The notes under the pieces are model-generated. The model saw only the letters and a list, made by a program, of their open reading frames with translations. It had not been told where the DNA came from and ran no database searches. 64,000 bases of DNA from a virus (Duplodnaviria; Caudoviricetes): positions 64,001 to 128,000 of the IMG/VR virus record IMGVR_UViG_3300016471_001002; one strand, 5' to 3'. Below are positions 1-64,000 of this stretch, piece by piece; position 1 is the first letter of the stretch, and every line of letters starts with the position of its first letter. The translations under genes were made by a program, and so were the position numbers.

Positions 1-28
1 TAATTAAATTTCCCACTGAGAGACCAAT

Positions 29-2611
29 ATGACTTACACACGCGATGAAGCATACCAGGCATCTTTAAAATACTTTAACGGTGATGAATTAGCAGCAAGC
101 GTATATTGCGACAAATATGCTCTAAGGAATCCTGCAGGAAGTTTGCTGGAACTAACTCCATCAGACATGCACGTTCGATTAGCCAAGGAATTTGCTCGAA
201 TCGAGGCAAAATATCCGAACCCCATGTCTGAGAAGGAGATTTTTTGCCTCCTCGCTGATGTTGAGCACATCGATGTTTCGCAACGTGCAGTAATGTCTCT
301 TGAGGAACTTGCCAAGGAATCTCGTGGTCTAGGACCTGTAGTTCCTCAAGGTTCACCGATGTCGGCAATTGGAAATGAATTCCAGTATCAATCTCTGTCG
401 AACTGCTTTGTCATTCAGTCTCCTTATGATTCTTATGCCGGTATTCTTAAGGCTGATCAAGAACAAGCGCAGATCATGAAACGAAGAGGTGGCGTTGGTT
501 TTGACATTTCTACGATTCGTCCGAAAGGAATTGTCACCGCCAATGCAGCTCGCACTACCGACGGTATTGGCGTCTTCATGGAGAGGTTCTCAAACACCTG
601 CCGTGAAGTGGCCCAAGGCGGCCGCCGCGGTGCTTTGATGTTGACGATTGATGTTCACCATCCCGAAATTAGAACATTCGTTAACATCAAACGAGACCTC
701 AAAAAGGTTACCGGTGCAAACATCTCGATCCGCTTGACGGATGAATTCATGCAGGCGGTGAAGGACGGTAATAAGGTTCATCTTCGGTTCCCTGTTGAGA
801 AAAACGCAAAACATTTAGTTGAAGAGATGGTTGATGCCAAGCAACTTTGGCATGAAATCATCGAGGCTGCATGGGCCTCAGCTGAACCCGGTCTTCTATT
901 TTGGGATACTGTCAAAAAGCGTACCCCAACTGAAGCGTATGCATCTGTTGGATATGGGTCAACATCAACGAATCCATGCGGTGAGATTGTTCTATCTCCT
1001 TACGATTCGTGCAGATTGCTTCTAGTCAATCTTTATAAGTTTGTAAAGAATCCATTTACTTCAGCTGCTGCATACGACAATGAAAGATTCAAGGACGTCG
1101 TCATCAAGGCTCAACGCCTTATGGACGATCTCATCGATCTTGAGATTGAAGCTGTAGATAAAATTATTTCCAAGATTAAGAAAGATCCTGAACCTGATGA
1201 TGTAAAACAATCGGAACTTAATCTTTGGATTAAAATTAAGGAAGCAGCTTTGGGCGGTCGTAGAACCGGTCTTGGAATTACTGCTTTGGGTGATGCTATA
1301 GCCGCTATGGGATTCGTTTACGGATCGCAACAATCCATTCAGATGACAGAATCACTCTACAAGGCTCTTGCACTCTCTGCATATCGTTCAACAATCACGA
1401 TGGCAGAGGAACGTGGAGCATTCCCTGTCTTCTCACACAAGCTCGAGGCCGAGCATCCATTCGTCAAGCAGATCCTCGAAGCAAATCCAGAGCTCGTCAG
1501 AGATTATAAGAAGCATGGTCGTAGAAACATTGCCCTTACGACAACGGCTCCTGCTGGTTCTGTCTCGGTTCTTACCCAAACCACATCCGGTATCGAACCT
1601 GCATTCATGTTGTTCTACAAACGCCGCAAGAAGGTCAACGGTGATGATCCAAATGTCAAGGTCGACTTTGTTGATCCACTCGGTGATAAGTGGCAGGAAT
1701 TCATGGTCTACCACCATGCATTCAAGAAATGGATGGAGGTCAACCACAAGACAAAGGACAACGTTGCAGAGTCTCCTTACCACGGTGGAACAGCCAACGA
1801 GATCGATTGGGTCGCCAAGGTAGATCTTCAGGCCGCGGCCCAGAAGTGGATCTGCCATTCTATCTCCAACACAACAAACATCCCTAATTCAACTTCCGTA
1901 GATGTTGTCAAGGAGATCTACATGAAGGGTTGGGAGACTGGATGCAAGGGTGTCACTATCTATCGTGATGGTTGCCGAACCGGCGTCCTTGTGGCCGAGA
2001 CGAAGCCTGAAGAGAAGAAGGTGGACCTCGATGGTCAACCGGAGACCATGGTAGAAAGCCATGCGCCAAAGCGACCCAAGGAATTAACCTGTGATATTCA
2101 CAGAATTAACGTGAGGGCAGGTGGTGACAACGAGAGCTACTTGGTGTTGGTCGGACGGTTGGATGACAAACCTTACGAGATCTTCTGCGGTCTATCTCAA
2201 CACGTCGAGGTACCAAAGAAGGCGAAGACAGGCACTCTTATCAAGAATGGTAAGAAGGATGGTGTGGCGACGTACAATCTCCAGATTCCAATCGGTGATG
2301 ATGACCACCTCCTTTTTAAGGATGTTGTCGAACTTTTTGCCAATCCAAACCACGGAGCAATGACGAGGACACTTTCTCTTGCTCTTCGACACGGAGTCCC
2401 TGTTCAATATGTCGTCGAACAGTTGCAGAAAGACAAGCACAGCGGATTGCAGTCTTTTTCAAAGGCGATTGCTAGAGTCTTAAAGAGCTACATTCCGGAT
2501 GGAACCAAGTCCAACTCTGATAAGATCTGCGGGTCGTGCGGACTTGAAGGAATCGTCTATAAAGAAGGATGCGCGACTTGTAATTCTTGCGGGTGGAGCA
2601 AGTGCGGGTAA
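29..2611 (+). CDS. nrdJ: Class II (B12-dependent) ribonucleotide reductase
   Basis: TNPCGEI catalytic loop, SNCFV, TTAPAGS, KGVTIYRDG, C-terminal TSCPD-like domain and CxxC..CxxC; no small-subunit gene nearby. Confidence 0.92.
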   Translation: MTYTRDEAYQASLKYFNGDELAASVYCDKYALRNPAGSLLELTPSDMHVRLAKEFARIEAKYPNPMSEKEIFCLLADVEHIDVSQRAVMSLEELAKESRGLGPVVPQGSPMSAIGNEFQYQSLSNCFVIQSPYDSYAGILKADQEQAQIMKRRGGVGFDISTIRPKGIVTANAARTTDGIGVFMERFSNTCREVAQGGRRGALMLTIDVHHPEIRTFVNIKRDLKKVTGANISIRLTDEFMQAVKDGNKVHLRFPVEKNAKHLVEEMVDAKQLWHEIIEAAWASAEPGLLFWDTVKKRTPTEAYASVGYGSTSTNPCGEIVLSPYDSCRLLLVNLYKFVKNPFTSAAAYDNERFKDVVIKAQRLMDDLIDLEIEAVDKIISKIKKDPEPDDVKQSELNLWIKIKEAALGGRRTGLGITALGDAIAAMGFVYGSQQSIQMTESLYKALALSAYRSTITMAEERGAFPVFSHKLEAEHPFVKQILEANPELVRDYKKHGRRNIALTTTAPAGSVSVLTQTTSGIEPAFMLFYKRRKKVNGDDPNVKVDFVDPLGDKWQEFMVYHHAFKKWMEVNHKTKDNVAESPYHGGTANEIDWVAKVDLQAAAQKWICHSISNTTNIPNSTSVDVVKEIYMKGWETGCKGVTIYRDGCRTGVLVAETKPEEKKVDLDGQPETMVESHAPKRPKELTCDIHRINVRAGGDNESYLVLVGRLDDKPYEIFCGLSQHVEVPKKAKTGTLIKNGKKDGVATYNLQIPIGDDDHLLFKDVVELFANPNHGAMTRTLSLALRHGVPVQYVVEQLQKDKHSGLQSFSKAIARVLKSYIPDGTKSNSDKICGSCGLEGIVYKEGCATCNSCGWSKCG

Positions 2612-2623
2612 TATTTAGTTTTT

Positions 2624-2950
2624 ATGAAAATAAAAGTTAAAGATCTTAAACGATTAATTAGGGAAAGTTATGCTCGTGAAATCCCGTCATATGTCGTTGA
2701 TGAGATTTACATTTCAGCTTCTAAATTAGATCCAAAAAAATCTGCAAAATATTGCAAAGAACAATTAGAGCATTATTTTAAAATGCATATTAATTCTACT
2801 TCTTCAAATCCAGCTGATATGAGAATGAAGATTATCAAAATGCATAATGTTCTTTCGAATATGGAAGAAGAGATTAGAGAATTAAAAAACTTTAAAGAAG
2901 AATTAAAAGAAGTAATTGATCAAAGTATCAGACGTTTCCTGTTCATTTAA
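2624..2950 (+). CDS. Hypothetical protein with N-terminal 'DLKRLIRES' motif (putative virion/late protein)
   Basis: ORF track; motif shared with many ORFs in the window; ATATTTA at 2611-2617. Confidence 0.6.
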   Translation: MKIKVKDLKRLIRESYAREIPSYVVDEIYISASKLDPKKSAKYCKEQLEHYFKMHINSTSSNPADMRMKIIKMHNVLSNMEEEIRELKNFKEELKEVIDQSIRRFLFI

Positions 2951-2992
2951 ATTGTTGTGTTCAATTAAAGTAGTACATAGTAATATTGTCCC

Positions 2993-3652
2993 ATGCCTCC
3001 TAGGTCTAACAAAGTTGAATTAATTGGATATTATGGTTCTGACGAAACTCATGCACTTTCAGCATGGACATCAACATCAAGAGATCTAACTGAGGATAAA
3101 AGAGAAAGAATTCCAAAGCTACTTAAAATGTTAGCCGAAAATTCACATGAGACCCCTTTTGAAAAGAGTTCACTGCATTTTCTGGTAACCACAGACATTG
3201 CTTCTCACATCCATCTCTTGAAGCATCGTATCGGCGTATCAATTAATGCTGAATCAGCTCGTTATAAAGAGCTTAAGGAAGACAAATATCACGTTCCGAT
3301 TGACTGGGACTCAGAGGAACAAGAGATTTACATCGAACATATGGAATCCAGCCTACAAAAGTATCACTCTACGTTAGAAAGGTTGGTTCAAAAAGGGATG
3401 AGTAGGAAGAGAGCTAAGGAATCAGCTCGATTATATCTTCCTTATGGAAATCAGATAACTGCCGACGTCATGTTCAATTTTCGTAGTTTTGTCCACTTTC
3501 TTCGATTACGATATTCAGAACACGCCCAAGTAGAAATTAGAGACATCGCAAAACAGATGTTAGATCTTGTTCATTCGACTGGATCTTTTAATCATACGAT
3601 GGAGGCATTTGGATTGACGATTGAAGGAAATTTGAGAGGGCCTTTTACATGA
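2993..3652 (+). CDS. thyX: Flavin-dependent thymidylate synthase
   Basis: HETPFE and KHRIGVSINAESARY (ThyX RHRx7-8SxR-like motif), NFRSFVHFLRLR..HAQVEIR. Confidence 0.93.
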   Translation: MPPRSNKVELIGYYGSDETHALSAWTSTSRDLTEDKRERIPKLLKMLAENSHETPFEKSSLHFLVTTDIASHIHLLKHRIGVSINAESARYKELKEDKYHVPIDWDSEEQEIYIEHMESSLQKYHSTLERLVQKGMSRKRAKESARLYLPYGNQITADVMFNFRSFVHFLRLRYSEHAQVEIRDIAKQMLDLVHSTGSFNHTMEAFGLTIEGNLRGPFT

Positions 3653-4242
3653 GCAAGATCATCGTGATTGAAGGACCAGATCGTGTAGGAAAACAGACTC
3701 AAACTCGTCTTTTGAAAAGAAAACTTTCAGAAAGAGGATTTTCTTCGATCGTTATTGAAGTACCAATTAAATCGGCGGTAACGTACAGAATCATTTATTG
3801 GATGCTTCAAAATGGTCTTGCAAAAAAATTTCCAAAAATCTTTCAATGGTTTCAATATATGAATAGAAAGATTTTTCAAGTTTTTAAATTGCCTCATTTA
3901 GAAAAAAACCATGATTGTATCATCATGGACAGATGGAGTTTATCTACTATAGTGTATGGCGTTGCCGAAGGAGTTCCTTTGGAGTATACCATGAAATTAG
4001 CTAGAAAGTTGAGAGAACCAGATCATACGATTATTCTTCATGGAGATTCGCACGTTCATGAAGCTGAAGATTCATATGAGGCAGATTCTGAACTTCAAAA
4101 AAATGTTAGAATTGAGTATGCAAAATGGGCAAAAAACAACCCAAAAACGACAACACTTATTGACTGCCGACAAGAAAAAAAGGTAATTTCTAAAAGAATT
4201 AGAAATGTATTGTATGAAAGAGGAATTTTAGAAAGACCTTAA
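3649..4242 (+). CDS. tmk: Thymidylate kinase
   Basis: IVIEGPDRVGKQTQ P-loop variant, IMDRWSLS (DR motif); ATGA overlap with thyX. Confidence 0.85.
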   Translation: MSKIIVIEGPDRVGKQTQTRLLKRKLSERGFSSIVIEVPIKSAVTYRIIYWMLQNGLAKKFPKIFQWFQYMNRKIFQVFKLPHLEKNHDCIIMDRWSLSTIVYGVAEGVPLEYTMKLARKLREPDHTIILHGDSHVHEAEDSYEADSELQKNVRIEYAKWAKNNPKTTTLIDCRQEKKVISKRIRNVLYERGILERP

Positions 4243-4295
4243 ATTTATAATACAAAATAGTTTTTTTATGTATGATTTATTAAATTAGAGGTGTT

Positions 4296-4559
4296 ATGAA
4301 CTATAAAATTTCAGATTCAGTTGCGATGCGGTTTATTCAAATTTTTCAAGAGGCAGTTTTAATGGGAGTAGATGGCGCAGATTTAATGCGACAGGTTCGT
4401 TTAACTGTCGACGAGTCATCTCCTGATACGTTAACCTTACATCCTGAATATGAGAAAATGGTTGAAGCCCAGCATAAGAAATACCTTGAAGATGCTGAAA
4501 AATTAAAGTCTCAATCTGAAACTTTGACCGATGTTCCTAAATTAATTTTTGAGAATTGA
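4296..4559 (+). CDS. Hypothetical protein
   Basis: ORF track; SD GAGG at about 4286. Confidence 0.6.
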   Translation: MNYKISDSVAMRFIQIFQEAVLMGVDGADLMRQVRLTVDESSPDTLTLHPEYEKMVEAQHKKYLEDAEKLKSQSETLTDVPKLIFEN

Positions 4560-4637
4560 AACTGCGATGAAATTTGCAATATTCATGATATTGTTTTCTA
4601 TCATTGTTATCATGAAAGCTTCAAACACAAAGGAATA

Positions 4638-5006
4638 TTGATGGACAAGCTACAAGAAATGTGGGAGCAACAAAAACAATTTATGGAGTTGTTGCGACAA
4701 CAACGAGACTTTCCTCCATTTCCAGTTGATCCAACGTCTAAGTCTGGTCAAAAACTTCTTAAAGGAATTACGCATGAATGTATGCATGAGCTCTTCGAAG
4801 CTAACCAGACATTAAAAAACTCAAAGGATCATCGTGCAACAGATGTGAAAGAGTTTGATAGAGAACATTATGTCGAAGAGCTCGTCGACGCTCTTCATTA
4901 TTTTTTTGAAATTGCAATTCTTAGTGGCATAACTTTGGATGAGCTTCATGATTCATACATGAAAAAAGGCGAAACTAACGTAAACAGAATTAAAAATGGG
5001 TATTGA
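4638..5006 (+). CDS. All-alpha dimeric dUTPase/dCTPase (MazG-like superfamily)
   Basis: ECMHELFEA...K.H and EELVDALHYF acidic helices typical of the dUTPase_2/T4 gp56-like fold. Confidence 0.75.
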   Translation: MMDKLQEMWEQQKQFMELLRQQRDFPPFPVDPTSKSGQKLLKGITHECMHELFEANQTLKNSKDHRATDVKEFDREHYVEELVDALHYFFEIAILSGITLDELHDSYMKKGETNVNRIKNGY

Positions 5007-5111
5007 TAAAAATATTTTTACCCCTTTTCAAAATTTTAATGATGTTTATCATGTCTCCGTAACGATGGAATGCAACAAAATCCATCGACTTTATAAAAAG
5101 GAGATAGAAAA

Positions 5112-5471
5112 ATGTTGACTAGATACTACGATAGTATTCGCACACCTGTGTTTAATTTGCTTGATCCATTTAAGGTTTTTAACGACTTTGAAATGACGAG
5201 TTATCAACGTCAATTAGATTCTATTGATGAAGAAGGTATTAAAATTGAACTACCCGGTGTTAAATCCATGGATGTCGACGTAACGGTAGAAGGTAGAACT
5301 TTGAAAGTTTCAGGTAAATCTAGGCATGGAAAAGAATTTAGTTATGCTTACAATTTAAGATCAACTGTAGATGAATCAGGGATTGTTGCAAAGCTTGAAG
5401 ACGGTCTTTTGTCAATTTCTTTACCAAAGAAACAAGAGAGTACCGCAAGAAAAATTCACGTTTCTGGTTAA
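5112..5471 (+). CDS. Small heat-shock protein (Hsp20)
   Basis: IELPGVKSMDVDVTVEGRTLKVSG...AKLEDGLLSISLPK alpha-crystallin signature; SD AAGGAG. Confidence 0.88.
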   Translation: MLTRYYDSIRTPVFNLLDPFKVFNDFEMTSYQRQLDSIDEEGIKIELPGVKSMDVDVTVEGRTLKVSGKSRHGKEFSYAYNLRSTVDESGIVAKLEDGLLSISLPKKQESTARKIHVSG

Positions 5472-5494
5472 AAGTTGTTTTCAGTTGATGCTCG

Positions 5495-5522
5495 AGGCTC
5501 GATAAAAAATCGAGCCTTTTTA
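5495..5522 (+). terminator. Intrinsic terminator
   Basis: AGGCTCGAT-AAAAA-ATCGAGCCT followed by a T run, after the hsp20 stop. Confidence 0.85.
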
Positions 5523-5564
5523 CTTTTATGATGTATAATTAATCGTATCAATTTGGAGATACAT

Positions 5565-6086
5565 ATGAAAATAACTGAATCAAAACTTCGTCAAATAATC
5601 AAAGAAGAATACCTCAGAGTAACCCCCGTGATGCCCGGTGAGATTATGTCTGAAGCTCGCGCGATGTACTTGGCAGAAGAAATTGTCAATGAAGGATTTT
5701 TTACCAACGCATTGGGCGCTATCAAGGGATTAGCGTCTGGAATCGGTGCTGCAGGAGCGAAAGCTGGAGAAAAAGCTGCAGGAGCAGCTTCTAAAGTTGG
5801 AGGACAGCTAGCAGCAGCTGCTCAAAAATTAGCAGCGCCGGTCGCCGCTGCAGGAAAAGATGCAATTGCAGCGATTAAAGACATCAAAGACGCCGGCGTG
5901 AAAGCAGCTGCGATGACAGCATCGAATACAATCAAAGCTGCTTTAGAAAAAGAAGTCAAGAATCAAGTTGCTATAATCATTCAAAAAGAAGTTGCCGCTG
6001 GAAAGGATGAGGCTTCAGCAAAGGCTGAAGCTGAAGCAGTCGTATCAAACGCTTTAGCTGCCGCTCTTATGGGCATTGGCGGCTGA
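5565..6086 (+). CDS. Ala-rich protein with 'MKITESKLRQIIKEE' N-terminus
   Basis: ATG 5565 with SD GGAG and ATAATTA at 5535-5541. Confidence 0.65.
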   Translation: MKITESKLRQIIKEEYLRVTPVMPGEIMSEARAMYLAEEIVNEGFFTNALGAIKGLASGIGAAGAKAGEKAAGAASKVGGQLAAAAQKLAAPVAAAGKDAIAAIKDIKDAGVKAAAMTASNTIKAALEKEVKNQVAIIIQKEVAAGKDEASAKAEAEAVVSNALAAALMGIGG

Positions 6087-6149
6087 TTAGTTAATTAGAA
6101 CTTTATCTTTGTATAATATTTCAATGTTGTATACAATGTTGATCATTAT

Positions 6150-6587
6150 ATGACAGAAGAAGAAGATAAAGTTCTTTGCGAAAAATATCCCAAGATATTC
6201 AAAAACAGAAACGGATCCATACAAGAAACCTGTATGGCTTGGGGGTTTGAGTGTGGATCCGGATGGTTTGATATCATCGATATCCTTTGTCACGAAATAC
6301 AAAATCATGTAGACTGGAAGTCTAAAGATCTATCAGAAGAAGAGAAAGAATCTCTACAGGTTGTTGCAGACCAGGTCAAAGAAAAATTTGGCACTCTTCG
6401 TTTTTATTACAGCGGAGGTGATGATGTCATCGAAGGTATGGTTTCGATGGCTGAATCGATATCACATCGCATTTGTGAAGAATGTGGTTGTCCAGGTGAT
6501 CCGCGCAAAGGTTCATGGATAAAAACTCTTTGTGACAAATGCAATGATGAAAGAAAGACGAAGATGGGAGTAATTCGATGCGTTTAG
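6150..6587 (+). CDS. Conserved-looking phage hypothetical protein with C-terminal CxxC pairs
   Basis: GFECGSGWFDII, QVKEKFGTLRFYY, CEECG..CDKC. Confidence 0.6.
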   Translation: MTEEEDKVLCEKYPKIFKNRNGSIQETCMAWGFECGSGWFDIIDILCHEIQNHVDWKSKDLSEEEKESLQVVADQVKEKFGTLRFYYSGGDDVIEGMVSMAESISHRICEECGCPGDPRKGSWIKTLCDKCNDERKTKMGVIRCV

Positions 6588-7411
6588 CATGGATGACTGA
6601 TATTCATCTCGATATGGCAGGAGATATTTTTAATAAAATCTTGTCAATGTCGATGTCTAGTCATGAAGCTGATGCAATATTAATCACTGGAGACATATCA
6701 GTTTCTAATACCTTAACGCAGCATCTGTCTGCTCTTGAAATTGGGTTTAATAAACCAATTTATTTCGTTCTTGGAAATCATGACTATTACGGATCTAATA
6801 TATCGACAGTAAGAAGAAACGTCGTGAATTATTGTAATTCTTCATCTTTTTTAAGATATATGACATCCGTTCCTTACGTAAAATTAGAAGAAGGAACATA
6901 TTTGATTGGACACGATGGATGGTATGATGCCCAAAATGGTAATCCGTACAGCGATTCTTTGTTGATGAATGATTGGATTCAAATAGCTGATTATAATGCA
7001 GCGTTAAGATCTTCTTTTGGTGGAAAGACTTTAAATAAAAACGTTATCATCAATATTTCACAAAAGTTAGCGCAACTTGCAGCGAACCATGTAGCAAATT
7101 CTATTAAGTCTATTGTTAAAGAAAGTGAACATATCATCATAATGACTCATGTTCCTCCATTTAAAGAGACTTTTAATGCATCTGAAAAATATAAAGGAAT
7201 GTCTTCATTAGAAATTATGCCGTGGTATACTTCTAAGATCATGGGAGATACTTTGTTTGCTGCTGCAAAAACATATCCACACGTTAAGTTTACAGTATTA
7301 TCTGGTCACGTTCATAGTTATTATGACGATGATTTGCTAAATAACTTAAACGTTAAAGTCGGAAAAGCTATTTACGGAAATCCTCAGTTAGCAAGTTTGA
7401 TATCGATTTAA
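6578..7411 (+). CDS. Calcineurin-like metallophosphoesterase
   Basis: TDIH, TGDIS, LGNHDYY, THVPP, SGHVH motifs. Confidence 0.88.
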   Translation: MRLAWMTDIHLDMAGDIFNKILSMSMSSHEADAILITGDISVSNTLTQHLSALEIGFNKPIYFVLGNHDYYGSNISTVRRNVVNYCNSSSFLRYMTSVPYVKLEEGTYLIGHDGWYDAQNGNPYSDSLLMNDWIQIADYNAALRSSFGGKTLNKNVIINISQKLAQLAANHVANSIKSIVKESEHIIIMTHVPPFKETFNASEKYKGMSSLEIMPWYTSKIMGDTLFAAAKTYPHVKFTVLSGHVHSYYDDDLLNNLNVKVGKAIYGNPQLASLISI

Positions 7412-7428
7412 TTATTGGGAGGCGACTC

Positions 7429-7959
7429 ATGAAAAGATCGCTGCTTTTAAATTCAAATGGCGAACCTCTTCAGTTTATCACTGAAGTTAGGGCAATTAAA
7501 CTTATGTTAAGCGGTCGAGCCGACCCTCAAACAGGATCTACTGGTGAACTTTCATATTGGAATGAAGAGTATCAAACTTGCTCAAGCAGTTTCAAATTAC
7601 CAGCTATCTTAAGATTGAAGAATTATATCGTTCGCAAAATTGATAGAAAGCCTGCTCGTTTTCAAAAAAAGGTACTATTCAATAGAGATTCATGGTGCTG
7701 CCAATATTGTGGCATTGAATTAAGCTATTCTTCAGTTACAGTAGATCATGTGATTCCTGTATGCAAGGGTGGACCGACTACATGGTTCAATTGTGTTACC
7801 GCATGTAAAAATTGTAATAGAAGAAAAGGTGGCAAAACGCTTGAAGAAACTGGTATGCGTCTTTCGAAAAGGCCAATTGAACCATCAGCATTACATTTTT
7901 GGGATTTATCTAAGTCAACTGCGTGGCACGAAGATTGGTCTATGTTCGTCAATACATAG
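7429..7959 (+). CDS. HNH endonuclease (McrA-like)
   Basis: RDSWCCQYCG..TVDHVIPVCKGG...NCVTACKNCNRRKG. Confidence 0.9.
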   Translation: MKRSLLLNSNGEPLQFITEVRAIKLMLSGRADPQTGSTGELSYWNEEYQTCSSSFKLPAILRLKNYIVRKIDRKPARFQKKVLFNRDSWCCQYCGIELSYSSVTVDHVIPVCKGGPTTWFNCVTACKNCNRRKGGKTLEETGMRLSKRPIEPSALHFWDLSKSTAWHEDWSMFVNT

Positions 7960-8023
7960 TTATTAACTTACATTTACAAAAACTGCGTTTGAACAGAATA
8001 GTTATGCTAGGAGTTTTTTACAC

Positions 8024-9076
8024 ATGCGTTTGAAATTATCTGATCTACAGAAAGTTGTCAAAGAAACTTTGCAAGAAAAGAGCCATACGGAAGCATTTTG
8101 CAATGAGATTAAGAAAGTTTTTGGTCCTTCTGTCGTGGTCAATGACAATCTAGAGTCTTTGGTTGAAGCTGCAAATGAACGTTTAGACGTTATTGAATAC
8201 GTGGGAAGAGAGACGGTAAACTTTTCTCGTAAAGTTGCATTGGCTATGTCAACACATGAATCTCCTGAAGTAAGAAAATTAGTCGCAAGAGTTCTTCCAG
8301 AAAACGCATCTACAATTTTACTTTTTGACCCCGCCGCTAACGTTCGTCTTGCTGCAGCAAAAAAAGCGAAAAAAGAAGTTTTAGAAGAAGCAGTAAAGAA
8401 GTTTCCAAAAGATTCTGCTCTTCAAGATTTGTTTGAAGAAAAGAAAAAAGAAAAAGTTTCTGCTGTCGAAGCAGCTGCTGGACATGACAATGAAGATATG
8501 TTGAGCGACGATTGGTATGAAGGAGTCGCTCGTAAATTAATTCAAGATTATGCTAGATCGTTGGATACAACATGGCAAACATCTGCAGTTAAACAATTTT
8601 GCTCTTCTGTTAGATCTTCAACAAGAATTCCAGTAGATCCAATAAAGCTGATGGACAAAATGTCAGAACTTTTAAAGAAACATGATGATGCAAGAGAAGA
8701 ATATCTTGAGTTGAAAGAAAATGCGCAATTCCAAATGATCATTTCTCAAGATTTAGTTGATGATATGATGTGTGAAAGTTTATCTCCGCAATTGTTCATA
8801 GAACGTTGCAATGATGTTTTTAACATAAAGTATTCTGAGCTTCCTAGAGCAATTATGAAATTTAAGATTGAAGAAGGAACGAAGGCAAGAAAAATACCTA
8901 TTTCATGCACACTTCCTCATGGCAAAGCGCCTAGAAGAATTGATGAATTGGCTTTAGATTCTTACGTAAAACATTGGAATGATAAACAAAAATTAAATGG
9001 TGAGCCTTTTGTTGTACGTTGGTCTCCACATCCAGATTCAGCAAACAAAATTACATTTAAAGTTGAGCTTAAGTGA
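8024..9076 (+). CDS. Hypothetical protein with 'DLQKVVKETLQE' N-terminus and HEAT-like stretch
   Basis: ORF track; PEVRKLVAR..ANVRLAAA; SD AGGAG; ATAGTTA at 7998-8004. Confidence 0.6.
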   Translation: MRLKLSDLQKVVKETLQEKSHTEAFCNEIKKVFGPSVVVNDNLESLVEAANERLDVIEYVGRETVNFSRKVALAMSTHESPEVRKLVARVLPENASTILLFDPAANVRLAAAKKAKKEVLEEAVKKFPKDSALQDLFEEKKKEKVSAVEAAAGHDNEDMLSDDWYEGVARKLIQDYARSLDTTWQTSAVKQFCSSVRSSTRIPVDPIKLMDKMSELLKKHDDAREEYLELKENAQFQMIISQDLVDDMMCESLSPQLFIERCNDVFNIKYSELPRAIMKFKIEEGTKARKIPISCTLPHGKAPRRIDELALDSYVKHWNDKQKLNGEPFVVRWSPHPDSANKITFKVELK

Positions 9077-9636
9077 TGAAAAAGAAAAAATTATCAGAAT
9101 CTATGGAAATGGTTCTTACAGTTGAACCAAATTTATCTGTGATGACAGATAATATGATTGCCGAATGGGGAGGTTCTTCATATGCTCCTCTTTCTGTCGT
9201 TTTAGTGCATCTCAAGTACTTGTATGCTCTTCATCAAAATCATCATTGGACCGCAATGGGAGATCCTTATTACGGCGATCACCTGTTGTTCCAAAGACTA
9301 TATGGAAATATAGTTCAAGAAATTGATGGAATTGCTGAAAAAGCAATTGGCTTAGGGTCTACTTCAAATGTGGATTTACAGCTTGTAAATTCTCAAGTTC
9401 TAAAACTTATTTGTGGTCAAGGGTCTGTGACAATGATTCCTCAATCAACTGACCTTGCAAAGAAATCTTTGTTTGCTGAACTAAATTTTCTTAAAGTTAT
9501 CGATCACGTTATGGTATGTCTTAAAGAACTTGGTCTTCTTACACATGGACTTTCAAACATGCTTGAAGGTATTGCCGACGTACACGAAAGTCATGTTTAC
9601 CTATTGAAGCAAAGGATTTCAAAATCTTTAATTTGA
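9073..9636 (+). CDS. Ferritin/Dps-like four-helix protein
   Basis: LHQNHHWTAMG..YGDHLLFQRLY..EIDGIAEKAIG matches the Dps HW..H.LF..Y...D.IAER pattern. Confidence 0.75.
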   Translation: MMKKKKLSESMEMVLTVEPNLSVMTDNMIAEWGGSSYAPLSVVLVHLKYLYALHQNHHWTAMGDPYYGDHLLFQRLYGNIVQEIDGIAEKAIGLGSTSNVDLQLVNSQVLKLICGQGSVTMIPQSTDLAKKSLFAELNFLKVIDHVMVCLKELGLLTHGLSNMLEGIADVHESHVYLLKQRISKSLI

Positions 9637-9647
9637 AAGAAAATATT

Positions 9648-10187
9648 ATGAAGTTAACAGCTACGAAATTAAAACAAATTATAGCAGAAGAAATAAAGGC
9701 TGCTGTTCAACAAAAGAAAACCATTTCAGAGGCTATGTCTCCTATTACTCCTGATGAAGTTGAAGCTTGGAAGAGCGGAGATTGGGGATACGTTTCTGGT
9801 GATCAAGGCAGAATGATGGACGATGGTGATGATCCAGAAAGATTTTTACATGGAGAAGATCCCCATGATGATGAAGGATCAATGGTGAAATCTCGTTTGT
9901 ATTCAATGAAACAAATGAGTGCAGATCTTTGCGATTTATTAAACCCAGAAGATCAGCTTCCTGGTTGGGTTCAAGATCATATTTCAGTTGCTCATGAAAA
10001 CATGCAACAAGTTCATGGATATCTAATGGGAAGACAACATGCCATTGAACATGAAATGTCTTCGGGCGACGTTGTTGAATCCAAGAGCCGATTGAATGAA
10101 TCTCACAATCGAATCACAAAAGAAGAAATGAATGCTTGGATGCGCGGTGATTGGGGATTTAATTCCGAAGATTCTTCAAACGATTAA
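9648..10187 (+). CDS. Hypothetical protein with 'KLKQIIAEE' N-terminus and duplicated ITxEExxAWxxGDWG motif
   Basis: ATG 9648 in frame with ORF-track 9633; internal duplicate motif. Confidence 0.6.
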   Translation: MKLTATKLKQIIAEEIKAAVQQKKTISEAMSPITPDEVEAWKSGDWGYVSGDQGRMMDDGDDPERFLHGEDPHDDEGSMVKSRLYSMKQMSADLCDLLNPEDQLPGWVQDHISVAHENMQQVHGYLMGRQHAIEHEMSSGDVVESKSRLNESHNRITKEEMNAWMRGDWGFNSEDSSND

Positions 10188-10228
10188 TATTGTTTGTAAA
10201 TTCAATAATATAAAGATATTATCAAAGC

Positions 10229-11308
10229 ATGCAACGAACGCTTTGTTTTGATGATGTTCTTTTAGTTCCCCAATACTCAGAGATTGAGTCTAGAAAAAAT
10301 GTTGACGTGTCTGTTTCGGGATTTGATGATCTTGATGCAGCGTTGACAAAATCGCATTCGACTCTAAAATGCCCTATCATCGGATCGCCGATGGATACGG
10401 TCATTAGTCCTGAAGTAGCTAGCGTTTTGGAAGATTTTGGTGGATTCGGGGTTTTGCATCGATATTGTACGATTCAAGATTCAGTAAAAATGTTCAAGGA
10501 AACACTTGAAAAGTGTCCAGGACATCCTTTACCAAATATCATGGTTGCAATTGGCGCAACAGGGGATTATCTTGAACGTGCAACTGCTCTATATGAAGCT
10601 GGATGTAGAGCATTTTGCATTGATGTTGCTCATGGCCATCATTCATCTGTTAAAAACGCATTAAAAGAACTACGTCTTAAACTTGGGGATGAAGTTCATT
10701 TAATGTCTGGCAATGTTGCAACGCTAGATGCGTTTAATGATCTTGCGGATTGGGGCTCTAACTCTATCAGGGTTGGTGTGGGTGGTGGAAGCATGTGTTC
10801 GACAAGAATTCGAACGGGTCATGGTATTCCAACTCTACAATCGGTGATGGATTGTGCAAAATCTGATCGTGATGTTTTTATCGTCGCAGATGGCGGAATT
10901 AGAAATTCAGGTGATGCTGTTAAAGCTTTGGCTGCAGGTGCTGATATGATTATGTTAGGATCTATTCTTGCAGGACATGATGAATGTCCCGGAGATCTTG
11001 TAGATTCTCATGGGTTGACATATAAGTCATCGCAACCTATTGGAGTTCCACTTTTTAAGAAATTTAGGGGAATGGCTTCACGAGAAGCTCAACTACAATG
11101 GAGAGGTAGAGTTTCTGTCGTTGAAGGAGAAAGTACGATGATCCCTTACAAGGGATCTGTAGCAAACACATTGACAGATTTGCTTGAAGGAATTAAATCA
11201 GGAATATCTTATTCAGGTGCCAGGACGATTAGAGAACTTAGATCAAAGGCTAAATTCATCACAGTGACATCACAAGGGGTCCGAGAAAATGGACCCCATG
11301 GTAAATGA
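10229..11308 (+). CDS. guaB: IMP dehydrogenase / GMP reductase family (no CBS domains)
   Basis: [32 protein letters not shown] (catalytic Cys), ADGGIR, FRGMAS, SYSGA. Confidence 0.85.
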
Positions 11309-11334
11309 ACCTGATTTAAAAGTATTTTTCTAAA

Positions 11335-11880
11335 TCACTTTTCGCTCGGCCATTTGCCTGTAGCTTTATGTGCCATCCACGCTGCTGCAGCAGCTGGATC
11401 TTCTGCCCAGCTAGAAACTTTTTTCATTTTTTGAGCGAATGTTTTTGTTCCTTTGAGGATTTTTTTTGCAGTTTCTTTTGATGGGCCTTTCTTTTTGGCT
11501 TCACTCATACCGCATTTACATTCACTTTCATACATTCCACACTCACCACAAGCAGAACCTTCTTCAACTTCATTCAATCCGCAAGAGCAAGGTGCATCAA
11601 GTTGAACAGGCATCATGCCGCACATTGGGCAGACGCTCTTCATACCACACTGACATTGCGAAGCTGGAAGTCCACAACCTTCGCAAACTTTTTCTTGTTC
11701 AACTTCTGGACATCCACATTTTCCATCGATTGACATCATTCCGCAGGATGGACAAATATCTCCTAGATTATCTTCATGCATGTCTCTAACCCCGACAGCT
11801 CCTACTGTTGTAATTCCAGGAACTTTTCCGATTGGTTCACCAAACATTTCTAATATTGTTTTTTCTAGATTATTTTTCAT
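11335..11880 (-). CDS. Cys-rich protein with four CxxCG..CxC repeats
   Basis: ATG at 11880 (MKNNLEKTILEMFGE), in frame with the ORF track; ATACTTA upstream on the minus strand (11886-11892). Confidence 0.6.
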   Translation of the reverse strand: MKNNLEKTILEMFGEPIGKVPGITTVGAVGVRDMHEDNLGDICPSCGMMSIDGKCGCPEVEQEKVCEGCGLPASQCQCGMKSVCPMCGMMPVQLDAPCSCGLNEVEEGSACGECGMYESECKCGMSEAKKKGPSKETAKKILKGTKTFAQKMKKVSSWAEDPAAAAAWMAHKATGKWPSEK

Positions 11881-11915
11881 GGAATTAAGTATCATCAATA
11901 CATAGATTATATTCA

Positions 11916-12221
11916 ATGGAATCTATCATTGTTACCACAAACATATTGTTATATGGAACAGCTTTTGTTCTAGGTTTTATTGTAGGTAGAATAACTGGAA
12001 AGCCTGATTTAAGTGACCCAAGAATAGATCCGAAGGGTTCATTTTTTAAACCTGAAGTTCGACAAAGAAAAGTTGTAGAGATTGATGAGAAGAAATTTGT
12101 CACAACAATTTCAACTGATTCTTTGAAGAAAAAAGGAAAAGATTTGGGAACCCAAACTATCGTCGATGATGACGTAAGCGCTTCTGCTTCGAAATTGGCG
12201 ATGTTGAAGAAAAACAAATAG
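11916..12221 (+). CDS. Small protein with N-terminal transmembrane helix
   Basis: ILLYGTAFVLGFIVG hydrophobic segment then basic tail; directly upstream of the actin-like gene. Confidence 0.6.
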   Translation: MESIIVTTNILLYGTAFVLGFIVGRITGKPDLSDPRIDPKGSFFKPEVRQRKVVEIDEKKFVTTISTDSLKKKGKDLGTQTIVDDDVSASASKLAMLKKNK

Positions 12222-12247
12222 TATATAATTCAATTAGGAGATAAGAC

Positions 12248-13252
12248 ATGGCTAAAGGATTAGATGTAGGAACATCGTTCATCGTTCTTGCAGAAGAAGG
12301 AACGAAAGGAAAAGTTACATATAAAGATTTTCGAGATGCGTTTTATGTTATAAAACCAACGACCCCCATCGCTACAAAGATGATTGAAAAAGGATTAGCT
12401 GGAAAAGTTTTCGTTAAAGACGCCGATGGTTCATTCATCATACTTGGCAAAGACGCGATTGAAAAAGCAGTGGAAAGAAACGATTCAGCGAAGCGTCCCA
12501 TGTATAAAGGTGTAGTTTCTTCTAAAGAAAAAGACGCCCGCAGAATTTTAACATATATTCTCAAAGAAGTTGCTGGCTCACCACCTGAACCCGGAGAGAA
12601 GCTTGTTTTCTGCGTCCCGGCGCAACCTGTTGATCAAGAAGATGAAGACTTCGATGTAGGATATCATGAGGATGTCATTGTGAAACTCCTTTCAGAAGTA
12701 GGGTATTCAGCTAGAGCAATTAACGAAGCCGAAGCACTTTGTTACTCAGAACTAGAAAAGGATGATTATACCGGAGTCACACTATCATGGGGAGCTGGCA
12801 TGGTCAACGTTTGCGTTATGCTAAATGGCGAACCTATCGTCACATTCTCAACCACGAAGTCTGGTGATTGGGTTGATCGTATGGCAGCCGTTGCTACAGG
12901 CGAGACAGATTCAGTCGTTCAAGCAGAGAAGGAACAAGGCGATTTCACTGTCGGTCAACCAAACGATAATCAAGTTCTTGCTGCTGTTTCAACCTACTAT
13001 GATCGTCTCATCGATTATACGACTAAACAACTTGCTTCAGCCATGGACGGACACAAATCTCTTCCAAAGTTCAAGGATGCATTACCTGTAGTTGTTGCCG
13101 GTGGAACATCAAAGGCCAAGGGATTTGTCGATCTATTTGCAAAGAAGCTCGAAGAGAACGGTTTCCCTCTTCCAGTCAAGGAAGTTCGTCACGCAGCAGA
13201 TCCTCTTCATGCAGTTGCCCGTGGGTGTTTAATCGCAGCACAAATTATGTGA
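12248..13252 (+). CDS. Actin-like ATPase (MreB/MamK/ParM-type fold)
   Basis: GLDVGTS (phosphate 1), INEAEA (connect 1), SWGAGMVNV (phosphate 2), VVAGGTS (adenosine), DPLHAVARG (connect 2). Confidence 0.85.
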   Translation: MAKGLDVGTSFIVLAEEGTKGKVTYKDFRDAFYVIKPTTPIATKMIEKGLAGKVFVKDADGSFIILGKDAIEKAVERNDSAKRPMYKGVVSSKEKDARRILTYILKEVAGSPPEPGEKLVFCVPAQPVDQEDEDFDVGYHEDVIVKLLSEVGYSARAINEAEALCYSELEKDDYTGVTLSWGAGMVNVCVMLNGEPIVTFSTTKSGDWVDRMAAVATGETDSVVQAEKEQGDFTVGQPNDNQVLAAVSTYYDRLIDYTTKQLASAMDGHKSLPKFKDALPVVVAGGTSKAKGFVDLFAKKLEENGFPLPVKEVRHAADPLHAVARGCLIAAQIM

Positions 13253-13273
13253 CTTTCGAAGTTGATTAATCCT

Positions 13274-13300
13274 AAAAGCTCTCGGAAACGGGAGCTTTTT
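13274..13300 (+). terminator. Intrinsic terminator
   Basis: AAAAGCTCTCG-GAAA-CGGGAGCTTTTT. Confidence 0.88.
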
Positions 13301-13318
13301 CATTTTAGAATCTTTGCT

Positions 13319-13349
13319 GTGCAAAACTTACAACCTCGCATGGTATAAT
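13319..13349 (+). promoter_or_regulatory. Putative early/middle promoter of dnaE
   Basis: GTGCAA-N19-TATAAT with extended -10 TGG; same motif recurs at 43856, 58700, 61438. Confidence 0.65.
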
Positions 13350-13355
13350 CATGGT

Positions 13356-14327
13356 ATGTCAAACAGCAAGAAGGAAATGCGCGATCGGAGGCCAAATCGT
13401 TTTGTCGGCCTCCACGCGCATTCGTAATTTCCGCCCGGAATTTATTTTCCGGGCGGAATAATATCAGGATTCTCAACATTTGATGGGCTTGATTATCCAC
13501 AAGAGCACATCGATTACGTCTTAGAAAATGGCATGGATGCGTGGGCATTAACCGACCATGGCCACATGAACGGATTCTGCCATGCATATCTTCACGCTGA
13601 AAAAATGAGGAAATCAGGCAAGAACTTCAAGTTCATTCCTGGATGCGAGATGTATGTCCATCCCGATCTGAAACAGTGGCAGATCGATATCGAAAAATCG
13701 AAAGAGAAACCGGTCAAGGATGAATCTATCATCACGCCTATCACGGCTGTTGTTGATGGAAACGATGAGACGACGGATCTTGGAACTGATGAAGCTTCTC
13801 TGACGATCGAAAATGAAGATGAGACGAAGTCAGGTAAGTATAACGACCCAGTTAAACGTCGGCATCATCTGGTTGTCCTACCAAAAACTTCAGTTGGTCT
13901 GCAGAGGTTATTCCATCTGGTTTCTCGGGGTTATTTGGAGGGCTTCTACAGGTTCCCCCGAATTGATTACAGGATGCTGAAGGAGGCTGCGCAAGGTGGT
14001 CACTTGATGGTGTCAACCGCATGTTTAACTGGAGATGTAGAACTCATAACGAATAGAGGCCTAGAAAACCTGTTGTCTGTCGTTGAAAGATTCAATATGG
14101 GTGATGATGTCTTGGTTCTTTCATATGACGAAAAAACAGGGTCTAAGGAATTCAAGAAAGTTTCTTGGGCAGCAATGACTAGAAAAAACGCGAAATTATT
14201 GAGAATTAAACTGAAGGATGGAAAGAGTGTTACGCTGACACCAGACCACAAAGTCTTTACTAATCTGGGATGGATGGAAGCTCAAGATTTAAAAAAGCAT
14301 GAAGGAATTCAAATTCTTACTTTGTAA
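13356..14327 (+). CDS. dnaE: DNA polymerase III alpha, N-terminal fragment (PHP domain) fused to split intein N-half; interrupted by an in-frame TAA at 13425
   Basis: MSNSKKEMRDRRPNRFVGLHAHS*(13 further codons)GFSTFDG...ALTDHG..GCE..RHHL..STA-CLTGD; same frame as ORF-track 13533. Confidence 0.85.
13425..13466 (+). other. 42-nt stop-plus-hairpin insert in dnaE (candidate ribosomal bypass element)
   Basis: TCG|TAA T TTCCGCCCGGAA TTTATT TTCCGGGCGGAA TAATA TCA|GGA; perfect 12-bp stem; removal restores H-A-H-S-G-F-S-T-F-D-G. Confidence 0.7.
14022..14324 (+). mobile_element. Split intein, N-fragment (101 aa)
   Basis: Block A CLTGDVELITNRG, block B VTLTPDHKVFT, then stop; no endonuclease domain inside. 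Confidence 0.9.
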
Positions 14328-14336
14328 GCTTTAGGT

Positions 14337-14368
14337 CCTCCAAGACAAACATAATTATGTCTTGGAGG
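14337..14368 (+). promoter_or_regulatory. RBS-sequestering hairpin with late-promoter-like motif in its loop
   Basis: CCTCCAAGACA-AACATAATTA-TGTCTTGGAGG; the 3' arm holds SD GGAGG of ATG 14379. Confidence 0.8.
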
Positions 14369-14378
14369 TTCACAAACA

Positions 14379-15359
14379 ATGGGAGCAGAAAAGTATAATA
14401 AATTTTTAGGAGAGGAAAAAAGCAGAATATTTGAAAGTTTTCTAGTTACGTGGAAAACAAAAGATCAAATACTCGAGATGTATAGAGAAGGTTATTCTCC
14501 TTCTCAACTTGCCAAGTTGTTTGAATATGAAGTTGGATTTGACGAGCTCCGTGAGCAACAATCTACTTTTCACGGTAAAAAACCAAGAAGCTTTTTAGTT
14601 TTTCCGACTATTACAACAAACATCTTTGCAAAAAGACTAACATCTATAATACCCTACTCAAAAGAGTTTCATGATATTCATCTTTCAAAACCGCAATGGT
14701 GGAAAATAAAATTTTCACACCTTGATAAAAGTGAAGATGAAGTTAAAGAACTTGCAAAAGTTCAGCTTCTAGATTGGCAAAAAAGTACATGCGAAAAAAG
14801 AAAAAAGTCAGGTGCTTATAATCCAATTTACACAATTGATTATTGGAAAGAGAAATCCGATGATCCTGAAAAATCAATTGAAAAATATAAACGAGAAATT
14901 AGTCCAAGGTGCATTGAGTTTTGGATAAAAAAAGGATATGACATAAATGAGGCAAAAAAAAGAATAGGCGATACATGTCGACCTGGTGCCATTAAGGTTT
15001 TGAAAAATCTCAATGGAAAAAATGCTTCGAAATTAGAAAAAAGAATTTATGAGCTCATAAATGATGATTCTGTTTGTCAACAGCTTTTTTTGGGCAAATA
15101 TGCATATGACATTTACAAAAAAGAAACAAAGAAGATCGTAGAAATCAATGGAACGTATTGGCACGCAGACCAAAGGGTTTATCAAGATTTGCAGCAAAAT
15201 CTCATTCATGGAACAGTTCAGCAGATTAGAGAAAAAGATGAACAAAAAATATCTTATGCAAAATCTAAGGGATGGGATGTTCTGGTCATTTGGGAACTTG
15301 ACTATTGCAAATCTCCAAATGAAGTGATAGAATCTATTAGAAGGTTTTTCAAAACATGA
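14379..15359 (+). mobile_element. Free-standing homing endonuclease, Vsr/DUF559-like C-terminal domain
   Basis: KLEKRIYE..YAYDIY..IVEINGTYWHAD..KDEQKISYAKSKGWDVLVIWE; (E/D)(F/Y)W.(K/E)K repeats; lies between the two intein halves. Confidence 0.8.
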
Positions 15360-18300
15360 GTAATTTTGTAGAAGTTGTTGAGGTCGAAGAACTTGATTAC
15401 GTCGAAGACGTCTATGATATTACCGTAGAAGATAATCATAACTTCTTTGCAAATGGGATGTTGGTTCACAATTGTCTCGGTGGCACGTTGAGTTATGACG
15501 TCTTTTCCAAATTGCAAAAGATCAAGTTTGATGATCTGAAGCATCAGTTGCTCGATGATGCTGCGCTATTTGAATCTGTCTTGCTCGAGATGGGCAACAC
15601 TTATGATAAGCTTGCAGATGCGGTAGGTCGCGAAAACGTTGCTTTGGAGTTGCAGTTCAATAAACTTCCAGCGCAACATCTTGTCAACCGCGCGCTGATC
15701 GAATTTGCGAAACGAAACTCTTTGTCGAATCGGCTAGTCGTCACCTGCGATTCGCATTATTCTCGTCCTGATAACTGGAAAGAACGTGAGATCTACAAGA
15801 AGCTCGGATGGCTCAACTATCAGAACTTCGATCCTAATATGCTTCCAAAGTCTAAGGATGATCTCAAATGTGAACTGTACCCGAAGAACGCAACCCAGGT
15901 CTGGGATTCATATCTGTCCACAACCGAAGGCATGGATTTCTATGATGATGACCTAATCCGCGAGGCCATCGAACGTACTCATGACATCGTTCATAATGAG
16001 TTAGGTGACATTCATCCCAATAAGGAGATGAAGCTTCCTTCATATGTGATTCCTGAAGGGTCGACGGAAGACAAGGCCCTCGTCGAAGCTTGTAAGAAAG
16101 GATTAATCTGGCGAGGTCTGGATGACAAGCCTGGGTATATCGAGCGAATCAAGTATGAGCTGAAGATTATTCGAGACAAGAAGTTTTCTCGATACTTCCT
16201 CACGATGAAGGCAATCATGGACCTTGCACGTGAACACATGCTGATTGGTCCGGGGCGCGGTTCGGCCGCAGGTTCTCTAGTTGCTTATGTCCTCGGCGTC
16301 ACGAACCTTGACCCAATTGAGTATGACCTTTCATTTGAACGGTTCCTTAATCCCTCTCGCCAGGGCGCTCCTGATATCGATTCTGATATTGGAGACCGCG
16401 ATAAGCTGATCGAACTTCTCCGTGATAATTTTGGTAATAACAATGTTATTCCAATCTCTAACTACAATACCTTTAAGCTTAAGAGCCTTGTCAAAGACAT
16501 TTCAAGATTTTATAACATTCCATTCGAAGAAGTCAATGCTGCTCTTGCTCCGGTAGAAGACGATGTCAAGAAAGAAGTCTTCAAACCTGGTGTCGACAAG
16601 AACCTTTTTGTGTTGACTTATGAAGACGCGATGAAGTATTCTAAGTCGATGCAAGACTTCGTTGCATCGCATCCTGAAGTCGCCGAACCGATTGAGATTC
16701 TTTTCAAGCAGAATCGTTCTCTTGGCCGCCATGCCGGCGGTGTTATCGTGTCTGAAGACATTGCTGAACGTATGCCTCTTATTCTCGCAAAGGGTGAACC
16801 TCAGACTCCATGGGTTGAAGGCATGCATTATAAGCATCTCGAAGAGTTCGGATGGATTAAGTTCGATCTACTCGGCCTCGAAACTTTGCGCATCATCGAA
16901 CGATGCATCTATCTAATTTTGCAAAGGCGTGAAGGAATTGCAAATCCAACGTTCCAAGACATTAAGGCTTGGTTTGATAAACACATGGATCCGAAGAATA
17001 TTGATCTAAATGATCAAAAAGTCTATGAATATGTTTATCACGAAGGAAGGTTTGCCGGCGTGTTCCAATGTACGCAACCTGGCGCACAGCGTCTATTTAC
17101 GAAAGCAAAGCCTCGTAGTATCATTGACATTGCTACTCTAACTTCAATCTATCGTCCAGGTCCTCTTGCGGCAAACGTCGACAAGATCTACATTGGCGCT
17201 AAGAACGAACCTGAAAAGATCGATTACCAACATCCTCTTATCAAGAAGGTGCTAGAACCGACTTACGGATGCATCATTTTTCAGGAGCAAACCATGAAAC
17301 TTTGCTCTGTCGTCGCAGGATTCCCTGAGGCAGAGACGGATACAATTCGCAGAAACATTATGAAACGTTCTGCTTCAAAGAAAGACGCCGCGGCAGCAGA
17401 CGCCAAGAAGGCCAAGGAAGACTTCGTTTCTGGTGCGATGAAGAATGGTGTTCCTGAAAGAGTGGCAGATGAACTCTATGAAAAGATTCTCTTCTTCTCC
17501 GGATACGGTTTTAACGCATCTCACGCAGTGTCTTATGCAATTGATTCTTACTACTGTGCATGGCTCCTCACTTACTTTGAGGAGGAATGGCTTTGTGCTT
17601 ATCTTGAATCGATGTCAGGAAATGATGAGAAGCGTGCTAAGGCTTTCTCAGAGGTCAAAGCGCTTGGATACAAGATCGTAAACATCGACGTCAACTATGC
17701 AACGAAGAGCTGGACTATCCTCGAAGGAAAAAGATTCATGCCAAGCTTCCTTTCATGTAAGGGCGTGGGGGAAGCTGCAGTTGATGAGATCATGGAAAAT
17801 CGTCCATACAAATCAATAGAGGACATGTTATGGAATGAGGACGGTACGTGGAAACATTCTAAATTCAACAAACGAGCTCTTGAAGCCCTGATCGGAATCA
17901 AGGCATTTGACTCATTGGATTGTGTTGGCGTAGATAGAACGTTTAGCAGCTATAGACAAATGTATCAAATCCTGATTGATCATAATAATGAAATCAAGAA
18001 GCATACCAAAAAGAACCCTCTCGTTGGAATGGAAGCATTTCGTAATCTCCTGATCGAATCTAAGGATGAACCTGAGTGGACTCGCGGTGAGATTGTCGAT
18101 AATAGCATTAAATACCTTGGTTCATTTAATGCAGCCATGTTAATGCCTGATGATATCCTAAAGAAGTTGGAATCCAGAGGTGTCAAATCAGTTGATGATC
18201 TTTCAGGTAGTGACATTTACTGGTTTATTGTTTCTGACGCAAAACCCAAAAAGACAAAAACAGGGAAAAACTATTTGCTTTTAACGATTACGGGTATTGG

Positions 18301-18442
18301 AGGTCAAAATCATAGATTGTTCTGTTGGGGGTGGGATGGTATTAGAGAAATTCCCAAGTACAGCGTTTGTCTTTCTGAAATCACAGTCGATGGATACGGT
18401 AATAAAACTTTTATGAGTAAGGTTAAAGTATTGGATTCATGA
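15356..18442 (+). CDS. dnaE: Split intein C-fragment (39 aa, 15356-15472) fused to DNA polymerase III alpha C-terminal fragment
   Basis: VYDITVEDNHNFFANGMLVHN-C (blocks F/G); DSHY, GPGRGSAAGSLVAY, PDIDSD, HAGG, KFDLLGL, RPGP, YGFNASHAVSY, C-terminal OB fold. Confidence 0.95.
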   Translation: MSNFVEVVEVEELDYVEDVYDITVEDNHNFFANGMLVHNCLGGTLSYDVFSKLQKIKFDDLKHQLLDDAALFESVLLEMGNTYDKLADAVGRENVALELQFNKLPAQHLVNRALIEFAKRNSLSNRLVVTCDSHYSRPDNWKEREIYKKLGWLNYQNFDPNMLPKSKDDLKCELYPKNATQVWDSYLSTTEGMDFYDDDLIREAIERTHDIVHNELGDIHPNKEMKLPSYVIPEGSTEDKALVEACKKGLIWRGLDDKPGYIERIKYELKIIRDKKFSRYFLTMKAIMDLAREHMLIGPGRGSAAGSLVAYVLGVTNLDPIEYDLSFERFLNPSRQGAPDIDSDIGDRDKLIELLRDNFGNNNVIPISNYNTFKLKSLVKDISRFYNIPFEEVNAALAPVEDDVKKEVFKPGVDKNLFVLTYEDAMKYSKSMQDFVASHPEVAEPIEILFKQNRSLGRHAGGVIVSEDIAERMPLILAKGEPQTPWVEGMHYKHLEEFGWIKFDLLGLETLRIIERCIYLILQRREGIANPTFQDIKAWFDKHMDPKNIDLNDQKVYEYVYHEGRFAGVFQCTQPGAQRLFTKAKPRSIIDIATLTSIYRPGPLAANVDKIYIGAKNEPEKIDYQHPLIKKVLEPTYGCIIFQEQTMKLCSVVAGFPEAETDTIRRNIMKRSASKKDAAAADAKKAKEDFVSGAMKNGVPERVADELYEKILFFSGYGFNASHAVSYAIDSYYCAWLLTYFEEEWLCAYLESMSGNDEKRAKAFSEVKALGYKIVNIDVNYATKSWTILEGKRFMPSFLSCKGVGEAAVDEIMENRPYKSIEDMLWNEDGTWKHSKFNKRALEALIGIKAFDSLDCVGVDRTFSSYRQMYQILIDHNNEIKKHTKKNPLVGMEAFRNLLIESKDEPEWTRGEIVDNSIKYLGSFNAAMLMPDDILKKLESRGVKSVDDLSGSDIYWFIVSDAKPKKTKTGKNYLLLTITGIGGQNHRLFCWGWDGIREIPKYSVCLSEITVDGYGNKTFMSKVKVLDS

Positions 18443-18451
18443 GGTACCATT

Positions 18452-18976
18452 ATGAGCATGGTCATTTTATTTGATGGGTCAGATAAGGTCGGCAAGACCG
18501 AAATGGCCAAAGAGTTATCACGAAGATTAAACATTCCTTACTTTAAGAACGAATCTGAATGGAATGCTTTTTCAAATGATCCTTCATATTTTAAAAATGC
18601 TTTACGATATGGAGATCCGTATTTTTATAATTTTCTAAAAAAGACTGGGACTTCAACGATTTTAGATAGATCTTATCCATCTGAATGGGTTTATTCTGAA
18701 GTGTATGGTCGTCAAACTGATATTGAAGCTTTAAATTACATTGATTCTTTGGCTGCATCAATTGGAGTAAAAATCATTGTTCCTTATAGAACTTCATATG
18801 AGGGTTTTCATGACGACATGCATGACATTGATTCTCGTCAAATGCAAATAATCTCTGACAAATATGCAGATTTTATAAAATGGACTAGATGCAAAACTTT
18901 GCATCTATGTGTTGATTCTGAAGACCTTGATTGGGAAATGAAAACCATTCTAGAATTTATTAACAAAAAAGGATAG
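18452..18976 (+). CDS. Second dNMP kinase-like protein
   Basis: ILFDGSDKVGKTEMAKEL P-loop; ILDRSYPSEWVY. Confidence 0.75.
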   Translation: MSMVILFDGSDKVGKTEMAKELSRRLNIPYFKNESEWNAFSNDPSYFKNALRYGDPYFYNFLKKTGTSTILDRSYPSEWVYSEVYGRQTDIEALNYIDSLAASIGVKIIVPYRTSYEGFHDDMHDIDSRQMQIISDKYADFIKWTRCKTLHLCVDSEDLDWEMKTILEFINKKG

Positions 18977-18977
18977 T

Positions 18978-20003
18978 ATGAAAATAGGAATCAGTTATTG
19001 GGGATTTTGTGAGTCATTTGAATCATCAAAAGAGGCCAAAACGCCGGATGGTCATCGTTATGGTCGGCCCATCATGGTCGATACTTTGATTGATAGAGGT
19101 CATGATGTATATGCGCTCCAACAACAACGAGAAGCAACACCATATCCAGGATTGAAATATGATGATGGATTTCCTGATTTAGATATCCTATTCGTTGAAT
19201 GGCGCTGGAAAACGTATAAAAATTCTGGACCTGATAAATTTGAGCCAGATCTTGACAGGCAATTTGCGTTGTTGTCAAAATATCATGGGAAAATTCCTGT
19301 CGTGATTTGGGATTGCGATTATAAAGTTTCTCATGTTGACGAAATGATGTGGCCTGAAGCAATTATCGCAGATCCTGCTTTCGAACCGAGGAATCTAACG
19401 AGGAAACGCGAAAGATTGATGTTTTGGACGAACTGGAAGAAGCTAATGCCAGTCAATTCGACTTCTTTTGAATACGGATATGTTGGCAACAATTATGAAA
19501 GGCCTCAGGCATTTGAGAGATATTATTCTTTACCCTCAGCGGGATTGCGAAGCTTAGGTATTCAAACGACTGTTCATGGTAATTGGTTAGAAGTTTCTCC
19601 AGAACGTGAATCGCCAAAGTCTTTGATTCAATCGCACCCAAATGTTGCGTTTGCTCCTAGATTAAATTTCTATGATTCAATGAAGAGGCTAAATTCTTTT
19701 ATCTGTACGACTCACATAACTAAACCAGAGTATGCTCAGAGAGGATTCGCTTCTCCTAGATACGTTGAAAATATAGTTTCAAACGTTCCAGCGCTTGTTC
19801 CTGAAGAGTTTTTAATTCCTTCATTATTAGGAAGCCGTTGGACAGTAAATGGTTCTGGGTCCGTTGTGGAAAAGGTTAGTTTAATTTCTTCTATGAATCT
19901 TGAAGATAGAACCGAATTAATTTTAGAACAAGAAAATAATTTAAAGTCAAGCGGTGTATTTTCAATTAACAGTGTTGTAGATTTTCTAGAGTCACTTAAG
20001 TGA
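18978..20003 (+). CDS. DNA glycosyltransferase, T4 beta-glucosyltransferase-like (GT-B)
   Basis: MKIGI start; YGYVGNNYER, TVHGNW, FASPRYVENIVSNVPALVPEEF parallel the recalled T4 BGT segments IYGGSFR, EFFGN, FITLRVWETMASDAVMLIDEEF. Confidence 0.7.
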   Translation: MKIGISYWGFCESFESSKEAKTPDGHRYGRPIMVDTLIDRGHDVYALQQQREATPYPGLKYDDGFPDLDILFVEWRWKTYKNSGPDKFEPDLDRQFALLSKYHGKIPVVIWDCDYKVSHVDEMMWPEAIIADPAFEPRNLTRKRERLMFWTNWKKLMPVNSTSFEYGYVGNNYERPQAFERYYSLPSAGLRSLGIQTTVHGNWLEVSPERESPKSLIQSHPNVAFAPRLNFYDSMKRLNSFICTTHITKPEYAQRGFASPRYVENIVSNVPALVPEEFLIPSLLGSRWTVNGSGSVVEKVSLISSMNLEDRTELILEQENNLKSSGVFSINSVVDFLESLK

Positions 20004-20010
20004 GGAAAAG

Positions 20011-21000
20011 ATGAAAGTATTAATTACAGGTGTTGCAGGACTTCTTGGTGCCAATTTCTCTAGATACCTTTTAGAAAAAGGATACAAGGTCGTAGGAATT
20101 GACGACCTCAGCGGAGGATACGTCGATTCAGTTCATAAAGATGTGACGTTTTACGAACAAGATCTTTGGGATAGAGACGCAGTAGAAAGTATCTTTTCAT
20201 CTGAAAAGCCCGATTATGTTTTTCATTTTGCAGCATATGCAGCAGAAGGATTAAGTCCATTTATTAGAAATTACAATTACACGAATAATGTTCTTTCTTC
20301 TGCAAATATTATTAACGCGTGTGTTAATAACAATGTTAAGAAAGTTATTTTTACTTCATCAATGGCCGTCTACGGCGTAGGAAAGCCTCCATTTACAGAA
20401 GATCAATTACCAACGCCAGAAGACCCATACGGAATTGCAAAGTATGCAGTTGAAATGGATTTGAAGCTTGCTCATGAAATGTTTGGTCTAAAATACAGTA
20501 TTGTTCGACCACATAATGTCGTTGGCATTTATCAAAACATTTGGGATCGATATAGAAACGTCATAGGCATTTGGATTCGTAAAGCCATGAACAATGAACC
20601 TCTGTCTATCTTTGGTGACGGAACACAAGTTAGAGCATTCTCTGATATTAAGTTTTATATGGAACCTTTCGAGAAGCTTATGATGTCTCATGACGGAGAA
20701 ATTTTTAATATTGGTGCAGACAAATATTATACGATCAATGAAGCTGCAGATGTAGTAATCGATGTAGCAAAAGAATTGGGAATTAACGCAACGAAAGTTC
20801 ATCTAGAAAAGAGGAATGAGGTTCACACAGCTTATTGCGACCATGCGAAAGCTCATGAACTCTTAGGGTTTAACGACCAAACAAATCTTCGAGAAACTGT
20901 TATGAAAATGTTTAAATGGGCGTTAGAACAACCGAACCGTCCAACAAAAATGATGAATTATGAAATTGAGAAAAACATGTATTCATTCTGGAAGAAATGA
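20011..21000 (+). CDS. NAD-dependent epimerase/dehydratase (extended SDR)
   Basis: TGVAGLLG, TSSMAVYG, YGIAK (YxxxK), GDGTQVRAF. Confidence 0.92.
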   Translation: MKVLITGVAGLLGANFSRYLLEKGYKVVGIDDLSGGYVDSVHKDVTFYEQDLWDRDAVESIFSSEKPDYVFHFAAYAAEGLSPFIRNYNYTNNVLSSANIINACVNNNVKKVIFTSSMAVYGVGKPPFTEDQLPTPEDPYGIAKYAVEMDLKLAHEMFGLKYSIVRPHNVVGIYQNIWDRYRNVIGIWIRKAMNNEPLSIFGDGTQVRAFSDIKFYMEPFEKLMMSHDGEIFNIGADKYYTINEAADVVIDVAKELGINATKVHLEKRNEVHTAYCDHAKAHELLGFNDQTNLRETVMKMFKWALEQPNRPTKMMNYEIEKNMYSFWKK

Positions 21001-21003
21001 CAT

Positions 21004-21786
21004 ATGACTACGACATCATTGACATTTCCTGAAAAGATCCCTGATAGAGAAAAATTTATTTTTGATCAAGTTATGTCAGGAAACTTTGAAGCTTCTTGGT
21101 CATCGCTTGAATACACTGTTTCAGGAAAAAAAGTTAGATTAAATGTAATGTCTGACGCCTTGAAGATCGGAGGCATTAGAGTGAACGTTTCTGCTACGTT
21201 GCAACAACAGCTAGCTGACATTTTTGATGCATCGTTGTTAACGGCACAAGTTGCTGATTTAATGTACATCAATGCAAGTCATATTTTAAATCCATCTCCG
21301 CAAACAATTTCAACGACTGTTGCTTCCATGATTTCTCATGATAGTAAAGTCACTAAACAATTAGGCGTCTATTCAGGAGGAATTGTTTCAACGGTTGGAA
21401 AACATTGGATTTTGGACAAAAAGATAGATCAATCTCCTAATCGTGCTTGCAATTATGGATGGCATTTTACTGGATCAAATTTTCAAGGAATAAATGGATT
21501 TCCTTGTGCGTCTACATTTAAAAGCATAAATGGAAAGCAAGTTAAAGTTATTCAACCTAATGCAGTAGCCCATGATTCAAGGCATAGTGATTATTCGCAG
21601 ATTTGTCAACTTGTTTCGCAACAATGTTGGATTGATGATGTAGAATATAGATTCTCTGATGTTCTTCAAAATCCTTCTTTTTGTGATCTTATTAATCATA
21701 ATGGAGTTTTAAAAAATGTCAGACAACCTGGCGTTCAAAAAGTATCAGGACAAATTGTTTTATTTCCAGTCGTAATTACTTCTTGA
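21004..21786 (+). CDS. Hypothetical protein, possible His-dependent hydrolase
   Basis: GKHW, NYGWH, HDSRHSDYSQ. Confidence 0.5.
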   Translation: MTTTSLTFPEKIPDREKFIFDQVMSGNFEASWSSLEYTVSGKKVRLNVMSDALKIGGIRVNVSATLQQQLADIFDASLLTAQVADLMYINASHILNPSPQTISTTVASMISHDSKVTKQLGVYSGGIVSTVGKHWILDKKIDQSPNRACNYGWHFTGSNFQGINGFPCASTFKSINGKQVKVIQPNAVAHDSRHSDYSQICQLVSQQCWIDDVEYRFSDVLQNPSFCDLINHNGVLKNVRQPGVQKVSGQIVLFPVVITS

Positions 21787-21793
21787 GGTTAAC

Positions 21794-22003
21794 ATGCCGA
21801 CTTACGAATATCAATGTGAAGCTTGCAAACATTTATTGGAAACCTTTCAATCAATAAAAGATGATCCTTTGACTACTTGCCCCAATTGTAATTCAGAGAC
21901 AATGAAACGCTTAATTTCCGCCGGCGGAGGTTTTACTTTGAAAGGTGGAGGTTGGTATAAAGATCTTTACGCTTCAAATAAGTCTTCTATTTCTTCTGAA
22001 TAG
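21794..22003 (+). CDS. FmdB-family zinc-ribbon protein
   Basis: MPTYEYQCEACKH...CPNC...KRLIS..GFTLKGGGWY. Confidence 0.88.
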   Translation: MPTYEYQCEACKHLLETFQSIKDDPLTTCPNCNSETMKRLISAGGGFTLKGGGWYKDLYASNKSSISSE

Positions 22004-22712
22004 AAGGTTGTTTTTTTGCGATGTTCCTACTTGTTCTAGCTGCAACATGACTTGGCTTTATTAAGTTATGCTCATCTTCATTTTGTTTTGATTCAAATGT
22101 AGGTTTAATTTCGCCGGTTTCACAATTTAAAATTATATTATATCCCCCATGTGCAAGTGTAAGAGGCGCTTTTATTGTAGATAGATAATCATATCTTGCT
22201 TCATTTATCATTTCTTTATCAAACCAAGGGTCTAGAACAAAATTTGAAACGCTAACGTTTTTTCCATTGATGTTTATTTCATAAGAGCTATTTTCTACTG
22301 GATCGCAAACTTCAACTGCAACAAAAGTTTCGTCCCCTCTGTGCGACCAGAGATTTATAAAAGGATTATAAAAAGTTTCAAGAATTTCATGAGAAAGAAC
22401 GACAGAAACAGATTTTGTTCCATTTAATATCGTTCCTCCGTTATTTAAGATAGGATTTACAAACACTCTACCCCAAACTTTCCCATCAGGATCTTGCGAA
22501 TGATAACCTAATGCAGTAGCGTGATCACTATCATCCATTATGACCATCGGAAATCCATCGTTGCCATCAATTTTTATTTCCCATTCAATCCTTCCAAGAA
22601 GCGGAGCAGCATGATCTTTTAATTGAACTCTGCAAGCTTCAACCATTAGTTCTAAATCTTCTTTTGATATCTTAGATGATTTGTTTATTACGTTGAATGT
22701 TTTCATTATCAT
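21987..22712 (-). CDS. Putative zincin-like metalloprotease
   Basis: LGYHS, SHEILET, EVCDPVE; start placed at MIMKTF (22712) to avoid overlap with the next gene. Confidence 0.5.
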   Translation of the reverse strand: MIMKTFNVINKSSKISKEDLELMVEACRVQLKDHAAPLLGRIEWEIKIDGNDGFPMVIMDDSDHATALGYHSQDPDGKVWGRVFVNPILNNGGTILNGTKSVSVVLSHEILETFYNPFINLWSHRGDETFVAVEVCDPVENSSYEININGKNVSVSNFVLDPWFDKEMINEARYDYLSTIKAPLTLAHGGYNIILNCETGEIKPTFESKQNEDEHNLIKPSHVAARTSRNIAKKQPSIQKK

Positions 22713-22761
22713 AATTAATGAACTTTTTATGTTTGCGCAGTAATATTTTATTGAAGTTTTT

Positions 22762-23724
22762 ATGAAAAAAGTTTTATTAACAGGCGGCGCAGGTTTTATA
22801 GGAAGCAATATTGCTCGTAAATTGGAAGAATTAAATTTTGATTTTGATATTGTGGATGATTTGTCAAATGGATTTATTGAGTTTTTGCCTGAAAATATCA
22901 AATCAAAATTGATTCTTGACGATTTTTCTTCCGAAGCAATCTTAGAAAAGATACGCAATAAAGAGTATGATTATGTAATGCACATCGCTGCTGTTCCAAG
23001 AGTAAGTTACTCTGTAGAGTATCCTATAAAGACAAATGATATCAACGTTTCAAAGACTTTAAGGTTGATTGAAGCTTGTAAGAATAATGTAAAGAGAATA
23101 GTTTTTGCATCGTCGTCATCAGTTTATGGAAATACTGATGTACTTCCCACAACAATTTTGCAAAATAAAAACCCTCAATCTCCATATGCTTTACAAAAAT
23201 CAATCATAGAAGATTATCTAAGATTGTATAGCTCTTTATACGGATTAGATTCAGTTTGCCTTAGGTTTTTTAACGTCTTTGGACCAAATCAACTTGGGGG
23301 TTCTCCTTATGCAACAGTCGTTGGATCTTGGCTCACTGCAATCAAAAGTGGAACCTCAATGAGATCAGACGGAGATGGAACGCAGTCTAGAGATATGTGT
23401 TACATAGACAACGTAGTTGATGCATGCATCAAAGGAATTCAAGTTGATCATGCTTTGAAAGCAGAATGTTTAAATATTGCATGTGGAGACAGGACAACAA
23501 ATAAAGAAATTCTTCAATACCTTTTGACCAAATATCCAAATGCTAAGTACCATGATGCACCATGGAGACCAGGCGATGTCATGCACACGCTTGCAGACAT
23601 TTCAAAAACAGAGGAAATCCTAGGATACAAACCGTTGGTGAGATTTTGGGAAGGCCTAGATTTAACCATAAAGTGGTATGAAGAAAATTGGGATATGATT
23701 AAAACTTTGATTCTTAAGGCATAA
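22762..23724 (+). CDS. NAD-dependent nucleotide-sugar epimerase (WbpP/GalE-like SDR)
   Basis: TGGAGFIGS, ASSSSVYG, YALQK, RFFNVFGPNQ, GDGTQSRD, RPGDVMHTLADISK. Confidence 0.92.
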   Translation: MKKVLLTGGAGFIGSNIARKLEELNFDFDIVDDLSNGFIEFLPENIKSKLILDDFSSEAILEKIRNKEYDYVMHIAAVPRVSYSVEYPIKTNDINVSKTLRLIEACKNNVKRIVFASSSSVYGNTDVLPTTILQNKNPQSPYALQKSIIEDYLRLYSSLYGLDSVCLRFFNVFGPNQLGGSPYATVVGSWLTAIKSGTSMRSDGDGTQSRDMCYIDNVVDACIKGIQVDHALKAECLNIACGDRTTNKEILQYLLTKYPNAKYHDAPWRPGDVMHTLADISKTEEILGYKPLVRFWEGLDLTIKWYEENWDMIKTLILKA

Positions 23725-23725
23725 T

Positions 23726-24727
23726 ATGAAAGCATATAATAACTTCACAGAAGCTTATGTTGACATCATAAAAGATGTCTATTCTAATCCAGAATTTACT
23801 TCATCGCCTAGAGGTATGAAGGTTAAAGAAATTTTAGGATATCAATTTAAAATTCTAAATCCTAGAAACAGAATTCCTTATGTTCCTGGTAGAGATTTGT
23901 CAGTTCATTACATGATTGCTGAACTTTTATGGTATTTGAGTGGAAATAATTCCACTGAATGGATTAGCAATTATTCTGCGTTTTGGTCTAAAATTTCTGA
24001 TGACGGTAGCACAGCTAATAGCGCTTATGGTGCAAGAATTTTTAAACCTCATGATAGAATTGCATCGACAATCAAGCAAGATTGGACGCAATGGGATTAT
24101 GTTATCAATGAACTAAAATCTGATCCTGATTCAAGACGTGCAGTTATTCATATTCGTTCCCCACAAGATTCATTGTTAGCACAGCTCGATGTTCCATGCA
24201 CATTATCATTGCAATTTTTCTTGCGAAATGATAAAGTACACATGGTCGTTTCTATGAGATCTTCAGATGTCATCCTTGGCTTGGCATACGACGTGCCAGC
24301 TTTCACAATTTTCCAAGAATTGCTCGCTGTACAATTAACAAAAGAGCTTGGAAGATCAATTGGATTAGGGTCTTATACGCACCTTAGCGCATCTCTACAT
24401 GTGTACGAGAGGCACTTTAAAATGGTCGAAAAAATACTTAATGAAGATATGAAGCAAGATTATCGAAACATTCCTGAGATGCCTCTGATGCCTAGTGATA
24501 TTCCTCTTGAAGATCTAATGGCTGTTGAAAAAGATCTAAGAAAATCTAAAACTTCAAGTTCTTTGATCAAAACTGTAGAGAATTTTGGTTTTTCTAATGA
24601 TTATTGGAAAGATTGGTGTAAAGTTTTGGCATCTCACAAAGCATTGAAATTAGATGATCAAAAAACGTCAAATGATCTTCTTTCATCAACAATTTTTGAA
24701 GGGTATAGGTATTTTACGAAGCCATGA
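23726..24727 (+). CDS. Thymidylate-synthase-fold enzyme, probably dCMP hydroxymethylase
   Basis: SRRAV, DVPCTLSLQF, MRSSDVILGLAYDV (Asp where dUMP-specific ThyA has Asn), SLHVYERH. Confidence 0.78.
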   Translation: MKAYNNFTEAYVDIIKDVYSNPEFTSSPRGMKVKEILGYQFKILNPRNRIPYVPGRDLSVHYMIAELLWYLSGNNSTEWISNYSAFWSKISDDGSTANSAYGARIFKPHDRIASTIKQDWTQWDYVINELKSDPDSRRAVIHIRSPQDSLLAQLDVPCTLSLQFFLRNDKVHMVVSMRSSDVILGLAYDVPAFTIFQELLAVQLTKELGRSIGLGSYTHLSASLHVYERHFKMVEKILNEDMKQDYRNIPEMPLMPSDIPLEDLMAVEKDLRKSKTSSSLIKTVENFGFSNDYWKDWCKVLASHKALKLDDQKTSNDLLSSTIFEGYRYFTKP

Positions 24728-25302
24728 CCACAACATTTACTGTATTTTGCGGGCCGATGTTTTCTGCAAAAACTACTTCTTTATTATCTGTTCTTGATAG
24801 ATTCAAGTATCAAGGTAAAAAGATTGCTGTTTTTAAACCGAAGTTAGATGACAGGTATAGCGAATCTGACGTTTCTACGCATGGGGGATGGAAAATGCCG
24901 GCAATTTGCGTAAAGTTAGGAACTGATATCTTAGAGCATCTTGCTAATATGGAAGAAAATCCTCAAGTAATTGCTGTTGATGAAGCCTTTATGATACCAG
25001 GAGTAGCAGATGTATTGGTTTGGTTATATAGAAGCGGGTATTCAGTTGTGGTTTCTAGCTTGGATTTATCTGCAACTGGAAAACCATTCTTAGAAGTTGA
25101 AAAAATGTTGCCTTGGGCAACGAAGGTAGAAAAATTAAGCGCAGTTTGTACAGTATGTAATAAAGACGCTTTTTACACGTATAAGAAACAAACAGGTGGA
25201 GATGAAATAGAAGTTGGAGGAAATGAACTATATGAGCCGAGATGTTCTCGTTGCCATCCTTCAATCTTAAATCGAGATGGAGTTTATTCTACAAGAGGTT
25301 GA
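24724..25302 (+). CDS. tdk: Thymidine kinase
   Basis: GPMFSAKTT, FKPKLDDRY, IAVDEAF, AVCTVC, IEVGGNELYEPRCSRC. Confidence 0.92.
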   Translation: MTTTFTVFCGPMFSAKTTSLLSVLDRFKYQGKKIAVFKPKLDDRYSESDVSTHGGWKMPAICVKLGTDILEHLANMEENPQVIAVDEAFMIPGVADVLVWLYRSGYSVVVSSLDLSATGKPFLEVEKMLPWATKVEKLSAVCTVCNKDAFYTYKKQTGGDEIEVGGNELYEPRCSRCHPSILNRDGVYSTRG

Positions 25303-25304
25303 TT

Positions 25305-25781
25305 ATGTCAAATTCTTTGGATCGACATGTAAAAAAGTTGTCAGTTTTCATGAAAATGTGTAATGAATTATCTTCATTGTCATACGACGACAAATATAAA
25401 GTTGCTTCAATCATAATCACTAAAGACTATAGAGAAGTATGTGCAATAGGGTATAACGGAGGATATAAGGGAGGTCCTAATAAGAGATCTTCTTTAGACC
25501 ATGGTAAATCTGGTTTTCTTCATGCGGAAGAAAATGCATTGTTTCATTTATGCAAACCATATGAATTAAGAAATGATCTTTTAATGTTATGCACGCATAA
25601 ACCATGTTCGATGTGTGCAAGGAGGATTGTTAATAGTGGGATCAAGGATATTGTGTATTATGCTGATTATACTGATGCAGAAGCCGCTACCGATCATATT
25701 TTTGAGATTACTGGAACTTCTTGCACTAAATTTGATGATATTTTGCAAAACCCAGCTGCTATCATGAATATTCGAGCGTGA
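25305..25781 (+). CDS. dCMP deaminase
   Basis: IGYNG, HAEENAL, PCSMC; ATG 25305 in frame with ORF-track 25242. Confidence 0.88.
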   Translation: MSNSLDRHVKKLSVFMKMCNELSSLSYDDKYKVASIIITKDYREVCAIGYNGGYKGGPNKRSSLDHGKSGFLHAEENALFHLCKPYELRNDLLMLCTHKPCSMCARRIVNSGIKDIVYYADYTDAEAATDHIFEITGTSCTKFDDILQNPAAIMNIRA

Positions 25782-25809
25782 TCGATAATTACTTAGACAT
25801 GGAGATAAC

Positions 25810-26181
25810 ATGAAGCAAAAGCTTACAGGAAATTACATTATCAATCTTATGAGAGAAGAATGGCAAAAAAAAGTTAATTCTTTACTCTCAGAAACTCCCT
25901 CGCAAAAGAAAAAGCCACGAGGGTTAAAGATGCAAGTCGACGTCGATGGAGATGGAAGTAAAGAGAACGTGATTGATGTTGGTTTGAAGGTACAAAAAAA
26001 GATGCCAGATGACAAACGCATAAATGTTAAAGGTGACCCCACTTCTGGATTAGTTTATACTGTAGTTTCAGTGAACGATCAGGATAAAACGATTACTTTA
26101 AGCAGACCAGATTCTGGTAACGGCGAGAAAACAATAGTTATAACAAAACAAGCTTTTGAGAACGAATATCAAAGAAAGTGA
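25810..26181 (+). CDS. Hypothetical protein (N-terminal 'INLMREEW..LLSE')
   Basis: ORF track; SD GGAG; ATAATTA at 25785-25791. Confidence 0.55.
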   Translation: MKQKLTGNYIINLMREEWQKKVNSLLSETPSQKKKPRGLKMQVDVDGDGSKENVIDVGLKVQKKMPDDKRINVKGDPTSGLVYTVVSVNDQDKTITLSRPDSGNGEKTIVITKQAFENEYQRK

Positions 26182-26191
26182 TGATGCTATC

Positions 26192-26920
26192 ATGAACATT
26201 AAATCTTTAGGCGTAGACTTAGATAATATCCTCAAGGATGCAGTAAAAAATTCAATTAAAGCACAAACTAAAGAATTGCCTACTGCTGAAAAACTAGATG
26301 AAGCTTATGTTGCTGAGCCTAAGGTTTTTAAGCAAGTTTCTGAATTTTCTACTCAAAAAACAAAAGACGCACATGACACCTTATATAAAGGATATGTCGA
26401 ATCTTTAAACAAAATTTCCGCAGAGCTAGATTCTGCAGATCGAAATGCAGCTGATTCTAAACATTCTCAATATCGTTCTTTAAAACTCGATGAAGTTTAT
26501 AATTTAAATGCGACATGGCTTCATGAGCTATATTTTGCAAATGCATTTGATCCTCACTCTGAAATCACCATGGATTCATTATCCTATATGAGACTTGAAA
26601 GAGATTTCGGAACGTTTGAAGATTGGCAAAAAGATTTCATGGCTTGCGCATTATCTTCAGGGAGTGGATGGGCCGTGTGCGGATATCATATCTTTTTGCA
26701 AAGATACGTCAATACTGTAGTTAGCCACCACAGCGGAGACGTCATGCTTGGTTTATATCCAGTTATCGTTGTTGACATGTGGGAACATGCTTATTATAGA
26801 GATTACTTGAATGACAAAAAGAGTCATCTTGTGGCAAGAATGAGAGAATTTGATTGGGATGTGATTGAGGAAAGAGTAAAGAAAGCTGAGTTAATTTCTC
26901 AAGCCATAAAGGTGAAGTGA
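26192..26920 (+). CDS. sod: Fe/Mn superoxide dismutase with N-terminal extension
   Basis: Ligands present: AHDTLYKGYV, WLHELYF, VDMWEHAYY; GSGWA. Confidence 0.85.
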   Translation: MNIKSLGVDLDNILKDAVKNSIKAQTKELPTAEKLDEAYVAEPKVFKQVSEFSTQKTKDAHDTLYKGYVESLNKISAELDSADRNAADSKHSQYRSLKLDEVYNLNATWLHELYFANAFDPHSEITMDSLSYMRLERDFGTFEDWQKDFMACALSSGSGWAVCGYHIFLQRYVNTVVSHHSGDVMLGLYPVIVVDMWEHAYYRDYLNDKKSHLVARMREFDWDVIEERVKKAELISQAIKVK

Positions 26921-27468
26921 TGAATCGTAAATTAAACGTATCACAATTAAAGAAGATTATTCGTGAGCAAGTAAAATTATTGGTTGAAGGAGACAAGAAA
27001 GAATTAAAAGATTCTTTAGACCAACAAGTCGATGATCTTCTTATGTCTTATGAATCAGAAGCAAAAACTAAAAAAAATGAAGGGTTAGATTTCAGGATGA
27101 TGACCCGCAGGTTTTTATCATCTTCAACAACACAATTGCTTGAAGCAGACGAAGATAAAGGATCTGATAAGGAAAAAGAAGAAAAAAAGAAATTGAAGAT
27201 GGAAGATATCGACGTCGAGGAATTTGCTGGCAGCGTTTCAAGGTTGATAGACAATTACGACTCTTTATTAGAAGTTAGAAATACGTTGGCAAGAAGAGCT
27301 GTTAATTTTTTGATTGAAAATTATGAGCAAGATGTTGTTAATGAATTTAAGAACGTTTTAGAAGATTCTTATGATATTACAATTGGAAAATCAAAAATAG
27401 AAATTGAAGATGAAAAATTTGAAGCACCACTTGCAGATAGAGCTGGAGGTTCAGGAGGTGGTGCTTGA
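26917..27468 (+). CDS. Hypothetical protein with 'QLKKIIREQ' motif
   Basis: ORF track; motif family. Confidence 0.6.
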   Translation: MMNRKLNVSQLKKIIREQVKLLVEGDKKELKDSLDQQVDDLLMSYESEAKTKKNEGLDFRMMTRRFLSSSTTQLLEADEDKGSDKEKEEKKKLKMEDIDVEEFAGSVSRLIDNYDSLLEVRNTLARRAVNFLIENYEQDVVNEFKNVLEDSYDITIGKSKIEIEDEKFEAPLADRAGGSGGGA

Positions 27469-27767
27469 TTAGAACTGATATTTTGCATGATAAAAAATGT
27501 ATTCATATTAAATTGACAAAAGACGTTCATTTAAAATTAAGAGAAAAGTTATTTCAATATCAATTGTCGATGCAATCTATCTTTGACGAATTTGCAAGGC
27601 TTGTAATTGAAGATGAAAAATCTGCAATTAAAGTTTTAGAAGATCTTGCATTAAAAAGAGCTCGTGAGCAAATTGAAAAACCTATAAAAAAGTCTACTTC
27701 ATATAATCGAGATAGCATAAATGAACTAGATCATAATACGTTGTATAATATGATCAACGATGACTGA
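27465..27767 (+). CDS. Possible ribbon-helix-helix DNA-binding protein
   Basis: CIHIKLTKDVHLKLREKLFQYQLSMQSIFDEFA beta-alpha-alpha pattern. Confidence 0.45.
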   Translation: MIRTDILHDKKCIHIKLTKDVHLKLREKLFQYQLSMQSIFDEFARLVIEDEKSAIKVLEDLALKRAREQIEKPIKKSTSYNRDSINELDHNTLYNMINDD

Positions 27768-28071
27768 CGAAAAAGAAACTAGCAAACCTAAGATGAAATT
27801 GTTTGACTATATTTTTGAGTCATCGATTAAATCATCAAAAACTATCTTAAACATAGTTAATGAACTTATTTTATTATCTCAAGACGTTCGCTCTTTAAGA
27901 GACACGATTTTAACTTTATCTAAAGTTCTACAAACTCACCAAGCCATTATAGAAGATATATGTAAAGTTCTTGAAAGTGCAGCTGAACATGTAGAAAAGC
28001 AAGAACAAAAACTAGAAAATAGTTTCTCAGTTTCTTTAACTAAAGATCCAAAAAAAGATAAACCTAATTGA
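27760..28071 (+). CDS. Coiled-coil hypothetical protein
   Basis: ORF track; coupled overlap. Confidence 0.55.
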   Translation: MTDEKETSKPKMKLFDYIFESSIKSSKTILNIVNELILLSQDVRSLRDTILTLSKVLQTHQAIIEDICKVLESAAEHVEKQEQKLENSFSVSLTKDPKKDKPN

Positions 28072-28072
28072 T

Positions 28073-28462
28073 ATGATCTGGAATAAAATTATAAATTTAG
28101 CAAAAAAATATTGGCAATACATTCTTTTGTTTTTTGGAGCAATTTTTACGTTTATTTTGTTTAGAAAAAAAGATTCTCCTGTTGATGATCAAACTCAGTC
28201 AAGAAAAGACAAGGATAAGCAATTAGACGTCATTGATGATGTGAGAAAAGAAGAGAGAAAAGAGCATGATAATGCTGATAAAAAGCTAAAAGAAGGATTA
28301 GAGATTGTAGAAAAACAATACCAAGAACAAAAAAAAGAACTTGACGAAAAGAAAAAGCAAGAAGTAAAAAATGTTCTTGAAAAATATAAAGATGATCCAA
28401 CAGGGCTAGCAAAAAAGTTGTCAGAGGTAACAGGATTCAAGATTATAATGCCAGATGAGTGA
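28073..28462 (+). CDS. Membrane-anchored coiled-coil protein (spanin-like topology)
   Basis: YILLFFGAIFTFILF transmembrane segment then charged coiled coil. Confidence 0.5.
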   Translation: MIWNKIINLAKKYWQYILLFFGAIFTFILFRKKDSPVDDQTQSRKDKDKQLDVIDDVRKEERKEHDNADKKLKEGLEIVEKQYQEQKKELDEKKKQEVKNVLEKYKDDPTGLAKKLSEVTGFKIIMPDE

Positions 28463-28468
28463 GAGTTT

Positions 28469-29029
28469 ATGAAAAATAAATTAATCCAATTAATTACTTT
28501 ATTCTCGATGACGTTATCTTCTATCACTTTTGCAAGTGAACGAACGATTAGTCCAGAGCCAGACGACCTAGAAGGTCCTATTACAACGACCACAATATTC
28601 CCTCCTATACCAGAAATTCCTAAATCAGAGCCAGATGTTGGTGAAGCAATCTCTCCAATGAGAAAAGGACAAATTGCTCCATTCACTGGATTGTTGTTGT
28701 CTCCTGCTGCTGTAGCATCCGTCATGACTGATTTAGAAACTAAAGACGAATTGATAAGATTAGAAGTTGAACGTGCGACTTCTAGACTTAAATTAAATCA
28801 TGAACATGAAATGACTATTTTGAGAATTAGATCAGAGTCTGATTCTAAAATAGATAAATTACGAATTGAAGAACAAAGGAAAGACATCGATAGAATAGAT
28901 GCTCAATTAAAAAAAGAAAGAGAGAGCAGGCCTGATCCTTTAGTTTGGGCATCAATAGGGTTGGGAGCTGGTGTCGTTTTGTCAACGTTAACTGCTGCCA
29001 TAATTGCTGCTGTTTCTAACGTTAACTAA
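28469..29029 (+). CDS. Secreted/membrane protein (signal peptide, coiled coil, C-terminal TM)
   Basis: N-terminal signal ending ITFA-S; C-terminal VWASIGLGAGVVLSTLTAAII. Confidence 0.5.
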   Translation: MKNKLIQLITLFSMTLSSITFASERTISPEPDDLEGPITTTTIFPPIPEIPKSEPDVGEAISPMRKGQIAPFTGLLLSPAAVASVMTDLETKDELIRLEVERATSRLKLNHEHEMTILRIRSESDSKIDKLRIEEQRKDIDRIDAQLKKERESRPDPLVWASIGLGAGVVLSTLTAAIIAAVSNVN

Positions 29030-29060
29030 TAAATAAGCTTGTCAATCATAAAGGTGAATT

Positions 29061-29459
29061 ATGCCAAGAAAAGCGCAAGAAAACAAAAAAGTTATACCAA
29101 CAGAACAACCTGTCGAACAAGCAACAGAACAAGTAAAAAAAGTTGAAGAAGCTAAAGATCACAAACATTCTGAAGCAAAGCATGATAAAGATGTTAAACG
29201 CGGATCTAAAGTTCCATGGTGGTGGATGAGAAATGATAAAGGCACTCAATCTGTTTCGGTGACATTTGCTTCAATATCATTTTTAGTAACGACAGTAATT
29301 TATTTAGGATCAGCATTTGAGAAAATCGGCTCAGTTGCTTTACGCCCATTCGATGTGTCTGCAGCCATGGCGTATTTCATTCCAGCATTATCATTATACT
29401 TCGGTAGAAGGCTTACTGATGCAAAGTATAATGTTTCTCAAAAAAATGACATTGCTTAA
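29061..29459 (+). CDS. Two-TM membrane protein (holin-like)
   Basis: SVTFASISFLVTTVIYLGSAF and AAMAYFIPALSLYFGRR. Confidence 0.45.
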   Translation: MPRKAQENKKVIPTEQPVEQATEQVKKVEEAKDHKHSEAKHDKDVKRGSKVPWWWMRNDKGTQSVSVTFASISFLVTTVIYLGSAFEKIGSVALRPFDVSAAMAYFIPALSLYFGRRLTDAKYNVSQKNDIA

Positions 29460-29480
29460 TAATACTTATCGACATTCAAC

Positions 29481-30335
29481 ATGCGTCAAGTATTAATAAC
29501 AGAATCATCATTAAGAGAATTACTAAAAGAAATGATGGATTCAGAATCCCCAGTTAATGTAAATCCAGTCGTGGATCCTTCAGCTGCGGAAACAGATCCT
29601 TCAAATATAAATTTTTTGCCATCAAATAAGGCAGAACTTATGTCTGCTCTTAGGGTTTTAGTAAATTCAATCGATGATCAAATTGCAGCCGACATCTACG
29701 TCACTGTTCAAGACGCTATGAAAGAAAAGGAAGATGAAATGAAGAACTCAAATGTTGAAGAATCAATCCGCGCAATCGTTAGAAAAACATTATTAGAAGC
29801 ACAAACTAATCTTGAAGAGGCTCCTATGCCTCCTGTGAAAAAAATACCAGCAGGAGTTCATGGGTCAGAATACATGCAAAGATTTGAAAAAGCAAAGAGC
29901 GGACTACAAAAAACTCTTTCTACTTTGAGAGATGATGAAGAATTTGTTAGCTCAGATGAACCAGAAGAAGGTCGTTCTCGCAAAAACGTAATGATGTCTG
30001 ACGTCGGCGGAGCGTCTTTTAAGGAAATTGCGAAAGAATTAGGATTTGCAGCAGAATCTGGTGCAAAACAAGCTGTGGAAAAGGCTTTGGCAAAAGCTAA
30101 GTTTGTCATGAAAATGGACATGTTCCAACCAGATGAATTAGAGATTCTTGTCCTTCAAAACATGAATGACTATATTGATGTTTTGAAGAGCACAGGCGAA
30201 ATTGATGATTCAGAGGTCAAATTATTAAAAGACAACCCAGATATTGTAAGAGAACTTGACGGGTTTAGAGAATTTTTGGATAAGGCTCTTAAAAAAGCTC
30301 GTAAAGAAAAAGAATCAGAAGCTTCAGAAGAGTGA
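29481..30335 (+). CDS. Protein with 'SLRELLKEM' N-terminus and C-terminal HTH-like segment
   Basis: ASFKEIAKELGFAAESGAKQAVEKAL; ATACTTA at 29462-29468. Confidence 0.55.
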   Translation: MRQVLITESSLRELLKEMMDSESPVNVNPVVDPSAAETDPSNINFLPSNKAELMSALRVLVNSIDDQIAADIYVTVQDAMKEKEDEMKNSNVEESIRAIVRKTLLEAQTNLEEAPMPPVKKIPAGVHGSEYMQRFEKAKSGLQKTLSTLRDDEEFVSSDEPEEGRSRKNVMMSDVGGASFKEIAKELGFAAESGAKQAVEKALAKAKFVMKMDMFQPDELEILVLQNMNDYIDVLKSTGEIDDSEVKLLKDNPDIVRELDGFREFLDKALKKARKEKESEASEE

Positions 30336-30338
30336 AAC

Positions 30339-31097
30339 ATGAATCAAACAAAAGCCATAGTAGCCGCGATTCAATATGAACCTAAAATTTTGAAGGTTCA
30401 TGAAAATCTTGGTACAGCTGTACAGCTAGTCCATGAAGCGGCTGCTAAAGGTGCATGCGTAATCGTATTACCTGAATTATGCATAAGTGGTTACGTTTTA
30501 AGAAATGCTTCAGAAGCAATGGAATGTGCTCAACAACGAGATGGTTATCAAACGCAAGCGTTCAAAAATATCGCTGAAAATTATAATTGTCATATTGTTC
30601 TTGGGTATGTGGAATTAAAAGAAGGAAATTTATATAATTCTGCAGCAATAATTGGACCGACGGGACTAGTCGGAAATTCTCAAAAGCATAATTTATGGGG
30701 AAGTGATTATTTGTGGGCAACGCCAGCAGACTCAATGAGTCCCATTGCTATTACTCGAGCAGGAAGATTAGGCGCTCTTGTTTGTAGAGATGCAATGAAT
30801 AACTATAGAAATTCTTATAAGTTCCATAACGAAAATCATAGATTTTATAAGAAAGGATCTATCGATACTTTAGCGTTATTAACAAACTGGAGCGGGGACT
30901 ACGGATATCCCGATAACAATTGGGTTGATCTTGCTGAAGAAACTTGTTCGAATGTAATTGTTTCTAATAGAGTTGGAAAAGAAAGAGATTTGTTTTTCAA
31001 GGGCGGATCTTGCATAATCGATAAGAATCGTAAAGTTTGGTCAAATGGATCATCGTTTACGGAATCTGCCGTCGTTGGCGGAGTCGTTTTATTATGA
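30339..31097 (+). CDS. Carbon-nitrogen hydrolase (nitrilase family)
   Basis: LPELCISGY (Glu), QKHNLW (Lys), LVCRD (Cys), SNRVG. Confidence 0.88.
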   Translation: MNQTKAIVAAIQYEPKILKVHENLGTAVQLVHEAAAKGACVIVLPELCISGYVLRNASEAMECAQQRDGYQTQAFKNIAENYNCHIVLGYVELKEGNLYNSAAIIGPTGLVGNSQKHNLWGSDYLWATPADSMSPIAITRAGRLGALVCRDAMNNYRNSYKFHNENHRFYKKGSIDTLALLTNWSGDYGYPDNNWVDLAEETCSNVIVSNRVGKERDLFFKGGSCIIDKNRKVWSNGSSFTESAVVGGVVLL

Positions 31098-31465
31098 AAT
31101 TAGTCGATTTAAATAAAGAATTTATTGAAAGATCAATTAGACCAATAGTCTCAGGCATTCCTATAAAAGTTTCAAATCCAGATAAGCCTATTATTGCAAT
31201 AGAAAAATGGAAAGTTAACAAAGAACATAAGCTTAGCAAAAAATTTATGTTTGAATCTTATGATGACAGAAATCGATTTATTAAATCGATGCTTGAATAT
31301 GAAACTCAATTAGGCCATCATGGTTCTTTTGAAATTGATGAACTTGAAGTTAAAATATCTTTATTAACTAAAGACGTAGAAAAAGTAACAGAACTTGATA
31401 AAGAATACGCAAAATATGCCGATACAGTCAGAAGAGATTTAGTGTATAAATCTACTAATGATTGA
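31094..31465 (+). CDS. Pterin-4-alpha-carbinolamine dehydratase-like protein
   Basis: LSKKFMFESY..RFI..E...HH..F....V.I.L.T.D...VTELD...AK..D. Confidence 0.7.
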   Translation: MKLVDLNKEFIERSIRPIVSGIPIKVSNPDKPIIAIEKWKVNKEHKLSKKFMFESYDDRNRFIKSMLEYETQLGHHGSFEIDELEVKISLLTKDVEKVTELDKEYAKYADTVRRDLVYKSTND

Positions 31466-31832
31466 AGACGACAATAAATTAATGATGAGTCAGGAATTGT
31501 TAGGCATAATTCCTGATTTTGATGATCAGTTTCAACAAGATAAATTTTTTATTTCTTATAAGACATCAAAAGCTGATTTAGCTTTTGTTTTTCCTCTAAC
31601 TCAAATATCTGTAGGAGAAAATCTTTCTATTGAATGCATCGCAAATTTAGAGCATTCTTTAGAAATTATTAGAAATTATAATGAAATTTCAATTAAAGAA
31701 ATTAATTTAATTTATCAAGATTCAAGTTCTTCATTCGAAGGATCATTTAAAGTTACGACAGCTGCGTTAAAAATAGTTAATTTGAAAGATAAAACCTGCT
31801 TATTGTCTTTAAATTTAATGAAAAATTCTTAA
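31458..31832 (+). CDS. Hypothetical protein
   Basis: ORF track; coupled overlap. Confidence 0.5.
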   Translation: MIEDDNKLMMSQELLGIIPDFDDQFQQDKFFISYKTSKADLAFVFPLTQISVGENLSIECIANLEHSLEIIRNYNEISIKEINLIYQDSSSSFEGSFKVTTAALKIVNLKDKTCLLSLNLMKNS

Positions 31833-31878
31833 AGTAATCTTTTTTCTCGTGCTTCCTATTTATTAAAAGGAGTTAATC

Positions 31879-32058
31879 ATGTCGCAAGATAATGAAAATG
31901 ATGATGTTACATTTACGTTCGATAAATTCATGGATGATATTCTAATCAAAGAATCCAAACAACAGCCTGTTCTTGCTGAAGAAACTCCTTCTCGTGAATA
32001 CGTAAAGCGTTATATCGAAAAAGCAGCTAACCGCATTAAGTACGTAAAGGTGACATGA
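31879..32058 (+). CDS. Small hypothetical protein (59 aa, not in the ORF track)
   Basis: SD AAGGAG; MSQDNENDDVTFTFDKFMDDILIKE...; TGA overlaps the next ATG. Confidence 0.65.
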   Translation: MSQDNENDDVTFTFDKFMDDILIKESKQQPVLAEETPSREYVKRYIEKAANRIKYVKVT

Positions 32059-32555
32059 TGTTTAAGAGAGATGTAATCACTACTAAAGTTGATTTAAAAG
32101 ATTTTTTAAACAGCGTAATCAAAGAATCTCTTAATTCAAAGAAATCATTAATCAATGAGCAAGAAGAAGAAAAAGAAGCTTTAAAAACGGGCGATGTTTC
32201 TGTCGAAGAAGTCATTGATAAACTTAACACAATAAGATCTGGAAAATCATTTAAGAGTGAAGAAATAAAAGCAGCAATGCAAGCTTATCTAAATGATTTA
32301 GATGATGCAGAAAAAACAGCATTGTTTGCGTTTTTAAAGGGAATTGCGCAAGTCGTCACAGGCGAAGTTGAAGGCGAAAAAGCCACTGAACCCAGCGATT
32401 TTCCTGGAAATGTAAAAATGGAAAAGAAACCTACCTCACAAAAGGTTTCCGTTAAACCAGTCGTCATTAAAAAGCCAGAATCAGAAGGACCTTCAGGCAA
32501 AAAACCTAAAGAAGACACATCTCCTCCTGTTCCAATTGAGCCAAAGAAAAAGTAA
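32055..32555 (+). CDS. Hypothetical protein with 'LKDFLNSVIKESL..LINE' motif
   Basis: ORF track; motif family. Confidence 0.6.
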   Translation: MMFKRDVITTKVDLKDFLNSVIKESLNSKKSLINEQEEEKEALKTGDVSVEEVIDKLNTIRSGKSFKSEEIKAAMQAYLNDLDDAEKTALFAFLKGIAQVVTGEVEGEKATEPSDFPGNVKMEKKPTSQKVSVKPVVIKKPESEGPSGKKPKEDTSPPVPIEPKKK

Positions 32556-32580
32556 ATTTTAATGTTTTTGGTGTATATTC

Positions 32581-32772
32581 ATGTGTATGGATATACAAGA
32601 CGTTAAGTTCATTAAGCTTCCAAACGGAAACACTTTAGAAGTTTCAATCTTTCCTGGGTTTTTAGAAAAAGTTAAAGATCATTTTAATTTGACATCAGCT
32701 TCTGACGTTGATGATGATCACATCAGAATGTATATTTATGGTGCATTTAAAGGTGCACTAGATAGACAATGA
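32581..32772 (+). CDS. Small hypothetical protein
   Basis: ORF track. Confidence 0.5.
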   Translation: MCMDIQDVKFIKLPNGNTLEVSIFPGFLEKVKDHFNLTSASDVDDDHIRMYIYGAFKGALDRQ

Positions 32773-33071
32773 GGAAAGATGCCATGATAACTCCTGCTTT
32801 GTATGAATTTATAAAACTTACAATTCTCAATGAGAGTCGTGCCAAACAAGCATACTTGTCAGGAGGCAGAATTTCTGAATGGGGATCTGATGATCACATC
32901 AAAGATTTAGAAGAACAGATTGAAGAAATTTCTAGAAGAAAATCTAGAGAAAGCAAAGGTTCTGCTCGACGAGCTGAATGGGCAAAAGTTGAATCCAGGC
33001 TTAGAGCTGAATTAAAATCTGCAAAAAGAAAAGCTCAAGTAAAAGCGTTGAACGAAAAAGAAGAGGCTTGA
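32769..33071 (+). CDS. Basic coiled-coil hypothetical protein
   Basis: ORF track; WGSDDHIKDLE.. Confidence 0.55.
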   Translation: MRKDAMITPALYEFIKLTILNESRAKQAYLSGGRISEWGSDDHIKDLEEQIEEISRRKSRESKGSARRAEWAKVESRLRAELKSAKRKAQVKALNEKEEA

Positions 33072-33072
33072 C

Positions 33073-34275
33073 ATGGGAGGTGCCGTTGGACATCTGCAAC
33101 ATTTGTATGACAATCGTGATCTCACATTCAATGAGATTGAGGACATTCTCACGGCCGCTGCTTCAGGAAATCTAAAAAAAGTTTCAGAAAAGTTAGATGG
33201 TCTTAACCTCGTTTTTTCTTGGGACGTTTCTGGGGGCATCTTAAAGGTTGCCCGATCTGGGGGAGACATTAAACGTGGAGGAATGGATTCTGAATCTTTG
33301 GCTTCAAAGTTTGCCGGTAGAGGTAATTTGACAGACGCTTTTAATTCTGCTTTTAAAGTTTTGAATGGCGCGTTGTCGACGCTTCCAGACAGGGTCAAAG
33401 AGAAGGTGTTTGGACCCAACGCAAACCACTGGTATTCAATGGAGATCATTTACACGAAGAACCCAAACGTCGTCAACTATGATTCAAACAGTATAGTGTT
33501 TCACGGATGGCCGGTCTTCAAGGTCGAAGAAAACGGTGATGTTCAAATGACTGAAGATGATGCCGGTGGCGTTGACATTTTAACAAACAATATTGATAGG
33601 ATGCAAAAGGCTGTTTCTTCCAATGATTGGAAGGTAAGGGGCCCTGCCCTTGTGCGGATGAAAAAACTTTCCGATGGTTCGATACTGCAATCAACCTTGT
33701 TGAAGATCAAAGCAGCGTTGGACGCCGTTGGACTAGACGGTTCGGCAACCATGAGAGATTTTATTAAAGAAAACATTCAAGCAGATGCTGAATCGCTCGG
33801 ACTGCCATCCAACGTAGTCGACATGCTTGTGCAACGTTGTCTTGCAGAGCCTGGTTCTCCGACCCTGGTCCAAATCAGAAAAAATGCAGATAAATCAGAT
33901 CATGAAACCATCAACGATTTTGTAAAAGAATGTCCTACAAGGTTGAAGGACTATGTACGACCGGTCGAACTTGCAATCAATGATTTTGCGGTTGAATTGT
34001 TGAAAGGTCTCAAGTCTACTTTGATAGATGACACGGATGCAGAAGTGATGAGGCTCAGGTCAGAGGTAGAAAAAGCCGTCGCCATGATCCAGTCATCAGG
34101 AGATGAAAACGCTATGACTATTCTCAACAAGCAACTAGAGAAGCTTGGTTCGGTCAGCGATATAACATCCCCAGTTGAAGGAGTCGTGTTTATTTATAAG
34201 GGAAATGCTTATAAATTTACCGGAAGCTTTAGCGCAGCAAATCAAATCTTGGGAATATTTAGATATCGTAGGTAA
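33073..34275 (+). CDS. Putative ligase-fold covalent nucleotidyltransferase (RNA-ligase-like)
   Basis: SEKLDG (motif I KxDG), MEII, IVFH, EGVVF (motif IV), YKF (motif V). Confidence 0.55.
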   Translation: MGGAVGHLQHLYDNRDLTFNEIEDILTAAASGNLKKVSEKLDGLNLVFSWDVSGGILKVARSGGDIKRGGMDSESLASKFAGRGNLTDAFNSAFKVLNGALSTLPDRVKEKVFGPNANHWYSMEIIYTKNPNVVNYDSNSIVFHGWPVFKVEENGDVQMTEDDAGGVDILTNNIDRMQKAVSSNDWKVRGPALVRMKKLSDGSILQSTLLKIKAALDAVGLDGSATMRDFIKENIQADAESLGLPSNVVDMLVQRCLAEPGSPTLVQIRKNADKSDHETINDFVKECPTRLKDYVRPVELAINDFAVELLKGLKSTLIDDTDAEVMRLRSEVEKAVAMIQSSGDENAMTILNKQLEKLGSVSDITSPVEGVVFIYKGNAYKFTGSFSAANQILGIFRYRR

Positions 34276-34278
34276 AAA

Positions 34279-35265
34279 ATGGAAAATCTTCTAAAAAGAT
34301 ATATTAAAATCCTCATAGAGGCTCCTGGTGTGCTCATGGAAAAAGACTCTACAAAGAAAGTTACATCCAGCCCTTCGGCCGCTATAAAAAAAGTTTCAAA
34401 GGTCAGCTTTGATAATTTAAATCTTTGGCAAGATTTTCCTAGTAAAGTTCCTCTTGTTGGCCGGTCCGGCGTCGGCCCGGGAGAAGACAGGCTAGCTGAC
34501 ATATTTGGTGGAGAAGTTCAGGGGCAGAACGTGTCATTCGATTTAGAGTTTTCATCTGGACCCCTTGCGGGAGTCTGGGAGGTAAAAGCTCCAGACGCGG
34601 AAGGAAATATTCGACCTGGTACTGAAGGTACATCTGCCGTAGCACCACTTATGAAAATTTTAGTGACCGCGTGTGATGAGCTCTATGAGTTTGTAAATTT
34701 TCCTGGCGTCAAAGAGATAACCAAGAACAGCGAATCAAAAGGTCTTTATGATGAGATTGAATCATTCATAAACTTTAAGAAAGACGAAAAAGGAAAAACA
34801 AACTACGAGCTTATTCAAAGCGGAGAAATAAATTCTGAAAGATTCATTTCAGCGAAGAAAGCCGTAGAAGCAGCTTCTAAACTGATCAAAAAAACGCAAG
34901 GAAATCTTTTAACAATCGTTGTTAACAAAAAGAAGTATCAAGTTACTCCTACAAACATGTTAAAGATATCTAAGCTGCTTGGGATGGAACAAGATGAATC
35001 TTCTTCTAACTTGGGAGATATCTCCGCCATCGCTGAAGCGCTATCTGTTTTAAACAGTCCTGTTTTTGCTGATCCATCATTGTTAGATTCTAAATGGAAC
35101 GGAATAAGCCCAGATAACGTTTTTGATGTTACAGGAGTTATTCTTGTTAACGAAAAAGGATTTATGGTCCTTCGTTATCCTTATGGAGACAAGATTAAAA
35201 TCTCTAGAATATCACAAGGCAAGCCAAAATTTAAAGTTCCTCTAAGAGGATCTAAGAGGATCTAA
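34279..35265 (+). CDS. Possible PD-(D/E)xK nuclease-fold protein
   Basis: GPGEDRLA..SFDL..WEVKAPD; N-terminal 'LLKRYIKILIE'. Confidence 0.45.
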   Translation: MENLLKRYIKILIEAPGVLMEKDSTKKVTSSPSAAIKKVSKVSFDNLNLWQDFPSKVPLVGRSGVGPGEDRLADIFGGEVQGQNVSFDLEFSSGPLAGVWEVKAPDAEGNIRPGTEGTSAVAPLMKILVTACDELYEFVNFPGVKEITKNSESKGLYDEIESFINFKKDEKGKTNYELIQSGEINSERFISAKKAVEAASKLIKKTQGNLLTIVVNKKKYQVTPTNMLKISKLLGMEQDESSSNLGDISAIAEALSVLNSPVFADPSLLDSKWNGISPDNVFDVTGVILVNEKGFMVLRYPYGDKIKISRISQGKPKFKVPLRGSKRI

Positions 35266-35280
35266 GAGGATCTAAGAGGA
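35241..35280 (+). repeat. Perfect 10-bp tandem repeat, four copies
   Basis: (TCTAAGAGGA)x4. Confidence 0.97.
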
Positions 35281-35295
35281 AAAGCATAGCTAAAT

Positions 35296-36183
35296 TTAGT
35301 CTTTGATTGTATCAGCACAACATCTAAACCCTTGTTGGTAGAATGCATGACCTGGGCCATGGTTACGGGTCGCAGGACGACATCGAGTTCGAACAGGACC
35401 CCAATATCCTCCTTTGAGAATTGAAGGATACTTACCGGGCCTTGTTGCCACTGTCCATTCATCAACATTACCAATCATGTCATGGACCCCGAATGGACTC
35501 ATACACTGCGGGTCAGATCCTGATAGATGACCTTGCCATAATTTTTGTAGTTCCTCTCCACTGTCCCTTGTCCCCCTCGGAAACATGCGGCGGGTGTCGT
35601 ATTCGAACCACTGTCTGTCTATGTTACATTTTTGAGGATCTCTTATGTAACCATTCGGAAAGGGAAGCGCTTCTTCTCCTTCGCAAGCAAAAGTCCATTC
35701 ATCTTCTGTGCACAATCTTTTGCCTCTAGACTCGCATAACTTTTGTGATTCATCCCACGTTACCATGATCCAAGGTGCGGCTCCGCCTTTATTGGGCCAT
35801 TCGTATGGGTCGATGCAAAAGCTCATGTCTTTCTGTGGAAATTCATCTCTGCTCTTTTCCCACCTCTGTTGATCAAAAGCCGCGCACCGTTCAGGAAAGT
35901 TTCTTTCTATCCATCTGGTACAAGTAACTTTTTGTAGGGTTTCGATGGTGTTGAACGCGTATGGGTTTGGATTAGAGTTTACACGCATCTTGCCGTTGAC
36001 CTCTATCATGTCTCCACCCGGACAATTGATGGACCCCTTGGGGGATAGGCCCGGGTCATTTGCTACGATCCAGTATTTTTTGTCGATGAAGTCCCACTCG
36101 TTGGTTGGAGAACCGATATGTTGGCAATATTCATCACAAACTTGTAATGATAGAATTTGCGAAAAAATGATTTTAAAATTCAT
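35296..36183 (-). CDS. FGE-sulfatase (SUMF1/C-lectin fold) domain protein
   Basis: FCIDPYEWPN, LCESRGKRLCTEDEWTFACEG, FGVHDMIGNVDEW, KGGYW, GFRCC. Confidence 0.88.
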   Translation of the reverse strand: MNFKIIFSQILSLQVCDEYCQHIGSPTNEWDFIDKKYWIVANDPGLSPKGSINCPGGDMIEVNGKMRVNSNPNPYAFNTIETLQKVTCTRWIERNFPERCAAFDQQRWEKSRDEFPQKDMSFCIDPYEWPNKGGAAPWIMVTWDESQKLCESRGKRLCTEDEWTFACEGEEALPFPNGYIRDPQKCNIDRQWFEYDTRRMFPRGTRDSGEELQKLWQGHLSGSDPQCMSPFGVHDMIGNVDEWTVATRPGKYPSILKGGYWGPVRTRCRPATRNHGPGHAFYQQGFRCCADTIKD

Positions 36184-36203
36184 ATGATGATTTATGTAAT
36201 GAA

Positions 36204-36446
36204 TTATTCAAAAAATTCTATATGATCGACCATTGATTCTAGAATCCATCCTGCGTTTAAGCTTGTGTTGAATACGCATAACCAATTTTGATCGTTTAGC
36301 TTCGTTTTTTGTTTTATGATAATTGCAAGTTGACCTGGTTCAAGAACGTCAGTTCTATAGTAAGAATATCCTGGACCTGATCTTAACACAACAGGAAATT
36401 TTCTTCTATATCCTATTGTGACTAAGTCGCCTATTTGAAAACTCAC
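36204..36446 (-). CDS. Small SH3/KOW-like protein
   Basis: FQIGDLV start, GW near the C-terminus. Confidence 0.5.
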   Translation of the reverse strand: MSFQIGDLVTIGYRRKFPVVLRSGPGYSYYRTDVLEPGQLAIIIKQKTKLNDQNWLCVFNTSLNAGWILESMVDHIEFFE

Positions 36447-37006
36447 GTGATCAACTCATCGACGCATCCCCATTTAAGAGAATCTTTTGCGTCGAGATAC
36501 CAGTCTTGCTTTTTCTTGTAAACTTTTTCAAGTCTTTCTTTTGTGATCTTTGTGTTTTCAAGCGTCATGTCTTCGATTTTCTGTTGTAAACGCTTCGCTT
36601 CAATGACGTCCTCTTCCACTTCAGCGACTTTACCATGAGTACCCGTGCTAACTTGATGATACATCATTGTTCCATGTTTATGGATTTTTCTATGACGACC
36701 GTGAATTGCGATCATAAACCCGCATGACATAGCGCATCCAGTCACGATAGTGTCAACCGGTGTTCCTTTATCTTTCATAATAGAAAGCAATCCAAAGCAT
36801 TGATACACTGCACCGCCGTATGAATCAATATGAATTACGATTGGTTTAGGTTCGTATGATAAACCAAATAGAGGATAAAGCTTTTTCAGAAATTCGTCGT
36901 GTTCTCTAATATCGATGATCGCTTTTGATAAAGAATTCATTGATTCTTGATCGACTTGATGCGATAAAAACAAATTTCTGTGTGCTGGTCTTTCTAGTTC
37001 GGGCAT
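36443..37006 (-). CDS. clpP: ClpP-like protease
   Basis: IHIDSYGGAV, GCAMSCG (Ser), MMYHQ (His), DWYLDAKDSLKWGCVDEL. Confidence 0.85.
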   Translation of the reverse strand: MPELERPAHRNLFLSHQVDQESMNSLSKAIIDIREHDEFLKKLYPLFGLSYEPKPIVIHIDSYGGAVYQCFGLLSIMKDKGTPVDTIVTGCAMSCGFMIAIHGRHRKIHKHGTMMYHQVSTGTHGKVAEVEEDVIEAKRLQQKIEDMTLENTKITKERLEKVYKKKQDWYLDAKDSLKWGCVDELIT

Positions 37007-37043
37007 AATGTGTTAAACGTATATTATTAAAAAAAAATGTATA

Positions 37044-37292
37044 TTAAGTTATTTTCTTAAGGTAATTCACGTTAACCCATCCAACAATATTTTTTTCTGT
37101 GCAAACTTTTGCGCCTATTGTTCCCTTGTGTCCGTCTTTAGAGTTACAAAGTTCAATAACAATAGCTGTTTCTTTTTTGTTGAAAATACCGACTATGTTT
37201 GGCCAAAAAACTAAAACTGATTCATCGTAGTCATCCCATGTCTCCCAAAGAGTCAAAGAATCCATTAGGCCAATGTTATGTAACACGACCAA
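37044..37292 (-). CDS. Small SH3/KOW-like protein
   Basis: PGDLVVL upstream in frame; ETAIVI..GWV. Confidence 0.5.
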   Translation of the reverse strand: MVVLHNIGLMDSLTLWETWDDYDESVLVFWPNIVGIFNKKETAIVIELCNSKDGHKGTIGAKVCTEKNIVGWVNVNYLKKIT

Positions 37293-37539
37293 ATCTCCTG
37301 GACATGGAACTGCACATTTTTTTTGATAGAATTTTATTTTATTTAAATTCCTTATCTTGATCTAATCCATCCAATTCGACGATTAAATCTGTTAGTTGTT
37401 TTATTTCTTTAGAAAAATCTTTTCCAAGACTTCTAAGTTCTTGAATGAGTTCATTTAATTCCGTTATCTCTTGTAAAAGAGACTCGCGTTTGCTCGTCAT
37501 AACGTCACCTACGCTGATTGTAAGTATTACTGACGAACG

Positions 37540-37773
37540 TCAAAAACTAGAAATCCATATTCTCGGAACGTATCCTGTTAATCCAGAGTTCGTTAAAATT
37601 TTATACCAATTAATTTTTTGACCTTTTTCTTTGAAAAGCCCGATGACAATTGCTGTTTCTTTACAAGAGAACTCAGTATCCAAAATGAATAAATCATCAT
37701 CTGTTATTTTATAAAATTGCCTTTTACCAGAAAAAGTAGGCTTAACTAGTTGTCCTATAGAAAAAATGTTCAT
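37540..37773 (-). CDS. Small SH3/KOW-like protein
   Basis: FSIGQLV, ETAIVI, YKILT.SG..GY. Confidence 0.5.
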   Translation of the reverse strand: MNIFSIGQLVKPTFSGKRQFYKITDDDLFILDTEFSCKETAIVIGLFKEKGQKINWYKILTNSGLTGYVPRIWISSF

Positions 37774-37900
37774 TAAATGAATAAATTATTTAATGGAAGT
37801 TTTTTTATTTTTATTGAAAAACTTTTTAGAATTTTTAGGGAAGTTATTTTTGTCTCTTGGGGTTGTATCAAAGGCAATTTCTTTTCTTTACCTCGATTGA

Positions 37901-38170
37901 TCAAGGTTCATCACCTTTAACATTCTCATCATAAGAATCTAAATCGTTTAACTCAAGGTTTTCACGTTCATAAAGGGGTTTTTCACAAAGAAAATCTTCT
38001 TTTTGATCTTGCATTGCTTCTTGAAACTCTACGACATTAGCAGATTGTGATTCTTGGTGAATCATTGGTTCATCATATGATGAATTTTTTGTCAAAGGGT
38101 CATTTGGCAAAATGGAAGTGCAAAATGCAAAAATATACGTTGAATAACAAATAAATTTAATTGAGTTCAT
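37901..38170 (-). CDS. Hypothetical protein, possible lipoprotein
   Basis: Hydrophobic N-terminus ending FAFC; acidic tail. Confidence 0.45.
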
Positions 38171-39420
38171 TTTGAAAATTGTTGGGTTTCTGTGGAATGC
38201 TCTAGAGCCAATGTTGATGAAGTACCACCTGTGATGACTTTAGATACTTCATCGAAGTATCCTGTCCCAACTTCTCGTTGGTGTTTTGTAGCCGTATATC
38301 CAAATTGTTCTGAAGCAAACTCTGCTTGTTGCAGTTCAGAATATGCGGCCATTCCTCTGTCCTTGTAAGCACGAGAAAGTTCGAACATTCCATAATTCAA
38401 TGAATGGAATCCGGCGAGTGTGACGAATTGGAATTTGTAACCCATTGCTCCAAGTTCACGTTGAAACTTTGCAATGGTAGCATCGTCGAGCTTCTTCTTC
38501 CAGTTAAACGATGGTGAACAATTGTACGCCAATGGCTTGCCTGGGAATTTTGCATGAATTCCTTCCGCAAATGTTTTTGCTTCTTCGAGATCAGGAGTTG
38601 AAGTTTCCATCCAGATCATGTCCGCGTAAGGTGCATATGCTAATCCGCGGGCGATGCAACGTTCCATTCCTGTTCCGCTAAGGTAATGGAATCCTTCAGG
38701 GGTTCTTTTGTTGGGTTCGATATAAGCATGGTCATACGGATCAGCGTCGCTTGTAATAAGATTTGCAGACTCTGCATCCGTCCTAGCAATGATAACTGTT
38801 GGAACGTCACAAACATCTGCTGCTAAACGAGCAGCTGTTAATGTACGAATAAATTGTGATGTTGGAACAAGAACTTTTCCTCCAAGATGACCGCACTTCT
38901 TTTCAGAAGCAAGTTGGTCTTCCCAATGCACTGCCGCTGCTCCTGCCTCAATCATTGCCTTCATCAATTCATATGCATTAAGAGGTCCTCCAAATCCTGC
39001 TTCTGCGTCTGCGACGATGGGAACCATCCAATGTTTATTGTTATCAGGATTCTCTGCATGCTCAATCTGTTCAGCACGCAAAAGAGCTTGATTAATTCTT
39101 TTGACGATGGTAGGTACGCTGTTTACGGGATACAGGCTCTGATCTGGATATGTGTTCCCTGATAAATTTGCATCTGCTGCGACCTGCCAACCTGAAAGAT
39201 AAATTGCTTCAAGACCGGCTTTTACCTGTTGAACAGCCATTGCACCAGTCGATGCCCCAAGCGCATTGATGTATGGTTTTTCATTGATCAATTTCCAGAA
39301 TCTTTCTGCGCCGAGTCGGGCTAACGTATGTTCGACCCTAGTCTTTCCACGAAGCTTTTCGACATCAGTTTCGTTATAAAGTCTTTTAATGTTTGCAAAT
39401 CTATCTTTCATAATCATCAT
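38167..39420 (-). CDS. aceA: Isocitrate lyase (short type)
   Basis: [66 protein letters not shown]. Confidence 0.96.
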
Positions 39421-39472
39421 CCAAAAGCAATGAGGTTAATTTATAGTTTAGTTTATAAATTTATAAAACTTT

Positions 39473-40069
39473 TTAAATTTTGTTTTCTAAAATTGTCTTT
39501 ACGTATTTTCTTAGTAAGTTTTCTCCGACTATTTCGTCTTGCAACAGTTCGAATATCTCTTTTCCATGCTGCTGAATCGCTTGGGGCAATAAGGCGACAA
39601 ACCCCACAAGATCTCCGTCTTCGAGGAATTCTCGCATTTCCGTTCCACTGACTTGCACAGTTTCAGATCTGCTAATCCCTCGCCGGACGATTTGTCCGTT
39701 CGTGAATAATGTTGGAGCAGCTTTTATCAAGCTTTCATCGGTGTACTTTAAGATGTCTTCTTCATCAGAATAAATTGTATAAATGTCGGTTGATCCTTCT
39801 GCTTCTGCTTTTTCTAATTCTAGATAAACTTTGCTGACTGGTATGCCACCATAATCTGGCGTTACGTTTTCAGGTAACGTTGGTTCTATGTAATCCCACC
39901 AAATCGTTTGCATGGTATCGCCGCTAACCTTTAATTCCCCTGATCTGGTCCTGTCAGATGTAGATACAAAAAGTTTAACGATGTCATTTTCATTTGACGC
40001 AATTCTAACAAGACCATCATGCCCAGCATGATAAGGTTTTGCAGACATAGGAACTAAACCAATCTTCAT
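39473..40069 (-). CDS. HxGH nucleotidyltransferase (cytidylyltransferase/NMNAT-like)
   Basis: KPYHAGH, VSGTEMR; ATG at 40069. Confidence 0.75.
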   Translation of the reverse strand: MKIGLVPMSAKPYHAGHDGLVRIASNENDIVKLFVSTSDRTRSGELKVSGDTMQTIWWDYIEPTLPENVTPDYGGIPVSKVYLELEKAEAEGSTDIYTIYSDEEDILKYTDESLIKAAPTLFTNGQIVRRGISRSETVQVSGTEMREFLEDGDLVGFVALLPQAIQQHGKEIFELLQDEIVGENLLRKYVKTILENKI

Positions 40070-40101
40070 AGACCTATATTTATGTAGCAATAGTAATAAA
40101 T

Positions 40102-40536
40102 TTGATGATTATGTTTATTAAACCAGCTATATCATGCGGAGCAGTTGTTTATAAGAAAGAACAAGGAAAAACTTTTGTTCTTCTTGTAAAGCAATCTGGA
40201 CATACGCTAGGCTGGGGGATCCCAAAAGGCCATATGGAGCCTGGAGAAACTTATTCAAAAACAGCAATTAGAGAAGTAAAAGAAGAAGCAGGAATCGATA
40301 TTAAAATTTTAACTCGTTTGCCTCATGCTACTTTGACAAGAAAAAATTATAAAAAAATCGTTGTTCCTTATTTAGCTATTCAAATTGATGATTCAGTTCC
40401 TAGATGCGATCATAAAATGAGCGAAGTGGTCGACGTTAAATGGTTTGATGCAGAATTTTTACCTCAAATATACCCTTATCAAAAACCAATTATTGATGCT
40501 GCAATGCTCATCTTAGGAGGATATGTCAATGGATAA
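40102..40536 (+). CDS. NUDIX hydrolase
   Basis: WGIPKGHMEPGETYSKTAIREVKEEAG NUDIX box. Confidence 0.92.
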   Translation: MMIMFIKPAISCGAVVYKKEQGKTFVLLVKQSGHTLGWGIPKGHMEPGETYSKTAIREVKEEAGIDIKILTRLPHATLTRKNYKKIVVPYLAIQIDDSVPRCDHKMSEVVDVKWFDAEFLPQIYPYQKPIIDAAMLILGGYVNG

Positions 40537-40774
40537 ATTCATTTTAGATGAAGCTATATCCATTGTTTCATCTTATGTGGGCCCGACTAATAATTGGATG
40601 ATTATAAAAAAGGAATTATTAAAAACTCTATCTCCACAAGATAGAATGTATTTTTCTACAAGAGATCCAGTCACGAAGAAGCAAACGATGAATACTTTTG
40701 AAAAAATCGTTGCAGAAAAATGGCGCGACAAGACAGGAATATACCCCATACTTATTGACCGTAATGAAAGATGA
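40523..40774 (+). CDS. Hypothetical protein
   Basis: ORF track; coupled overlap. Confidence 0.5.
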   Translation: MSMDKFILDEAISIVSSYVGPTNNWMIIKKELLKTLSPQDRMYFSTRDPVTKKQTMNTFEKIVAEKWRDKTGIYPILIDRNER

Positions 40775-41678
40775 ACAAGAAATTATAAGAGAATTTATTA
40801 GAGAGTCTCTTTTGGTTGAGGATGGTGCTTCTTTTCGTCGCAGCATGGGCGCTGCGGTTGGAAAACTTAAAGATGTTGCAGTGGGAGAATTTAAAAATGT
40901 CTTTGCTGCGGTAAAACAGCTTGCTGGAATAACATTTGAAGCGGTCAAGGAAGTTGGATCTTTGGGTTTATTCAAGGCTAACTACGATAAAGTAAAAGAA
41001 AATTACCAAAAAAACCTTCAAGAAATCGACTTCAAATATGGCGATGCTATTCGTGAGGCTAGAGGGAACGTCGATATTGCACTAGCACCTTTAAAAGCAG
41101 CAACAAAAGCCGGTTTTGGAGCGACTGCTCTTGCGTTTTTTGCAGTTAACCCGTTGGCTTTCATTGCAGCAGGAGCTGCTGCTTCCGTTGCAGGAACTGG
41201 AATAAAAAAAGCTGCTGAAAAAGGAAAAGAAGTCATAGATAAAGCTGAAAAAGCAATTGATAAAATGGCTTATGGTGAAAAAGAAGCCGCTGGTGCAACA
41301 GAAATCACAAATGAGCAATGGGTGAAAGACGCGAAAGCTGACGTGTTGAAGGCGTCAGAAAGCTATTACCAACAAATAAAAGAGCAAATTAACAAGGTTT
41401 TATCTGCTTCTAAGATCGAAGATTTAGGTTTACCAGCTGAACTAGTAAAAAAATTGCAAACAGATGAAAAGAATAAACAAATTGTCCTAAAAGCCAGCAA
41501 AGGTATGGCGTTGAATTCAATTCTTTCTTCTGTAAAGCAAGATAAACAAAGAGTTATCGATGATGCTAAGAAAGCAGGATTATCAGATAAGATAATTTAT
41601 GATAGCAAAAGTTACATAAAAATTTATGATAAGCTCATCAATGAAATTAATGCAGCATTAAAATCTGCAGCGGCATGA
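40764..41678 (+). CDS. Helical membrane-associated protein with 'IIREFIRESLLVE' N-terminus
   Basis: ATG 40764; central hydrophobic Ala/Gly hairpin. Confidence 0.6.
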   Translation: MKDEQEIIREFIRESLLVEDGASFRRSMGAAVGKLKDVAVGEFKNVFAAVKQLAGITFEAVKEVGSLGLFKANYDKVKENYQKNLQEIDFKYGDAIREARGNVDIALAPLKAATKAGFGATALAFFAVNPLAFIAAGAAASVAGTGIKKAAEKGKEVIDKAEKAIDKMAYGEKEAAGATEITNEQWVKDAKADVLKASESYYQQIKEQINKVLSASKIEDLGLPAELVKKLQTDEKNKQIVLKASKGMALNSILSSVKQDKQRVIDDAKKAGLSDKIIYDSKSYIKIYDKLINEINAALKSAAA

Positions 41679-41720
41679 AATTTTCTAAACATATCGAGCG
41701 CATCCTGTATAGTTTACAGT

Positions 41721-42026
41721 ATGCCGAAACGACAACAAAAAAATTATAACGTGGACATCATGCAACCAGATGAACTTGGAGAGCTCAAGAAGCTTGTCAA
41801 GGAATTTGTGTCTAGAATTGAAAATGTCGACAACGAAATTGAACTTTTAAAAAGCGATAGAAAAGAACTCATTGAAGAGTATTCTACAAAGCTTGACTTG
41901 AAAGTACTTCAAGCCGCAATGAGAGTTGTTAAGATCAAGCAAGGCGTTGCTCATAAAGACACGTTTGATCTTTTCTTAGAAGTTTTAGATCCAGAACCAG
42001 GATCTGATTCAGCGAGTGAATCATGA
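41721..42026 (+). CDS. GapR/DUF2312-like (phage DsbA-like) DNA-binding protein
   Basis: LVKEFVSRIENVDNEIELLKSDRKELIEEY..LDLKVLQAAMRVVK. Confidence 0.65.
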   Translation: MPKRQQKNYNVDIMQPDELGELKKLVKEFVSRIENVDNEIELLKSDRKELIEEYSTKLDLKVLQAAMRVVKIKQGVAHKDTFDLFLEVLDPEPGSDSASES

Positions 42027-42403
42027 CTAAAATGAATAAAAATGAAAAAGAACAAGATGAAGGCTTAAAGCCTAAGAAGAACTTTTCTTTAAAACTTTCA
42101 AGAAAAGAGCTTGTTCATCTACGAGACTTATTCGGCGTTTTATTGCCAGCAGACATGAAGTCTACCATCAGTCAAGCTCTTGCATCTAGTCAAGACAGAC
42201 AGCTCATAGAATCAAAGCTTTGGAACAAGATCATCAGCTTGTGTAATGAAGCAGAAATTCCTCTAGGAGATGAAGCCCCAGATTTTATCGTAACAATTTC
42301 TTCGACTCCGCAGCTTGGCGTTTTTGAACTTATCTCTGAAGAAGAAGAAATTGCTGCTGCTATCGGTCAACAGCTATTAGCTGAAGCTGCGGAGGATGAA
42401 TGA
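42023..42403 (+). CDS. Hypothetical protein
   Basis: ORF track; coupled overlap. Confidence 0.55.
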   Translation: MTKMNKNEKEQDEGLKPKKNFSLKLSRKELVHLRDLFGVLLPADMKSTISQALASSQDRQLIESKLWNKIISLCNEAEIPLGDEAPDFIVTISSTPQLGVFELISEEEEIAAAIGQQLLAEAAEDE

Positions 42404-42804
42404 AATACTCGATAGGCCAAATTTTGTATATTCTAATGAATCGTGAAACGAAGATATTACCCGTTCAGGTAATTGAAGAAATTACAAAAAAAAGCTTAAA
42501 TGGAGAATCAACTAACTATATCGTAAGAGTAGGATCAAAAGGAGAAGCAACGTCATTGTCAGACATCGACGGAGAAATATTTGATTCTATTATTGTTTTG
42601 AGGCAAACTCTTCATGAAAAAATCATAAAGATGGTTGATTCTGTCGTAGAAAATTCTGAGAAAAGAGCAAAAGAATGGTATCAAATTGATGATGTTGATT
42701 CCATCATAAGTGAGCCAATTGAAAAAGCTATAGAAATTCAGCAGGATGATGCGGTGGTTATTTTGCCAGATGGAACAAAAGCGAAAATAAAAATGGCAAT
42801 TTAA
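42400..42804 (+). CDS. Hypothetical protein
   Basis: YSIGQILY SH3-like start; coupled overlap. Confidence 0.55.
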   Translation: MKYSIGQILYILMNRETKILPVQVIEEITKKSLNGESTNYIVRVGSKGEATSLSDIDGEIFDSIIVLRQTLHEKIIKMVDSVVENSEKRAKEWYQIDDVDSIISEPIEKAIEIQQDDAVVILPDGTKAKIKMAI

Positions 42805-42815
42805 GGGATAAATTT

Positions 42816-43058
42816 ATGACAGAACAATCCAGCGATGTTTATAAACACGTTTATCAATCATTAAATGAAATTAAGAAAAAGTTGACTGAGATGTCATTTA
42901 TGGATTTGTCACAAATTCATATAGACCAAGAATGGTCATGGATGCCATATGTCAAAGATCATATTGATTTTTTACTCGAACAAACGAATGGAGTTCTTGA
43001 AAGCTTGAAGGATTCTCCTCCTCCTTCCATCAGGAATATCGAAAATATCGATCAATAA
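42816..43058 (+). CDS. Hypothetical protein
   Basis: ORF track. Confidence 0.45.
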   Translation: MTEQSSDVYKHVYQSLNEIKKKLTEMSFMDLSQIHIDQEWSWMPYVKDHIDFLLEQTNGVLESLKDSPPPSIRNIENIDQ

Positions 43059-43141
43059 AAATCGTTTATTAAAAAAAATCGCTTTTGAAATGCGCGAATA
43101 GCTTTGTGCAAACTTGCTTCTTTTAGTTATAATGTAAATCC

Positions 43142-43855
43142 ATGGACCGCTCTGAGCTAAAAAAAGCCCTAAAGCTCGCAAGAAATATCGTAATGACTCA
43201 TGGCATTACGAATCACATGACGGAACATTATAAAGAAAGCCTGTTAAGATATGACGAAAGTGAATACCATGATCATAATCAATATGAATTTTTGCTAGAT
43301 CCAAAGCGTTCAGGCTGGAGCAATGGAAATTTTGTTTGTTGCTTAAATGTAGGTTATGAGTCGGGAGAAAACGTTCTCGTAGCCGGAGGGTTCTATCGAG
43401 ATTATTTTCGAAGGATTTCGATCCGTTACGGAAACTCAGAATTCTCTTTGGAACAGGTAAAAGAAAGAGAGAATTTTATCAATTCGCTGCTGATGGTTGC
43501 GGAGATGATTGAATCTTGCATCCCTCAAAAGATTACCTTGACAGTTGAGACGCCCGAAGAGGTAACAAACCGTAAAAGGAAAGAACACGAACAGAACGTA
43601 GGGTTTCAAATCTACCATGAGCTTGGTAGTTCAAGCTTTAAAAACCTCCGAACGGGCGGAAAAGGCCGAATTTGTAGGATCCCAGATTCATATCTAAACG
43701 TCCACGAAAACATGCCAGAAGCAGGAACGTATCGATATACACATATTAACAAACGTGATCGCCGCGGAAGACCAACGAGTCATTCGAGGTATGTTTTTAA
43801 CGTTTCCTTGGCTTTCAATGGCGATTCTTATGTGAAAATTTTTAAGGTTGATTGA
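43142..43855 (+). CDS. Hypothetical protein
   Basis: ORF track; GTGCAA-N16-TATAAT at 43106-43133. Confidence 0.55.
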   Translation: MDRSELKKALKLARNIVMTHGITNHMTEHYKESLLRYDESEYHDHNQYEFLLDPKRSGWSNGNFVCCLNVGYESGENVLVAGGFYRDYFRRISIRYGNSEFSLEQVKERENFINSLLMVAEMIESCIPQKITLTVETPEEVTNRKRKEHEQNVGFQIYHELGSSSFKNLRTGGKGRICRIPDSYLNVHENMPEAGTYRYTHINKRDRRGRPTSHSRYVFNVSLAFNGDSYVKIFKVD

Positions 43856-43885
43856 GTGCAAAGTTCACCACCAAAATGGTAGTAT
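43856..43885 (+). promoter_or_regulatory. Putative early/middle promoter
   Basis: GTGCAA-N18-TAGTAT preceded by TGG. Confidence 0.55.
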
Positions 43886-43891
43886 AAGACC

Positions 43892-44473
43892 ATGGGTATT
43901 GGAAAGATTGACCTCCACGAGGCAGAATCCATCGCAAATAAAGTTCGACAGCACATCTTCCCGGCAATGGACCGCGTCGAAGTAGCTGGTTCAATTCGCC
44001 GACGAAAAGAAATTGTCGGTGACATTGAGATCTGTGGCATCCCTGGTGATCGTGAACGCCTCATCTCCCTCCTCAGTGACGTCGGTCAACACATCAAGCC
44101 CGGTGTTCCAGGTGCCATTCCATGGACTCCTAAGGTCTCTGCCAAGTACCTTCGTGTTCGATTGGCGGAGGGGATGAACCTCGATGTCTTCCTGGCGACT
44201 CCTGATAACTGGGGTGGTCTGTACATGATGCGAACTGGTAGCGGAGCTGGACCAGACGGTAATCCATTTCATGGATTTATCCCAGGAATCTTTGGTCGAT
44301 GGAAGAAGATGTCCGGTGGCGGTCGTATGACAGATTGTATGCCAACTACAACGGATGGCACCCAACTCCTTGTCGCCGAAGAACAGGATTTCTTCGATCT
44401 TCTCGAAATGGATTTCGTTCCTCCTCAGGAACGTATGTCCAAAGGTGCAATTAAGAAGTACGCTAAGGTATAA
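43892..44473 (+). CDS. Minimal family X DNA polymerase-like nucleotidyltransferase
   Basis: VAGSIRRRKEIVGDIEI, LDVF, RTGSG, EEQDFFDLLEMDFVPPQER. Confidence 0.8.
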   Translation: MGIGKIDLHEAESIANKVRQHIFPAMDRVEVAGSIRRRKEIVGDIEICGIPGDRERLISLLSDVGQHIKPGVPGAIPWTPKVSAKYLRVRLAEGMNLDVFLATPDNWGGLYMMRTGSGAGPDGNPFHGFIPGIFGRWKKMSGGGRMTDCMPTTTDGTQLLVAEEQDFFDLLEMDFVPPQERMSKGAIKKYAKV

Positions 44474-44480
44474 TCTAAAC

Positions 44481-45311
44481 ATGTCAATCCTTTGTATCGA
44501 TTTCATGAATCAATGTCATCGTGCTCGATCCGGATTCCAGGTCGGGCCTGCCCCTGTCGTCTTCAACTTTTTCAGGCAGTTCAAGTCTCTCGTTGATCAA
44601 TTCAAACCGAATCGAGTTTATGTGGTCCTCGAGGGCCGACCGGTTAAGCGCTACGAACTTCTGCCCGAGTACAAGGCCACACGTCGAGTTGAGGAGGACG
44701 ACCCCAAGTATGCAGAGCTTCAAAAGTTCTTCAAGCAAAAGGATCATATCGTCGATCTCCTGACCAAGCACTTCCCTGTCTCAGTCGTTCGGCACCCTAC
44801 ATCTGAGTGTGACGATACTATCTACAATCTCATCGATCGTTCCACCACAGCGGTGCCATGGACTGTAGTCTCCAATGACTCAGATTTTACCCAGTTAATT
44901 CAGAAATATTCTCATGTAAAAGTATGGAATCCAATTAAGAAAGAATATCTGGAGGCACCTGAGGATTACGATTACATCACCTGGAAGTCCCTACGTGGTG
45001 ATGGATCAGACAACATCCCTGGCATCCCCGGCATCGGCGACAAGACCGCAGCTGATTTGGCTACCGACCCTGACAAGTTAGCAAGGTTTCTTTCTGACCC
45101 CAACAATGCGGCACAGTTTCAACGCAACTATGAACTTATTTCGTTCAAGGAGTGGACCGAGGGTGAGCGGATGGAAATGACTTCTTCATCTCCGATTTGT
45201 AATTGGGATGCAGTGAAAGTTGCCTTTGACGTTTACGGATTTAAATCTATCGTTAAAGAAGAAGCTTGGAATAAGTTTATTGGATCTTTTTCCTCGCTTT
45301 GGGGTTCTTAA
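44481..45311 (+). CDS. 5'-3' exonuclease / RNase H (PolA N-terminal-like)
   Basis: CIDFMN, YKATR, ECDD, VSNDSDFTQL, LRGDGSDNIPGIPGIGDKTA; ATG 44481. Confidence 0.9.
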   Translation: MSILCIDFMNQCHRARSGFQVGPAPVVFNFFRQFKSLVDQFKPNRVYVVLEGRPVKRYELLPEYKATRRVEEDDPKYAELQKFFKQKDHIVDLLTKHFPVSVVRHPTSECDDTIYNLIDRSTTAVPWTVVSNDSDFTQLIQKYSHVKVWNPIKKEYLEAPEDYDYITWKSLRGDGSDNIPGIPGIGDKTAADLATDPDKLARFLSDPNNAAQFQRNYELISFKEWTEGERMEMTSSSPICNWDAVKVAFDVYGFKSIVKEEAWNKFIGSFSSLWGS

Positions 45312-45324
45312 TAATTAATGATTA

Positions 45325-45600
45325 ATGAAATCATTATTTTTTCTTCTATTTTGCTCAGGTTGTGGAACCGTGTGGGGATCTCAAGCGACGACGATAGAAC
45401 CTCTACCAATTAAATTTGGTGGGTTTAAAGATAGTTCGATTGAACTTGCGATACCTCTTAAAGTAGAGAAGAAAAAATCAGGAACAGGGTATCGCTCGCC
45501 AATTGAGATTAGGATTAGGGCTTTGCTTACAACGCCAGACGACGTTCCAGTTCCTATAATTCCATCGGGATGTGAAGGTAGAGTAAGAGTTAGGTGGTGA
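45325..45600 (+). CDS. Putative lipoprotein
   Basis: MKSLFFLLFCSGC lipobox-like; ATAATTA at 45311. Confidence 0.45.
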   Translation: MKSLFFLLFCSGCGTVWGSQATTIEPLPIKFGGFKDSSIELAIPLKVEKKKSGTGYRSPIEIRIRALLTTPDDVPVPIIPSGCEGRVRVRW

Positions 45601-45871
45601 TAGGAATTAACCATCCTTCGCCTGTCCATCCGCTAGTACCATTTGAAGTTAAAACCCGATAGGCTCCATTTTGCCATTCAGGCGTTAGGTATTTGTCTTG
45701 AATTTCTTTATCTGTAGGCTTTCTTGCCTCTATGATCACAAGGACGTCGTCAGAATATATTTTATCAATATCGTCATCGACTTCACAAGCGTATGAAGAC
45801 CAAATAATCAAACCATCACAATCTGGCTTGCATATTGCAAGAGTGCCAGGTTTTAGAAGCTTTCTAGACAT
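45590..45871 (-). CDS. Small SH3/KOW-like protein
   Basis: LKPGTLA, YRVLTSNGTSGW. Confidence 0.55.
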   Translation of the reverse strand: MSRKLLKPGTLAICKPDCDGLIIWSSYACEVDDDIDKIYSDDVLVIIEARKPTDKEIQDKYLTPEWQNGAYRVLTSNGTSGWTGEGWLIPITT

Positions 45872-45936
45872 TATATAGATTTTATATCAATCATTTAACG
45901 AAATGTTTTAGATATTTATAGTAAGAGGAGATTTCC

Positions 45937-46476
45937 ATGAAAGAAGAATACAATAAAATTCTTGCAGAAACCAAGCAAGAATTTCCAGACTTTGAAATCA
46001 TCGAGAAAGAAAAATCCGTGTTGATGAAGTTCATCGATGCGGCATTGAAGATCATAACTTTTGGACAGATGAAACTCTTTATGACGGGTTTTATCACCAC
46101 GATGGGAAATAAAGTTTATGTTCCGAGCAGCTGGGAAAACGCTACAATAACTAGCAAGGCCGAGATTATCAGGCACGAAAGAGTTCACATGCGTCAAGCC
46201 AAGAGGCACGGAAGATTCTTGTTCTCAGTTGCGTACCTTTTAGTTCCATTTCCATTGGTGTTTGCACGATGGCGCAAAAAGTTTGAACAAGAAGCTTATG
46301 AAGAAAGCCTCCGCGCTATTTACGAATATCATGGAGAAAAGGCTTTCACACCGGCTTTAAAAGAAAATATGATTGCTCATTTCACCACGGCACAATATTT
46401 TTGGATGTGGCCTTTCAGGAAGTCCATCGAGGCTTGGTATGATGCAGCAATAGAAAAAGTAAAGTCATCTAAGTAA
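45937..46476 (+). CDS. Zincin-like metallopeptidase
   Basis: IRHERVHMRQ (HExxH) with downstream FEQEAY. Confidence 0.65.
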   Translation: MKEEYNKILAETKQEFPDFEIIEKEKSVLMKFIDAALKIITFGQMKLFMTGFITTMGNKVYVPSSWENATITSKAEIIRHERVHMRQAKRHGRFLFSVAYLLVPFPLVFARWRKKFEQEAYEESLRAIYEYHGEKAFTPALKENMIAHFTTAQYFWMWPFRKSIEAWYDAAIEKVKSSK

Positions 46477-46497
46477 ATTAAATTAAAAAACATTATG

Positions 46498-46529
46498 AAG
46501 CAGAGAGGATACCCTCTCTGCTTTTTTTT
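46498..46529. terminator. Probable bidirectional intrinsic terminator between convergent genes
   Basis: AAGCAGAGAGG-ATAC-CCTCTCTGCTT plus T run. Confidence 0.8.
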
Positions 46530-46543
46530 ACATCATGTTTTTC

Positions 46544-46774
46544 TCAGCACGGATTATTCTTATACCATTCTATCATTCGTAGAATCTCTGGAACTTGGTG
46601 ATCGTCACAATCCTTGTATGACTTACCCAGACGAGATTTTAGTCTCTCCCATATGTGGGCATAAGAATTACGCTCTTTGAGAAACTTGCAGGGAGGTAAT
46701 TTACCCTTAAGATGATCTCCAGCATCTTTTGCCGCTGTTCTAATAACCTTAATATTTTCTTCCGATAAAGGCAT
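46544..46774 (-). CDS. Small hypothetical protein
   Basis: ORF track; RNSYAHIW..SYKDC. Confidence 0.55.
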   Translation of the reverse strand: MPLSEENIKVIRTAAKDAGDHLKGKLPPCKFLKERNSYAHIWERLKSRLGKSYKDCDDHQVPEILRMIEWYKNNPC

Positions 46775-46894
46775 GAATCAAATATTACATTTGATTACAA
46801 AAATCTATAAATCTCAAGAACAAAAAGAGAATCTCGAGTGAAATACTATAACTATAATTAAGCTGGATTTTCAACCGCCAGCGAGGAGTCTCTA

Positions 46895-47620
46895 GTGAAA
46901 AATTTCATGAGCTCGCTAATCTTGGGGTCGTTCTTCTTCCTGGTAGGTTGTTGTTCATCTTCGCATGTTCAAACTCCTAAAGTGAGTAATGTTTTAAACG
47001 AACATGAAATGCAAAGATCTTCTCAGATAGAAAACGTAAAGAAAATAAAAAGATTGACAGTCGCACTTACTAGTTTAGACACTTCAGATCAAATGATCCA
47101 TTGTGCTGCCATTTGGATTAATCGCGGAATGTTGTTAACTGCAAATCATTGCGTTAATAAAGATGAATTGATAACGTATATAACTTATGATGAGCTTAAT
47201 GAAAGCTCATTCCATTTAGCTATAGTAAAATCGAACGATGAAATTAACGATTTGGCGCTTCTTTTAGTTGACCCGAGTTCAGAACCGCCTCATGATGTCG
47301 TCGAAATAACTGACGAAATTGTTGAGCCTGGTGAAGAAGTTAACATCATGGGCCACACAGTCGGGTTAGGATGGACTTTTTCTAAAGGATATGTCTCATC
47401 AATAAGAAATAACTTAAAAACTCCGGATTTATTTCCCACGGAAAAAGTTATTCAAATATCATCACCAGCTTGGCTAGGAAATTCTGGCGGTGGTGCGTTC
47501 GATTTGAATGGACATCTTGTAGGATTATGTTCATATATTTCTACTTCAGGACCTTTTTTAACTTATTTCATTCATAAAAACACGATTGTTAAGTTTCTTA
47601 TGAAAGAAGGTGCTATATAA
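46895..47620 (+). CDS. Trypsin-like serine protease, lipoprotein
   Basis: LVGC lipobox; LTANHC, DLALL, GNSGGG triad. Confidence 0.88.
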   Translation: MKNFMSSLILGSFFFLVGCCSSSHVQTPKVSNVLNEHEMQRSSQIENVKKIKRLTVALTSLDTSDQMIHCAAIWINRGMLLTANHCVNKDELITYITYDELNESSFHLAIVKSNDEINDLALLLVDPSSEPPHDVVEITDEIVEPGEEVNIMGHTVGLGWTFSKGYVSSIRNNLKTPDLFPTEKVIQISSPAWLGNSGGGAFDLNGHLVGLCSYISTSGPFLTYFIHKNTIVKFLMKEGAI

Positions 47621-47651
47621 TATTGCGTTTTTTCTTGCAGGAGGCTACATC

Positions 47652-48686
47652 ATGGCAAGAGTCGAAGATGTTACATGGGGTTCTTATCAAGAATTTGAAG
47701 GTCCTTTTTATAAAGGAAAAATAAAATTTGAGCTTCCTAAAAATCCATCGATTAATGATAAGTTTTTAGCTACAATCGTCGCGATTGAAAGCGGTCATTA
47801 TGATGCAATCAACATGTATGATAGGATGATTGTTTCTGCCGGATTAATACAGTGGGGAGAAGCCAACGTTTTTTCAGTATCAAAGATGTTGGGTTTTTTT
47901 TGTGATTCTGGATTTGAAACAATAGTTCAAGGATGTTTGAAACCTGCTTTAGATGTATCTGGTTCTTCATTTAAGAAAAACCAAAAGGGAATTTGGAGAT
48001 TTTTTATAGGAACGTCAGAGGTTAATAACCTAGCAGCGCAACAAAAACTTTTTTGGGGATGTGATGGTAAAAAAGGTAGTTGGAAATCAGAAGAAAGTAA
48101 AAAATGTGCAAAACTTTGGGCTGCTTGCATAGCTTCAATCTTAGAAGATCCACGAACACGCGAATTGCAAAAGAAATTCACGCTTGATAGATTAATGGGA
48201 TTCGTTACCCCGACCGCAAAAAAAGAATTATTTGATGATAAAACTCAAACGCAATGGTCAAATGCATTAAGAGCAATTTATTTAACTTTTGCAATTAATC
48301 TTCCCCGCGTGACAGGAGAAATGTTTTCTTCAACAAAATTTGTTGGTGAAAAATGGTCTGAAGAGTGGTGTTTGTGTTTAATAAAAAAATTAACTTTTGG
48401 ATCAAACATTAAAATTTATCCAACAAGATATAATGCTTTAAGACCTGTTATAGAAAAATTATTTGATGTTGATCTTCCACAAAATGCAGAAGAGTTAAAA
48501 CTTTGGGATCCAAAAACGACGCCTCCTCCTTCAAGTAAAAACGCCATAGGTAATTCGCAACAAACGATAAATGAAGAATTGTTGAAGGAGTTAAATCAAA
48601 TTATAATGACTAAACCTTCTCAGCCGCCACCGGCTCCTAATCCGATTGTGGCTCTTTTCAAAAAGATTTTTTCATTTTTTTCCTGA
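47652..48686 (+). CDS. Putative lysozyme-like cell-wall hydrolase
   Basis: AIESGHYDAINMYD..SAGLIQW resembles a lysozyme-superfamily core; ATG 47652. Confidence 0.4.
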   Translation: MARVEDVTWGSYQEFEGPFYKGKIKFELPKNPSINDKFLATIVAIESGHYDAINMYDRMIVSAGLIQWGEANVFSVSKMLGFFCDSGFETIVQGCLKPALDVSGSSFKKNQKGIWRFFIGTSEVNNLAAQQKLFWGCDGKKGSWKSEESKKCAKLWAACIASILEDPRTRELQKKFTLDRLMGFVTPTAKKELFDDKTQTQWSNALRAIYLTFAINLPRVTGEMFSSTKFVGEKWSEEWCLCLIKKLTFGSNIKIYPTRYNALRPVIEKLFDVDLPQNAEELKLWDPKTTPPPSSKNAIGNSQQTINEELLKELNQIIMTKPSQPPPAPNPIVALFKKIFSFFS

Positions 48687-48995
48687 AGAAAGTAGCTTAA
48701 CAACTTTTGGAGCTTCGTTGGTTGAGAATACAAACCATTGGTGAATGGTTTCATCCCATGTGTGAATGAGACCATTTTCTTCAAGCTCTTTTACCGTACA
48801 AACATGAAATGCTTGTTTTCCATTCCTAAATCGATCAACAATGATTTCATTTCCTACTTGACCGACAAACTTTCCATCGACGATAGCATCTTGTAGAGAA
48901 TCAGGCTTGAATCCTCTTTTTACTTTTTTAGAATCTACCTTTTCTACTTTCTTTTTTTGAATTTTTTCTACGAATTGTTTTCTTTCAATTGTCAT
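48672..48995 (-). CDS. Hypothetical protein
   Basis: ATG 48995 in frame with the ORF track. Confidence 0.5.
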   Translation of the reverse strand: MTIERKQFVEKIQKKKVEKVDSKKVKRGFKPDSLQDAIVDGKFVGQVGNEIIVDRFRNGKQAFHVCTVKELEENGLIHTWDETIHQWFVFSTNEAPKVVKLLSSGKK

Positions 48996-49407
48996 GTTTT
49001 TTCCTCCAAATCCAATATGAAGCAAGAACCCCATCATTTGGTGGAGTATCTCCTAGTTTATTTTTAAAAAATATTTCCCAAGATCTAGCTGCGTATTCGC
49101 CTACCCCAGGTAGATCTCTAGGGTCTTTCCATTTTTTGCTTAAATAAGCTTTTGACATATTGAGTAAATTTTTTGCTCTTCTATTTTTAAACCCCAAAGA
49201 AGCAATTGTTTCAATAACGTCAGCTTCATTTGCTGAAATTAAATCTTTTGCAGATGGCCATTTTGTGAAAAAAATAGAAAGAACTTTTTCTGCTTGTTTT
49301 CTAGAAGTACAATTCAGCATGATGCATGAAGTAAACATTTTCCATTCATCAGGCCATACGTCTTCTTGAATCAATCCAAATCCGCTTCTTGGAGGTATTC
49401 GGTTCAT
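48985..49407 (-). CDS. HhH-GPD DNA glycosylase, MBD4-like
   Basis: SCIMLNCTS, LGFKNRRAKNL, DLPGVGEYAARSWEIF, PNDGVLASYW. Confidence 0.82.
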   Translation of the reverse strand: MNRIPPRSGFGLIQEDVWPDEWKMFTSCIMLNCTSRKQAEKVLSIFFTKWPSAKDLISANEADVIETIASLGFKNRRAKNLLNMSKAYLSKKWKDPRDLPGVGEYAARSWEIFFKNKLGDTPPNDGVLASYWIWRKKHDN

Positions 49408-49523
49408 TTTTTGAATAGTAACGTTTGTTTTTTTTCTTTACACGTTTCAAATTCATACGCGAATTTGAAAAAATAAAAAATTTTTTTGTGAACAATGTGA
49501 TCAAATGTAATATATAAATTGCC

Positions 49524-50168
49524 ATGAGTTTCATAGCATACATTACAACAATTTTGCTAGGACTTCAACCCGCCTATGGCGATAACGAGACCTGGCAGGA
49601 ACGCACTGATAGGATGACAATCATCGCTGAAGCGATTGATGATGCTTCATCTAGAGCAACATGCTCTGACAAGTACAACGTAGAAGGTTGCGTAGCAACT
49701 TGGCCACAAGATAAAAAAAGCTTAGCAATTCTCTTGGTCACTAAGGGATATTGGGAATCTAAGTTTGCAAAAAACGTTCATGAAGGAAAATGCAGACCAT
49801 ACGAATGTGATTCGTACCGAAAAGACGGTCACCTTATTCACAAGGCAAGATCACCTTGGCAAATTCAGAGAACTGGGCTTGTCTCGAAGGAAGAATATTC
49901 AAAAATGAATTCTTCATCTCAAGAGAGCACGACGGTTTCTGCGAATGTCGCTGTTCGATATTTGTCGATCGGAATGAGACAATGTCACACAATCATGGGT
50001 GCAATGTCAATTTACGGCGGAGTTAAATCTTGCAACTGGTCTGGTGTAAAACATCGATTATCTTTTTATAAAAAGTTGATGGAAAAATCGCCAGAAGATC
50101 TTTCTGCGGCAAAAGAAAAACAAGAGCAACTGCATAAGTCATTTGTTAAAGTATCTTCTTATAAGTAG
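49524..50168 (+). CDS. Exported protein, possible transglycosylase-like fold
   Basis: Hydrophobic N-terminus; GYWESKFA..ARSPWQIQ. Confidence 0.45.
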   Translation: MSFIAYITTILLGLQPAYGDNETWQERTDRMTIIAEAIDDASSRATCSDKYNVEGCVATWPQDKKSLAILLVTKGYWESKFAKNVHEGKCRPYECDSYRKDGHLIHKARSPWQIQRTGLVSKEEYSKMNSSSQESTTVSANVAVRYLSIGMRQCHTIMGAMSIYGGVKSCNWSGVKHRLSFYKKLMEKSPEDLSAAKEKQEQLHKSFVKVSSYK

Positions 50169-50186
50169 CAAGAAATAAAAACCATT

Positions 50187-50501
50187 TTGGTCGCCCTCTT
50201 AACGGAGGGCGTTTTTGTTTCAGCAAAGAATAAAATTGTGAAAAAAAGAAAAGAATCGTTGTATTCTATTTCTGTGAAAGTAGGGTCATTAGTTGTTCCT
50301 ACTTCGTTTAACCAAAGAGAATCTTTTTATTTAACTCCTATATCAGTTTTCGAGCAAGAAAATTTTTTATCTTGGCCAGAATGGAAAAAAGGAGAAATCG
50401 GAATTGTTCTACCCCCAGAAGAAGGTCAAATAGGAATTAAGGTTTTAATTCCTGATGGTGTTGGGTTGTGCTTCTTTGATGAAATAAAAGAGATATTGTA
50501 A
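50187..50501 (+). CDS. Small SH3-like protein (true start probably downstream of the terminator)
   Basis: VKVGSLV, EIGIVL, IKVL..GVG. Confidence 0.45.
   Translation: MVALLTEGVFVSAKNKIVKKRKESLYSISVKVGSLVVPTSFNQRESFYLTPISVFEQENFLSWPEWKKGEIGIVLPPEEGQIGIKVLIPDGVGLCFFDEIKEIL
50192..50216 (+). terminator. Intrinsic terminator
   Basis: CGCCCTC-TTAACG-GAGGGCG-TTTTT. Confidence 0.85.
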
Positions 50502-50504
50502 GTT

Positions 50505-50855
50505 GTGAATACATTTATGAAAGTAGAACCCTTAAATAAAGTCGCGATTACTCTTTTTATAATTGCAAAAATCTTTGGATTAATTGGCGTTAGCATGGGA
50601 TTCATGGGATCAAAAACGCATACAATCGGAGGATATCTTCTTTTCTTTGCAATAATTTCTATTTTTGGATCCATAGGATGCGCATTGTTTCAAACGGCGA
50701 AAGATAAAAAGAAGTTTTCCAAAGAAGACGAAGAGAATGCAAAGCTTAACTCATTTATAAGAGTAAAATCGACTTTAGAACAAGAAATTAAAGATCTTGA
50801 AGAACGTAGAATGGCCCTTGAAAATTTTTTGATTAAAAAAGGAAAAATGCTATGA
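50505..50855 (+). CDS. Two-TM membrane protein with coiled-coil tail
   Basis: Two hydrophobic segments in residues 12-60. Confidence 0.55.
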   Translation: MNTFMKVEPLNKVAITLFIIAKIFGLIGVSMGFMGSKTHTIGGYLLFFAIISIFGSIGCALFQTAKDKKKFSKEDEENAKLNSFIRVKSTLEQEIKDLEERRMALENFLIKKGKML

Positions 50856-51844
50856 TTAAGTTTGCAGATGTAATTTTAGACCTACAACAAGGTGATAGCG
50901 GAAAAGGAAAAATTTCGAACGCATTGGTTCAGACTGGCGAATATACACATTCAGTTAGATACAACGGATCTAATAATGCTGGGCATACGGTTTATGTTGA
51001 AGGCAAAAAAATTGTTACGCATAGCATTCCTGCCGGCGTTCTTCATGGTGTAAAAAGCATCATTGGCCCTGGTTGCGTTCTTAATATAGATCATTTCTTT
51101 GATGAAATGGATATGCTTTATGATAAAGGAATTGATCCGGATGATTTAGTTTTTATTTCAAAAAATACTCATATCATTACTAATAAGCATCTTGAAGAAG
51201 ATCAACAAGACGTTTCAATCGGAACAACAAAACGAGGCAACGGACCTGCATATAGAGACAAGTACGCAAGAAAAGGAAAACGTGCTGAAGATTTTCATGA
51301 ATTACAACCTTATTTAATTGATGTTTATGAAGAATTTCATGAAAAACAAGAATGCAGCATCCTCTTTGAAGGAGCGCAAGGATTTTATTTAGACATAGAC
51401 TGGGGTGATTATCCCTATGTGACTTCTTCTCATTGTACGGTTGGATCTGCAGTTATGAATGGAGTTCCACCACAAAAGATTAGAAGAATTTATGGAGCAG
51501 CAAAAATTTATGAGACTTATGTTGGTTCAAAGAAGTTTGAACCGAAAGATCCAGTTTTTGAAAAGATTAGGCAACTAGGTAATGAGTTTGGTGCAACCAC
51601 CAATAGGCCGCGGCAGTGTAATTGGTTGAATATTGATAATCTAGTTAAAGCAGTAAAAGTCAATGGTGTGACAGATCTTGTTATATCGAAGATGGATATT
51701 TTAAGAGAAATCCGAGCATGGAACATGTATTATAAAGGAAGAAAACTTTCTTTCTCTTCTGAGTGGGCAATCAAAGATTTTATCACGACTCAAGTTGGAA
51801 AAGATGTTATTATACATTGGAGTGATAATCCAGAAGCCATATGA
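50852..51844 (+). CDS. purA: Adenylosuccinate synthetase
   Basis: GDSGKGK (catalytic Asp kept), NNAGHT, GTTKRGNGPAY, FEGAQG, YPYVTSS, GATTNRPR. Confidence 0.9.
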   Translation: MIKFADVILDLQQGDSGKGKISNALVQTGEYTHSVRYNGSNNAGHTVYVEGKKIVTHSIPAGVLHGVKSIIGPGCVLNIDHFFDEMDMLYDKGIDPDDLVFISKNTHIITNKHLEEDQQDVSIGTTKRGNGPAYRDKYARKGKRAEDFHELQPYLIDVYEEFHEKQECSILFEGAQGFYLDIDWGDYPYVTSSHCTVGSAVMNGVPPQKIRRIYGAAKIYETYVGSKKFEPKDPVFEKIRQLGNEFGATTNRPRQCNWLNIDNLVKAVKVNGVTDLVISKMDILREIRAWNMYYKGRKLSFSSEWAIKDFITTQVGKDVIIHWSDNPEAI

Positions 51845-52206
51845 TTTTCAAGGGGAAAAAAATGGCTAGAAAAGTTGACAAACCGTGGGGGCATGAACTG
51901 ATTTGGGCGGAAACTGAAAAATATGTTGGGAAAATTCTCCATATTTCAAATGGGTTTTGTCTATCGCTACAATATCATAACGTAAAAGATGAAACGATAT
52001 TGGTTCAATCAGGTATTTTAACGATGGAAATAAGAGAAGGCGAGTCTAGGAAAATCTTTAAAATGAATTCTGGAGATTCGATAAGAATTAAACCTACTAT
52101 TATTCATAGAATGTCCGCGTATGACGGAGATGTTGACGTGATTGAAGTTTCAACTTCTGAACTTGATGATGTTATCAGGCTAGAAGACAGTTACGGAAGA
52201 GTTTAG
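51841..52206 (+). CDS. Cupin (mannose-6-phosphate isomerase C-terminal-like)
   Basis: KPWGHE, SLQYH..KDET, IHRM, EVST..LDDVIRLEDSYGR. Confidence 0.82.
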   Translation: MIFKGKKMARKVDKPWGHELIWAETEKYVGKILHISNGFCLSLQYHNVKDETILVQSGILTMEIREGESRKIFKMNSGDSIRIKPTIIHRMSAYDGDVDVIEVSTSELDDVIRLEDSYGRV

Positions 52207-52244
52207 TTCATTTTTTGTTGTTTGTAGTATATTATCAATAACTA

Positions 52245-54563
52245 ATGAATTCATCTTCGCATTTAAAAAAATTTTTTGCTTTAGCCATTTGCGCAATAAT
52301 TTCATGCGTAAGCGAAACAAAAGAGACAACTACTGATGTAGTTTTTTCTGATGACATAAGCGATTCTTCGCAGGGGGGCAACGAACCTAAAGAACCTGAA
52401 TCCTGCAAAGAAGAAGAAAAACGAACTTGTCATGTTGCGCTTGGTGAACATGAAGGTGTTCTTAGTTGCTTCGTTGGAGTTCAAACTTGTGTAGATGGTG
52501 AATGGTCTGACTGTTCAGACGGCGAAGATGTCAAAAAAATTCCAAATGATGATGGCAAACCTTTATCGCTAACCTCTGAAAAAGTTTGCACTGATAATCC
52601 CTGCGATCCTCGTTGCAGTAAGTGGGTAGAAGATGGGAAGTGGAAGGCAGACGGTTCTATCTGCAAATGGCCGTGGAATTGGTCTAGCACTCCAGCGGAT
52701 AGTATCGATAAGGCGAACAAGGGAGGCGCAGCCAAAGAACCTTGCACACATGGTTCGCAATGCCACCAGAACCAGAAGTGTCAAGATCCAGCTCAAGGAA
52801 GTTGCTCTCATGACATCTGCACCAAAGGTGCAGGTTTAATCAAGGGTTGTGAGACCAAGTGTGTTGACAAGATCTGTGACGAGAAGCCTCAGTGCTGCGA
52901 GAAGAAGTATACAGGTACTTGTGAAGTCGAACCTTGCTTGACCTATCAAAAGGGGTTAACTAAAGATTGCGATCCAAATGTCAAGAAGACCTGTGATTGG
53001 GACAAGACGTGTTGCCCTTATACTCAGATCGAAACCTGTAGTTATTGGGGAATCATTGGATATAAACAGGTTTGCGAATGGATCGAAACTTACAAGTGTG
53101 GCTGGCGTAATTACTATTTCTGCGGATGGAGATGGAGAGAAGTATACACATGTGGTTGGCGTTGGAGAGAAATTTATAAATGTGGCTGGAGATGGCGTGA
53201 GTTCTACGTCTGCGGGTGGCGGTGGAGAGAAATATACGTTTGCGGATGGAGATGGAGAGAAGTATACGTCTGTGGCTGGCGACAGACCTATGTTTGCGGG
53301 TGGAATTATTGTTGTAACTTCTTCTGGTGCGAATGGTGCTACACTTGCTGGTGGGATTACCGGTACGAGTGCTGGTGGGAACAAGTATATGTCTATGAGT
53401 GTTGGTGGGAACAGATCTACGTATATGAATGCTGGTGGGAGCTTCGATATGTGTACGAGTGTTGGTGGGAACAGATCTATGTTTATGAGTGCTGGTGGGA
53501 GCAGCAATACGTGTATGAATGTTGGTGGGAAGAGCGTTACGAGTGCTGGTGGGAACTGACACAAAAGTGTTGGGATGAGCCTGAGTACGGTTGGATCTAT
53601 TATTCCTGCGAGAAGAGTTACGAGGGTGAGTGGACCCAAAAGTGCGTAGATCAATACAAGGTTTATAATCCTGGAGCTTGTCCCATGAGTTGGAAGGGAG
53701 ATTGGGATGCCACCTGTATCAATGCGGTCCACGATACATGTCACAACTATTGCGATGGAGTCAAGAAGGGAGCCGGTGATTGTGTAGAATGGGAGGCTCC
53801 AAACTTCGATGACAAGTGTGGAGACTTTGAACTCGGGGTTGGCCTCACCTGTCAATCAGGTAACACGCCGATCGTCCCAATCTGCAACACTGGGTCCAAA
53901 GAAGCACCGAAAGGTATTCCGATCGCAATCATGCCGAAGGGTTCAGGTTATTTTGGAACAGAACCAACATCGCTTCCGGGTGCGAAGTACTGCTACACCG
54001 ATGAAGCTATTCCGGCCGGTGAGTGTCGCAACGTGAAGAGCTGTAATGTGGTCGACGGAGACGAGGTCATGGTCAACCCGTCCACGAACGCCAGCTACAA
54101 CAAGGCTGAGTGCTTCAAGGGTGACAACTGGGGATTCTTCTATAATGCGGCCTGTGGATATCCACCAAAATGTCCAGGGGGTTATCTAGATACCACCAAA
54201 GTGGAATCTTATGAAACTACTTGTGAATCTGGCGAGACACCAGTCTGGGGTTTCTTGTCTTGGGATTCAACAACACCGCCTGGCACAGAAGTTTCATTCC
54301 GCGTGAGGACAGCGGGAACGAAAGCAGATCTTTCTTCTGCAACTTGGTATTCTGTGTCGACCAAATCGACGAATGCATCTCCTGATTGTTTGGCCAGCGG
54401 ACCGTCACCATGTCCGGTTGACCTCTACAACGTGCTTGGAAAGATTCAAGCTCAGAAGAAGTTCCTGGAGTTGGAGGTCAGTATCAAGGTCGACGCTAAC
54501 AAGAAGAACACACCGGTTCTAGAAAAATGGGAGATCAGCTATTCCTGTAAGGAGGAACAGTGA
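52245..54563 (+). CDS. Large exported Cys/Trp-rich protein with mirror-symmetric repeat
   Basis: Signal/lipobox-like IISC; CGWRWRE.Y. repeats then CWWEQ.YVYE repeats; C-terminal beta-domain WDSTTPPGTEVSFRVRTA. Confidence 0.75.
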   Translation: MNSSSHLKKFFALAICAIISCVSETKETTTDVVFSDDISDSSQGGNEPKEPESCKEEEKRTCHVALGEHEGVLSCFVGVQTCVDGEWSDCSDGEDVKKIPNDDGKPLSLTSEKVCTDNPCDPRCSKWVEDGKWKADGSICKWPWNWSSTPADSIDKANKGGAAKEPCTHGSQCHQNQKCQDPAQGSCSHDICTKGAGLIKGCETKCVDKICDEKPQCCEKKYTGTCEVEPCLTYQKGLTKDCDPNVKKTCDWDKTCCPYTQIETCSYWGIIGYKQVCEWIETYKCGWRNYYFCGWRWREVYTCGWRWREIYKCGWRWREFYVCGWRWREIYVCGWRWREVYVCGWRQTYVCGWNYCCNFFWCEWCYTCWWDYRYECWWEQVYVYECWWEQIYVYECWWELRYVYECWWEQIYVYECWWEQQYVYECWWEERYECWWELTQKCWDEPEYGWIYYSCEKSYEGEWTQKCVDQYKVYNPGACPMSWKGDWDATCINAVHDTCHNYCDGVKKGAGDCVEWEAPNFDDKCGDFELGVGLTCQSGNTPIVPICNTGSKEAPKGIPIAIMPKGSGYFGTEPTSLPGAKYCYTDEAIPAGECRNVKSCNVVDGDEVMVNPSTNASYNKAECFKGDNWGFFYNAACGYPPKCPGGYLDTTKVESYETTCESGETPVWGFLSWDSTTPPGTEVSFRVRTAGTKADLSSATWYSVSTKSTNASPDCLASGPSPCPVDLYNVLGKIQAQKKFLELEVSIKVDANKKNTPVLEKWEISYSCKEEQ
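53037..53609 (+). repeat. Two imperfect 30-nt tandem repeat arrays encoding Cys-registered decapeptides
   Basis: TG(T/C)GG.TGG(A/C)G.TGG.G.GA.. five times and GAGTG(T/C)TGGTGGGA.CAG.. five times. Confidence 0.9.
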
Positions 54564-54941
54564 TCATCGAGAACGCTTAAGTTCTTCTTTGATTAACTCG
54601 CGAAGAACGCCTCGAAGAACTTTTTCTTCGAGGTTGGCATCAATAGCAGATACGACGTATTTGTTTTTTCTCAAGCTAGAATTCAAATTAAATATGTCCA
54701 TCCCAGCTCCACCCACGTATGCGACCACATTATTGAGTTGAGCTATTAAATCGTCGAGAACCTTCTTGTCTTGATCATCGACTTGACCATCACCAGTTAC
54801 GTCAGCGTTTTGGCTCTTTTGAATTGCGCTAATAACTTTACCGATGCCAACGACAGGTTCATCTAACTGTTTTTTTATTTTGGCAAGAGCCACGTGAGTT
54901 TTTGCTGCGCCAAGCTCATTTATTCTAGACGGTTTTTTCAT
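54564..54941 (-). CDS. Hypothetical protein with dockerin/EF-hand-like loop
   Basis: DVTGDGQVDDQD; C-terminal 'VLRELIKEEL'; ATG 54941. Confidence 0.55.
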   Translation of the reverse strand: MKKPSRINELGAAKTHVALAKIKKQLDEPVVGIGKVISAIQKSQNADVTGDGQVDDQDKKVLDDLIAQLNNVVAYVGGAGMDIFNLNSSLRKNKYVVSAIDANLEEKVLRGVLRELIKEELKRSR

Positions 54942-55573
54942 TTCTTTTTCTTCTTTTTGCCACGTGCTTTTTTGATTTGATTCCATTGAGCGGCGTCGAC
55001 TTTTCTTGCGGGACCGCCTGCAAGCACGCTATTGACTCTGGCCATTGCCCACGCATGTTGAGAAGCCCCGGGTCTATGTCCCGTTCTCCATGCTGCTAGA
55101 CCTTTATTATAGATTGCTCGCAAGGCGCTCATCGGCGCGCCAGACTTTTCTGCCTTGTTTTTCAGAGCTTTTGTGACGTTGTTTCCTTTTTTCTTCTCTT
55201 CGAGGACGGCCTCCGCGATAAATTCTTTTAGGACGTCTAAGTCGACCGCCAAATCTAGATCTTCTTCTAACAAGTCTTCATTTTCGATTAATGATTCTCC
55301 GAACATGTCTTTAACTTTCTTGTTCCATTTGGAAGGTTTTGTTTTTATTGGCTCACCAGTCTTTGGGTCTTTGTCTGTGGCAAAAGGTCGATAAGCTGAT
55401 GGATCATCAGTGTCTTTCTTTGCGCGCGCTCTTATTTCTTTTGCTCTCTTTTCCTTTTCAGGAGAACCTTTTAGATAAGAAGGATTAACCTTGCTTTTTT
55501 TCTCTTCTTCTCCTAAAATTGATTCAATTTCTTCTAAGATTATTTCGTATAATTTTTGTTCTGTCTCAAGCAT
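54938..55573 (-). CDS. DUF5824-like viral protein
   Basis: LRAIYNKGLAAWRTGHRPGASQHAWAMARVNS; TKPSKW; ATAATTA upstream on the minus strand. Confidence 0.65.
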   Translation of the reverse strand: MLETEQKLYEIILEEIESILGEEEKKSKVNPSYLKGSPEKEKRAKEIRARAKKDTDDPSAYRPFATDKDPKTGEPIKTKPSKWNKKVKDMFGESLIENEDLLEEDLDLAVDLDVLKEFIAEAVLEEKKKGNNVTKALKNKAEKSGAPMSALRAIYNKGLAAWRTGHRPGASQHAWAMARVNSVLAGGPARKVDAAQWNQIKKARGKKKKKK

Positions 55574-55590
55574 GAAATAATTATTCAGCG

Positions 55591-55911
55591 ATGTTCCAAA
55601 GAGGATTAAATTTATTTAGATCAATTTCATTTGCTTTAAAGCATCGTTTAAAGCACAAACTAGAACATTTTTCTATTTCAGAACTAAAAGATGTGTTCAT
55701 AAAGGGAGGAGTTCCTCTTCTCATCATATTCATTGGATGGGAAATAATAGAAGATGTTCTGTTTCCAGCCGCGTTTTGGACGTTAGGAAAATTTGTTCAT
55801 CCTGTATTTTATGCAGGAATGCCGATATCATGGATGCTGTGTCTTCATTGGATCGCAGTCCCGGTTCTTTGGGGAGTTTGGATGAAAATATCAAAAAAAT
55901 CGAAGCAGTGA
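55591..55911 (+). CDS. Small membrane protein
   Basis: GVPLLIIFIGWEIIEDVLFP and further hydrophobic segments. Confidence 0.55.
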   Translation: MFQRGLNLFRSISFALKHRLKHKLEHFSISELKDVFIKGGVPLLIIFIGWEIIEDVLFPAAFWTLGKFVHPVFYAGMPISWMLCLHWIAVPVLWGVWMKISKKSKQ

Positions 55912-55943
55912 AAAAGCTCATAACTTTGATGTAGTATGGATCT

Positions 55944-56891
55944 ATGTTATCGTTTGAGGCACTTTCCTGTGATCCTTTGCGATTAATTAAGCAAAAATTT
56001 GCAAAATCTCGCGTCTTTATACCACGTGTCATCGAAACGTTGGAAGGCGTCTTCTCAAGAGGCGGCTATGTGTCAGGAGGATCTGCTGCGATCGTTGGCA
56101 GATGGTTGTTTTCTGAATTGAGTTATGGTACTTTGCCAGAAGAAGGTCCAAGATTTAAAAATGATGATCCTCAAAACCGTGTAGAGGAATACCTCATTTT
56201 GCCATCTTTTAGAATCCCGAAGGATGCAGAAGATAGGCTTAAAAATCGTTTTTGGAAATCAGGGGCTGGAGATATTGACTTTTATTTTAAAAATGATTCA
56301 GATGCATCTGATGTCATCCAATTCCTCAACATGGAAGTGAAGAGGTATAAAGTCTCCAACTTGTATCCGTCAGGTGATGCTCCGACTTTGGCTGGATGGG
56401 GACGAGAATATTATTTTGGTAATGCCCTCGTACAAGCAATCACGAAAATTACAGGTGATCCGTGTCAAATACTTGAATCTTTTGACATTGTCAATGCGCA
56501 GTGTTATCTAGACAAGAGTGGATTTTACTACACAAATCGTTGGTTAGATTGCGAAAAGAGGGGCGAGCTAGAGATTTTTAGGGGCGATAAGGACAACCTA
56601 TTATGGAGAGTCTCAAAATGGGCCGTACGACACAACTTAAGAGTAACCAGCGATTCTCAAAAGATTCTATCACATGCAGCCGTCAATCTTGCTGAAAAGA
56701 TTCAATTAGGAGATGGTCCTGTGATGTGGAATCGACCGGTCGACATGAAACATTTACGTGGAAAGGTTAAAGAATTAATTTGGAGATGGGATGCAAGCAA
56801 TATTCTATTGGCATCTCTTATTTTAGATTCTTATGATCAACTTGATCTATTAGGGTTAATTTCTGAAAAGAGCAAGGAGAATGATGCGTAA
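55944..56891 (+). CDS. Nucleotidyltransferase-like protein (Pol beta / CCA-head-like)
   Basis: GYVSGGS..AGDIDFYF..ESFDIVNAQ. Confidence 0.5.
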   Translation: MLSFEALSCDPLRLIKQKFAKSRVFIPRVIETLEGVFSRGGYVSGGSAAIVGRWLFSELSYGTLPEEGPRFKNDDPQNRVEEYLILPSFRIPKDAEDRLKNRFWKSGAGDIDFYFKNDSDASDVIQFLNMEVKRYKVSNLYPSGDAPTLAGWGREYYFGNALVQAITKITGDPCQILESFDIVNAQCYLDKSGFYYTNRWLDCEKRGELEIFRGDKDNLLWRVSKWAVRHNLRVTSDSQKILSHAAVNLAEKIQLGDGPVMWNRPVDMKHLRGKVKELIWRWDASNILLASLILDSYDQLDLLGLISEKSKENDA

Positions 56892-57270
56892 TGTCATTGG
56901 AAAGAAAAAGACCAAAGCTATCTCGAAAGATGTTCAAAGATTTAAAGTAGGAGATTTGGTAAAGATAGTTGAAGATCCAAATAGTTTTGTGATCGGTGAG
57001 GGTCTCATTGACAGAATGGGTCTCATCGTAGAGTATGATTCAGAAAAAAACATTTATAGCGTTTTATTAGAAAACGGAAACAAATTTAGGATTTTGGATT
57101 TTATGTTGAAAAATGTAAAAAATATGAAAAAGCAAAAGAAACAGAAAAAGTTGGACGAAAGCGATTACACAAAAACGATTACGCACTGTCCAACTTGCGG
57201 AGTTGATCTAAATGGACCTGATTTTTGCAAATCGATAAATTGTGCTTGCGCTCCTAAAATTACGTGTTAA
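56881..57270 (+). CDS. KOW/SH3-like protein with C-terminal CxxC
   Basis: FKVGDLVKI..GLIV; CPTC..C...C.C. Confidence 0.55.
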   Translation: MMRNVIGKKKTKAISKDVQRFKVGDLVKIVEDPNSFVIGEGLIDRMGLIVEYDSEKNIYSVLLENGNKFRILDFMLKNVKNMKKQKKQKKLDESDYTKTITHCPTCGVDLNGPDFCKSINCACAPKITC

Positions 57271-58699
57271 TTATGGGAGATGCAATCAAGCTCTTCTTTA
57301 GAGAAAATATTTAAATGCGGACAGTTGATCACTACAAATTTTGAAGGTGATTACAGGTTAACGTATTGTAGAGTACCTCTAGAGAAAACCATTCCAAATA
57401 ATACTCGATTCTACTGTGGAGACATAGGTCTTATCGTTGAAACGTTAGATGTACCAGACTTATTTTATACGTCTGGATTCGCGATGATTTTAGTTCCACA
57501 AGGAAGAGGGTGGGTCCCTTTTGAGTGGTTAAAGTCGTTGAGTTAATATGTCGCCTGGGGATTTAGTACAAATTACATTAAGAGGAGTATGTTCCGATAA
57601 GTTTATAGGAATATTATTATCAATTTCTCTGGAGTCTCCCCACATTCCAAGGTATGATTCTCAGCAAAGTCGTCCTGGACCGATTTTTAATTTGAAAGTT
57701 TTGAAAATTGATGGAGAAATATGGGATTCTTGGATCGATCAAAATGATATTGTAGAAACTTTATTAAAAAATGAATTATGATTGATCAAAATGATGAAGA
57801 CCGGTGATCTTATCATCGTTATTTCTCACGAATGGGAAAAATCCCAACACGGTCGGCGAGGGTATTCTTCATATCCAAGAGTCCGTGGGTTTCATAAGTC
57901 AATCTACGTAGTACCAGACACGATCGGAATCATACTAGAAAAACGGAATGATTACTACAGGATAGCCTTCGACTCTAGAGAAGTTTGGATGAACATGGAC
58001 AAGGTGAAAAAGCTATAGGATCTCCGGTGGTGGTATGTCGTCGTCTCGTAGAAAAAACGTTGGTGATCTTGTGGTTCCAATCGGTACTTGGGACATTCTT
58101 CTCTTCGATGAAAATGCCGAACTTGGCTACACGATCCACTGGAAACCTGAACACGTGGCTCTCGTCATCGGTATGAAGACCCTCAACGATACCCAAGGAA
58201 GAACTAGGTTAATCGAGGTCCTCACCCCCAACGGTGCCGGATGGTGTTACCTATCGGAGGCTCAGAAGGTAAGATGAACCCCGGTGACCTCGTTAGAAAA
58301 ATCGATTGGAACGGTGAGTTGAATCCCCGGTTGTTAGGGATTCTTCTCGAGGTGAAGATCGATAAAAAGTTGTTGAAGAGCCCCTTTGGAGTTCCGTGGA
58401 TTTATAAAGTGGCATGGAACGATGGTATTATCAAGGAACACGAGATGGGTACCCTCCGCAGGGTTTCAGTCAGGTGAAACATGGAAATCACTTACCACGG
58501 GCACAACACCATAGAACTTAATCCTGGTGACCTAATCCGTTACCAGCTGGTTTCTGGTGTTTGGAACTACATGGGTACATTCATCGATGTTCTTCCACCC
58601 CTTCCTCACCGCGGAAACGTAAGATGGATTCGAGTCTTAACTCAGGACGGTTTGCAGAAGTTAAACACGGCCACCATTTTCAGGATGGAAAAGCAATGA

Positions 58700-58729
58700 G
58701 TGCAAAACCCGTCTTTCCTGTGGTATACT
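58700..58729 (+). promoter_or_regulatory. Putative early promoter
   Basis: GAGTGCAAAAC..., GTGCAA-N18-TATACT with TGG; ATG 58736. Confidence 0.7.
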
Positions 58730-60020
58730 GACCCTATGGATCTGAAGCCCGGTGACCTGGTTCGGCACAAGATCAACCGCGATTGGGTGGGTGTGGTGTT
58801 GGGACTCGCAGTGGACCCGAATTCTCGTAGGAAATTTACGAAGTACACCGCCTACCAGTTGAACTCCTACCGTGTTCTTCGCCTGGGATCTGAATCGACC
58901 CTCTTCGCTAGGTTTCACATCTCGTACTTGGAGGTCATTGGGTGATCAAACCGGGCGATCTGATTCGATTTACTTGGGCTCATCACCAGACGGCCATGGG
59001 TGTTGTTCTATCCATCCATCCACCGCCCAATTATCACAGTGGAATTGATTACACGATAGAGATCTTAGAGCCCGACGGCCGTAAGTTCGTTTATGATGTT
59101 TTTCGGGGTGGTGACCAACCGGAGGTCCTCAGTGAAGCCGGGTGATCTCATTCGTGGGAAGCAAGGCTTCTGGAAGGGCACCCCTCTGGTTGGTATCATC
59201 ATCAAGGAATCTGACCGTAGCAACACCTGGGGAGATGACAGGCACCAATGGTGGACGGTCCTGTGTGAGGGAGGTGTGGTTGTGGACGAGATTGAATCAC
59301 TGATGGAGGTCGTCGATGAAAACTCTTCAGGCAGGTGACCTTGTTCAGGTGGAACCGCATGCCAGTTGCAACGTGGATTGGGGTTCGGCCAAGAGGCATT
59401 TTAACACTGGTAAACAGCCCACCTTGGGAGTCCTGATCGAGAACAAACTCGAGTGGTACCATGTGATGATGAACGATGGTAGATCTGGGTGGATTTGGTT
59501 CCGTGAGGTGAAGCCGTTGTGAAGCCGGGTGATTACGTTTCTGTGACTCGTTATCACAATGGTTTCCGCATGGATGACCCACCTATAACCGGTCTCCTGG
59601 TGGAACGTTGCCCATTGATGCCCTTCGATTCCTTTAAAAGATCTTTCATAATTAAGATACTGGAAACAACAGGGGAATTAAGGGAAATATTTGTGGACAA
59701 TCGTGATGTCACGAAGGTGCTAATTGGAGCCTGAGTACAAGGTCGGTGACCTGGTCCGACTCAATGTGGTCAAGAAACCCTTGGGATTGACGGTCCTCGT
59801 GGACATCAGCGGTGATGTTTTTGCGATGGAGATGAACCGTGATGGTTTGATTCCCAAGATCGTGGGACGGTTTTTCAAGGGTGATGTCGGTGTTGTTCTC
59901 CAGATCGATGATGAAACCTTCATGACTCGGATTATCACCAAGTCAGGTTTGATAGGTTGGGGAAACACTTGGGATTTTATCCCGGTGCAAAACACCGGGG
60001 GATGATGATATTATAGAACC

Positions 60021-60218
60021 ATGAAGCTCGGTGACCTTCTCCTGGTGAATCCTGGAACTCATGTTCCGCCTGGTGGCCGATATTCCCAGGGTGTTGTTCT
60101 AACAAACCCTACCTCTCTGGGTTTTCTCACCATCGCGTGGCGGGATGGTAAGATCACAAGGGAATTTTTGGGTAATGTTTCCAAGTACTACACGGTGATC
60201 AACAGTGAAACCCGGTAA
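60021..60218 (+). CDS. KOW/SH3-like mini-protein, paralogue of 62280..62486
   Basis: GDLLLV.PG..VPPGGRYSQG.VL...AW.DGKIT shared. Confidence 0.7.
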   Translation: MKLGDLLLVNPGTHVPPGGRYSQGVVLTNPTSLGFLTIAWRDGKITREFLGNVSKYYTVINSETR

Positions 60219-60597
60219 ACTCGTTGTGTGGAGAGCTAGATTTCAAATGGATCTTCCTGGTGATATTGGGATCATCCTGGAACACATCCCCCATGAATCC
60301 CGTGGAAATGATCCGTTCCCCCACTGGAAGGTATTGTTTCCGGAACGCGGAGTTCTTCACTGCCGAGAATCGGATCTCCAGGAGGTTGAGTGAGAGTTGG
60401 TGATCTCGTTCTCTACACCAATCCCCAGAGGATGATCTCCCCCACACTCGGGATAATCACCGAGGAACACCACAACATCTCAATCGATCACCGTTTCTTC
60501 TCCGTTCTACTCCACAATGGTAGGAAACAAATCATCTCTGATCACTACCTCTCCCTCCCCGGTGAAAATCCACCGTAGGATGATTTAGGATAACATC

Positions 60598-60813
60598 ATG
60601 AAGAACAAAAGAGGGCATCACTACTTCATTTCCTCCACCAAATCAGGAAAGATTCTTGCCCAAAGCGGGGAGAAAGGTGATGTGGAGAAGTTCTCCGAAA
60701 CATGGATTCGAGAATCTCCCCATTATGATCCAGGTGATCCAATCATCATAGAGAAGGTTACCGTGGATTGGGATGGTTTCAAAACCTCAAAAAAGATCAT
60801 CAAGGAATATTGA
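60598..60813 (+). CDS. Small hypothetical protein (non-KOW member of the array)
   Basis: ORF track; SD AGGA. Confidence 0.55.
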   Translation: MKNKRGHHYFISSTKSGKILAQSGEKGDVEKFSETWIRESPHYDPGDPIIIEKVTVDWDGFKTSKKIIKEY

Positions 60814-60816
60814 ACA

Positions 60817-61068
60817 ATGCCGCTCTATAGAGTAACATTCCATACAGAAATCCTCATCGATGCCCGTGATGAACGTGAGGCCGAGAGGATTGGGGATAGA
60901 AACCTAGAATCCGAGGTTAGGAACTGTGGATCCGAGGTGTATCGGATTGAGGAATTGAATTCCGTGGATCAACTCCGAAGGGCAGAGAGGGGTTCCTTAC
61001 CTTGGAGAGCAACGGAGAGAAGAGGGGAACCTGAGCTACTGGTGGAAGAGATTCTGGGAGGAAAGTGA
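60817..61068 (+). CDS. Small hypothetical protein (non-KOW member of the array)
   Basis: MPLYRVTF..IDARDEREAE. Confidence 0.55.
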   Translation: MPLYRVTFHTEILIDARDEREAERIGDRNLESEVRNCGSEVYRIEELNSVDQLRRAERGSLPWRATERRGEPELLVEEILGGK

Positions 61069-61071
61069 ACC

Positions 61072-61437
61072 GTGGGTACAAACTATTATCTCCACCAAAA
61101 ATCAACCTCGATGTGTGAACACTGTGGGCATGACCCCGGTGCCAAGGTGTTACACATAGGAAAATCCTCCTATGGTTGGTGTTTCTCCCTTCACATCATT
61201 CCTGAGGAAGGTATCAATTCCTTGGATGATTGGAAGTTGGCCTGGGATAAACCTGACACCAAGATCCTCAATGAATATGATGAGGTTGTCCGGCCCGAGG
61301 ACATGTTGAAGATCATCACCACTCGTGGCCCTGGAAAATGGTCACCTGAGGGAATGGATCCACAGAGACATGATGGGGATCACTGTGTTGGGCATGGAAA
61401 TGAATCATATGATCTTATCATTGGGGAATTTAGTTGA
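61072..61437 (+). CDS. Phage hypothetical protein
   Basis: MGTNYY..CEHC..LHIGKSSYGWCFSLH. Confidence 0.6.
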   Translation: MGTNYYLHQKSTSMCEHCGHDPGAKVLHIGKSSYGWCFSLHIIPEEGINSLDDWKLAWDKPDTKILNEYDEVVRPEDMLKIITTRGPGKWSPEGMDPQRHDGDHCVGHGNESYDLIIGEFS

Positions 61438-61467
61438 GTGCAAAACACCGTGAGGGGATGATATACT
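61438..61467 (+). promoter_or_regulatory. Putative early promoter
   Basis: GAGTGCAAAAC..., GTGCAA-N18-TATACT with TGA; ATG 61474. Confidence 0.7.
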
Positions 61468-62279
61468 GGTAACATGGAGATCATCCGGGTACATGAACTT
61501 CAGGTTGGAAAACTGTACCGTTGGAATGAGTACATGGGTGATCAAGATGAGATCTTCATGGTGGTTGGAAACCCCATCGATGGAGTATCTCAGGATGTTC
61601 ACTATGTGGAAGTAATTTCCAGTAAGTTTTCCCACAATAAAATGATGGTTTTCTCCTCCGATCGATTCAACGAGGTGATGGAATGAAGCCCAGTTCCGGT
61701 ATGGTTCCAGGTGTTCTGGTTAGAAACCGTTGCTATATGCATTTTTATCTCACCGCGGAAAGTGTTAACCGTGGAATTCCGAAGGAAGGAATTCCTATGG
61801 ATTCCATCAGTACTGTTCTCACCCCGCCTAACGGAACCTGGATCAAGGTTCTGTGTGATGGTAAGATCGGCTGGGTTAACTGGACCCTGTGGCTTGAGGT
61901 GATCCAGTGAAACCAGGTGATCTGGTTAGGTTAACTCGTTTCGATGAGATACCTTTCATTGGTGTTTATCTCGGCCCATCCAATAGATTTGATGAGAAGA
62001 GACAACCTTATGAGGGGAGGTTCGTGTTGAACACCGGAATCATTAAAGATGTTGATTTCGGAAACCATTTGGTTTGGAACTTCGAGGTGATGAAGTGAAA
62101 CTATCTCTCGGTGATATGGTTTTCGTGAGGGATTCTCTCTTTGTTCCTCCAACAAAACCGTTAATCATCATTGATATCTACAAGGTAGGGCTTTCTTCGT
62201 ATCCCTACTTCGTGGTTGTGGATCCAAACACCGGTGAAAAGTTTACTTACCAGAAACACGATCTTTCGGAGGATCCTCT

Positions 62280-62486
62280 GTGAGTTTTTGTGTTGGTGAT
62301 TTACTCCTCGTGGCACCGGGTTCATATGTTCCACCGGGTGGAAGATATTCCCAGGGGATTGTTTTATCTGATCCTGATCCAGGTTTCCGTACCGTGTATG
62401 TGGCCTGGTATGATGGTAAGATCACCCAGGAATTGGTGAGTAACCTTTTGAAATCCTACGTGAGGATCACCAATGATTCTAGGTGA
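62280..62486 (+). CDS. KOW/SH3-like mini-protein, paralogue of 60021..60218
   Basis: Shared VPPGGRYSQG and DGKIT. Confidence 0.7.
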   Translation: MSFCVGDLLLVAPGSYVPPGGRYSQGIVLSDPDPGFRTVYVAWYDGKITQELVSNLLKSYVRITNDSR

Positions 62487-63304
62487 TCTTCTCCAGGCAA
62501 AGAGTAAAATCCAGGTTGGTGTGGTTCGGATCTACAGGGAGCCCCAATGTGATTCATGGGAAACACACACGATAAAGGGTGAAACATTCCTTCTATTGGA
62601 GGAACACAAGAATCAGTGGGGCCAGGATGTTTGTAAGGTTCTATTTCCCTGGGGAATCCGTTGGGTTTACCGGTTGGATGTGGAGGTGGTGGAATGAAAA
62701 GGGGAACCTTGGTTCGATTCAACGTTTCCATCTATTCTGATTGGGGTTTGGGGATTCTCCTCGGTGAGAAACCGATTGTGGATAGAGAAGGTAGGAATCA
62801 CCGTGGATTTTATGATGTTTTAACCCAGTGTGGAGTTAAACTAGTTTCCAGTGAATACTTTGAGAGGTTGAGTTGGGATGTTTAGCATTGGTGATTTGGT
62901 GAGGATGAAGAAAGTTTATAGTTCCACACCACTTTTTTCCACCTGGGGAAACAAGGAAGGTGGTGATAAACCCATTGGAACCATTCAACCAGGTGAGATC
63001 GGTGTTGTTCTTGAAACAACCCAACCTCGAGGTGGAAACGGGGCACGGATCATGGTATCCGGTGGGAAGATCGGTTGGGTTAATCTTATTTTCCTGGAGA
63101 ATGAAACATGAAACCTGGGGATCTTCTCAAATTCATCCATATTGTTGATCTAATGGATCCGATTTACCGTGAATCCGGGTGGAAGTTTGGGATCTACCTG
63201 GAGCACAAAAACATTAAGTTCAGTGGTGAAACCATAAAGGTTATCGATTCCGACGGGAAGATAAACCACTATCCTCAGGATTCATATCATTTCCAGGTGG
63301 TGGA

Positions 63305-63478
63305 ATGATTCCATCTCCAGGTGATTTGGTAAAAGTGAAAGGCTACAGAACAGATTCACTCGGGTTGATTATCGATATTCAAGGTGGAACTGGTTTGTAC
63401 CGGGTTTGGTTGCTCGGCCAACCTGATCTCTATAAGGTTTTCCGGTATTCCAAGGAGATGTTGGAGGTTGTGGGGTGA
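63305..63478 (+). CDS. KOW/SH3-like mini-protein (57 aa, not in the ORF track)
   Basis: MIPSPGDLVKVKG..GLIIDI..YRVW..LEVVG; fills the gap between coupled neighbours. Confidence 0.7.
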   Translation: MIPSPGDLVKVKGYRTDSLGLIIDIQGGTGLYRVWLLGQPDLYKVFRYSKEMLEVVG

Positions 63479-64000
63479 GAAACAATGATATCCCCAGTAT
63501 CAATCAGGTGGTACCTGGATCCCTGGTTATCCACCGTTACACCCCTGAGATCGGTGTGGTTCTCCGCGTTTCCTGGAACATGGTTGAGGTTCTACTTGGA
63601 AACTCCACCGTGAAGTGGGAGATGAATGGATTCAGAAGTACCTATAGGAATCTCCAGTGAGAATCGGTGATATGGTTCAACTCAGCCCCTCCCACAAGAG
63701 TTACGTTAACATGTATGAGGAGGATGATCTGAACCGAATAGAGAACGGTGAAAGGTTCTACCGGAATGATATAGGATTGGTTCTGGAGAGCCAAGGGAAC
63801 GGGGAATACATCCACTTCAAGGTTTTAACTCCCCGCGGGGCAATGGGGTGGATCCATAACTTCCACCTGGAGTTGGTGAGATGAAACCCGGAGATTTGGT
63901 TTTAATCTCCGCGGATTTTCTGGAACCACATGAACCCCGTGTGGGGATATTCTGGAGTGATAAGGTTCCACTGGATGAATGGGGAGATCAGGTTGCAGGT

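What the first reader, a model, noticed from the sequence alone, without database searches (positions are those of the whole stretch)
57540..64000. Strong, graded depletion of the GpC dinucleotide confined to the mini-gene array
Seen (hand counts, approximate): about 47 GpC in 60181-64000 (about 12/kb) and about 61 in 57541-60180 (about 23/kb), versus about 26 in 1381-1980 of nrdJ (about 43/kb) at visually similar G+C. Many 60-nt lines have none. The ORFs there contain 0-2 Ala each. CpG, GG/CC, GATC, GGATCC and CCGG remain common, so this is not general palindrome avoidance. Inference: selection acts on the DNA and costs Ala codons. This could be a first-injected or early segment evading a GpC-recognising nuclease, methylase or DNA-modifying toxin, a context the phage's own modification cannot protect, or a module acquired from a GpC-avoiding phage.
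Basis: partly seen in the sequence, partly recalled or inferred. Interest (0 to 1): 0.66.

Follow-up and report, generated by a model that had tools for sequence, protein, structure and literature searches.

The report
Phage DNA block purged of GC/GWC
A 24-kb block of an uncultured lake jumbo phage has lost most GC dinucleotides and nearly all GAC/GTC trinucleotides, which cost its proteins three quarters of their alanine; related phages keep the same block, so an unidentified agent that reads only 2-3 bases of DNA is probably selecting against these words.

Summary

- **Extent.** The window holds only the left quarter of one island, genome 121.3-145.6 kb. Nested inside it is a 20.5-kb zone almost free of GAC/GTC (about 30 sites against about 500 expected).
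- **Not an amino-acid artefact.** Depletion is equal in all three codon phases and symmetric between strands. Asp is 99% GAT, Val GTC is 0%, and Ala is 1.7% against 6.9%.
- **Not a recently acquired foreign module.** A complete 298-kb relative (core identity about 53%), two other viral contigs and most of about 30 lake metagenome loci carry the same purged block.
- **Position-dependent.** A GT51 gene is purged inside the island, but its homologues in 41 other phage contigs are not.
- **Two separable signals.** A 57%-GC relative has the GWC purge with normal GpC.
- **Agent unknown.** My best guess (0.35) is a segment exposed to DNA-acting agents before protection is in place, like the first-step-transfer DNA of phage T5.

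This scan had already noted the GWC purge in the next window. It has also noted word-purged segments in three other phages.

The parts
57232..57279 (+). Left edge of the island: a sigma-70-like promoter match just upstream of the first GpC-depleted gene
   Evidence: Promoter-like site at 57232-57260. The GpC change point is at 57,317, 37 nt into the gene that starts at 57,280. The promoter call is a consensus match only.
57280..60033 (+). Upstream zone: GpC depleted (o/e 0.23-0.54) with GAC/GTC at normal frequency. It holds about 10 small + strand ORFs.
   Evidence: Per-gene counts, for example 57782-58018 with GC 3/10.0 and GWC 7/5.9, and 59724-60005 with GC 4/16.4 and GWC 12/8.2. 500-nt profile.
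59983..60023 (+). Copy of the phage's leaderless promoter class (GTGCAAA... -10 ... ACCATG), sitting exactly where the GWC-free zone begins
   Evidence: A weight matrix built from 22 genomic copies scores 26 bits here. The last dense GWC site is at 59,942 and the change point is 60,033. Island copies replace AGTC and AAGACC by GWC-free variants but keep the GC inside GTGCAAA.
60034..64000 (.). Start of the core zone: GpC o/e 0.15-0.33 and GAC/GTC nearly absent. It continues off the window to genome 144,535 (window-equivalent 80,535). GpC stays low to about 145,600.
   Evidence: There are 9 GWC sites in 60,034-64,000 against about 90 expected, and 6 of them lie in one ORF, 61072-61437. Genome-wide profiles.
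61072..61437 (+). A 121-aa ORF that still carries 6 GAC/GTC: a probable recent arrival, not yet purged
   Evidence: GWC 6/10.4 and GC 6/19.3. No homologue in the related islands.

Best explanation
One delimited segment of the phage genome is under long-lasting, position-dependent purifying selection against two short palindromic DNA words. The segment spans genome 121.3-145.6 kb; the window holds its first 6.7 kb. GpC is reduced 3- to 7-fold over the whole segment. G-A/T-C is reduced more than 20-fold over the inner 20.5 kb. Selection acts on the nucleic acid, not on the proteins. It removes the words by synonymous choice where that is possible (GAC to GAT, GTC to GTT/GTG) and by giving up alanine where it is not.

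Inferred mechanism: the words are targets of DNA-acting agents, and this segment must stay free of targets because it is exposed or needed before the phage's general protection is in place. That makes it a functional counterpart of the site-free first-step-transfer (pre-early) DNA of phage T5.

Two agents are implied, because the two depletions occur separately. The GWC reader works regardless of base composition. The GpC reader may read guanine followed by the phage's 5-hydroxymethylcytosine, as a modification-dependent nuclease would.

Shown: the depletion, its frame independence, its strand symmetry, its conservation and its dependence on position. Inferred: that the agents are host defences, that exposure is early, and the link to hydroxymethylcytosine.
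For: Real and extreme:
- Counts and rho.
- Only GC at spacing 1 and G.C at spacing 2 are depleted; spacing 3 and above is normal.
- GTC and GAC are the two most depleted trinucleotides.
- Nothing further is avoided at the 4-mer level.
- An unbiased scan of all 2- and 3-mers finds only these words purged, and only in the island.

Acts on the nucleic acid, equally on both strands:
- Equal in all codon phases.
- Strand-symmetric: GAC 71 / GTC 49, AGC 85 / GCT 95, TGC 110 / GCA 122.
- Asp GAT 99%, Val GTC 0%, Ala 1.7% against 6.9%.

Segment-level and in situ:
- Residents of every kind are purged: minus-strand homing-endonuclease genes, the GT51 gene, and a gene with a late-type promoter.
- The GT51 gene has GWC 0.16 and GpC 0.45 here. 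Its homologues in 41 other phage contigs have 0.57-1.5 and 0.64-1.3.

Maintained by selection:
- A complete 298-kb relative has one such block and is otherwise normal.
- Core identity is about 53%.
- Three island orthologues differ at 53-69% of four-fold sites yet stay word-free.
- Two more viral contigs and most of about 30 metagenome loci show the same.

Two agents:
- A 57%-GC relative has 5 GWC in 7.1 kb with GpC at 0.99.
- The flanking zones have low GpC with normal GWC.
- Endonuclease gene 2 has GWC 0/14.9 but GC 19/21.8.

No phage DNA methyltransferase of the three main families is present.

Precedent: T5-like phages resist restriction, CRISPR and Ssp systems provided the sites are absent from their first-step-transfer region (PMC10644984).
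Against: - No enzyme is known that reads GWC, and none that reads GpC with the context pattern seen here.
- The same word is purged in 40%-GC and 57%-GC phages. This fits a phage-intrinsic or universal agent better than host-specific restriction enzymes.
- Nothing shows that the block enters first. The complete relative's terminal repeat is a 123-bp assembly overlap. No repeats flank the block. Earlier notes of this scan call the phage T4-like, and such phages are usually circularly permuted.
- The block contains at least one gene with a late-type promoter and a capsid-targeting-like N-terminus.
- The same promoter class drives unpurged cassettes elsewhere in the genome. Expression class alone therefore does not explain the purge.
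- GWC is at normal frequency for 2.7 kb at one end and about 1 kb at the other. This fits poorly with simple entry from either end.
Confidence: 0.35

Rival explanations
1. Unmarked patch. The words are recognition contexts of the phage's own DNA-modifying or DNA-processing enzyme, for example the transferase that decorates hydroxymethylcytosine. The block is kept free of them so that it alone stays unmarked or uncut, for instance so that an unmodified host polymerase can read it.
For: - The same word is purged in phages of very different G+C, as expected for an agent inherited with the phage.
- The genome encodes a cytosine-5-hydroxymethylase-like enzyme (best solved match MilA CMP hydroxymethylase, 8.5e-44, against 1e-18 to 4e-23 for thymidylate synthases) next to two sugar epimerases.
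- The complete relative has the hydroxymethylase, one clear epimerase homologue, thymidine kinase and dCMP deaminase.
- An 87%-complete relative that lacks the hydroxymethylase even at the syntenic site has no purged block.
- GpC depletion is absent from the one island-bearing contig in which no hydroxymethylase was found.
Against: - No enzyme with this specificity was identified.
- The putative glycosyltransferase of this genome has no homologue in the complete relative, which nevertheless has both depletions.
- No methyltransferases are present.
- The words are not enriched in the rest of the genome, where GpC is 1.03 and GWC 0.98.
- The GWC purge occurs in a contig without the hydroxymethylase.
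- The genome counts behind the correlation are tiny and most contigs are incomplete.
Confidence: 0.2
2. Avoidance of small-molecule binding or cross-link sites. GpC steps and G-X-C triplets are the known duplex sites of actinomycin-type intercalators. 5'-GC and 5'-GNC are the sites of N7-guanine interstrand cross-links. Such lesions block transcription of the single incoming genome copy.
For: - The avoided geometry is exactly G followed by C at spacing 1 or 2, and not the reverse order C..G.
- GGCC, the weakest actinomycin site among XGCY tetramers (established knowledge), is the only GC tetramer not depleted: 1.01 against 0.22-0.34 for AGCT, TGCA and CGCG.
- Chemistry is the same in every host, which fits the constant word.
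- DNA intercalators are documented anti-phage chemical defences that act early in infection (PMC13250531).
Against: - GWC is purged far more strongly than GpC, the opposite of actinomycin affinity.
- The 57%-GC relative has normal GpC.
- GGC/GCC are not purged there, although mustard-type cross-links accept any central base.
- The GGCC exception shrinks once the general GG/CC enrichment is allowed for.
- The block has several internal promoters, so it is not one long vulnerable operon.
- There is no ecological evidence for such compounds in these lakes.
Confidence: 0.1
3. Primase-site avoidance. 5'-GTC-3' is the recognition triplet of T7-type primases, and GCT/GCA are those of the T4 and SP6 primases. 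Removing GTC from both strands (that is, GWC) and thinning GC would keep the block free of primer starts.
For: - The word matches established knowledge of phage primase specificity.
- The complete relative encodes a 329-aa protein with weak zinc-ribbon and DnaG-core matches.
- The agent would be phage-intrinsic, which fits the constant word.
Against: - There is no known benefit of a primer-free 20-kb block.
- The primase matches are below family thresholds and the enzyme's specificity is unknown.
- The island-less relative was not examined for this primase type, so the link between primase and island is untested.
Confidence: 0.06
4. Inherited composition of a circulating gene pool. Island genes move between the islands of different phages and carry their composition with them, so the pattern reflects origin rather than local selection.
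For: - Homologues of island genes in relatives lie almost only in their islands, in shuffled order.
- Two orthologues are nearly identical at four-fold sites (3/22 and 1/24 differ) although core proteins are about 53% identical. This shows recent exchange.
- Codon usage in the island differs in ways unrelated to the words: TCC, GTG, GGG, CGG and AGG are up.
Against: - A pool can stay word-free only if something keeps removing the words. Saturated orthologues remain word-free.
- Genes whose relatives elsewhere are normal are purged when inside.
- Probable arrivals are partly purged.
- No genome with genome-wide avoidance was found.
Confidence: 0.08
5. Context-specific mutation (for example a cytosine deaminase acting at GC and GWC) rather than selection.
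For: The transition products are among the most enriched trinucleotides: ACC, CAC, GTG and GGT at 1.8-2.0x, and GAT, ATC, AAC and GTT at 1.2-1.5x.
Against: - G+C is higher in the block, not lower.
- There is no strand asymmetry.
- Asp and Val frequencies are kept while their forbidden codons vanish.
- The GC inside the conserved promoter element is retained.
- A mutator confined to one block with sharp edges in many phages has no known mechanism.
Confidence: 0.04

Closest known systems
First-step-transfer (pre-early) DNA of phage T5 and BF23 (PMC10644984)
   Same: A contiguous block of mostly small genes of unknown function. In T5 it must be free of the recognition sites of host nucleases for the phage to escape restriction, while the rest of the genome carries those sites freely.
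   Different: In T5 the block is the terminal repeat and its first entry is shown experimentally. Here the ends are unknown. The avoided words are 2-3 bp rather than 4-8 bp sites. The block is 24 kb and contains late-type and endonuclease genes.
Restriction-site (palindrome) avoidance in virulent phage genomes (established knowledge: Sharp 1986; Rocha et al. 2001)
   Same: Frame-independent under-representation of palindromic words through synonymous codon choice.
   Different: Known cases are genome-wide and concern 4-6 bp sites of identified enzymes. This case is local, concerns a dinucleotide and a trinucleotide, and changes amino-acid composition.
Hyperplastic regions and promoter-early stem-loop (PeSL) cassettes of T4-type phages
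   Same: Tandem small genes with variable content, each or every few preceded by the same promoter. They are exchanged between related phages.
   Different: No word purge has been described for T4 hyperplastic regions. The phage's other cassette array (genome 205-211 kb) is not purged.
McrBC (RglB) type IV restriction of hydroxymethylcytosine phages, half-site R-mC
   Same: It reads a purine followed by a modified cytosine, so G-hmC would be a target. The phage probably makes hydroxymethylcytosine.
   Different: McrBC also reads A-mC, and AC is not depleted here (0.88 against 0.81). It does not explain GWC or the confinement to one block.
Other word-purged phage segments noted by this scan (e1-183535 CA/TG in a Wifcevirus terminal repeat; e1-3409407 VGA/TCB in a first gene; e1-5667947 AGC/GCT in a marine T4-like phage)
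   Same: Frame-independent loss of 2-3-base words in a delimited, probably early part of a phage genome.
   Different: The words, sizes (1-2 kb or nearly genome-wide) and phage groups differ. These are unchecked AI notes and were not re-tested here.

Membership tests
Restriction-site avoidance by a phage | Word under-represented beyond base composition and codon constraints | tested here: met
   GpC o/e 0.35 and GWC 0.15-0.22 over the island. Equal in three codon phases.
Restriction-site avoidance by a phage | Word is the site of an enzyme present in the host | not testable with these tools
   The host is unknown. I know of no enzyme with GWC specificity (own knowledge, not a REBASE search).
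Restriction-site avoidance by a phage | Avoidance extends over the whole exposed genome | tested here: not met
   Only one 24-kb block is affected. The rest has rho 1.03-1.09.
T5-type first-step-transfer / pre-early segment | Block lies at a fixed physical end (terminal repeat) and enters first | tested here: inconclusive
   The contig is linear and 65% complete. The complete relative closes on a 123-bp overlap. No flanking repeats. No reads were available.
T5-type first-step-transfer / pre-early segment | Free of targets that are common in the rest of the genome | tested here: met
T5-type first-step-transfer / pre-early segment | Holds only pre-early genes | tested here: not met
   It contains three homing-endonuclease genes preceded by AT-rich late-like upstream regions, and a 248-aa protein with a late-type motif before its ATG and a capsid-tag-like N-terminus. 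Expression itself was not measured.
Horizontally acquired compositional island | Absent from related genomes or flanked by mobility signatures | tested here: not met
   Present in G001, G002, G003 and G007 and in most of about 30 metagenome loci. No flanking repeats.
Methylation-deamination decay (CpG-type) | Loss of the dinucleotide with gain of transition products and falling G+C | tested here: not met
   Transition products are enriched, but G+C is higher in the block, there is no methyltransferase, and the purge respects amino acids.

The most novel reading that the evidence does not exclude
Lake jumbo phages keep a 'clean' genome segment because an as yet undescribed duplex-DNA-reading agent with only 2-3 bp of specificity (G-W-C, and G followed by hydroxymethyl-C) attacks or blocks incoming phage DNA. 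The agent could be a new kind of ultra-short-specificity defence nuclease, or a GpC/GXC-binding chemical defence. If so, word-purged segments would be a general read-out that reveals such agents from sequence alone.
Probability: 0.3. Interest if true: 0.85.

Novelty: new variant of a known kind. Interest (0 to 1): 0.74.

Why it matters
Avoidance of a dinucleotide and a trinucleotide is strong enough here to strip alanine from about 60 proteins. It is held in one block across phages whose core proteins are only half identical. That implies a selective agent of very low sequence specificity which nobody has described.

The block gives a sequence-only handle on that agent. It also marks which part of a jumbo phage genome is under a special constraint, which could be tested as first entry or first use. 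Together with similar blocks noted in unrelated phages, it suggests a general and searchable class of feature.

It also matters for annotation. Composition-based gene finders and tests for 'foreign DNA' will misread such blocks.

Tried and rejected
- **Amino-acid artefact.** Rejected by the codon-phase control.
- **Longer hidden motif.** A maximal-order Markov analysis of 4-mers shows nothing beyond the di- and trinucleotide level. The ACG/CGT deficit (0.44) is largely a by-product of losing GACG.
- **Phage methyltransferase.** None of PF00145, PF01555 or PF02086 is present in four genomes.
- **Single 20-kb operon vulnerable to roadblocks.** Weakened: the block holds at least six to seven copies of the phage's own promoter class.
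- **Spurious-promoter avoidance.** TTGACA and the phage's GTGCAAAGTC...AAGACC contain the words. Rejected as the main cause, because selection on promoters would not remove every isolated trinucleotide.
- **Synteny with the right-flank gene.** 33 relatives found through the 609-aa flank gene show no island within 10 kb. The left-flank gene found no relatives.
- **Link between the hydroxymethylase and GpC depletion.** Four hydroxymethylase-bearing contigs (52-78% complete) hold no island and no island genes, so they are uninformative.
- **Genes shared by island-bearing genomes but absent from the island-less one.** Only a dUTPase-like protein, a metallophosphatase and unknowns were found. No nuclease or modifier turned up.
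- **Pfam and PHROGs on the mini-proteins.** No families.
- **Near-identity DNA search of the phage collection.** No match.


Full report
**1. The observation**

The window is bases 64,001-128,000 of a single 211,097-bp virus contig. IMG/VR classes the contig as linear and CheckV estimates it at 65% complete.

- 61 GpC in 57,541-60,180 (rho 0.42)
- 47 GpC in 60,181-64,000 (rho 0.24)
- 26 GpC in 1,381-1,980

The rest of the window has rho 1.09. Equal-sized windows outside the island across the genome give mean 1.05, sd 0.16-0.175 and minimum 0.60.

G+C in the region is 45-50%, higher than most of the window. CpG is only mildly low. GG/CC, GATC and CCGG are enriched. The change point for GpC density is window 57,317, where it falls from 40.7 to 16.3 per kb.

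**2. The true extent, and a second, stronger signal**

Whole-genome profiles show a single island from genome 121.3 to about 145.6 kb. The window holds only its left quarter.

Spaced-pair counts show that G followed by C is depleted at spacing 1 (0.35) and spacing 2 (0.33). It is not depleted at spacing 3 or more, and C followed by G is not depleted in this way.

GTC (0.15) and GAC (0.22) are the two most depleted trinucleotides. From genome 124,034 to 144,535 there are about 30 GAC/GTC sites where roughly 500 are expected. Most of the survivors lie in three genes. In the window, GWC falls from 22 to 2.3 per kb at 60,033.

I verified it independently.

At the 4-mer level nothing further is avoided once 3-mers are accounted for. 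A blind scan of every 2- and 3-mer in 3-kb windows finds only GAC/GTC and GC-containing words purged, and only in this island.

**3. It is selection on the nucleic acid**

| Measure | Island (phases 1 / 2 / 3) | Rest of genome |
|---|---|---|
| GpC o/e, given position-specific base frequencies | 0.36 / 0.43 / 0.33 | 0.88 / 1.15 / 1.07 |
| G-N-C o/e | 0.31 / 0.37 / 0.39 | about 1.0 |

The depletion is strand-symmetric:
- GAC 71 / GTC 49
- AGC 85 / GCT 95
- TGC 110 / GCA 122
- CGC 68 / GCG 55

Where a synonymous escape exists, it is used almost without exception. Asp is 99% GAT (69% elsewhere). Val GTC is 0% (23% elsewhere). The Asp and Val frequencies themselves are unchanged. Ala has no escape and drops to 1.7% against 6.9%, or 5.3% in small genes elsewhere.

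A mutational origin is unlikely, for three reasons:
- G+C is raised, not lowered.
- There is no strand bias.
- The GC inside a conserved promoter element is retained.

**4. It is a property of the position, kept for a long time**

Genes of every kind inside the block are purged:
- about 60 small + strand ORFs
- three paralogous homing-endonuclease genes on the minus strand (GWC 1/16, 0/15 and 6/19)
- a 546-aa protein with a GT51 transglycosylase domain (GWC 8/51, GC 45/101)
- a 248-aa protein with a late-type motif before its ATG

The GT51 protein belongs to a large family found on jumbo-phage-sized contigs. In 41 other viral contigs the homologous gene and its flanks have normal word frequencies: GWC 0.57-1.5 and GpC 0.64-1.3. 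The same gene family is therefore purged only when it sits in the block.

Related phages carry the same block.
- A complete 297,894-bp genome (G001) is colinear with this one, and its core proteins have a median identity of 53%. It has exactly one such block, at about 56.6-70 kb, with a graded GpC tail to about 80 kb. It is normal elsewhere.
- Two further viral contigs begin inside such a block.
- The 248-aa island protein has 106 homologue clusters. Of about 30 lake-metagenome and viral loci that carry it, most are GWC-free around it.

Island genes have homologues almost only in the islands of the other phages, in shuffled order.

Four-fold degenerate sites of three island orthologues differ at 53-69%, which is near saturation, yet the words have not returned. 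Two other orthologues are nearly identical, which shows recent exchange between islands.

The block sits at different places relative to the core genes in G000 and G001. It has no flanking repeats.

An 87%-complete relative (G004) has no purged word anywhere.

**5. Two separable depletions**

- A 57%-GC phage contig (G007/L063) has a 7.1-kb stretch with 5 GWC sites against about 290 expected, while its GpC is 0.99. It has a second GWC-free stretch nearby.
- In this genome the first 2.7 kb and the last about 1 kb of the island have low GpC and normal GWC. Several metagenome loci show the same.
- Endonuclease gene 2 has no GWC but nearly normal GpC.

So the finding handed to me, GpC depletion, is the weaker and less conserved of two overlapping signals.

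Both zone starts coincide with a promoter plus a first gene. The GpC zone starts after a sigma-70-like match at 57,232-57,260. The GWC zone starts at a copy of the phage's own leaderless promoter class at 59,983-60,023. Island copies of that promoter use GWC-free variants of positions that read AGTC and AAGACC elsewhere.

**6. What the agent might be**

No C5, N4/N6 or Dam-type methyltransferase is encoded in four genomes.

The genome does encode a thymidylate-synthase-family enzyme whose best solved relative is a cytosine (CMP) 5-hydroxymethylase (8.5e-44). It lies between sugar epimerases, thymidine kinase and dCMP deaminase.

G001 shares the hydroxymethylase and has both depletions. G007 lacks a detectable one and has only the GWC purge. 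G004 lacks it at the syntenic site and has no island. This hints that the GpC signal is tied to modified cytosine, but n is 3-4. Four further hydroxymethylase contigs were uninformative because they lack the island region altogether.

Assemblies often break just upstream of the 248-aa gene. Hypervariable gene content is enough to explain that.

I rank the readings as follows.

- **Exposed-first segment (0.35).** The block must be free of targets of DNA-acting agents because it is exposed or needed before protection exists. This is the logic shown experimentally for the T5/BF23 first-step-transfer region (PMC10644984). It explains the sharp-edged block, the purge of anything that lands in it, and its long maintenance. 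It does not explain why the word is the same in 40%-GC and 57%-GC phages. Nothing shows first entry. Late-type genes lie inside.
- **Unmarked patch (0.2).** The words are contexts of the phage's own modification or processing enzyme, and the block is kept unmarked. This fits the constant word and the hydroxymethylase lead, but no enzyme was found.
- **Small-molecule or cross-link sites (0.1).** GpC and G-X-C are the duplex sites of actinomycin-type intercalators and of N7-guanine cross-links (established knowledge). GGCC, the poorest actinomycin site, is the one GC tetramer not depleted. Intercalators are known anti-phage chemical defences (PMC13250531). However, the relative strength of GWC over GC, and the normal GpC in G007, argue against this.
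- **Primase triplets (0.06).** GTC is the T7 triplet and GCT/GCA are the T4/SP6 triplets.
- **Inherited pool composition (0.08).**
- **Context-specific mutation (0.04).**

**7. Comparison with what is known, and novelty**

Local freedom from nuclease sites in a phage segment is known from T5. Genome-wide avoidance of 4-6-bp palindromes is textbook. I believe the combination of the following features here is undescribed:
- words of only 2 and 3 bp
- a near-total purge over 20 kb
- a measurable cost in amino-acid composition
- conservation of the block as a movable unit across deeply diverged jumbo phages
- two nested but separable word domains

Full-text searches found no description of such depletion in phages. 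I file it as a new variant of a known kind (site avoidance in a special genome segment) with an unknown agent.

This scan had already flagged the GWC purge in the adjacent window. It had also flagged comparable word-purged segments in three other phages. Those notes were leads and not evidence.

**8. Limits**

- No reads, no host and no expression data were available.
- Gene calls are my own longest-ORF tiling, and some minus-strand calls in the island are probably shadows.
- Most related contigs are incomplete.

Noticed in passing
L001:60-1370 (genome 128,060-129,370) and window 63,881-64,000: A run of overlapping-stop/start mini-genes (GTGA/ATGA junctions). Their products all begin M/V-K/R-x-G-D-L/M-V and end ...E-V/L-L/V. 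They look like a tandem family of small beta-barrel (SH3/KOW-like) proteins too diverged for BLAST. No Pfam or PHROG family matched.
   Followed up: partly
window 59,983-60,023; genome 134,056, 138,215, 140,427, 144,141: Copies of the phage's leaderless promoter class (GTGCAAAGT-N16-extended -10-ACCATG, 22 exact-core copies, all on the + strand) occur inside the island. There they use GWC-free variants: AGTT/AAAC for AGTC, and AGAACC/GGAACC for AAGACC. Several share a CCGCGGG spacer.
   Followed up: partly
genome 124,034-144,535: GATC is 2.7-fold over-represented (210 copies in 20.5 kb, one per 98 bp). The 3-mer-based expectation accounts for it, so it is probably a by-product of GAC-to-GAT and GTC-to-ATC replacement. 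A Dam-type function was not excluded.
   Followed up: partly
It has 106 homologue clusters in lake metagenomes. Independent assemblies repeatedly break 60-400 bp upstream of it.
   Followed up: partly
genome 124,598-124,813 and 133,053-133,442 versus G001 59,912-60,121 and 62,037-62,246: Two island genes are almost identical at four-fold sites between phages whose core proteins are about 53% identical. This points to recent gene exchange between islands.
   Followed up: partly
L001:3282-4922 (genome 131,282-132,922): The 546-aa protein with a C-terminal GT51 transglycosylase domain belongs to a family of more than 1,600 full-length relatives, many on contigs of 100-530 kb. It is therefore a jumbo-phage protein family and not a recent host capture.
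   Followed up: partly
window 23,726-24,727: A thymidylate-synthase-family enzyme matches the CMP 5-hydroxymethylase MilA (E 8.5e-44) far better than it matches thymidylate synthases or the T4 dCMP hydroxymethylase (E 1.9e-15).
   Followed up: partly
G007 (IMGVR_UViG_3300035670_000028), about 49-53 kb and 62-68 kb: This 57%-GC relative has two separate GWC-free stretches with normal GpC. A homologue of the 515-aa gene that lies about 7 kb past the island's right edge in G000 lies in or beside the first stretch.
   Followed up: no
genome 146,000-152,700 and 172,000-178,000: Strand-specific GG depletion (0.6-0.7) with CC enrichment (1.2-1.5) over long minus-strand genes, including a 1,741-aa ORF. 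It is unrelated to the island.
   Followed up: no
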